DNA from: a virus
Taxonomy: Duplodnaviria; Caudoviricetes
Virus record (IMG/VR): IMGVR_UViG_3300044564_000065
Coordinates: 1 to 33,080 of that record
DNA length: 33,080 nucleotides
Reading direction: 5' to 3' (one strand)
The notes below the pieces were generated by a model that worked only from the letters and a program-made list of their open reading frames with translations, made no database searches and had not been told where the DNA came from. Both the position numbers and the translations under genes were made by a program. Numbering within the stretch: position 1 is the stretch's first letter; each line of letters begins with the position of its first letter. Below are positions 1 to 33,080 of this stretch, one piece after another.

Positions 1-1152
1 TTAAGCCTGGGCAAGCTTTCGCGAGATGGCGTCTTGCGCCTGCGCATAGGTGTCAAGATACGGGTTGAGGTAGTTGGTCTCGAGGACGTTGCTCCCGGCG
101 CTCCTCCCCTGCATCTGGTTTATGAGCCGAGAGTCGAGCCCCGCCCACTGGGCAAGCGTCGCGTACGTCGCCCGCATGCGGTTGAGCTGCACGAACGGCA
201 GCCCGTCGAGCGCCGCTCCTGGCTCGAAGAGGGCCTTCCACCGCTTCGGCACGTACGACGGCGTGAGCCGGTGCCCCGTGGGGACGTTACCTGCTGTGGC
301 GTGCCTCACGCTCTGGCATATCGGTCCCGTAGCTGCCACCTCGTGGAGGGGATCCGCGAAGAGCGGAGCCAGTGGCACGCGGCGGTACCGCCGGGAGTTC
401 TTCGGCTCCTTCATTCCGTCCTCTGCTGTGCACGCCGCCCGGATGGTGACGCATGCCGTCCAGTGCTCGCGTCCGTCCATGCCGAGGGCAGACGTCCAGC
501 CAATGTCCTCCCAGTCGAGCGCGAGCGCCTCGGAGCGCGAGAGCCCGCCGCCGCACATGACGGACCAGAGCGCGAAGAGCTGGGACTCGCGGAAGGGCTG
601 GCGAGACAACGCGGCCATGACCTCCCGTGGTCCCCACACGGGCAGCGGCGACGTGTCGCGGCGCGGGAGGCGGAAGCGGTAGCCCTCCATGGGAGACTCG
701 GATATTAGGTGGTCGAAGCGCGCCTGCGAGAGCACCGCGCGAAGCGTGCGCACATAGTTCGGGGCGCTTTGCGGCGGGAGCCGGTCAATCCAGCGCTGTA
801 CCGTGACGTTCGTCACGTCCGAGAGCTGCATCCTGCCGAGCGCCGGTGATATATGGGCGCGCCAGTGGGCGTCGTACGTCTTCGCGTTGGCAGCGGTGGT
901 CGACGCGTGGCGCCCAGGCGAGAAGGTTCCCCAGAAGTAGTCGTCGAGCGTCATGCCGGTCCCAAGCGCGGCGCATCGTCCCATCTCGTCAGCCAGGCGC
1001 ACGATCTCGGCGTCAGCGTCTGCCTCGGTGCCGTGCACCACGCGCGACTTGCGGCGCTTGCGTCCGTCGTCGCAGAAGCCGCTCGTGACGGCAATCTCCC
1101 AGACTCCCGGCCTAATCTGCCTCTTTGTGCCAAGCCGCCTGCGTTCTGCCAT
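1..1152 (-). CDS. int: Tyrosine recombinase/phage integrase with atypical catalytic motifs
   Basis: ATG at 1152 preceded by AAAGGAG; N-terminal arm-binding-like region (GVWEIAV..GRKRRKSRVVHGT), SAM-like core-binding region, catalytic domain (GLSRSEALALDWEDI, EPK, NRMRATYAT, TNY); stop TAA at 1-3; prophage-edge position. Confidence 0.88.
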   Translation of the reverse strand: MAERRRLGTKRQIRPGVWEIAVTSGFCDDGRKRRKSRVVHGTEADADAEIVRLADEMGRCAALGTGMTLDDYFWGTFSPGRHASTTAANAKTYDAHWRAHISPALGRMQLSDVTNVTVQRWIDRLPPQSAPNYVRTLRAVLSQARFDHLISESPMEGYRFRLPRRDTSPLPVWGPREVMAALSRQPFRESQLFALWSVMCGGGLSRSEALALDWEDIGWTSALGMDGREHWTACVTIRAACTAEDGMKEPKNSRRYRRVPLAPLFADPLHEVAATGPICQSVRHATAGNVPTGHRLTPSYVPKRWKALFEPGAALDGLPFVQLNRMRATYATLAQWAGLDSRLINQMQGRSAGSNVLETNYLNPYLDTYAQAQDAISRKLAQA

Positions 1153-1186
1153 AATGGCACCGTCTCCTTTCACATGTGGGGACAAG

Positions 1187-1225
1187 TCCCCCGCGCGGGT
1201 CCGCCAAGACATTCCGCGCGGGGGA
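1187..1225. terminator. 12-bp perfect inverted repeat between exonuclease gene and integrase (terminator/attenuator-like hairpin)
   Basis: TCCCCCGCGCGG (1187-1198) and CCGCGCGGGGGA (1214-1225), 15-nt loop containing CGCCAAGAC. Confidence 0.55.
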
Positions 1226-1237
1226 TAACTTTTCGAC

Positions 1238-2485
1238 TTACCTCGCCGATGCAACCCACGCCTTGTAAGCGCCGAACGCCGCAGCGGCGGCGAATATCAC
1301 GGCAAACACGCCACCTCCGACGCTCTCGGCCATGGACCCGGGGATGGCGAGCGCGAATACGAGCGCCAGGAGCGCCAGGACCACCGCCACGATGCGGAGG
1401 GCGACCGTGCGCGCCTTGCCGCTACCATTCCTCGGCGGCTCGGCCGCATCGGCTGGAGATGGCACGCGCCGCTCGGCGGCGCTTGCCTCCGGGGCTGGCG
1501 AGACGGAATCGCCCTCGGTGGCATCGGTCGTCTCGGGCTCCGGCTGCGCCTCCGGCATGGGCTCCGCGCCCACGAGCCCGAGGAATTCGCGCTCGGAAAT
1601 CGTGCGCACGCCCGTGACGTCCGCGTACTCCCTGGCCTTGCGCGCCTTCCCCGTGTTCTCTCCCGAGAGGTTCACGAGCGTCGTCACCTTCTTGGTGACC
1701 CCGTTCGAGAGCTTGGCGCCGTTCTCTGCCGCGAGCGCCATGGCGTCGTGCTGGCCTATCGTGGCACCCTCGCCCGTGAAGGCCATCGTCTCCCCCGAGA
1801 GCGGGCCGTCCTCGGCTTCGAAGCGCGCGAAGTCGCGGGCATCGGTGGACACCTCGAGCAGCGCCGACATCATGGCCTGGTGGGCTAGGCTGAGCGCCTC
1901 GGCGTCGCCCAGGGCGCGGTGCGCGTCGACATTTTCGATGCCGAACGCCTCGCAGAGATCGGAGAGCTTGCGGCCGCACGAGAAGAGCTTTGCCTCAGAG
2001 ACGGTGTCATACCATGGGTTGGGGCACGAGAGGTCGGTGGACGCCGCGCAGACGGACTCGACAAACCCCCTGTCGAAGTTTGCGTTGTGCGCCATGAGCG
2101 TAAGGCCGTCGCTGAACTTGAGGAAATCAGCCACTGCGTCATGCTCGCTCGGTGCACCCTTGAGCATCTCCGGCGTGATGTGGTTCACCTCCTGCGCGTC
2201 GCGCGAGATCTTGACCCCGCAGTCCGCGAAGGACTGGAAGGTGTCCATGACCTCGTCATCGATTACCTTCACGCCGGCAATCTCGACAATTCCGTCCTTG
2301 TGCGGGTCGAGCCCGGTGGTCTCGGTGTCCATGGCCACATACGAGTGCGGAAGCTTGGCAACGCACGTACTGCCAAGGTACGGCGTGTGGTTGAGCAGTC
2401 CTACGAGCTGAGCGGCATCCTTCATGGTTTCCCCTAACCAATTGCCAATACGTATACGAGGCGCCACGCGGCGCCGGTGTGCCAT
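1238..2485 (-). CDS. DEDDh (DnaQ-like) 3'-5' exonuclease + BRCT domain + C-terminal transmembrane anchor
   Basis: Exo I VAMDTETTG, Exo II AHNANFD, Exo III HRALGDA; BRCT LSGETMAFTG..VTKKVTTLV..GKARKA..ISEREF; Pro/Glu-rich linker; two hydrophobic helices at the C-terminus; alternative start at 2425. Confidence 0.85.
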   Translation of the reverse strand: MAHRRRVAPRIRIGNWLGETMKDAAQLVGLLNHTPYLGSTCVAKLPHSYVAMDTETTGLDPHKDGIVEIAGVKVIDDEVMDTFQSFADCGVKISRDAQEVNHITPEMLKGAPSEHDAVADFLKFSDGLTLMAHNANFDRGFVESVCAASTDLSCPNPWYDTVSEAKLFSCGRKLSDLCEAFGIENVDAHRALGDAEALSLAHQAMMSALLEVSTDARDFARFEAEDGPLSGETMAFTGEGATIGQHDAMALAAENGAKLSNGVTKKVTTLVNLSGENTGKARKAREYADVTGVRTISEREFLGLVGAEPMPEAQPEPETTDATEGDSVSPAPEASAAERRVPSPADAAEPPRNGSGKARTVALRIVAVVLALLALVFALAIPGSMAESVGGGVFAVIFAAAAAFGAYKAWVASAR

Positions 2486-2492
2486 GGTCTCC

Positions 2493-3134
2493 CTACGCGC
2501 GCCATCCCGCCGGAGCGGTGTAGCTCACGACCCTTCCTATCGCGCGGAACTCAGGCGCATCCGGGTCATCGCTGCGTATGAACATGTCTCGGTACTCTGG
2601 GTCATAGCTCTCTGGGTGGAGGCGGATGCCGTCCTGGGAGAAGAAGACGCGCTTGAGCGTCGCGTCGTAGCCGTTGACGAAGACAGCGCCCACGTCGCCG
2701 TCGCGCACCTCAAGCCCCTCGTCAACAAGCACGAGCGAGCCCTCCGGGAAAAGGCGGTTCATCGAGTTGCCGGCGACCGTGAGCCAGAAGCACTCTCCGC
2801 GGCCCTCGATGAGCGACCTCGGCGTGTCCTGGTACTCGTCTGACTGCGCGAATGCCTCGCGCGGGGTCCCAGCCGCGATGCGGCCGACGATTGGGACCCT
2901 CACGGTGTCGACGGGCCTTGGCTTGATGATACCGTCTGACGGGGCAATTCCGAGGAGCTCAGACACGGTGCACCCAAGTGCCTGGCTCATGGCTATGAGC
3001 ACACTCGATTTCATTTCCCTACGACCGTTCTCGTAGTACCACACGGTCTGCTGAGCGACACCGAGCTTGTCTGCCAGCTCCTGCTGCGTGAGACCCGCCC
3101 GCTTTCGCATTTCTGCCAGCTTGTTGTGCTCCAT
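2493..3134 (-). CDS. CI/LexA-like repressor (XRE HTH + S24 peptidase)
   Basis: HTH LTQQELADKLGVAQQTVWYYENG; Ala-Gly cleavage site (IAAGTP), catalytic Ser (GNSM) and Lys (ATLKR). Confidence 0.92.
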   Translation of the reverse strand: MEHNKLAEMRKRAGLTQQELADKLGVAQQTVWYYENGRREMKSSVLIAMSQALGCTVSELLGIAPSDGIIKPRPVDTVRVPIVGRIAAGTPREAFAQSDEYQDTPRSLIEGRGECFWLTVAGNSMNRLFPEGSLVLVDEGLEVRDGDVGAVFVNGYDATLKRVFFSQDGIRLHPESYDPEYRDMFIRSDDPDAPEFRAIGRVVSYTAPAGWRA

Positions 3135-3148
3135 CTTGGCTCCAATCT

Positions 3149-3239
3149 ACCAGATGCTTGTATCTTCTAACAAATTTTTGTTGACAGCAAACAGAGAACT
3201 GTTATAGTCATGATGCAAGTTACCTACCAAACATCTGTG
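3149..3239. promoter_or_regulatory. Lysis/lysogeny switch: rightward promoter and four related 14-bp operator-like sites
   Basis: TTGACA 3181-3186 and TGnTATAGT (-10 at 3203-3208); sites ACCAGATGCTTGTA (3149), AACAAATTTTTGTT (3169), AACAGAGAACTGTT (3190), ACCAAACATCTGTG (3226); AT-rich gap between divergent repressor and cro. Confidence 0.7.
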
Positions 3240-3247
3240 AGAGCGAG

Positions 3248-3478
3248 GTGCAATTGATGAAACATCTAAAGGAAGAGCGCGAGCGTGAGGGCATTTCGGT
3301 AGACAAACTGGCAGACGCCATCGGAGTGCATCCGAACACCATCAGGGGATGGGAGCGCGGCGATTACGAGCCTACCGGCAAGAACCTCGTTCAGCTCACT
3401 TCGCTTTTCGGATGTAGTGCCGAGTACCTGCTCGACATGACGGACGAGAGGTCGGGCGGAAGGATCGCCGTCAGATAG
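3248..3478 (+). CDS. Cro-like XRE HTH regulator
   Basis: ISVDKLADAIGVHPNTIRGWERG HTH; divergent from repressor. Confidence 0.88.
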   Translation: MQLMKHLKEEREREGISVDKLADAIGVHPNTIRGWERGDYEPTGKNLVQLTSLFGCSAEYLLDMTDERSGGRIAVR

Positions 3479-3485
3479 ACGTATC

Positions 3486-3635
3486 CCGGTACCTCCCGCG
3501 CGGTCGGCGAGGATTCGCGGCGAAAGGCTCGCCAGGCTTCCTCTCCCGCCGCGTCTCAAGGCGCGCACCAATGGGCCGCGCCCCTATCCACGGACCCGCG
3601 CGCCTGCCCCGCGCCGGTCGCGCGGGGGGCACCGG
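3486..3635 (+). ncRNA. Putative structured RNA element downstream of cro
   Basis: 3486-3509 pairs with 3612-3635 over 24 bp (3 G-U pairs, 1 mismatch on + strand), enclosing smaller stems. Confidence 0.4.
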
Positions 3636-3705
3636 ATGGGACGGCACATGAAATCGGCCCCGCGGGCTGCATCCCACGAGGCCAGCGACAAGAAAGGAGC
3701 TCGTC

Positions 3706-3867
3706 ATGTCAATCATAGACCATCTGGTCGAGCGCGGCTGGCTCGCCTACGGGCCGTACGCCGAGCTGGAGATCACCGAGAGGGCGTGGCCGCTGTGTAT
3801 TGCGCTCATGGCCGCCATGGTGCTCCTGGCAGCCTTCGTCGAGCACGGGACGGTGATGGTCCCATGA
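3706..3867 (+). CDS. Small membrane protein, 53 aa (not in ORF track)
   Basis: AAGAAAGGAG RBS; MSIIDHLVERGWLAYGPYAELEITERAWPLCIALMAAMVLLAAFVEHGTVMVP; ATGA overlap with next gene. Confidence 0.65.
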   Translation: MSIIDHLVERGWLAYGPYAELEITERAWPLCIALMAAMVLLAAFVEHGTVMVP

Positions 3868-4088
3868 CCGCCGCGGAGGTCGTAGACCCCGAGCGCCGCA
3901 TGACTCCGCGCGAGGTGGCTAGGCTCGCCATGGTAGCGGACGAGGAGGTATACCGCGCCATCCACGCGCGAGAGCTCCCGGCGCGGCGCGTGGCTGCCGG
4001 CACGAGGACGTACTTCAAGGTGCGCCGCGCCGACGCCCTGGCGTGGATGGCCGGGCCTGGCGACGAGGGGGACGAGGGATGGACCTAG
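3864..4088 (+). CDS. Excisionase-like HTH DNA-binding protein
   Basis: MTPREVARLAMVADEEVYRAIHARELPA..FKVRRADALAW pattern typical of xis/HTH_17 proteins. Confidence 0.75.
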   Translation: MTAAEVVDPERRMTPREVARLAMVADEEVYRAIHARELPARRVAAGTRTYFKVRRADALAWMAGPGDEGDEGWT

Positions 4089-4480
4089 AGGACTACACGC
4101 AGCCTCCCGAGTCGGTCGCCTGGGCGGAGCGCGGGCACGTCTACCCGCGCTCGCTCCGGGCGCACGACCGGCGCGAGCTCTTCCGCCAGTGGTGCGATGC
4201 GAACCCAGGCGTCCTGGACGAGATGGAGCGCATGGCACTCGACCTCGCGCGGCGCGGCAAGCGCGTCTCGTCTAAGTACCTCATAGAACGCGAGAGGTAC
4301 GAGGGGACGTGCAGGCCGGTGGGCGTGCCGTTCTTCGACGAGGAGGGCCAGCTGCACCGCTACGCGATCAACAACAGCGACGCTCCGCTCATAACCCGCT
4401 GGCTCCTCGACAGGCACCCGGACATGGACGTCAAGCCCAGGCGCTCGATGTTCGACGATGACGAGGGGGGCGAGGGCTGA
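4079..4480 (+). CDS. Hypothetical phage protein
   Basis: ORF with RBS, overlapping both neighbours. Confidence 0.65.
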   Translation: MDLEDYTQPPESVAWAERGHVYPRSLRAHDRRELFRQWCDANPGVLDEMERMALDLARRGKRVSSKYLIERERYEGTCRPVGVPFFDEEGQLHRYAINNSDAPLITRWLLDRHPDMDVKPRRSMFDDDEGGEG

Positions 4481-5112
4481 TGTCGGTGGTCATACACGAC
4501 GACTTCTGGCGCGCGGCGCAGAGCATGCCCAAGCGCCAGCGGCCGGCGTTCATCTACGCCGTCTGCGCCTACGCCTTCGACGGCACCGAGCCCGAGGGCA
4601 CCCCGGCGTGGCTCCCTACCTTCGAGGTCGTGCGCGACCGCATCTCCATGAGCACGCGCGCCTCCGAGCGGGGCCGCATGATGGCCAACGCCAGGTGGCA
4701 CAGGGACGCCGCCGAGCCAACCACTGCCAACTCAACGGCAGATGCACAGGCACGTGCACATGCACATGCTGCGGACGATGCACAGGCAGGCTCAGGCACG
4801 TGCGCAGGCATGATGCCGAGTAAGAGTAAGAGTAAGAGTAAGAGAAAAGAGAGTTTTAGAGAAACCCATGCCGCCAAGCCATCCGTGGAGCGAAGGCGCT
4901 ACGGCACCTTCCACAACGTCATGCTCTCGGACGCTGAGCTGGATCGGCTCAAGGCCACCTTCCCAGAGGACTGGGACCAGCGCGTGGAGCGGCTCTCGTC
5001 GTACATGGCATCCAAGGGCAAGACGTACAGGAACCACCTCGCGACCATCCTGAACTGGGCGCGGATGGACAAGGCCAAGGCTGGGGGCGAGGAGTATGCC
5101 CAGTACGACTAG
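4480..5112 (+). CDS. Phage replication initiator (replisome organizer)
   Basis: N-terminal helical domain, low-complexity repeat linker, C-terminal GKTYRNHLATILNW motif; directly upstream of DnaC-like loader. Confidence 0.75.
   Translation: MSVVIHDDFWRAAQSMPKRQRPAFIYAVCAYAFDGTEPEGTPAWLPTFEVVRDRISMSTRASERGRMMANARWHRDAAEPTTANSTADAQARAHAHAADDAQAGSGTCAGMMPSKSKSKSKRKESFRETHAAKPSVERRRYGTFHNVMLSDAELDRLKATFPEDWDQRVERLSSYMASKGKTYRNHLATILNWARMDKAKAGGEEYAQYD
4741..4860. repeat. Iteron-like repeats plus purine-rich tract (probable phage ori) inside initiator gene
   Basis: GATGCACAGGCA at 4741 and 4777; CAGGCACGTGC at 4747 and 4793; (GAGTAA)x4 at 4818-4841. Confidence 0.65.
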
Positions 5113-5806
5113 GCGGTGCCCGCACTGCGGGGCCGAGCTCGCCCCGCGCACCGTCGTGCTCATGGGCCGCACCGTGTTCGCCGGCTGGGAGGAGTGCCAG
5201 TGCTACGGGGCGCGCCGCGAGCGCGACGAGGCGGCGAGGGCCGCCGCCGAGCGGCAGCGCGGCGAGGAGGCCGAGCGCAGGGCCAGGCAGGCTCGGAGGG
5301 CAGGCGTCATGCCGCGCTTCGAGCACGCCGAGCACCCGCTGGCCGCGCAGTGCGCCGAGGACATGCGCAAGGGGTGCGGCCTCTACGTCTTCGGGCCGGT
5401 CGGTACGGGCAAGACGTGCCTGGCGAGCGCCACGGCGCTGCTGCTCGTCGACCAGGGCGAGAGGGTGCGCTTCACGGCCATGTGGCGAGTGCTCGACGCC
5501 ATCAAGCGCGGCTTCCGCGACGGAACGGACCCGCTGCCGGCCTTGCAGTCGGTGGGCTTCCTCTTCCTGGACGACCTGGGCAAGGAGTCGCCGACGGACT
5601 TCGCGCTCGAGCGGCTCTTCGCCCTCGTGGACGAGCGCAGCGCGCGGATGCTGCCGACGTGCGTGACCACGCAGTACAGGCCGAGCGAGCTGATAGCGCG
5701 CCTCGCGAAGAACGGGGACCAGGACACGGCCGTGGCCATCGTCTCGCGCCTGCGGCAGCAGTGCCGCATGGTGGAGACGTCCGGACCAGACAGGAGGATG
5801 CAGTGA
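5096..5806 (+). CDS. DnaC/IstB-like AAA+ helicase loader
   Basis: N-terminal CPHCG..CQC Zn motif; Walker A GPVGTGKT; Walker B FLDDLGKE; SRL motif. Confidence 0.88.
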   Translation: MPSTTRRCPHCGAELAPRTVVLMGRTVFAGWEECQCYGARRERDEAARAAAERQRGEEAERRARQARRAGVMPRFEHAEHPLAAQCAEDMRKGCGLYVFGPVGTGKTCLASATALLLVDQGERVRFTAMWRVLDAIKRGFRDGTDPLPALQSVGFLFLDDLGKESPTDFALERLFALVDERSARMLPTCVTTQYRPSELIARLAKNGDQDTAVAIVSRLRQQCRMVETSGPDRRMQ

Positions 5807-5811
5807 GGAGT

Positions 5812-6255
5812 ATGACGAGGCCCCCGGAGGACGAGCGGGACTTCTGCCGCTGGCTCTTCTCGGACTGGTGCGGCTTCACGTACGCGGACGTGCGCCAGGA
5901 GGACGTGCTCGCGCTCGAGGGGCTGCTCTGCATCGCGTACGCGCAGCACGAGCTCGACGCGAAATATGCAATGCGCCTGCAACCGGCGCGCAGGAAGTCG
6001 GACGCGACGCGCGTCGAGACGGACGCCATGGGACGCGTCTCGTGCGCCTACATCCGCTGCGACGGCGCCTACTTCAAGGGGCGCGAGGCGGTCAGCCTCA
6101 ACTCCGACGGGTTCATAGGGATCGCGGGGTGGGCCGACGACGAGAACGTGAGGCCGTTCGCCATAGCGTTCAAGGCATGGGTGACCAAATGGCTCGTGGA
6201 GAGGGCCAAGGAGAGGAAGAGCGAGGAGGATGGAGACGAGAATGAGCAGGGATGA
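5812..6255 (+). CDS. Hypothetical phage protein
   Basis: GAGGAG RBS, ATG 5812; 3' part of track ORF 5116-6255. Confidence 0.6.
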   Translation: MTRPPEDERDFCRWLFSDWCGFTYADVRQEDVLALEGLLCIAYAQHELDAKYAMRLQPARRKSDATRVETDAMGRVSCAYIRCDGAYFKGREAVSLNSDGFIGIAGWADDENVRPFAIAFKAWVTKWLVERAKERKSEEDGDENEQG

Positions 6256-7546
6256 CGGGCGGACGGTGAGCGCGTTCCGCGAGAGCGTTCCGATGTCGCT
6301 CATAAGGCCGAGCGAGACCAACCCGCGCGAGGACATGGGCGACCTGGACGCCCTGGCGCGCTCGATCGAGGCCACGGGCGGCCAGCCGGTGAGCCCCATC
6401 GTGGTGGTCCCGGACGGAGGGGTCTACAGGATCGTGGACGGAGAGCGCCGCTTCCGCGCGCTGGGCGTCCTGGGGGCCGACCGCGCCGAGTGCGTCGTGG
6501 TCGACGGGTACGACGCCGCCGACGAGCTGGTGGCGATGATGGCCACGGACGACAAGAAGCGCCTCACCGAAGAGGAGCGGGCACGCGGCACCCAGCGGAT
6601 GCTCAGGCTCGACGTGCCGGAGGGCCGCGCCGCCGGGGCGCTCGGGGCCACAGCCGAGGGGGTACGCCGAGCCCGCAGGGTCGTGCGCGACGCCCCGGAG
6701 CAGGCCGACCTGGGCGTGATGATCGCGGCCGCGGACGAGTCGTTCTCCGAGGAGGAGCGCAAGGCCGTGCTGGGGTGCGCCAGCGACGAGCTGGCCGAGG
6801 CCAAGGCCGGCCAGATACGCAGGCGGCACAAGGCAGACGCCGAGACGCGCAAGGTGCGCGCGGCTATCGACCGCGCCCAGCCTGGGATCGAGTACCGCGA
6901 TGGCCTCGCGCCGATGTGGTCACCTGAGTCAGTGGGCCTCCTCTACCTCGGCGCCGTCACCTCGACCGACCAGGGCAAGCTCGCGAGGGTGCTCGCCGGT
7001 GCGGATGACGACGCCTCCATCGTCGCCTTCCGCCGCGCGGGGGACAAAGCTGGCTACGAGCTGTTCGTCGAGGACGCCGGCCTCGAGCGCGGGAAGGCCG
7101 AGGAGGCCGAGCGCAAGCGGAGGGACGACGAGCTCGCCGAGCGCTACAGGGGCTGCTTCTCCGACATGCTCGAGTGGGCCATCCAAGCAGCCTCTGGGAA
7201 CGGTACAGGCGGCATGAAGCCATGGCCTGACGGCTCGGACGAGTTCGTTTGCGGCCACAGGTCGCTGGGCTACTACGCCAAGGAGCTGATGCCAGAGGAG
7301 AGGATCGGGAGGCTGCTCAAGGGGATGAGATGCAACCCCTTCGAGATAGCCCTCGCCATAGCCACGCGCTACTTCGGGACCAGCAGGCTGACGTGGAATC
7401 ACAGGATTGACAAGGCGTCCGCCCAGGGCTTCGCCGAGGCGTATGACTGGTGCCGGGACCACGGCTGGTCGCCCTCGCAAGACCAGGAGGGGCTCAGGGC
7501 CACGATGGCAGAGTGGAGGAAGTGGGGTGCCGGCGATGGGCACTAG
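6230..7546 (+). CDS. ParB/Srx N-terminal domain protein
   Basis: IRPSETNPR..LARSI..PIVV..YRIVDGERRFRAL ParB motif followed by helical region. Confidence 0.8.
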   Translation: METRMSRDDGRTVSAFRESVPMSLIRPSETNPREDMGDLDALARSIEATGGQPVSPIVVVPDGGVYRIVDGERRFRALGVLGADRAECVVVDGYDAADELVAMMATDDKKRLTEEERARGTQRMLRLDVPEGRAAGALGATAEGVRRARRVVRDAPEQADLGVMIAAADESFSEEERKAVLGCASDELAEAKAGQIRRRHKADAETRKVRAAIDRAQPGIEYRDGLAPMWSPESVGLLYLGAVTSTDQGKLARVLAGADDDASIVAFRRAGDKAGYELFVEDAGLERGKAEEAERKRRDDELAERYRGCFSDMLEWAIQAASGNGTGGMKPWPDGSDEFVCGHRSLGYYAKELMPEERIGRLLKGMRCNPFEIALAIATRYFGTSRLTWNHRIDKASAQGFAEAYDWCRDHGWSPSQDQEGLRATMAEWRKWGAGDGH

Positions 7547-7904
7547 GCCGTCGTGGACAGAGGAGGAGGACGAGGCGCTGCGCCGCGCTGTCGCCTCCGG
7601 GGCGAGGACGCGCCGCACCCTGGGCGCGGCGGTGCGCGGCAGGAGCGCGGACGCTGCCTACCAGCACGCGCGCCGGTACGGCCTCATCGACACGCGCCGC
7701 GCCACCGATGTGGCGTCGGGCTTCGAGCACTGGCCATCGCCGTGCGAGAGGGCAAGGCTCGGCGTCGCGCTGCGCGGTCTGCTGCTCGACGGATGCGACC
7801 CCACGGACCGGAGGTGGGTCGTGCTGCGCCTGGCGCATGACGCGGGGGTGGACGAGAGGAGCGCGGAAGCGTGGCTGGCCGCGTCCGGATGGAGTAAGAG
7901 ATGA
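7536..7904 (+). CDS. Putative HTH/Myb-like DNA-binding protein
   Basis: WTEEEDEALRR..GRSADA motif. Confidence 0.5.
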   Translation: MGTRPSWTEEEDEALRRAVASGARTRRTLGAAVRGRSADAAYQHARRYGLIDTRRATDVASGFEHWPSPCERARLGVALRGLLLDGCDPTDRRWVVLRLAHDAGVDERSAEAWLAASGWSKR

Positions 7905-8344
7905 GCGAAATCAGCGACGAGCTGCGGAAGCGTGCGAAGACCGACTACATCGCCAAGCGATACGGCGAAGACAATTGGCTTATCCACCTCGCCGACCGCA
8001 TCGACCGCGAGATGGCGGAGCTGCCCAAGGGCATGGACGGCGTGCCAATCCACGTGGGTGACACGGTGTATCTGGACGATGGGCGCATGGCGTGTGAGGT
8101 CGTGAGCATCAGCTTCGGACGGTGGCCTGGAGGCGTGACGGTACATGTGATAGATGGCTTTTCCCAATGGCGTGACATCACATCTGAGCAGCTGTCCCAC
8201 ACCCGCACAGACAGCTGGGAGCGCATCGCGGACGAGCTGGACGAGATGGTGGATTCGTCGGACTCCGCCGACGATAGATGCGAGAAGCTTGCCGACCTCG
8301 CGGAGCGCATCCGCAAGCTGGCGGGGAGGGAGGACGAGCGATGA
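7901..8344 (+). CDS. Hypothetical phage protein
   Basis: ATGA overlaps at both ends; LPKGMDGVPIHVGDTV motif. Confidence 0.65.
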   Translation: MSEISDELRKRAKTDYIAKRYGEDNWLIHLADRIDREMAELPKGMDGVPIHVGDTVYLDDGRMACEVVSISFGRWPGGVTVHVIDGFSQWRDITSEQLSHTRTDSWERIADELDEMVDSSDSADDRCEKLADLAERIRKLAGREDER

Positions 8345-8619
8345 GCGACAGGCAGGCACGTCTTGTCGAACGCAGGCACAACCCCAGCAACGGTGGGACA
8401 TACGAGATATGGGACATAGGCGATGGATGCGGGATATACGTGGACTTCAACCCGCGCCCATGGGACACCGGGATACCGGAGACCATGGCATTCCCGTATG
8501 ACCTGCGCCGAAAGAAAGTGACGAGCTGGGCCGAGCTGGGCGCAGGACAAGAGGACGCCACAGGCGGCAAGGCCATACGCGAGCTTGGCTATGAGCCAGT
8601 GGAGGAGGACGAGCGATGA
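8341..8619 (+). CDS. Hypothetical protein
   Basis: GGAGG RBS, ATG 8341, ATGA overlaps. Confidence 0.6.
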   Translation: MSDRQARLVERRHNPSNGGTYEIWDIGDGCGIYVDFNPRPWDTGIPETMAFPYDLRRKKVTSWAELGAGQEDATGGKAIRELGYEPVEEDER

Positions 8620-8819
8620 ATAGCAGGTTCATGCGGGTGCATGACGAATTCGGCCAGGAGTACGTGATAAACGTCGACAGCGTCTCGTGGATAAGCGCCG
8701 ACACATGCAACGTCTGCATGTCCGGAACGCACTGCCAGGGGAACGGCATCTTGAGGCTCCGCCCAAAGGACATCCAGCGACTTCTGGTCATGACGGGGGT
8801 AGACCATGGCACCGACTAG
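8616..8819 (+). CDS. Hypothetical protein
   Basis: GGAGG RBS, overlap chain. Confidence 0.6.
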   Translation: MNSRFMRVHDEFGQEYVINVDSVSWISADTCNVCMSGTHCQGNGILRLRPKDIQRLLVMTGVDHGTD

Positions 8820-9009
8820 CAATGTTGGAGGGGCGCCGGTCCCGCTCTACGACAAGGACGGGGGCCTGGTCGGCATGTGGTGCGCCGAGACCGGACGCGC
8901 GATGCTCGGCGATGCGTTCTATGTCAAGGAGCAGCCACAGGACGCGATAAGGCTTGGGATGGTAGGCAATGACGGCTATAGGACGGTGAGCCTGAATGGC
9001 ACCGACTAG
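8806..9009 (+). CDS. Hypothetical protein
   Basis: Starts in ATGGCACCGACTAG overlap. Confidence 0.55.
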   Translation: MAPTSNVGGAPVPLYDKDGGLVGMWCAETGRAMLGDAFYVKEQPQDAIRLGMVGNDGYRTVSLNGTD

Positions 9010-9496
9010 CGACGAGCGCCGCGATGTGACGGCGAGGCTGACCGTCCTCGCCGCGAAGAGGATGGCGAACATGACGCCATACTGGGCGACCGAGGTCGAC
9101 CTGGACATGGGCAAGATGCACAGGGTCGACCTCATGGGCTTCGTCCCTCTTGGTTCGCCCACTGGCTCTGACGTGTCGCGCGTCGAGGGCGGCACGTTCG
9201 TCTGCTGCGAGGTCAAGAGCTGCATGGATGATTTCAACAGCGGCCACGGGTTGAACTTCTGGGGGGATCAGAACTGGCTCGTCTGCCCTAAAGCCCTCGC
9301 CGATGAGGTGCGCGGGAACCTTCCGCTGGGCGTCAAGCTCATGGTGCTCTGCCCCGACGCGGGCGGAAGGAGGCTCGTGATGAGGTACGACCTGAGCGGC
9401 CCCCATGCCCTGCATAGGACACAGCCAGCATCGGTGATGATGTTCGCACTGCTCAGGGCAATCAAGAACGGGAGGGGTGACGGCAATGCCGACTGA
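8996..9496 (+). CDS. PD-(D/E)XK nuclease-like protein (MmcB-like)
   Basis: ATEV..RVDLMG..CCEVKSCMDDF pattern. Confidence 0.6.
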   Translation: MAPTSDERRDVTARLTVLAAKRMANMTPYWATEVDLDMGKMHRVDLMGFVPLGSPTGSDVSRVEGGTFVCCEVKSCMDDFNSGHGLNFWGDQNWLVCPKALADEVRGNLPLGVKLMVLCPDAGGRRLVMRYDLSGPHALHRTQPASVMMFALLRAIKNGRGDGNAD

Positions 9497-9872
9497 TACG
9501 GAGCGCCGCGAGGTGGCGGCGATGCTGCGCAAGGAAGGACGTGCACTCACGGCAATTGACGTGGGCGCGGAACTTGCATCTCTCACCCTTGACGATGCAA
9601 TCGGCATCGAACACAACGTGACGTGGGAAGAGTGCTTCAATCGCCTCGCCGACCTCATCGACCCTTGCCCGAGCATGGCGGACGAGCAGATGGGCAAGCT
9701 GCGCAGGCGGTCGACGGCGCTGGCGAGCATGACGCGCATCGCGAGCGATATGAGCGGGTGGGCCGGGGAGCTCGCGGACTCATGCGAGCGCATGAGCAGG
9801 GCGAGAATCGCAGATGACGTCAGGCGGTTCGCCGACAGGATTCGACAGGAGGCCAGGGATGCACTCAACTGA
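9486..9872 (+). CDS. Hypothetical protein (ERREVA/RLADLIDP family)
   Basis: ATG 9486 after GGAGG; paralogous motifs shared with next gene. Confidence 0.6.
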   Translation: MPTDTERREVAAMLRKEGRALTAIDVGAELASLTLDDAIGIEHNVTWEECFNRLADLIDPCPSMADEQMGKLRRRSTALASMTRIASDMSGWAGELADSCERMSRARIADDVRRFADRIRQEARDALN

Positions 9873-10179
9873 CGAGCGCCGCGAGGTGGCGGCAACGCTC
9901 AGGGATGCAAAGCGAAAGTGTGACGGGCGCGGTTACCCGTGGATGACCGATGACCTAATCCTCGCCATTGGCTACGAGCACGACTACGAGGCAGACAACG
10001 GCATCTTCGACCGACTCGCCGACCTCATAGACCCGACGTGCGAGGTGGTGGACGTGGAGAAGGAGCCTGGCGGTTACCAGGGCACCGGACTCTGCTCCAA
10101 ATGCGGAGAATTGCTCCTTCCGGCTTTCGTGTTCTGCCCGCAGTGTGGCTCCCGCGTCACGAACGGGGGCGAGCGCTGA
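9859..10179 (+). CDS. Hypothetical protein with C-terminal zinc ribbon (ERREVA/RLADLIDP family)
   Basis: ATG 9859 after AGGAGG; CSKCG..FCPQCG. Confidence 0.65.
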   Translation: MHSTDERREVAATLRDAKRKCDGRGYPWMTDDLILAIGYEHDYEADNGIFDRLADLIDPTCEVVDVEKEPGGYQGTGLCSKCGELLLPAFVFCPQCGSRVTNGGER

Positions 10180-10391
10180 TGGCCGAGTACATCTTGGACA
10201 CGACGGACGGCATCTACAACGCCAGGACCACTGGGGAGCTGGTGCGCTGCCGTGACTGCACGCACCACCGGTGCGGCCGCTGCGACTGGCTGCTGATGGA
10301 CACCGGGGGCCGCACGCCAAAGCCGGCGCCCTTCAAGCCGGCGGCGGACGGATACTGCGCGTGGGCGAGGAGAAGGGACGACGAACGCTGA
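10179..10391 (+). CDS. Small Cys-rich phage protein
   Basis: ELVRCRDC..C..DGYCAW; TGATG overlap. Confidence 0.6.
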   Translation: MAEYILDTTDGIYNARTTGELVRCRDCTHHRCGRCDWLLMDTGGRTPKPAPFKPAADGYCAWARRRDDER

Positions 10392-10603
10392 TGGCCAAGG
10401 ACAGGAACAGGCGCGCGAGGATGCGCGGCAGCGCGCTGGATGACAGGCGGCGCATCGCGGCGGCGGCGGAGTTCCGGAGGACCATAAGGGCCGGGCGTAG
10501 GTTCGCAAAGGCGATGTGCGCCACGACGCAAAGCCTCATAGACGCGATGGCGAGGGGCGTCGACTACATCGACTGGCTCCTCGGATTGGACGGTTGGGAA
10601 TGA
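10391..10603 (+). CDS. Hypothetical basic protein
   Basis: TGATG overlap chain. Confidence 0.5.
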   Translation: MAKDRNRRARMRGSALDDRRRIAAAAEFRRTIRAGRRFAKAMCATTQSLIDAMARGVDYIDWLLGLDGWE

Positions 10604-10764
10604 CTGGCTGGGTGGTCTTCTTCGTCTGCGTCGCCGCTGTGGCCGTCTCCGTGGCCGCATGGCTCGCGGGCTACGCCGAGGGGATGGCGGACGGCACGCG
10701 GCTGCTGGCGGAGTGGTGCAGGGCGCACATCGACTGGGGCGACGGAGAGGACGGAAGCGAGTGA
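10600..10764 (+). CDS. Small membrane protein
   Basis: MTGWVVFFVCVAAVAVSVAAWLAG hydrophobic helix; overlap chain. Confidence 0.55.
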   Translation: MTGWVVFFVCVAAVAVSVAAWLAGYAEGMADGTRLLAEWCRAHIDWGDGEDGSE

Positions 10765-12119
10765 GCGCCAACGCCAGGCGCCCAAGGGTGTGGCGCAACG
10801 CCCGCGGAACGTGGTGCGCACAGGTGTACCTGGGCACGGCACCGGACGGCCGCAAGGTGCGGCCCTACCGCACGCTCCCAGACGCGGGCTCGGAGGAGGA
10901 GGCGCGCCGCCTGGCCGAGGAGTGGGTAGCAAGCCTCACGGCCGGGGGCGAGTCGGTGCGCAGCACGCTCGTCTCCGACCTGCTCGACGCCTACGTCGAG
11001 GACCGCGCCGCGAAGGACGTCGCGCCGAACACGGCGCGGCAGTGGAGGACTTTCGCACGCGCATACGTTGACCCGTACATAGGCGGGAGGATCGCGCAGG
11101 AGGTCACCGCGCACGACCTCTCGGCGCTCGAGTCGCGCCTGCTGGCACCCAGGGAGCGCGGCGGGCGCGGCCTCGCGCGCGGCACCGTGCGCGACGTGCA
11201 CACGTTCCTCTCGCTCGCCTTCGACAGGTGGGTCGGCATGGGCATATGCGAGTCCAACCCCATGCGGAGCGTAACGAAGCCCCGCGCGGACAGGCACGAG
11301 GCCGTGGCCGTGGATGAGTGGGACTTCGCGACGCTCGACGCCGCGCTCGCGGACAGGGTGCTCTCATCCCCCGGGGACGGCGGGGACGCCACGAGGTGGC
11401 TCTCCGCCTGGGCGGCGTGGCTCGCCCTCCACACCGGGATGCGCCTTGGCGAGACGTGCGCCGTGCGCAGGCGCGACGTTTCAAGGAGGCTCGGCCGGGT
11501 GCGCGTGTGCGGGAGCGTCTACGAGCCGGGGGGCGGCGCGGAGCCTGTTCGCGCCGACACCAAGGGCCGCAGGAGCCGGAGCGTCTCGCTCACCGAGCGC
11601 GAGCTCGACATGGTCGGCGAGGTCGTGCGGATGCAGGACTCGCGCGCCGGCCGTGCGCTTCCTCCGGACTCCCCGCTCGTCACGCTCGACGGCTCGATCG
11701 CGCGCCCGTCGACCGTCTCCCGGGGATTCTCGGCGATACGCGACGCCTGCGGGCTCCCGCGCGGCTGCACGTTCCACAGCCTGCGGCACACGCACGCGAC
11801 GTGGCTCCTGCTCTCCGGCGTGGACGTCAAGACCGTCTCCGAGCGTCTGGGGCACGCCGACGAGGCCATAACCCTGCGCGTGTACGCGCACGTGATGCCC
11901 GGGCGCGACCAGGCGGCCGCCGCCGCGTTCGAGCGCTTCGCGGACGAGGCGAGGGGCGGCGTCGACGGGTGCAAGCGGGGTGCAAGCGGGCGGGAGCCGC
12001 CGCCATCATCGGATGGCGCCATAGCCGCAGGTGGTGGCGCGCGTACGGGGCCTCATGGCTCCGCCCCCAGGCATAAAACAGGTAAGAATCCGACAGACGC
12101 GGGAAAGAGGGCAAAATGA
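10761..12119 (+). CDS. Second tyrosine integrase-family recombinase embedded in early operon
   Basis: GTG start overlapping upstream stop; arm-binding-like N-terminus, TGMRLGE, TKGR, FHSLRHTHAT, LGHAD, VYAH: complete R-K-H-R-H-Y set. Confidence 0.9.
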   Translation: MSANARRPRVWRNARGTWCAQVYLGTAPDGRKVRPYRTLPDAGSEEEARRLAEEWVASLTAGGESVRSTLVSDLLDAYVEDRAAKDVAPNTARQWRTFARAYVDPYIGGRIAQEVTAHDLSALESRLLAPRERGGRGLARGTVRDVHTFLSLAFDRWVGMGICESNPMRSVTKPRADRHEAVAVDEWDFATLDAALADRVLSSPGDGGDATRWLSAWAAWLALHTGMRLGETCAVRRRDVSRRLGRVRVCGSVYEPGGGAEPVRADTKGRRSRSVSLTERELDMVGEVVRMQDSRAGRALPPDSPLVTLDGSIARPSTVSRGFSAIRDACGLPRGCTFHSLRHTHATWLLLSGVDVKTVSERLGHADEAITLRVYAHVMPGRDQAAAAAFERFADEARGGVDGCKRGASGREPPPSSDGAIAAGGGARTGPHGSAPRHKTGKNPTDAGKRAK

Positions 12120-12514
12120 GCGAGGGAATCAACGCGGTCGCGCTCTCGGGGGCGCTCGGCGCGGACCCGGAGCTGAGGGCAACGACTGGCGGCACCGCGG
12201 TGCTCACGTTCTCCCTGGGCGTGGGCGAGCGAAGGCGAGGCGCGGACGGCCAGTGGACCGACGCGGTCAGCTGGATCGGCTGCACCGTGTTCGGTCGGCG
12301 CGCCGAGGCGCTCGGCCGCATCCTGCGCAAGGGGACGAGGGTCGCTCTCTCCGGGAAGCTGCGCGCCAGCTCCTGGGAGAGGGACGGCGTGCGCCACAAG
12401 CGCGTGGAGGTGGTCGCCGAGACGCTCGACATACTGTCCAGGCCGCAGGGGGACGTGCCGGCGGCCGGGCCCGCCGACGAGCCCGACATCTACTCCGAGG
12501 ACGTGCCCTTCTAG
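12116..12514 (+). CDS. ssb: Single-stranded DNA-binding protein
   Basis: OB fold (INAVALSGALGADPELR..WIGCTVFG..KGTRVALSGKL) and acidic DVPF tail. Confidence 0.93.
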   Translation: MSEGINAVALSGALGADPELRATTGGTAVLTFSLGVGERRRGADGQWTDAVSWIGCTVFGRRAEALGRILRKGTRVALSGKLRASSWERDGVRHKRVEVVAETLDILSRPQGDVPAAGPADEPDIYSEDVPF

Positions 12515-12529
12515 TCGTGGGAGGCAGAC

Positions 12530-13018
12530 GTGGTCGACCCGTACAAGTTCAACTCAGCCCGCGACCTCTTCGCGGCAGCGCGCGACGCGCGCGTCGAGGA
12601 GCGGCGCACGATGCGCACCATCGGAGAGATGCGGGCCCGCGAGGGCCTGCGCGCCAGGGCGTGCGGCGCGGGCGGCGGCAGGCAGCAGACCGACTCGATG
12701 CGCGCCACGGACCAGCGAATCGACTACGAGCGCGCGTGCCGGCGCAGGGTCGAGGAGGACCGGGCGCTCCTGGGCTTCGCTGAGCGCGTGCTCTTCGGCG
12801 ACGGCGGGGACGGCGGGCTGGCGAGCATCATGAGGGGCGCACCGTACGCGGACGTGCTCCACTGCTACTACTGCGAGGCCATGACATGGCAGGAGACGGC
12901 GCAGGCGCTCGGCATGAGCAGGAGGTGGTGCCAGGGCGCGGCATCGACCGCGCTCGAGACCATCGACCACGACGGGCTGTGGCGCGCCCTCGTGGGGGTA
13001 GGCCGCGCGGAGAGGTAG
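12530..13018 (+). CDS. Putative late transcriptional activator (ArpU/RinA-like, sigma region-4-like HTH)
   Basis: C-terminal YYCEAMTWQETAQALGMSRRW; last early gene before packaging module. Confidence 0.6.
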   Translation: MVDPYKFNSARDLFAAARDARVEERRTMRTIGEMRAREGLRARACGAGGGRQQTDSMRATDQRIDYERACRRRVEEDRALLGFAERVLFGDGGDGGLASIMRGAPYADVLHCYYCEAMTWQETAQALGMSRRWCQGAASTALETIDHDGLWRALVGVGRAER

Positions 13019-13027
13019 CCCACCCCG

Positions 13028-13097
13028 TGCGCGCCCGTGCGCGCGATTGCGCGGCAATGCGCACGATTGCGCGCGGTTGCGCGCCCGTGCGCGTTGA
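13028..13097. repeat. Seven TGCGC-headed 10-bp units in exact phase
   Basis: TGCGC at 13028, 13038, 13048, 13058, 13068, 13078, 13088. Confidence 0.85.
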
Positions 13098-13225
13098 TTT
13101 GTGGTTACATGGCAGCATCGACTCGGCGCGGCCGGGGGTTGGCCCCAGGGCCAGCCGGTCGCGATGGCGGGCCCCGGTGCGCACGGCGATGGCGCATCGG
13201 GGCCCGCCCATGCCTGGGGGGTGCG

Positions 13226-13441
13226 ATGGTCCCGCTACAGCAGATGGCCGACCTGGCCGCATGGCACGACACCACGGTGGCGTGGGCCTTCCGCCGCGCG
13301 CTGCTCGTGCGCGGGATCGTGGTGCGCCTGCCGCGCACGCGGCGCCACGCCCACGACCGCGACCGCGCGTGGGAGGTTTCGGAGGCGGAGCTGGCCGAGC
13401 TCATGGCCAACCGCGCCAGCCCCATGGACTGGCCGAGGTGA
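13226..13441 (+). CDS. Hypothetical protein
   Basis: ATG 13226 after GGGGGGTG; fills gap before next gene. Confidence 0.4.
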   Translation: MVPLQQMADLAAWHDTTVAWAFRRALLVRGIVVRLPRTRRHAHDRDRAWEVSEAELAELMANRASPMDWPR

Positions 13442-13445
13442 TTGC

Positions 13446-13685
13446 ATGGCATACACGCAACGCGACACCGACCGCTCCCGAGTCGCCGCCGTGCTCAACC
13501 TCCGTCTTGCCGGCAAATACATCTACTCGCACGCCGAGGACTTCGTCTCGCGCGCCGGCTCGGACGAGATGGTGCTAGAGGATGGCTTCGACCTCACCGT
13601 GCACGTCCGCATCGTGGACGAGCTGCCGACCATCACGGTGCGGCGCGAGGTCGTGCTCCCGCACGATGGGCGTGACGATGGCTAG
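13446..13685 (+). CDS. Hypothetical protein
   Basis: GAGGTG RBS, ATG 13446. Confidence 0.55.
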   Translation: MAYTQRDTDRSRVAAVLNLRLAGKYIYSHAEDFVSRAGSDEMVLEDGFDLTVHVRIVDELPTITVRREVVLPHDGRDDG

Positions 13686-13986
13686 GCCCTCGGTCCGCCG
13701 CGGCAGCGCGGCATGGCAGCGACTGCGCCGCATGGCCTTCGAGCGCGACCGCGCGCTCGACGCCCCGTGCTGGATCTGCGGCCGCAAGATCGACTACTCG
13801 CTCGGCCTGAGCAAGAGGAGCGGCACTCCCTGGGCGTACGAGCCCGACCACTACCTGGACGTGGCCCGGCACCCGGAGCTGGAGTACGAGCTAACCAACC
13901 TCAGGCCGGCACACTGCAAGTGCAACCGCTCGCGCGGCAAGCGAGCGGGAATCCACGAGCTAGGAAGCCCTTCCCGCGACTGGTAG
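13678..13986 (+). CDS. HNH endonuclease (terminase-associated)
   Basis: CWICG..PDH..NLRPAHCKCN; directly upstream of terminase. Confidence 0.88.
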   Translation: MARPSVRRGSAAWQRLRRMAFERDRALDAPCWICGRKIDYSLGLSKRSGTPWAYEPDHYLDVARHPELEYELTNLRPAHCKCNRSRGKRAGIHELGSPSRDW

Positions 13987-14144
13987 GGATGGGCGTTGGA
14001 ATCTTAAAGTTAACCTCATGCGCCAGAGTTTTTCCGGCCGCAATCATTTCCCCCCGGCGCGATTTCGTGACCGGGTGGTCTTGCGCCGGCGGCGCGAGTG
14101 AATGTAAAGTACCTTGCTTTTACACATGCGGGCGGTGATGTGCG

Positions 14145-14525
14145 ATGCCGGGCAAGCGCGGGAGCCCCGAGAGGCTCACCGAGATAGACAGGGCGCAGCG
14201 CATGCTGCGCGACCTCGGCGGGCTGGACGCTGCCACCGTCGACCTCGTGCGGCCGCTCGTGATAGAGGCCGCGTGGACCGAGCAGCGACTGGCTGACGCC
14301 CGGAGGCTGATAGGCGCATCGGACATCGTCGTGCCGTACGACAACGGGGGCGGCCAGGAGGGCCTGCGCCGCAACCCGGCGTACGACGGCTACAACGCCC
14401 TGGCCAAGACGTACGTGGCCTACCTCAAGCAGCTGGAGTCGATGACCGGCGAGGACGTTTCCGGGGACGGCGACGCGACGTCGCCGCTCGCCATGCAGAG
14501 GAGGGAGTCTCCGCTGGCACGCTAG
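14145..14525 (+). CDS. terS: Terminase small subunit (P27-like)
   Basis: YDNGGGQEGLRRNPAYDGYN motif; position. Confidence 0.8.
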   Translation: MPGKRGSPERLTEIDRAQRMLRDLGGLDAATVDLVRPLVIEAAWTEQRLADARRLIGASDIVVPYDNGGGQEGLRRNPAYDGYNALAKTYVAYLKQLESMTGEDVSGDGDATSPLAMQRRESPLAR

Positions 14526-14537
14526 GGAGGTGCGGGC

Positions 14538-16106
14538 ATGGCAGGGCTTGTCGGCAGCGAGGAGCCGCGCCTGTACACTCCACCGCTGCGCGAGCTGACC
14601 CCCGACACCTCGCTCGGCTTCGACGTCATCGACTTCGCCACGAACGTCCTCGGCATGCGCCTGCTCCCGTGGCAGCGCTGGCTGCTCGTGCACGCGCTCG
14701 AGATCGTGGGCGAGTTCGGAGGCGACTGGCACCTGCGGTTCGTCACCGTCCTTACGCTGGTCGCGCGGCAGAACGGCAAGACCGCGCTCATAGGCGTGGT
14801 CACGCTCTACTGGCTCTACATGCTCCGCGCCTCTCTCGTCATCGGCATGGCGCAGGACCTCTCGCGATCCAACGACACCTGGGACGCCGCAGTCGCGATG
14901 GTGGAGGACGTCCCAGCGCTGCGCGCCGAGGAGCGCGCGGCCAAGCACGGCAACTCCGGGCGCGACCTCGTGCTGTCGTGGCGTCGCCACTACGTCACCA
15001 AGCCGCCGACGCGCGGCGCCGGACGTGGCGGCAGCGCCCAGCTCGTCATCATGGACGAGATGCGCGAGCAGCAGTCCTGGGACGCCTGGGACGCGGTGTC
15101 CGACACCGTCCTCGCGCAGGAGCGCGGCCTCATCTGGTGCGCCTCGAACGCCGGGGACGCCCTATCGGTCGTGCTTCGCTCGAAGCGCTTCCAGGCGCTG
15201 CGGGCCATCGGGGACCCGGACGGCTGGTGCTCGGAGCAGAAGGACCTAGTCGCGCAGAACCTCCCGGCCGACGAGCAGCTCGGGCTCTTCGAGTGGAGCG
15301 CCGCCCCCGGCCGCGACGTGTGGGACCGCGAGGGGTGGCGCGAGGCCAACCCCTCGCTCGGGCACGGCTTCCTCACGGAGAGGAAGCTCCGCGCGTCGAT
15401 AGCCGGCAAGACGGAGGCAGGCGCGCGGACAGAGAACCTGTGCCAGTTCGTGGGGATGATGGCAAAGCCGCCCTTCCCGGACGGCGCGTGGGAGGCGGGC
15501 ACAGACCCTGCCAGCGAGATTGCACCTGACAGCCCGCTGTGGTGGTCCGTCGACGTGAGCGCCGACCGCATGCACTCGTGCATCGCGGTGTGCGGCCTGC
15601 GCGCCGACCGCACCTACCACGTCGAGGTCGTGGCGTACCGCCCCGGCCTCGCCTGGGTGACGGGGTGGCTCGCCGAGCGCGCCGACCCGTCGCGCCCGAT
15701 GCGCGTCGCGTACCAGGGCAAGGGGGCGCCGGTCACCTCGATGGCGGAGGTGTACGGGCAGGTCGACGCCGTCGAGCTCGTCCCCGTCTCCGGGCCTGAC
15801 GTGGCCGCGTACGCGGGCCGCTTCTGGGACGGCGTAGCGGCGCTCGACCCGGCGCGCTCCGGGGGGACCGGAAGCGACGCGGTGCCGGTGCGGCACAGGC
15901 CGCAGCCGGTGCTCGACCTCGCGGCCGCCGTGGCCAGGACGAGGACCGCAGGGGACGGCGCCTTCATGTGGGACCGCGCGGGGTCGACCGAGGACATATC
16001 TCCGCTCGTGGCCTGCTCGACAGCCTACGGACTCGCGACGGCGGTTGACAGGGACGAGCGGCCGGCGAAGAGCGCATACGAGGACGTCGGCCTCATGACC
16101 GTGTGA
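14538..16106 (+). CDS. terL: Terminase large subunit
   Basis: LLPWQ, Walker A VARQNGKT, Walker B VIMDEMRE, ANPSLG, nuclease DVS. Confidence 0.93.
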   Translation: MAGLVGSEEPRLYTPPLRELTPDTSLGFDVIDFATNVLGMRLLPWQRWLLVHALEIVGEFGGDWHLRFVTVLTLVARQNGKTALIGVVTLYWLYMLRASLVIGMAQDLSRSNDTWDAAVAMVEDVPALRAEERAAKHGNSGRDLVLSWRRHYVTKPPTRGAGRGGSAQLVIMDEMREQQSWDAWDAVSDTVLAQERGLIWCASNAGDALSVVLRSKRFQALRAIGDPDGWCSEQKDLVAQNLPADEQLGLFEWSAAPGRDVWDREGWREANPSLGHGFLTERKLRASIAGKTEAGARTENLCQFVGMMAKPPFPDGAWEAGTDPASEIAPDSPLWWSVDVSADRMHSCIAVCGLRADRTYHVEVVAYRPGLAWVTGWLAERADPSRPMRVAYQGKGAPVTSMAEVYGQVDAVELVPVSGPDVAAYAGRFWDGVAALDPARSGGTGSDAVPVRHRPQPVLDLAAAVARTRTAGDGAFMWDRAGSTEDISPLVACSTAYGLATAVDRDERPAKSAYEDVGLMTV

Positions 16107-16161
16107 CACATCGGCCCCGCCTGGGCGCGGGGCATCCTTTGATGCAGATTGGGGGCATCGG

Positions 16162-18183
16162 GTGGGAATCCTGTCAAGGCTGACGGCGAGGGACGGCCGG
16201 CGCATGAGGGTGAGCTACGGGCCCCGCGCCACCGAGGTCCTGGGGCGCACGCCAGACGAGATGTACCGCACACAGCCCGCGCTGCGGGCCGTCGTCGCCT
16301 ACATCTCAGAGAACGTCGCCGCCGTGCCGCTCAAGTGCTACGAGCGCCGCGGCGAGAACGACCGCCCGCGCGACACCACGTCAGCGCTCGCGCTGCTCCT
16401 CGAGCACCCGAGCGACGGGGTCACGACGTACGAGCTCGTGCGCGACACGATGGCGGACGCCCTGCTCTACGGCTGGGCGCTCTGGTACGTCGTGCCGAGC
16501 GCCGACTCCGAGAGCGGCTGGGAGATAACGCGCGTCCCGCCCGGTTGGGTGTCCGATAGGTTCACCTCTGACGGTTGGTCGCCATCGTCCTACGTCATCC
16601 AGGTGCCCGAGGCGGGGCGCGCGCCAGTCACCATAGACGCAGCGGACACGCTCTCGTTCTCGCTCTACGGTGCCTCTGGGCCGCTCGACCCGGCGTCGCC
16701 GGTCGACGCGCTCAAGCAGGTGCTCGCCGAGCAGGTCAGCGCCTGGGACTACCGCAACAAGGTGTGGCGCAACGGCGGCTGGGTCTCCCGCTGGATCTCG
16801 CGCGGCGAGGGCGTCGCGTGGAGCCCGGAGGGACGAGACCGCTTCGCCCGGTCCTGGAAGGCCCGCTTCTCGGGACCAGAGGGGACCGACACCGGAGGGA
16901 CGCCCATCCTCGAGGACGGCATGCAGCTGCACGACACGCAGCTCAACGCCCGCGAGGCTCAGTTCTCCGAGTCAACGCAGCTCACGCGCCAGGACGTGGC
17001 CGCCGTTTACGGGATTAACCCGTCGCTCATCTGGCATTCGACCACACAGACCTACGCAAGCGCGAAGGACAACGCGCGGAGCCTCTACTCGGAGACGCTC
17101 GCGCCGAAGTTCGACCTCCTCTGCGAGCGCATCAACAAGGTGCTCGCGCCGAGGCTCGGTAGTGCGGGCTCCTATGCCGAGTTCGACGTGCTCTCCAAGC
17201 TCAACTCCAACCCGGCGGACATGATCTCGACCCTCGTCAGCGCATCTGGCCGCCCGGTCCTCACCGGGGACGAGGCGCGCCGAATGCTCAACCTCCCCGC
17301 CGTCGGAGGGGACATGGGCGAGGTCGTGACCCCGCTCAACCTCTCCGTGGGAGGGGTGGGCGCCGCGTCGGGCGAGGACGGCGGCGACGCCTCGGCCGAG
17401 GCGCGCCAGGGCGCGGCCTCCGGCGATCCGGCAACCAAGGCTGCCGGCCGGGAGCCCACGTGGAGCCTCAAGGCCCGCGCGGACGCCGACGGATCGGTCG
17501 CGATGTCGCGCACGCTCGCGCGCTTCTTCCGGCGCCAGGCGAAGGCGGTGCTCCCCAAGGTGGGCGCCGCCAAGGCGCGCGGCACCGCCGCCAAGTCGGA
17601 TGACCCCGACTGGTGGGACTCGGACCGCTGGGACAGGGAGCTTGCCGACGACCTGGAGCCCGTGCTCAAGCGCTTCGCGACGCGGAGCGGGAGGGCCGCA
17701 GCCGAGAGGATGCGCGGCGAGTACGACGCGTCGCGCACGGACGCCTACCTGCGCAAGGTGGCGGAGGGGCGCGCGAGCGGCATCAACGCCGTGACGCGCC
17801 GCAGGCTGCTCGACGCCCTGGACGCGGAGGACGCCGACGAGGATGGCGCCGCCACCCCCGCCGACGTCTTCGAGCAGGCGGAGGACGGCCGCTCGGCGCG
17901 GCTCGGCGTCTCGATGGCAGCCGCCGTGGCCGTCTTCGGCGTGCGCGAGGCCACCGAGCAGCTCGCGCCAAAGTCCTCATACCTGCGCATGAAGACGTGG
18001 GTCCACGACCGCGACGGGGCGACGGAGCACCCGCGCACCGACCACGAGGCCATGGACGGCGAGTGCGTCGAGTGGGACAAGCCGTTCTCCAACGGCAGCC
18101 AGTTCCCCCACGACGGCTCGGCCGGCGTGGAGGACGAAGCCTACTGCCGCTGCGGCATCGACGTCGACATCTACAGGCTCTAG
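16162..18183 (+). CDS. Portal protein fused to C-terminal MuF/gp7-like minor head domain
   Basis: HK97-type portal motifs (GGTPILEDGM, DVAAVYGI, DEARRMLNLP), Gly/Ala linker, then KTW..R..H..DGE..KPFSNG..P..CRC. Confidence 0.82.
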   Translation: MGILSRLTARDGRRMRVSYGPRATEVLGRTPDEMYRTQPALRAVVAYISENVAAVPLKCYERRGENDRPRDTTSALALLLEHPSDGVTTYELVRDTMADALLYGWALWYVVPSADSESGWEITRVPPGWVSDRFTSDGWSPSSYVIQVPEAGRAPVTIDAADTLSFSLYGASGPLDPASPVDALKQVLAEQVSAWDYRNKVWRNGGWVSRWISRGEGVAWSPEGRDRFARSWKARFSGPEGTDTGGTPILEDGMQLHDTQLNAREAQFSESTQLTRQDVAAVYGINPSLIWHSTTQTYASAKDNARSLYSETLAPKFDLLCERINKVLAPRLGSAGSYAEFDVLSKLNSNPADMISTLVSASGRPVLTGDEARRMLNLPAVGGDMGEVVTPLNLSVGGVGAASGEDGGDASAEARQGAASGDPATKAAGREPTWSLKARADADGSVAMSRTLARFFRRQAKAVLPKVGAAKARGTAAKSDDPDWWDSDRWDRELADDLEPVLKRFATRSGRAAAERMRGEYDASRTDAYLRKVAEGRASGINAVTRRRLLDALDAEDADEDGAATPADVFEQAEDGRSARLGVSMAAAVAVFGVREATEQLAPKSSYLRMKTWVHDRDGATEHPRTDHEAMDGECVEWDKPFSNGSQFPHDGSAGVEDEAYCRCGIDVDIYRL

Positions 18184-18192
18184 GGGGCGCGG

Positions 18193-19347
18193 ATGGTCAT
18201 TCACGTGATAACCGGCCCGCCATGCGCGGGCAAGTCGACCTACGTGCGCGAGCACGCGGCGCCCGGCGACGTGAGGGTGGACCTCGACCTCATCGCCCAG
18301 GCTCTCGGCAGCGACAGCCCGCACGACGCCCCGGACGATGTCAGGGCGGCCGCCTTCGCGGCGCGCTCAGCAGTCGTGGGCCGCGCACTCGCCGGGGCGG
18401 CAAAGGCCGACCACTGGGTCATACACACGAGCCCCACGGACGAGCAGCTCGCCGCCTACGAGGCCGCGGGGGCCGAGACGGTCGCGCTCGACCCTGGCAT
18501 AGACGAGTGCCTGCGCCGCGCCGCCGAGGACGGGCGGCCGGAGCGCACATACGACGCAATCCGCGCCTGGTACGCGGGGCAGAAGGGAGCATCAGTGAGG
18601 AAGACGAAGGACTTCCGCGTGGAGGTCAAGGACGCGGGCGAGGGTGACGGCAGCGAGCACACATTCGAGGGATACGCCGCGACCTTCGACCGTGTGCCGG
18701 ACAGCTACGGGGACGTGATCGCCAAGGGCGCCTTCGCGGACACACTCAAGGCGTACGAGGACGAGGGACGGCGCATCCCGCTGCTCTTCGGCCACAACAT
18801 GGGCGACCCCGACTACTCGCTCGGATACGTCGACGCGGCCGAGGACGAGCGCGGCCTGAGGGTCACGGGACACATCTTCGCGGACTCGCCCAAGGGCGAG
18901 ACCGTCTACCGCATGCTCAAGCGCGGCCTCGTCGACCGCATGAGCTTCGCCTACGACGTCCTAGAGGACGGCCAGGTGACGCTCGACGACGGGACCAAGG
19001 CGCACGAGCTGCGCAGGCTCGACCTCTTCGAGTGCTCCATCGTGACCGTCCCCGCCAACCAGGCGGCGCAGATAACCGAGGTAAAGGGGGGCGAGGCGCT
19101 CTCCAAGGAGTGCCGGCGCAACTCCAAGGCGGACGAGGAGTCGCTCGCGACGCTGCGCGACCTGCTCTCGCAGGCGCTCGACGTGGTGGGCGGACTCATC
19201 GGGGACGCCGGCGGCGATGGTGACGGCGGCGACGGAGAGGGCGACGAGGGCGGCGACGGTGCCAACGGCGGGGAGCCGGAGGAGCACTCGAGCGACGCCA
19301 AGGCGCTCCTGGACGTCGCGACCACGTACGCGAGATTCATTCAGTAG
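18193..19347 (+). CDS. P-loop (AAA/kinase-like) domain fused to HK97-family prohead protease
   Basis: N-terminal GPPCAGKST; C-terminal FEGYAATFD..D..GAF..PLLFGH..MSFAY..LFECSIVTVPAN. Confidence 0.85.
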   Translation: MVIHVITGPPCAGKSTYVREHAAPGDVRVDLDLIAQALGSDSPHDAPDDVRAAAFAARSAVVGRALAGAAKADHWVIHTSPTDEQLAAYEAAGAETVALDPGIDECLRRAAEDGRPERTYDAIRAWYAGQKGASVRKTKDFRVEVKDAGEGDGSEHTFEGYAATFDRVPDSYGDVIAKGAFADTLKAYEDEGRRIPLLFGHNMGDPDYSLGYVDAAEDERGLRVTGHIFADSPKGETVYRMLKRGLVDRMSFAYDVLEDGQVTLDDGTKAHELRRLDLFECSIVTVPANQAAQITEVKGGEALSKECRRNSKADEESLATLRDLLSQALDVVGGLIGDAGGDGDGGDGEGDEGGDGANGGEPEEHSSDAKALLDVATTYARFIQ

Positions 19348-19367
19348 ACCAGAGAGAAGGAGCACAC

Positions 19368-20507
19368 ATGCCCACAATCAGGGAGCAGTTCGAGCAGGCG
19401 AAGGCGGACTTCGCCGCCGCCTTCAAGGCAGGCGACGCCGAGAGGGCCAGGGAGGCCGGCGAGCTCGCGGAGAAGTACGAGGCCATCGTCAAGATGGCAG
19501 ACGAGAAGGGCGCCAAGCTCAACTCCGGCGCCACCGTGCGCCACTCCGTCGCGCGCGGCACGTTTGGCGAGTGGGCCGCGAAGTCCCTCGACCTCTCGGC
19601 CTTCTCCGGCCGCAGCCAGGCCAGCATCGTGACCACGGACGGCTTCAAGGCCGCCACCGACCCCGTCACCGCGCCCGCGGCAGCCGCCGACTACAGCACA
19701 TACCTCGACCAGACCGTGGTCCAGGCGCCGCGACGCCGCCTCCAGGTGCGCGACCTCTTCGGCTCCGAGTCCCGAGACTCCAGCACCGTCGAGTGGCTCG
19801 TCGAGGGCGCCGTCGAGGGCGCGCCCGCCGTCGCAAAGGAGGGCGCCGCGCTCTCCCAGTACCACTTCGCGGAGCCGGAAAAGAAGACCGCGGCCCTCGA
19901 AAAGGTCGGCGGGTTCTACCGCGAGTCCTACGAGATCGTGACCGACCAGGCTTGGCTCGCGAGCTCCATCAACGACCGCGGCCTCTACCTCCACGACCTC
20001 ACCGTGGAGGACAAGCTCGTCTCCGACCTCTCCGCGACCGAAGGCGTGCAGACCGCGACCACCAAGAGCGCAGCGCTCGCGGACGCCATCTTCCAGGCCA
20101 TCACCAACGTCGGCAGCGCGACGCCGTTCATGGCCGACGCGGTCGTGCTCAACCCCGCCGACTACCAGACGCTGCGCCTCGCAAAGGACACCAACGGGCA
20201 GTACATGGGAGGCGGCTACTTCTCCGGCCAGTACGGCACGCAGGGCGGCCTCGTCCTCTATCCGGACGTCTGGGGCCTCACGACCGTGGTCACATCCGCG
20301 GTCGCGGCCGGCACGCCGTGGGTCGGCGCCTTCAAGGCGGCCGGCTCCGTCTTCACACGCGCCGGCGAGGGCCTGCGCGTCGAGATGACCAACTCCGACA
20401 AGGACGACTTCGAGCACGACCTCGTGGCCATCCGCGTCATCGAGCGCCTCAAGCTCGCCGTCCGATACCCGGCCGGCTTCGAGAAGCTCACCATCTCCGA
20501 GGCATAG
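19368..20507 (+). CDS. Major capsid protein (HK97 fold)
   Basis: AGAAGGAG RBS; N-terminal coiled delta-like domain; LNPADYQTLRLAKDTNGQY, DLVAIRVIER..VRYPAGF. Confidence 0.92.
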   Translation: MPTIREQFEQAKADFAAAFKAGDAERAREAGELAEKYEAIVKMADEKGAKLNSGATVRHSVARGTFGEWAAKSLDLSAFSGRSQASIVTTDGFKAATDPVTAPAAAADYSTYLDQTVVQAPRRRLQVRDLFGSESRDSSTVEWLVEGAVEGAPAVAKEGAALSQYHFAEPEKKTAALEKVGGFYRESYEIVTDQAWLASSINDRGLYLHDLTVEDKLVSDLSATEGVQTATTKSAALADAIFQAITNVGSATPFMADAVVLNPADYQTLRLAKDTNGQYMGGGYFSGQYGTQGGLVLYPDVWGLTTVVTSAVAAGTPWVGAFKAAGSVFTRAGEGLRVEMTNSDKDDFEHDLVAIRVIERLKLAVRYPAGFEKLTISEA

Positions 20508-20515
20508 CCAAACCA

Positions 20516-20539
20516 GGGGCCGCCCCCGCGGGCGGCCCC
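20516..20539 (+). terminator. GC hairpin after capsid gene
   Basis: GGGGCCGCCC-CCGC-GGGCGGCCCC, no U-tract. Confidence 0.5.
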
Positions 20540-20560
20540 GCGAAGATCGGGGGCACCGAA

Positions 20561-20722
20561 ATGATGAAGCAGTACGACCTCGGCGGCCTCACCTTCCAGT
20601 ACGAGGAGGGGCCCCAGCCGACGGGCGCCGTCGAGCACGCGGAGCCCGCGCGCAGGCCGCGCCCCAAGGCCAAGCAGGCCGAGGCCCCGGCCAACAAGTC
20701 GCGGGGGGTGGCGGACAAGTGA
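20561..20722 (+). CDS. Small hypothetical head-associated protein
   Basis: MMKQYDLGGLTFQYEEG..APANK; position after capsid. Confidence 0.6.
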   Translation: MMKQYDLGGLTFQYEEGPQPTGAVEHAEPARRPRPKAKQAEAPANKSRGVADK

Positions 20723-21282
20723 CCACCCGCACCCCATGGGGCTACGAGGTGGACGGCGAGGTGCCGCCGATAATGACCGCCGCAGAGTTCGCGACGGCCA
20801 CTGGGGGCCGCCTCTCGGCAACCACGGAGACGGTCGAGTGGGCGCTCTCCGCCTACTCGGCGGCAATCCGCGCGCACTGCGGCTGGCACGTCGCGCCGTC
20901 CCTCGCCTGCGTGGCGACGCTGGACGGCGGCCGCGTGCTCAGGCTCCCCGCCATGGCCGTCTCCGCCGTCTCGTCCGTCTCGGTCGGCACGCTCGAGGCC
21001 GACCCCTCGTCCTACGAGTGGTCGTCGAGCGGCCTCGTGCGCCTCGTGCGACCGTGCGCCGCCGCGCGTGCCGGCTGGCGCTCCGTCCGCGTCGCGTACA
21101 CGGCGGGGCTTGACTCCGCGCCCGACCTCTCCGCGGCCCTCGTCGCGCTCGTGAGCGAGTTCCTCGTGGCGCACCCCGGCATCTCGTCGCAGACGGCCGG
21201 GGGGACGTCGGTGGGCTACAGCCTGTCGGTCGGCGTCAGGAGCCACGCGAGCGAGCTCGCCCCGTACAGGCTGGTGGTGTGA
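20719..21282 (+). CDS. Head-tail connector/adaptor
   Basis: AIRAHCGWHVAP..VRVAYTAG..LAPYRL; synteny. Confidence 0.72.
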   Translation: MTTRTPWGYEVDGEVPPIMTAAEFATATGGRLSATTETVEWALSAYSAAIRAHCGWHVAPSLACVATLDGGRVLRLPAMAVSAVSSVSVGTLEADPSSYEWSSSGLVRLVRPCAAARAGWRSVRVAYTAGLDSAPDLSAALVALVSEFLVAHPGISSQTAGGTSVGYSLSVGVRSHASELAPYRLVV

Positions 21283-21283
21283 C

Positions 21284-21622
21284 ATGCCCATGCCAGACTG
21301 GGCGACCGTGGCCGTGACGGTGGAGCGGCCCGCCACAAAGGAGGCGCGCGGGGCGAGGGTGGCCGACTGGTCGGGCGCGACCAGGACTGAGGTCGCCGGC
21401 TGCTGGGTCGGCAACGCGTCGTCCTCCTCAGACCCATCGGACCAGGGCCGCGCCGCCACGACGCGCCTGACGCTCTACGCGCCCGCCGGCACGGACGTGC
21501 GGCGCGGTGACCGCGTGACCTACGCGGGCACCCGCTACGCCATCGACGGCGAGCCCATCGCCTACCCGTCGCCGCTCGGCGGCACGGACCACATCGAGTG
21601 CACGCTCGTGGACTGGGAGTGA
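21284..21622 (+). CDS. Head closure/stopper protein
   Basis: LYAPAGTDVRRGDRV..YAIDGEP; synteny. Confidence 0.72.
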   Translation: MPMPDWATVAVTVERPATKEARGARVADWSGATRTEVAGCWVGNASSSSDPSDQGRAATTRLTLYAPAGTDVRRGDRVTYAGTRYAIDGEPIAYPSPLGGTDHIECTLVDWE

Positions 21623-21627
21623 CGCAC

Positions 21628-21888
21628 ATGGATAAGATCGGCAGCTTCCGCCTGGAGCTCGACCACGAAGGCATCGCGGCGCTCCTGCGCTCGCAGCCCG
21701 TCGCCACCGAGTGCGAGGCGGCCGCGCGCCGCGTCTCCGCGGCGGCCGGTGACGGCTTCGAGGTCGTGGGCCCGCGATTCACGGGCCAACGCGTGGCCTA
21801 CAGCGTGAGCGCCGCCACCGAGGACGCGAGGGTGGCCGAGGCCACCGACAGGTCGCTGTCGAGGGCGGTGCAGGCATGCAGAGCTTGA
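21628..21888 (+). CDS. Neck/tail completion protein
   Basis: LDHEGIAALLRS; synteny. Confidence 0.6.
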   Translation: MDKIGSFRLELDHEGIAALLRSQPVATECEAAARRVSAAAGDGFEVVGPRFTGQRVAYSVSAATEDARVAEATDRSLSRAVQACRA

Positions 21889-22286
21889 CGCGGCCCACGG
21901 ACGCCGCGGCCGCGCTCGCGGCCGACCTCACGGCGCTCTGCGGCTTCCTGGTTTCGGCAGACCCGCCCGCAGTGGTGGACGGCAGCGCCCCGGTGGCGCA
22001 CGTGGTGCCGCTCGGAAGGGCGCCGGTGACGCCCGTCTCGTGGGAGTACGACCTCTCCATAGACGTCTGGTGCGGGGCCACCGGCGACCTCGGTCCGGTC
22101 GAGGAGGCCGCGAACGCCCTCGTGGGCGCGTTCTGCCGCCTCGACCGCGCGGACTGCCCGTCCGGCATCTCATGGAAGGTGCCCACGGTCACAAACGGCG
22201 GATACCCGAACCCGGACCCGAACCACTGGGGAGTCCCAAGGCAGACCATCGCATGCAACGTCTCCGCGCGCGGCGCGGAGGACTAG
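21876..22286 (+). CDS. Tail terminator protein
   Basis: IDVW..PDP motif; upstream of major tail. Confidence 0.6.
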   Translation: MQSLTRPTDAAAALAADLTALCGFLVSADPPAVVDGSAPVAHVVPLGRAPVTPVSWEYDLSIDVWCGATGDLGPVEEAANALVGAFCRLDRADCPSGISWKVPTVTNGGYPNPDPNHWGVPRQTIACNVSARGAED

Positions 22287-22297
22287 AAGGAGACCAA

Positions 22298-22897
22298 ATG
22301 GCAGGAATCGACAGCAAGCACGTGTACCTCACAGGCCCAGACCAGACCGCGACCACCGGCGCGGTGCAGGTGGCCGAGGTCGGAGCCACCGCCCCCACGG
22401 ACGCGCGCACCAAGCTCCCCACCGACGCCTGGGGCAACGGACTCGGCTACATCGGGGAGGACGGCATCACCGTCTCCGGCCTCATCGCCGCCGGCGACGC
22501 CATCCGCGACTGGGCGAAGAGGAAGATCAGGACGACGGACGGCGAGGCTGACCCCTCGGTGTCCATACCATCGATCCAGGTAGACGAGGACCTCGTCGCG
22601 CTCCTCCTGAACGAGGGCGACTACGCCATCGACAAGGCGACCACTGAGCACGGTCAGCAGATCAAGATGATGTGGTCTGGCAACCCCGGACCCGAGCGCT
22701 CGGTCTGCGTCAGCATGAAGGACGGCAAGCGCCGTGTGCGCGTCTACCTACCCGACGCACAGGTCACCGACCTCGACGATGTGTCCTTCAAGCCGGACGC
22801 CGCCAACACTTACTCGATGACCCTCTCGCTCAACGCGGATGACACAGGCCACTACTGCTACTTCATCTACGACGACGGAGAGGTGGCTGCGGCATAA
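22298..22897 (+). CDS. Major tail tube protein
   Basis: AGAAGGAG RBS, ATG 22298; LGYIGEDGIT..IRDW. Confidence 0.82.
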   Translation: MAGIDSKHVYLTGPDQTATTGAVQVAEVGATAPTDARTKLPTDAWGNGLGYIGEDGITVSGLIAAGDAIRDWAKRKIRTTDGEADPSVSIPSIQVDEDLVALLLNEGDYAIDKATTEHGQQIKMMWSGNPGPERSVCVSMKDGKRRVRVYLPDAQVTDLDDVSFKPDAANTYSMTLSLNADDTGHYCYFIYDDGEVAAA

Positions 22898-23181
22898 TGG
22901 CGGACTTCACGCTCCAGCGACGACCCCCCGCGACCTTCACCTTCCGCATCGGGGACTCCGAGTACGCGGTGCCCCAGGCTCAGAGCCTCACCTACGACGA
23001 GGTGCTCTCCATCTCGGCGGGAGAGGGAGTGGCGAGGGTCAGGGCCCTGCGCTCCGTCTTCGAGGCACACGCGCCCGGATGCACCGAGGGCCTTACCGTC
23101 TCCGAGCTGCACGACCTCTTCGCCGCCTGGTCGGGGGCTTCCAAGGCCGGCGTGGGGGAATCTGCGCCCTCGTCCGAGTAG
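22897..23181 (+). CDS. Tail assembly chaperone (G)
   Basis: Between major tail and tape measure; ends near slippery site. Confidence 0.75.
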   Translation: MADFTLQRRPPATFTFRIGDSEYAVPQAQSLTYDEVLSISAGEGVARVRALRSVFEAHAPGCTEGLTVSELHDLFAAWSGASKAGVGESAPSSE

Positions 23182-23573
23182 ACGGCGAGACGGACGGGGC
23201 GCTCGACGCCGACTGCATGGCGCACCTGGGCGTGCGGCTCTCCGACGTGCCCGGCACCATCGGCTGGGACGGGCTGCTCGCGCTCTACCGCCACGCCGAC
23301 GAGACGTGGGCCACGTGGCGCGCCCAGCACCGCGACCAGGTCGGCGACTGGTGCACAACCCTTCGCACCAACGCCCTGCTCGCGGACTGCGTCGACGCCA
23401 TCAGCTGGCTCGCGTACGTGGTTGCGTGCGCGAACCTGAAGCGCGGCGCGCCGAAGCCGCAGAGGCCGAAGCCTGTCGCGCGGCCATGGGTGACGGCGGA
23501 CGGCGACAGGCACATAGGCTCCGGGGCAATCCCCCGGTGCGAGTTCCTCGCCTGGTACTACGAGGGCGAATGA
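22897..23573 (+). CDS. Tail assembly chaperone GT via -1 frameshift at GGGGGAA (23154-23160)
   Basis: G GGG GAA in frame 0; the -1 frame is open to 23573. Confidence 0.72.
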
Positions 23574-23622
23574 CAGGGGGTCGGCCGAGGGGCCGGCCCC
23601 CGTTCCGTTAGGGGGCCGACCG

Positions 23623-25809
23623 ATGTCAGAGGGCGTGAACGTCGCGAACGCGTACGTCTCCATAATGCCGAGCATGCAGGGCGCCGAGAAGAGCATCACC
23701 GACGCCCTCTCGGGCGCCATGGAGGGCGCGGGCGAGGAGGCCGGCTCAAAGGGCGGCGAGTCGATTCTCGACGCCGTGACCGGACAGCTCGGCGGCCTCG
23801 CCGAAAGGCTCGGCGAGCTCGGCAACGGCGCCGGCGGCTCGCTCGTCGACGGCATCACCGGCGTGCTCGGCGCGGCCGGCCCCGCCGCCGTCGCGGCAGC
23901 CGCGGGCGCGGCCGTCGTGGGCATCGGCACCGCGCTCGAGGGCATCGGCGAGGACTTCGACGCGATGTCGGACTCGATCCAGATATCCACCGGGGCGTCT
24001 GGCGACGCGCTCGACGAGCTCTCCGACGCGGCGACCCAGGTCGCCACCACAGTCCCCGTGAGCTTCGAGGACGCCGGCGGCATCGTCGCCACATTCTCCC
24101 AGCGAATGGGGCTGGCCGGCCAGGCGCTCACCGACGTCTCGGACCGCGCCGCGGCCCTTGGCGAGCTCACGGGCCAGGCGGTCGACGTCGACAGGCTCTC
24201 GGGCGCCCTCAACGCCTTCGGCGTCTCGGGCGAGGACGCCGCGGCCGAGATGGACTACCTCTTCGGCGTCTCGCAGCAGACCGGCGTTGGCTTCAACGAC
24301 CTCGTGAGCACGGTCCAGTCGAGCGGGCCGGCCATGCAGGAGCTGGGCTTCTCCTTCGACGACGTGGCGGACATGGCGGGCCAGCTCGACAAGGCCGGCA
24401 TCAACTCGAGCGCCGTTCTCGGGAGCATGAAGAAGGCCCTCTCCTCCGTCGCGGACTCCGGCGGGGACGTGCAGAAGACGTTCTCGGACTCCGTGACGTC
24501 AATCGAGGGCTACATCGCAGCAGGCGACGACGCCGCGGCCATCAGCAAGGCCGGCGACCTCTTCGGCACCAAGAACGCCCCGCAGTTCGTGGCGGCGCTC
24601 AAGAGCGGCGCCATCAGCATGGACGCGCTCGGCCAGAGCGCGCTCGGGGCCTCCGGCGACATCATGGGGACCATCGAGGAGACCGACGACTGGCCCGAGA
24701 AGTGGGCGCTCATCCAGAACAAGGCGGAGGCCGCCCTCGCGCCGCTCGGCGGCGCGGTCATGTCGGGCGTCACAACGGCCGTGGAGGGGCTCGGCGGCGC
24801 CATGGAGTGGCTCTCCGGGGCCCTCGCGCCGGTGGGCGACACCATGTCGACGCTGGTCGACGGGGCGATGGCCAAGCTGGCGCCCGTCATCTCGCCGCTG
24901 CTGCCCCCGCTCCAGGACCTCGCGGCCTCCGTGCTCCCGCTCATCCAGGGCGCCATCTCCGCGCTCTGCGGCGTGCTCTCATTCGTGGGCGAGGCGCTCT
25001 CGGAGCTCTTCGACATCCTCTCGCCGGTCGCAACGGTGCTCGTATCGGTGCTCGGCGTGGCCATCGAGGCGGTGTCCGGGCTCTTCACCTTCCTGGGCTC
25101 CGTCCTCGACGCCATCGGCCAGGCCCTCCAGGCCGCCGCGGACGCGGGGCAGCAGGCGTGGCAGCCGATGGTCGACTTCTTCTCGGGCATCGTGACCGCA
25201 ATCCAGAGCTTCTTCGCGCCGATTGGCGACCTCATCGGCTCCGTCTTCGCGGAGGGCGCGGCCTTCGTCTCCTCGCACGTCGAGGAGATCAAGTCCTTCG
25301 TCTCTGGCATCCCCGGCGCGGTCCTCGGCTTCCTCGCGGGGATCCCCGGCTTCTTCCTGAGCGCCTTCTCGTCTGCCGGACAGGCGGCGAGCGACGCCGT
25401 GGGCGCCATCGGCGACGTCCTATCCGGCCTCCCCGGCAAGGTGTGGGACTGGATATGCTCCATCCCGGGGAAGTTCGCCGAGATGTTCTCGCAGATCCAC
25501 GTGCCCACCTTCCACATAGAGGGCAGCTTCAACCTCGACCCGGCGAACTTCTCGGTGCCGACGCTCGCCTTCTACGCCGCCGGCGGCTTCATCGACCGCC
25601 CGACCGCCATCGTCGGCGAGGCCGGCGGGGAGTTCGTCTGGCCGAGCTACCAGCCCTACATCGGCAGGTACGCGGCCGCGCTGGTCTCCGCGATGGGCGC
25701 CACCTCACCCGGCGGGACGGTGAGCCAGACTTTCAACGTCACGAGCAACGACCCGGAGCTGGTCGCCGCCGTCGTGGCGCGCCGCATGCGGAACGCATAC
25801 GGGCGCTGA
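23623..25809 (+). CDS. Tape measure protein
   Basis: 728 aa Ala/Gly-rich helical protein; VANAYVSIMPS N-terminus, YAAGG..VGEAG C-terminus. Confidence 0.92.
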   Translation: MSEGVNVANAYVSIMPSMQGAEKSITDALSGAMEGAGEEAGSKGGESILDAVTGQLGGLAERLGELGNGAGGSLVDGITGVLGAAGPAAVAAAAGAAVVGIGTALEGIGEDFDAMSDSIQISTGASGDALDELSDAATQVATTVPVSFEDAGGIVATFSQRMGLAGQALTDVSDRAAALGELTGQAVDVDRLSGALNAFGVSGEDAAAEMDYLFGVSQQTGVGFNDLVSTVQSSGPAMQELGFSFDDVADMAGQLDKAGINSSAVLGSMKKALSSVADSGGDVQKTFSDSVTSIEGYIAAGDDAAAISKAGDLFGTKNAPQFVAALKSGAISMDALGQSALGASGDIMGTIEETDDWPEKWALIQNKAEAALAPLGGAVMSGVTTAVEGLGGAMEWLSGALAPVGDTMSTLVDGAMAKLAPVISPLLPPLQDLAASVLPLIQGAISALCGVLSFVGEALSELFDILSPVATVLVSVLGVAIEAVSGLFTFLGSVLDAIGQALQAAADAGQQAWQPMVDFFSGIVTAIQSFFAPIGDLIGSVFAEGAAFVSSHVEEIKSFVSGIPGAVLGFLAGIPGFFLSAFSSAGQAASDAVGAIGDVLSGLPGKVWDWICSIPGKFAEMFSQIHVPTFHIEGSFNLDPANFSVPTLAFYAAGGFIDRPTAIVGEAGGEFVWPSYQPYIGRYAAALVSAMGATSPGGTVSQTFNVTSNDPELVAAVVARRMRNAYGR

Positions 25810-25820
25810 TTGGAGGGCGC

Positions 25821-26558
25821 ATGAGGTTCACGGTGGCATCTCCCACGGACAGGGTCGTGCTGCGCGACTCGCGCGGCTCCCAGACCGTGGGCTGGTGGCT
25901 CCTCGCGGACGGCGTCAAGGGCTGGCAGGGAACGCCGGCCGTGCGCGAGGGCGTGACGGACGGCGTGGGCCACGACGGCGACCTCTGGCCCCAGTCCCTA
26001 TCCCAGGGGTCGAGGGTCGTTACCGTGCACGGATTCGTGTTGGCGCGCTCGACCATGGAGCTGGCCCGCGCCATCGACCGCATCGACGCGCTCGTGGGAG
26101 CGCGCCTCACCGTCACGTGCGAGGACGCGCACGGCAGGCGCTCGGCGGAGGGCTTCCTGTCCGACGACCCGGACCCCCAGCTCTACCCGGACGAGCGCAC
26201 GGCCACCTTCGACCTGGTCATGACGTGCCCCGACCCGAGGCTCTACGGCCCATGGGTGGCCTACCCCGGCACCGGCAAGGCGCGCGTGGCGAACCACGGC
26301 ACGGCGCCGAGCTACCCCAGGGTCCACGCCGAGGGCTCGCCGCTCACGACGCTCACGCTCGCGTGCGGCGGCCAGACCGTCGAGTGGAAGGGCAGCGCCA
26401 CCGAGCTCGACCTCGACCTCTCCGACCTCGCGCCGTCCACGGGCACGCTCTCGCAGGACAACGCCTTCGCGGTTCCCCCCGGCGGCGCGGCGGTCTCCGT
26501 CTCGGCCACCGGCACGGACGCGGCGGTCACCATCCTTGGGAGGGACGCATGGCGGTAG
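25821..26558 (+). CDS. Distal tail (Dit-like) minor tail protein
   Basis: GGAGG RBS, ATG 25821; CPDPRLYG, NHGTAPSYP. Confidence 0.75.
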   Translation: MRFTVASPTDRVVLRDSRGSQTVGWWLLADGVKGWQGTPAVREGVTDGVGHDGDLWPQSLSQGSRVVTVHGFVLARSTMELARAIDRIDALVGARLTVTCEDAHGRRSAEGFLSDDPDPQLYPDERTATFDLVMTCPDPRLYGPWVAYPGTGKARVANHGTAPSYPRVHAEGSPLTTLTLACGGQTVEWKGSATELDLDLSDLAPSTGTLSQDNAFAVPPGGAAVSVSATGTDAAVTILGRDAWR

Positions 26559-27637
26559 AGCTCAGGGCCTTCTCGGGGCTGGACGGCTCGCCAGTGCGGC
26601 GCCTGCGCTACTCCAAGCTGGAGTGGTCGGACAGCGTCAACGAGGCGGGCTCGCTCACGGCCACGGTCGTGGACCGCGGGGACGTCGACCAGGAGGCGCA
26701 GCTCAGGCCCTACGGCACGATACTGGCCGCCGTGGACGGCGCGACCGTGCGCCACGCGGGCTACGTCACGGGCGTCAGGCACTCGCGCGCGGACGGCACG
26801 TGGCAGGTCACGGCGGGCGGGGGCTCGACCATCCTCTCGAAGCGGCTGGTGCTCAACCGCAACCTCCGCAGCAAGTGGCAGGACGGCACGGTGGTCATCG
26901 ACGAGAAGAACCCGCCGGGCGACTGGGTGCTCACCGCGACCGGCTCATACTCCGACCTCATATCGGCGCTCATATCCGAGACCGAGGCGTGGGGGAAGCT
27001 GCCGATAGACCCGGCGGCGAGGACCGGCGGCGACAAGACCCGCACGTGGAACTCCTGGGACCTAGCCACGGTGGCCGACCGCATATCGGACATCGGCGAC
27101 CTGGAGGCCGGCCCGGAGTGGAGGCTCGACCCGTACATCACATCGGGCGGGGGCCTGCGCTTCCGGCAGGTGACGAGCGCGGACGGCGGCGAGATCGTGG
27201 ACCGCGCGTGGCGGTGGAGCGCCGTGGTCCCCGGCTCGGGCGTCTCGCTCGGCGACGAGGACACGGACGGCTCCGAGTACACGTGCGCCCGCTACCTCAC
27301 CGGCGGGCGCGACGATGACCGCCTGCTCGTGGCCCACGCCTCGTCCGGCGCGCTCGCGTCGCGCGGCTGGCCGCTGCTCCAGACGGCGGACACGTCGCAC
27401 TCGCAGGTGTCCGTGCTCGCGACCCTCAAGGCGTACGCCTCCGCCGCCGTCTCCGCAGGCTCGCGCGCCGCGCTCACGACGGAGGTAAGGGTGCCGGCGT
27501 CGCTCGAGGTACACGTGGGCGACCACGCGGACGTGCGCTACGGCACGGGCGCGGGGGACGTCCTCGCGCTCAAGGTGACCGACGTCAGGTGCGCCGCCGG
27601 CGACGCCACCCAGACGCTCGGGTGCAGGGGGAGGTGA
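26549..27637 (+). CDS. Minor tail/baseplate hub protein
   Basis: ATG 26549; WSDSVNEAGSL; follows Dit. Confidence 0.72.
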   Translation: MAVELRAFSGLDGSPVRRLRYSKLEWSDSVNEAGSLTATVVDRGDVDQEAQLRPYGTILAAVDGATVRHAGYVTGVRHSRADGTWQVTAGGGSTILSKRLVLNRNLRSKWQDGTVVIDEKNPPGDWVLTATGSYSDLISALISETEAWGKLPIDPAARTGGDKTRTWNSWDLATVADRISDIGDLEAGPEWRLDPYITSGGGLRFRQVTSADGGEIVDRAWRWSAVVPGSGVSLGDEDTDGSEYTCARYLTGGRDDDRLLVAHASSGALASRGWPLLQTADTSHSQVSVLATLKAYASAAVSAGSRAALTTEVRVPASLEVHVGDHADVRYGTGAGDVLALKVTDVRCAAGDATQTLGCRGR

Positions 27638-27642
27638 GCGGC

Positions 27643-28029
27643 GTGGCTACCTACAGGCCGGCCACGGTGGACGACTCGGCGGTGCTCGCGCGCATGGCGA
27701 GGGACCGCCGGAGGGCCGCCGAGGCCGTGGCGCGCCCGGGCAAGACACAGGTGTGGCAGACCACGGACAAGGTCGCGGGCGCATCGTCGGCGGCGGACGC
27801 GGCACAGACCAAGGCGGACGCGGCACAGACCAAGGCGGAGGCGGCGCAGTCGGCGGCGGACTCCGCACAGGCCGCGGCGGACGCGGCGACGCTCCCGGTC
27901 GGGGCGTGCGTGCTCATGGCGGCCAAGGCGGCGCCGGGGCTCGCCGGCACGTGGTCGCTGGTGACCGGCGTCAAGCTCCCGATGACCGGCAGCGACGCCA
28001 CCTACTACGTCTACGAAAGGACGGCATGA
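27643..28029 (+). CDS. Minor tail protein with Ala-rich coiled-coil repeats
   Basis: ADAAQTK repeat (21-nt duplication), LPVGA..GTW; start uncertain (27634 or 27643). Confidence 0.6.
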   Translation: MATYRPATVDDSAVLARMARDRRRAAEAVARPGKTQVWQTTDKVAGASSAADAAQTKADAAQTKAEAAQSAADSAQAAADAATLPVGACVLMAAKAAPGLAGTWSLVTGVKLPMTGSDATYYVYERTA

Positions 28030-28030
28030 C

Positions 28031-28279
28031 ATGGCAAAGGTTACAGGGTTCTCCCAGCTCACGTGCGACAGGTGCGGAGCGGAGGCGTACGCGGTCGACG
28101 GCTCTCCCACGGCGCAGAGCTGGCGCGACATCTCCCGCATCGACCAGGGGGGGCAGACCGTGACGAGGCTGCTGTGCCCCGCGTGCTACAGGGCCTACCG
28201 CGACCTCGTGTCGGCGCAGGACACCGCCTTCTCCGGCTTCATGGCCAACCAGCCCGACGCGGCGGGGGGCCAGGCATGA
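28031..28279 (+). CDS. Small Zn-finger protein
   Basis: CDRCG..LCPAC. Confidence 0.6.
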   Translation: MAKVTGFSQLTCDRCGAEAYAVDGSPTAQSWRDISRIDQGGQTVTRLLCPACYRAYRDLVSAQDTAFSGFMANQPDAAGGQA

Positions 28280-28620
28280 CGGTGATGAGCAAGCCCACCG
28301 GGCGCGGGGACTTCCTGCTGCACGCCGGGGCGGACGAGCGCCTGGGCGTGCTCTGGGAGCGCGACCGCCAGGACGGCGCGGGCTACAAGCCAATGGACCT
28401 CACCGGCTGGCAGGCCACGCTCAGGCTGGAGTGCGACGGCGAGGCTGTCTTCACGACCGCCTGCACCACGACGAGCGACGGCTACGCCTGGGGCGACGTC
28501 CCGGCGTCGGAGACGGCGGCGCTCGCGACGCGCGCGCCCTCGGGCTCCTGGCGCATCACGGCCACGGACGGCACGTCGACGGACGTGCTGGGCTGGGGCT
28601 ACTACGAGGTGGAGGGATAG
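28276..28620 (+). CDS. Putative baseplate/tail accessory protein
   Basis: PMDLTGWQATL beta-sandwich-like motif; position. Confidence 0.55.
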   Translation: MTVMSKPTGRGDFLLHAGADERLGVLWERDRQDGAGYKPMDLTGWQATLRLECDGEAVFTTACTTTSDGYAWGDVPASETAALATRAPSGSWRITATDGTSTDVLGWGYYEVEG

Positions 28621-29055
28621 ATGGCAGACCAGTACGTGGACCGGAGGACGGTGGGGATACCCGCCGACGTCGAGCTCGTGCGCGACGAGGTCGAGGGCAT
28701 GCGCGACGCCGCCTCGGCCTCCGAGGCGTCGGCGTCGCAGAGCGCGGACGCGGCGGGCAAGAGCGCCGCGGGGGCCGAGCTCAGCGCGCGTGAGGCGGCG
28801 ACGCTCGTCGCGGCCATCAACGGCCTGCGCGTGGGGCCGACCGAGCCGGAGCTCCACAGCAGGACGGAGCACATGCTCTGGGTCAGGACGAGCGACGACC
28901 TCGCCACCGTCAGCGCCCTGCGCGTGTGGGACGCCGGCGCGGCGGGCGACGCGACCTGGCCGGGGGCCTCGACGTACCCCGGCGCCGCGCTCTACCCGAT
29001 GATCGAGGGCACGTGGGTCACGGCGAGGCTCGCCGCCGCGTGCCTGGCAGGATAG
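28621..29055 (+). CDS. Putative tail fibre-associated protein
   Basis: Ala/Ser coiled region, VGPTEP..LWV, TWPGASTYPGAALYP. Confidence 0.55.
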   Translation: MADQYVDRRTVGIPADVELVRDEVEGMRDAASASEASASQSADAAGKSAAGAELSAREAATLVAAINGLRVGPTEPELHSRTEHMLWVRTSDDLATVSALRVWDAGAAGDATWPGASTYPGAALYPMIEGTWVTARLAAACLAG

Positions 29056-29076
29056 CCGAGAGACCAAGGAGACACC

Positions 29077-29448
29077 ATGGCAGACAGCACCAGCACCAAC
29101 GACCTGACGTACACCCCCACGACCTGGGCGGACGGCGCAGACGGCGGCACCGCCATCACGGCGGCGAGGCTCAACAACATCGAGCAGGGAATCAACTCCG
29201 CGAGCAAGCAGGTCAACGCCAACACGAAGAGCATCAAGACGCTCGGGGATTCCGTATCCCAGGTGCAGGCCATCGGTGTGAACAAGATCAAAATCGGAAT
29301 CCTGAGCACGGGGAGGCTGGTGATCTCGTTTCATCTCGAGGACGGCTCGTCATACAATCTCATGTGCAGCAGCACCGAGCTGTGGCTTGACCACTATGAC
29401 TCCAGCGGCACAGGCACGACCCTCTGGGAAATTGTGCCGTCGAAGTAG
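29077..29448 (+). CDS. Tail fibre/receptor-binding protein: constant N-terminus plus currently expressed variable cassette V1
   Basis: AAGGAG RBS; YTPTTW..AITAARLNNIEQGI fibre-type N-terminus; crossover core at 29249-29261 encodes D-S-V-S-Q. Confidence 0.78.
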   Translation: MADSTSTNDLTYTPTTWADGADGGTAITAARLNNIEQGINSASKQVNANTKSIKTLGDSVSQVQAIGVNKIKIGILSTGRLVISFHLEDGSSYNLMCSSTELWLDHYDSSGTGTTLWEIVPSK

Positions 29449-29449
29449 C

Positions 29450-29709
29450 ATTCCGTATCCCAGAGGCTGCCGTTCACGAGCAATTCCCCCGTGTCGGACT
29501 TCGACGACCTGACCACGACGGGCTTCTACTCCGTGGAGGGCACGCACTCGCCCTCCGGCAGCTCAAGCGTCTGGTACTCCGTCCTCGTGATGCAGATCGC
29601 GGGCAACTCGGCCTACGTCACGCAGCTTGCCATGGCCACGGGCGTCAACTCGGGCGCGTGGCTGCGCACCATGGACGGAGGCACGTGGGGCAGCTGGGCG
29701 AAGCTGTAG
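29450..29709 (+). other. Silent variable cassette V2 (81 aa, pyocin-knob-like fibre domain)
   Basis: SVSQ-RLPFTSNSPVSDFDDLTTTGFYSV..YVTQ..WLRTMDGGTWGSWAKL*. Confidence 0.8.
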
Positions 29710-29710
29710 C

Positions 29711-29904
29711 ATTCCGTATCCCACTTCGGAATCGGGGGACGCGTGGCAGGTATGCGGTTCTTGTGCGACGACACGACGGACAGCAGGCTGACGATGCAGG
29801 TGACCTTCACTAACGGCAACTGGTGGGCCATCAACTTCTACAAGGATGGAATATTCGTCTACGACTACGCGACGGACACATCGAAGTCCGTGAAACTCGC
29901 CTAG
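29711..29904 (+). other. Silent variable cassette V3 (59 aa)
   Basis: SVSH-FGIGGRVAGMRFLCDDTTDSRLTMQVTFTNGNWWAINFYKDGIFVYDYATDTSKSVKLA*. Confidence 0.8.
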
Positions 29905-29905
29905 C

Positions 29906-30048
29906 CTACTGGTCCCACATGATGGAGCCTATCGCGGTGGAGTCCAGGTAGAAGGTCAGCCTGAAGGGCGCCTTTGTCGTGTCCCAGGCGACGCTGACGA
30001 AGTGCCCTCCGTCCCGCGTCCTGATGGACGCGAGCTGGGATACGGAAT
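29906..30048 (-). other. Silent variable cassette V4 (42 aa)
   Basis: SVSQ-LASIRTRDGGHFVSVAWDTTKAPFRLTFYLDSTAIGSIMWDQ*. Confidence 0.8.
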
Positions 30049-30057
30049 GCCATTGCC

Positions 30058-30254
30058 TTATTGCGACTTATTCCAGGTGGCTATCACATCAGAGCCTTTG
30101 TAGAGGTATATGGCGGCTGCGGAGACCGCAACCTGGTATCTTGTCCCGTTAACAACCGTAATGAGTTGCACAGGCGCGCCTTCATTTCCGGACACCTGTG
30201 CTGAGGCAATCTGTCCTATAGGCGCGTAGACTTGCACGCTTTGGGATACGGAAT
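30058..30254 (-). other. Silent variable cassette V5 (60 aa)
   Basis: SVSQ-SVQVYAPIGQIASAQVSGNEGAPVQLITVVNGTRYQVAVSAAAIYLYKGSDVIATWNKSQ*. Confidence 0.8.
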
Positions 30255-30255
30255 G

Positions 30256-30407
30256 CTACACGCTTGGGAAGGTGGCCTTCACCTGCCAGACGCAGGCGTC
30301 GTTTACATACACGCGAAAGTACCAGACTCCTGATACGCTGGCCCAGTCAAAGGAGACGTTTTGGTCTCCATTCATGGAGCGGACCTTATTCAGCTGGGAT
30401 ACGGAAT
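30256..30407 (-). other. Silent variable cassette V6 (45 aa)
   Basis: SVSQ-LNKVRSMNGDQNVSFDWASVSGVWYFRVYVNDACVWQVKATFPSV*. Confidence 0.8.
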
Positions 30408-30417
30408 GCCCCTTGCG

Positions 30418-30614
30418 TCATTTACTCCATACCTGGGTGCCGCTCGACGAGTTGTCGAACCGGTCCAGGTGGAGAGACGTCCGCTCCGCCACGAGCCTGA
30501 ACTCCTGGCCGCCTTCGAGCTTGAACGCAATGTACAGGTACGGGCTGTCCGCCGACCCGGACGAGCTGAAGACCATCGACTCGACCCCGACCAGCTTAAC
30601 CTGGGATACGGAAT
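30418..30614 (-). other. Silent variable cassette V7 (60 aa, paralogue of V1)
   Basis: SVSQ-VKLVGVESMVFSSSGSADSPYLYIAFKLEGGQEFRLVAERTSLHLDRFDNSSSGTQVWSK*. Confidence 0.8.
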
Positions 30615-30615
30615 G

Positions 30616-30794
30616 CTACGAGTCCACGCGGCCAAACGCGGTACCGTCCGTCTTGGTGTACAAGTAGGCCTCTCTGCCGTCCTCCAGGGTGAGCCGTATG
30701 ACCACGGGGTTGTCCTTCGTGCTGAAGATGTTGACCTCCGAGATGACGTTCCCGCCCCCAGCGTAGATGAAGCCTACCTTCTGGGATACGGAAT
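30616..30794 (-). other. Silent variable cassette V8 (54 aa)
   Basis: SVSQ-KVGFIYAGGGNVISEVNIFSTKDNPVVIRLTLEDGREAYLYTKTDGTAFGRVDS*. Confidence 0.8.
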
Positions 30795-30795
30795 C

Positions 30796-31671
30796 CTACC
30801 CAGCCGACAGCACGGCGTCCCCGAAGCGCCGCTGCGCCGCGCGGAAGACGTCCACCGAGCGCGCCACGTAGCGCGAGTAGCACATCTCGACCGAGGTGTG
30901 TCCCATCTCCATGGCCACGGTCTCTATCGGCACCCCGGAACCCACGGCGATGGTGGCCCAGGAGTGCCGCAGGCGCTCGGCGCACATGTCCAGGCCGTGG
31001 CGGCGGAACCACCGCCGCATGCGCCCGTAGATGGCGGAGGGCCGCATGGCGCACAGCAGGTCGCGCCCGGACGGGCGGAGCCGGCGCCTGAGCTCGCGCA
31101 GGCGTGCGAGCGCGTAGCGCGGCAGGACCACGGTGCGCCTGCCCTTGGCGGTCTTGGTGCCCCAGACGCGCGTCTCGCCGCCCACGTCGTGCCTGCCCTT
31201 GTCCACGCGGACCTCCCCGGTGCGCAGGTCGAGGTCGCCCCACGTGAGCGCCGCGGCCTCGCACGGCCTGAGGCCGCACGAGGACTGGACGAGCGCGACC
31301 GCCTCCCAGGGCTCGCCCTGCCACGCCAGGGTGCACCTGCGGAGCTCTCGCGCCGTGAGCGTGCGGGCCTCGCGCACGGGGACGGGCGGCAGCTCCACGT
31401 CGTCGGTCTCGCACCAGATGCGCAGGCGGTACGTGCGGATGGCCCAGCGGAGCACCTGCCGGAGCGTCTTGTGGGCCTTGGCGGCGGCGCCGTAGGACAT
31501 GCCCGAGACCCACTCCTGGACGTCCGCGTGGCGTATGTCCTCCAGCTGCATGCCGCTCCAGCGCGGCAGCAGGTGGCACCTGGCGGCGCTCTCGTATCCG
31601 GCGTACGTGTTGGGCCTCACCTTGGCCCGCTTGGCGTCGAGGTATGCGGCGAGTACGGAATCGAAGAGCAT
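30796..31671 (-). CDS. Tyrosine recombinase, putative shufflon invertase
   Basis: GGAGG RBS then ATG at 31671; GLRPCEA, TKTAK, ERLRHSWAT, MGH, RY; no arm-binding domain; stop codon is 1 bp from the last repeat. Confidence 0.9.
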   Translation of the reverse strand: MLFDSVLAAYLDAKRAKVRPNTYAGYESAARCHLLPRWSGMQLEDIRHADVQEWVSGMSYGAAAKAHKTLRQVLRWAIRTYRLRIWCETDDVELPPVPVREARTLTARELRRCTLAWQGEPWEAVALVQSSCGLRPCEAAALTWGDLDLRTGEVRVDKGRHDVGGETRVWGTKTAKGRRTVVLPRYALARLRELRRRLRPSGRDLLCAMRPSAIYGRMRRWFRRHGLDMCAERLRHSWATIAVGSGVPIETVAMEMGHTSVEMCYSRYVARSVDVFRAAQRRFGDAVLSAG

Positions 31672-31682
31672 CTTAACCTCCA

Positions 31683-31734
31683 AAAATCCCAGGGCGTGAC
31701 GGTCCCCCCATCATGGGCCGCGCGCTGGGATTTT
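31683..31734. promoter_or_regulatory. Inverted repeat between recombinase and lysis genes containing ATCCCAG arms
   Basis: AAAATCCCAG (31683-31692) and CTGGGATTTT (31725-31734). Confidence 0.55.
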
Positions 31735-31754
31735 GGGAAGGGAGGGCGGCACGG

Positions 31755-32276
31755 TTGGACGAGAGCCAGAGGGAGGGCCGCGACGCGGCGCTGAAGGTGC
31801 TCACGGTGGCGCTCTCTGGTGTCATGGGCTACCTGGGCACCACGACGCAGGGGAGCCCGCGCTGGGACTACGTGACGGTGCTCTGGGTGGCGATAGGTGC
31901 CCTCGCGCTCGCCGTCATAGGCGCCATCGACGCGAGGTCGCGCCGGGAGGCCCGCCAGCGGGACGAGGACGAGCGCCACGCCGAGATAATCGCGCGGATG
32001 GACTCCCAGGACCGGCGCACGGACGCGCAGGACCGGAGGCTGGACCTCATCATCGAGGCCCAGCAGCAGGTCATGCGCTCGTCGCTTATCCGCGACGCCG
32101 AGAGGTACTGCCGGCGCGGCTTCGTCACTCCCGAGGAGCACAGGGCATACAGCGAGGCTTACGGCTCCTATGAGCATCTGGGGCTCAACGGCTACATCAG
32201 GACCTACGTGGAGCGCGTGGACGCGCTGCCCGTGCGCGACGTGGACGAGGTCATAGGCTCGGAGTCGACCGACTAG
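31755..32276 (+). CDS. Membrane protein of lysis cassette (holin/antiholin-like)
   Basis: GGAGG RBS, TTG start; two hydrophobic segments, coiled coil, YEHLGLNG motif. Confidence 0.6.
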   Translation: MDESQREGRDAALKVLTVALSGVMGYLGTTTQGSPRWDYVTVLWVAIGALALAVIGAIDARSRREARQRDEDERHAEIIARMDSQDRRTDAQDRRLDLIIEAQQQVMRSSLIRDAERYCRRGFVTPEEHRAYSEAYGSYEHLGLNGYIRTYVERVDALPVRDVDEVIGSESTD

Positions 32277-32291
32277 GAGAAAGGATTAGAC

Positions 32292-32537
32292 ATGCAGGAC
32301 ACCATCAGGGACTGGGCGCGCGCGGCAGGCGTGCGCGCGGTCAAGACGGCGGCGCAGGCGGCGGTGGCGGCCATCGGGGCCACCACAACCATGGGGGGCG
32401 TGGACTGGCGCGTGGTCGGCTCCACGTCGCTCCTGGCGGCCATCCTCTCGGTTCTCACGTCGCTTGCGGGCATCCCAGAGGTCGCGGATGGCGCGAGCGT
32501 GGGAAAGCTCGGGGGCAGCGCGGATGGCACGGACTAG
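32292..32537 (+). CDS. Holin (r1t-type)
   Basis: AAGVRAVKTAAQ..VDW..LSVLTSLAGIPEV. Confidence 0.88.
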   Translation: MQDTIRDWARAAGVRAVKTAAQAAVAAIGATTTMGGVDWRVVGSTSLLAAILSVLTSLAGIPEVADGASVGKLGGSADGTD

Positions 32538-32700
32538 CGCCCCGCGCTGCCCGCTCTGCGGGGCGGAGATGCGCGAGGAGCGCGGCATGGAGCGCGAGAA
32601 CGCCGGGCTCGTCCAGCGCTGGTGGACGTGCCCGAGCTGCCTGCACCGGGAGACGACCATCGAGGACGAGGAGGAGCCCAATGGACGAGACAAAAACTAG
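32524..32700 (+). CDS. Small Zn-ribbon protein
   Basis: CPLCG..WTCPSC; start overlaps holin stop. Confidence 0.55.
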   Translation: MARTSAPRCPLCGAEMREERGMERENAGLVQRWWTCPSCLHRETTIEDEEEPNGRDKN

Positions 32701-32741
32701 CGACGGCGTTGACGGAGTGGACGCGGACGGGAGGGGCGAGG

Positions 32742-33080
32742 ATGACAGCGAGTAGCCTTTGTTCCTATTGGAACCTCACTAAAAATTGCTCCTCTAGGCA
32801 CGGCAACGCCATTACCAAGTTCACGCCGCACTACATGGCCGGGAACCTCACGGCGCAGGCTTGCACCCAGCTTTTCAAGGACACGAGCAGGCAGGCAAGC
32901 TCCAACTATTGCATTGGTTCGGATGGACTCATTGCGCAGAGCGTGGACGAGGGCATGAGGGCCTGGACCTCTAGCAGCGCGTGGAACGATTGTCGCGCTA
33001 TCACAGTCGAGGTTGCCAACGTTGACAACGTGACTGGTGAGGTCACTAGCGCCGCGTGGAACGCCCTTGTTGCCCTGGCC
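32742..33080 (+). CDS. Endolysin, N-acetylmuramoyl-L-alanine amidase (truncated by window end; not in ORF track)
   Basis: Hand translation MTASSLCSYWNLTKNCSSRHGNAITKFTPHYMAG..ASSNYCIGSDG..VDEGMRAWTSSS..NDCRAITVEVAN. Confidence 0.85.
   Translation, partial: MTASSLCSYWNLTKNCSSRHGNAITKFTPHYMAGNLTAQACTQLFKDTSRQASSNYCIGSDGLIAQSVDEGMRAWTSSSAWNDCRAITVEVANVDNVTGEVTSAAWNALVALA

What the first reader, a model, noticed from the sequence alone, without database searches (positions are those of the whole stretch)
29077..31671. Eight-cassette tail-fibre shufflon driven by a dedicated tyrosine recombinase
Seen: a gene of only 123 aa has a roughly 60-aa constant N-terminus ending in the core ATTCCGTATCCCA. 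Seven more identical cores follow, each opening a stop-terminated 42-81 aa frame in the same phase (S-V-S-Q/H), and each cassette ends 1-10 bp before the next site or, for V3/V4, the opposing stop. Three cassettes face right, five face left, they converge at 29904/29906, and a tyrosine recombinase gene ends 1 bp from the last site. Known analogues: R64 Rci shufflon (pilV tips), p15B Min tail-fibre inversions (serine invertase) and the Bifidobacterium prophage Rin shufflon. Inference: inversion between any + and - site swaps the C-terminus of the receptor-binding protein, giving 8 tips and up to 6!x7x2 = 10,080 arrangements if all sites recombine. The site sequence, the miniature fibre and the probable Coriobacteriia host may be undescribed.
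Basis: partly seen in the sequence, partly recalled or inferred. Interest (0 to 1): 0.95.

Follow-up and report, generated by a model that had tools for sequence, protein, structure and literature searches.

The report
Eight-tip Rin-type phage fibre shufflon
A gut phage keeps eight interchangeable ends for one very small fibre protein between repeated DNA sites; near-identical phages from pig and cattle gut carry these ends in other orders, likely reshuffled by the enzyme next door to change which bacteria it can likely bind, but this kind of switch, with the same site sequence, is already described.

Summary
The array does rearrange. Contigs of near-identical phages in pig and cattle gut show four other orders; 11 of 13 and 8 of 10 joints fall on the sites. 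Database proteins carry the identical 58-aa constant part with other tips. It is not new in kind: this is a Rin shufflon (Bifidobacterium, 2018), and the same 'ttccgtat' site was reported in Eggerthella (Coriobacteriia) prophages in 2022. This scan has also noted such systems on other DNA. Not found in the papers searched: the miniature predicted trimeric fibre; a site rule in which only the expression site has a fully symmetric arm (34/35 versus 0/174); a conserved inverted repeat before the recombinase gene (87/110 loci); and single tips 90-97% identical in DNA between phages whose recombinases are 46-67% identical. Recombinase activity, receptor binding and tail-versus-head position are inferred, not shown.

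The parts
28621..29055 (+). 144-aa upstream gene that travels with the miniature constant region; candidate docking partner (inferred)
   Evidence: 19 of 22 loci with a constant-region hit also hit this gene, and all 19 loci hitting it have the constant (overlapping loci not merged; the 3 exceptions are one genome)
29077..29250 (+). Constant N-terminus (Rc), 58 aa: anchor motif plus predicted coiled-coil helix (residues 29-59)
   Evidence: phrog_5711 'head fiber protein' E 7e-14, phrog_2012 'minor tail protein' E 0.006
29245..29261 (+). Site 1, the expression site: GGGA-TTCCGTA-TCCC, the only fully symmetric site in the array
29251..29448 (+). V1, expressed tip in this assembly (65 aa from S; five predicted beta strands)
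29450..29709 (+). Site 2 and silent tip V2 (85 aa)
   Evidence: phrog_3971 E 1.5e-7
29711..29904 (+). Site 3 and silent tip V3 (63 aa); left half of the fixed facing pair
29906..30048 (-). Site 4 and silent tip V4 (46 aa); right half of the fixed facing pair
30058..30254 (-). Site 5 and silent tip V5 (64 aa); lowest GC3 (0.55); absent site-to-site from a pig-gut relative
   Evidence: X2 record 3 runs unbroken from constant to recombinase without V5
30256..30407 (-). Site 6 and silent tip V6 (49 aa)
   Evidence: a V6-like tip is fused to an identical constant in P0125
30418..30614 (-). Site 7 and silent tip V7 (64 aa); expressed tip in run X2
   Evidence: joint 29264/30598
30616..30794 (-). Site 8 and silent tip V8 (58 aa); expressed tip in run X4
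   Evidence: joint 29262/30780
30796..31671 (-). Rin-type tyrosine recombinase, 291 aa, core-binding plus catalytic domain, no arm domain; R135, K173, R235, H236, H258, Y268
   Evidence: Pfam PF14659 at 3-58 and PF00589 at 124-271; residues invariant in 39 of 39 aligned homologues
31679..31738 (.). Conserved inverted repeat directly upstream of the recombinase gene; arms carry the site's right-arm motif ATCCCA, and one arm overlaps the GGAGG at 31677-31681; candidate Rin operator (inferred)
   Evidence: I22; present in 87 of 110 loci with fixed length

Best explanation
This is a Rin-type shufflon whose eight tips occur in different orders in near-identical phages, and the adjacent armless tyrosine recombinase likely inverts the DNA between oppositely facing sites to fuse one tip at a time to a 58-aa constant stalk, giving a predicted trimeric mini-fibre that likely changes which host surface the virion binds. 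Shown: the anatomy, the rearranged orders with joints at the sites, and proteins with the same constant and other tips. Inferred: each site is a 7-bp overlap (TTCCGTA) between two arms; the right arm travels with the tip and the left arm stays with the upstream DNA. Only the constant's left arm (GGGA) mirrors the right arm (TCCC), so the expression site is likely the preferred partner; inversions using that one site alone can reach all 10,080 orders. Silent tips lack a start and are read only when moved to site 1.
For: Orders read from contig pieces: X2 C-7,8,3><4,6,2,1-rin on one unbroken contig; X3 8,3><4,7,6,2,1-rin; X4 pieces C-8, 8-2 and 4><3,1-rin; X6 1,8,2,6,7,3><4,5 from a separate bovine study. 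11 of 13 joints and 8 of 10 have both ends within 8 nt of a core, against 2.2% by chance. All these orders are reachable by inversion, while only 0.1-0.2% of signed orders are. P0123 and P0125 have a 100% identical constant with other tips; 31 of 36 homologues have the D-S-V/L-S junction. Loci picked by recombinase alone: 8 of 11 have at least 2 sites downstream, and one has TTCTGTA in all three sites, as expected if overlaps must match. All 245 cassettes in 42 loci are open for at least 40 codons in the S-V-S frame. Collinsella L135 and L189 share 10 cassettes in different order with the central pair kept. Trimer model: score 0.89, best control 0.01, pLDDT 90, runs agree in at least 90% of contacts; the mark was reached by 20 of 30 solved homodimers and 1 of 23 monomers, and this three-copy job is unlike that calibration.
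Against: No recombinase activity was tested. All rearrangement evidence is from assembled contigs, not raw reads. X1, the possible source run, shows only the window's order. X2-X5 are one study, and the relatives differ by 1-3% and in cassette content, so order differences between samples could be old rather than ongoing. Two of the 8 site-joints have sides under 30 nt. The first His of the H-x-x-R motif is Glu232 here and is not His in any of 39 homologues. The strongest profile match of the constant is a 'head fiber' family. 3 of 11 recombinase-picked loci show no site in the DNA held.
Confidence: 0.82

Rival explanations
1. The shufflon is real but varies a capsid (head) fibre or side fibre used for mucus or reversible adhesion, not the primary tail receptor-binding protein.
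For: Residues 11-62 match phrog_5711 'head fiber protein' at E 7e-14, far better than tail families (E 0.006 and 0.076). The protein is only 104-143 aa. The constant does not hit the about 165-aa Rc of Bifidobacterium-type loci.
Against: The gene lies at the end of the tail module, after tape measure, Dit-like and minor tail genes, and far from the capsid gene at 19368. The same site and recombinase serve unrelated constants of 43-365 aa, some of the type that Mavrich et al. link to lactococcal receptor-binding proteins.
Confidence: 0.12
2. The different orders come from homologous recombination between related phages or from assembly error at short repeats; the recombinase is a bystander or is inactive.
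For: Relatives show mosaic alleles: V1 differences cluster at 29303-29375 and V8 has another 3' end. Two joints swap the partner of V3 at the convergence point, where there is no site.
Against: The letters shared across each joint are only 14-19, shorter than the 31-letter words of these contigs. Orientation flips keep the V3><V4 pair and the converging layout. Site arrays and the recombinase co-occur: 44 of 46 long loci with at least 3 sites have it, against 1 of 75 with fewer (overlapping loci not merged).
Confidence: 0.04
3. The cassettes are independent small genes, and the repeats are regulatory or translational signals.
For: Coding-like GC3 (0.74-0.94 in seven of eight); a few have internal Met codons.
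Against: None has a start at its 5' end; five face against the late operon; no promoter-like site was found; database proteins show them fused to the constant.
Confidence: 0.02

Closest known systems
Rin shufflon of Eggerthella lenta clade-1 prophages (Buttimer et al. 2022, PMC8778435; passages and section 21 part 1 of 2 read, figures not seen)
   Same: Coriobacteriia host class, tyrosine recombinase next to tandem Rv cassettes and an Rc gene, and the same repeat 5'-ttccgtat-3'. The recombinase of a locus in Eggerthella sp. AM16-19 (L176) is 44% identical.
   Different: There Rc is 'much larger' and Rv often have H-type lectin domains; here Rc is 58 aa and the tips have no Pfam match above cut-off. 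The parts read report no arm rule, upstream inverted repeat or within-lineage rearrangement. L176 was not shown to be one of the paper's clade-1 prophages.
Rin shufflon of Bifidobacterium breve/longum prophages (Mavrich et al. 2018, PMC6109161; passages and section 8 read)
   Same: Armless tyrosine invertase, converging Rv array, dissimilar tips (6-30% there, 15-37% here), 11-bp rix that differs at 2 positions (TTCCCTAACCC versus TTCCGTATCCC). Loci carrying that rix have recombinases 35-39% identical to this one. Phage PMBT6 has the intermediate TTCCGTAACCC.
   Different: Rc 168 aa and Rv 95-100 aa with 5 tips there; 58 aa, 42-81 aa and 8 tips here; no similarity between the constants. The named Rin proteins were not fetched: the comparison is with loci that carry the published rix.
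R64 Rci/sfx shufflon (as summarised in PMC11852207; passages read)
   Same: Tyrosine recombinase, 7-bp core, conserved right arm and variable left arm, C-terminal swap.
   Different: Plasmid pilV adhesin. Rci has an extra C-terminal domain; this 291-aa enzyme ends 23 residues after Tyr268. Here one site, the expression site, is symmetric.
p15B Min, Mu Gin, P1 Cin (as described in PMC6109161)
   Same: Inversion swaps the C-terminus of a phage fibre.
   Different: These use serine recombinases; this locus has a tyrosine recombinase.

Membership tests
Rin shufflon (Mavrich 2018; Buttimer 2022) | Tyrosine recombinase without arm-binding domain flanking the array, distinct from the prophage integrase | tested here: met
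   PF14659 starts at residue 3, PF00589 follows; only local 26% and 37% matches to the window's two other integrases; groups with 38 site-associated recombinases and close homologues, support 89/86, not starred
Rin shufflon (Mavrich 2018; Buttimer 2022) | Short asymmetric rix repeat before each cassette, one inside the constant gene, rare elsewhere | tested here: met
   8 exact cores only in the array; contains the published ttccgtat
Rin shufflon (Mavrich 2018; Buttimer 2022) | Tandem, mutually dissimilar C-terminal cassettes in frame with a constant N-terminus | tested here: met
   (15-37% pairwise)
Rin shufflon (Mavrich 2018; Buttimer 2022) | Alternative orders with breakpoints at rix | tested here: met
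   (contigs only)
Rin shufflon (Mavrich 2018; Buttimer 2022) | Varied protein is the tail receptor-binding protein | tested here: inconclusive
   Tail-module position and trimer model support a fibre; best profile is 'head fiber'; no significant fold match
Rin shufflon (Mavrich 2018; Buttimer 2022) | The recombinase catalyses the inversions | not testable with these tools
   Also described as putative in the sections read of both papers
Bifidobacterium-type Rin subgroup | rix TTCCCTAACCC and about 168-aa Rc | tested here: not met
   Site differs at 2 of 11 positions; the constant is 58 aa and hit none of the site-bearing loci listed
Min/Gin/Cin invertons | Serine recombinase | tested here: not met
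   Tyrosine family
Integron | IntI integrase with folded single-strand attC cassettes | tested here: not met
   TIGR02249 24 bits against a cut-off of 265; the repeats are 13-19-bp sites

The most novel reading that the evidence does not exclude
Rin shufflons are not closed switches but an integron-like trading network. The one symmetric expression site lets Rin excise and capture single tips, so Coriobacteriia phages with unrelated fibres and distant recombinases draw on one shared pool of site-bounded receptor tips, while Rin limits its own expression through the inverted repeat ahead of its gene.
Probability: 0.3. Interest if true: 0.62.

Novelty: new member of a known kind. Interest (0 to 1): 0.3.

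Why it matters
As a system it is known. Its value is as a test case for the question Mavrich et al. left open: how an armless tyrosine recombinase inverts rather than deletes. The family data give a concrete, testable site model (7-bp overlap, conserved right arm, one symmetric hub) and a candidate operator. The 104-143-aa fibre with natural swappable heads is a compact tool for finding the surface receptors of Coriobacteriia, for which almost no phages are described. A compact multi-site invertase could also join Rci in combinatorial DNA shuffling. If single tips do move between phages through Rin, receptor specificity in this class would evolve as a shared cassette pool.

Tried and rejected
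A single-protein scan of IMG/VR for close recombinase relatives found none. Sequence search of the PDB with the fibre and with P0152 gave 0 hits. Fold searches of the monomer model gave no match at E <= 0.001 in PDB or BFVD and a best VIA Z of 6.2, in the noise range; this does not show a new fold. Pfam found nothing above cut-off for the 8 tips or for 14 homologues. ESM Atlas hits for the fibre were under 0.9; those for the upstream gene were 0.91-0.92 but unnamed. Rfam and promoter scans were blank, and the inverted repeat did not score as a terminator. The capsid search gave no host name. Run X8 holds only low-depth fragments. Contig breaks and short loose ends at the sites in X5 and X7 hint at mixed orders within a sample, but most are under 31 letters and may come from related phages, so they are not counted. 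The covariation of the inverted repeat cannot separate an RNA hairpin from a DNA operator, and the set was chosen for having the arms. Site-to-site ends of shared cassettes are expected after any transfer followed by shuffling, so they do not prove Rin-mediated capture. The locus counts include overlapping windows of one contig; 14 loci (12 such duplicates and 2 with a different site) were dropped before the counts.

Full report
Observation. The window is a 33-kb temperate phage record (integrase and repressor-like genes at the left, HK97 capsid, tape measure, Dit-like and minor tail genes, then holin). Eight exact ATTCCGTATCCCA sites lie between 29249 and 30794, three on + and five on -, with none elsewhere; chance gives 0.23 matches even at two mismatches. 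Each opens an S-V-S-Q/H frame of 42-81 further residues, packed 1-10 bp from the next site, and the recombinase stop is 1 bp from site 8. The array is lower in GC (about 0.55-0.64) than its flanks (about 0.74). Tips are 15-37% identical to each other. Inversion between any + and - site reaches 10,080 orders, with V3 and V4 always facing each other.

Evidence of rearrangement. Twenty public runs hold part of the region; eight were laid, all as contigs. X1 may be the source and shows only the window's order. In the pig-gut study, X2 has one unbroken contig reading constant-V7, V8, V3><V4, V6, V2, V1, recombinase, with V5 missing from site to site. X3 reads V8, V3><V4, V7, V6, V2, V1, recombinase. 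X4 has constant-V8, V8-V2 and a flipped centre V4><V3, V1, recombinase. In a separate bovine study X6 reads V1, V8, V2, V6, V7, V3><V4, V5, with all eight tips and few differences. Of 13 joints, 11 have both ends within 8 nt of a core; the other two mark a variant V8 end. Of 10, 8 do, two of them with sides under 30 nt; the other two put an unknown cassette opposite V3. Chance per joint is 2.2%. The observed orders all fall in the 0.1-0.2% of signed orders that inversion allows. Proteins agree: of 36 homologues of the 123-aa product, 31 have the junction motif; P0123 and P0125 have an identical constant with other tips; V5 (97%) and V6 (96%) sit on constants 77% and 84% identical.

The family. 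Pattern scans of IMG/VR and GTDB gave 42 non-redundant loci, this one included, with a related recombinase (36-45% identical) and at least three sites. All 245 closed cassettes are open for at least 40 codons in the same frame, and 34 of 42 arrays are simply converging. Named hosts are Collinsella, Olsenella, Eggerthella and Enteroscipio. To avoid selecting on the site, 301 genomes of the class were searched with the recombinase: 10 matched, giving 11 loci, and 8 of these have at least two sites within the 1.5 kb or less held downstream; one has TTCTGTA in all three sites. The closest named recombinase is from an Atopobiaceae MAG (76%), so the host is probably Olsenella-like; this rests on one mobile gene, GC content and gut habitat.

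Mechanism. Read as arm-overlap-arm, a site is left arm, TTCCGTA, TCCC. The left arm is GGGA, the mirror of TCCC, at 34 of 35 constant-gene sites, 0 of 174 inner sites and 4 of 35 recombinase-side sites (three of four letters: 35, 32 and 32). This holds across unrelated constants of 43-365 aa, which suggests selection on the DNA and not only on the Gly/Arg-Asp codons; the search patterns fixed part of one site per locus, so some bias remains. It resembles the Rci/sfx layout of a 7-bp core with a variable left arm (PMC11852207, passages). I infer that the expression site is the preferred partner; inversions using it alone still reach all 10,080 orders. The catalytic R, K, R, H, H and Y268 are invariant in 39 of 39 homologues, while the first His of H-x-x-R is replaced family-wide. 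The product is predicted as an anchor, a helix (29-59) and a five-strand head (pLDDT 81.6) and as a homotrimer (0.89 against 0.01; mark reached by 20 of 30 solved homodimers and 1 of 23 monomers; job unlike the calibration). Whether it sits on the tail or the head is open, since the constant matches a 'head fiber' PHROG best. Loci with this miniature constant have shorter tips (median 75 versus 102 aa) and nearly always the upstream 144-aa gene.

Two further features. First, an inverted repeat of fixed length lies just before the recombinase start in 87 of 110 loci. Its arms contain ATCCCA and switch to AACCCA in loci with the Bifidobacterium rix; L127 and L243 break the pattern (AACCC site with ATCCC arms; one mismatched arm). 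This suggests a Rin operator, but an RNA hairpin is not excluded. Second, 33 of 861 locus pairs share a cassette at 88% DNA identity or more, 7 of them with recombinases under 70% identical, and only 4 pairs share the whole smaller array. In five such matches the similarity runs from site to site. L154 holds 5 of the 10 cassettes of L189. Tips are therefore gained and lost singly; whether Rin or homologous recombination does it cannot be told here.

Comparison with what is known. Mavrich et al. 2018 defined Rin in Bifidobacterium prophages (PMC6109161; passages and section 8). Buttimer et al. 2022 reported it in E. lenta prophages with the repeat ttccgtat (PMC8778435; passages and section 21 part 1 of 2). 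Loci with the Bifidobacterium rix encode recombinases 35-39% identical to this one (44 of 48 loci with at least three sites), in one group apart from the window's integrases (support 89/86). The site and host class are therefore in print. Seven searches found no other paper on Rin. Passages of PMC9881135 and bioRxiv 2025.05.09.652943 add nothing on it. Figures and supplements of these papers were not seen and may hold more, and subscription journals are not covered. Earlier notes of this scan describe Rin-type loci on other DNA; none resembled this recombinase by sequence.

Verdict. A real, rearranging eight-tip shufflon and a new member of the known Rin kind. Interest 0.3. The untested extras (hub site, operator, cassette trade, miniature fibre) are what could raise it.

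Noticed in passing
L025, L049, L051, L060 (viral contigs of 39-130 kb, GC about 0.40): Low-GC phages use the same site and a 37% identical recombinase but have two convergence points, with back-to-back sites 25 bp apart (10 bp in L049). Their recombinases group with that of Enteroscipio (L184; 100/99), and some tips are 55-68% identical to tips of high-GC loci. Host unknown.
   Followed up: partly
L027 versus L033: 100% identical over 4,780 bp up to a site, then L027 has three extra cassettes and a recombinase only 68% identical: the recombinase side looks swapped at a rix site.
   Followed up: partly
window 31654-31661: A partial site (ATTCCGTA, minus strand) lies in the first codons of the recombinase gene; the pig-gut strain differs at 31654.
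   Followed up: no
window 29303-29375 and 30619-30644: Relatives differ by dense clusters of substitutions inside V1 and by a replaced 3' end of V8, while the rest is about 98% identical; the changes are not A-specific, which suggests recombination between alleles.
   Followed up: partly
L126 (Bifidobacterium phage PMBT6) and L127 (ctl617): Both carry Rin-like arrays with the intermediate site TTCCGTAACCC, annotated only as integrase and hypothetical proteins; PMBT6 has three sites all in one direction.
   Followed up: partly
window 1-1254 (-) and 10773-12119 (+): Two further tyrosine recombinases in the same phage, one in the middle of the early region, so three in all.
   Followed up: no
window 1238-2485 (-): ORF that by its sequence looks like a DEDDh exonuclease fused to a BRCT-like domain and a membrane anchor, between integrase and repressor (label from recall, not scanned).
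   Followed up: no
L044: An 11-site array with two cassettes duplicated exactly: tandem duplication or an assembly effect.
   Followed up: no
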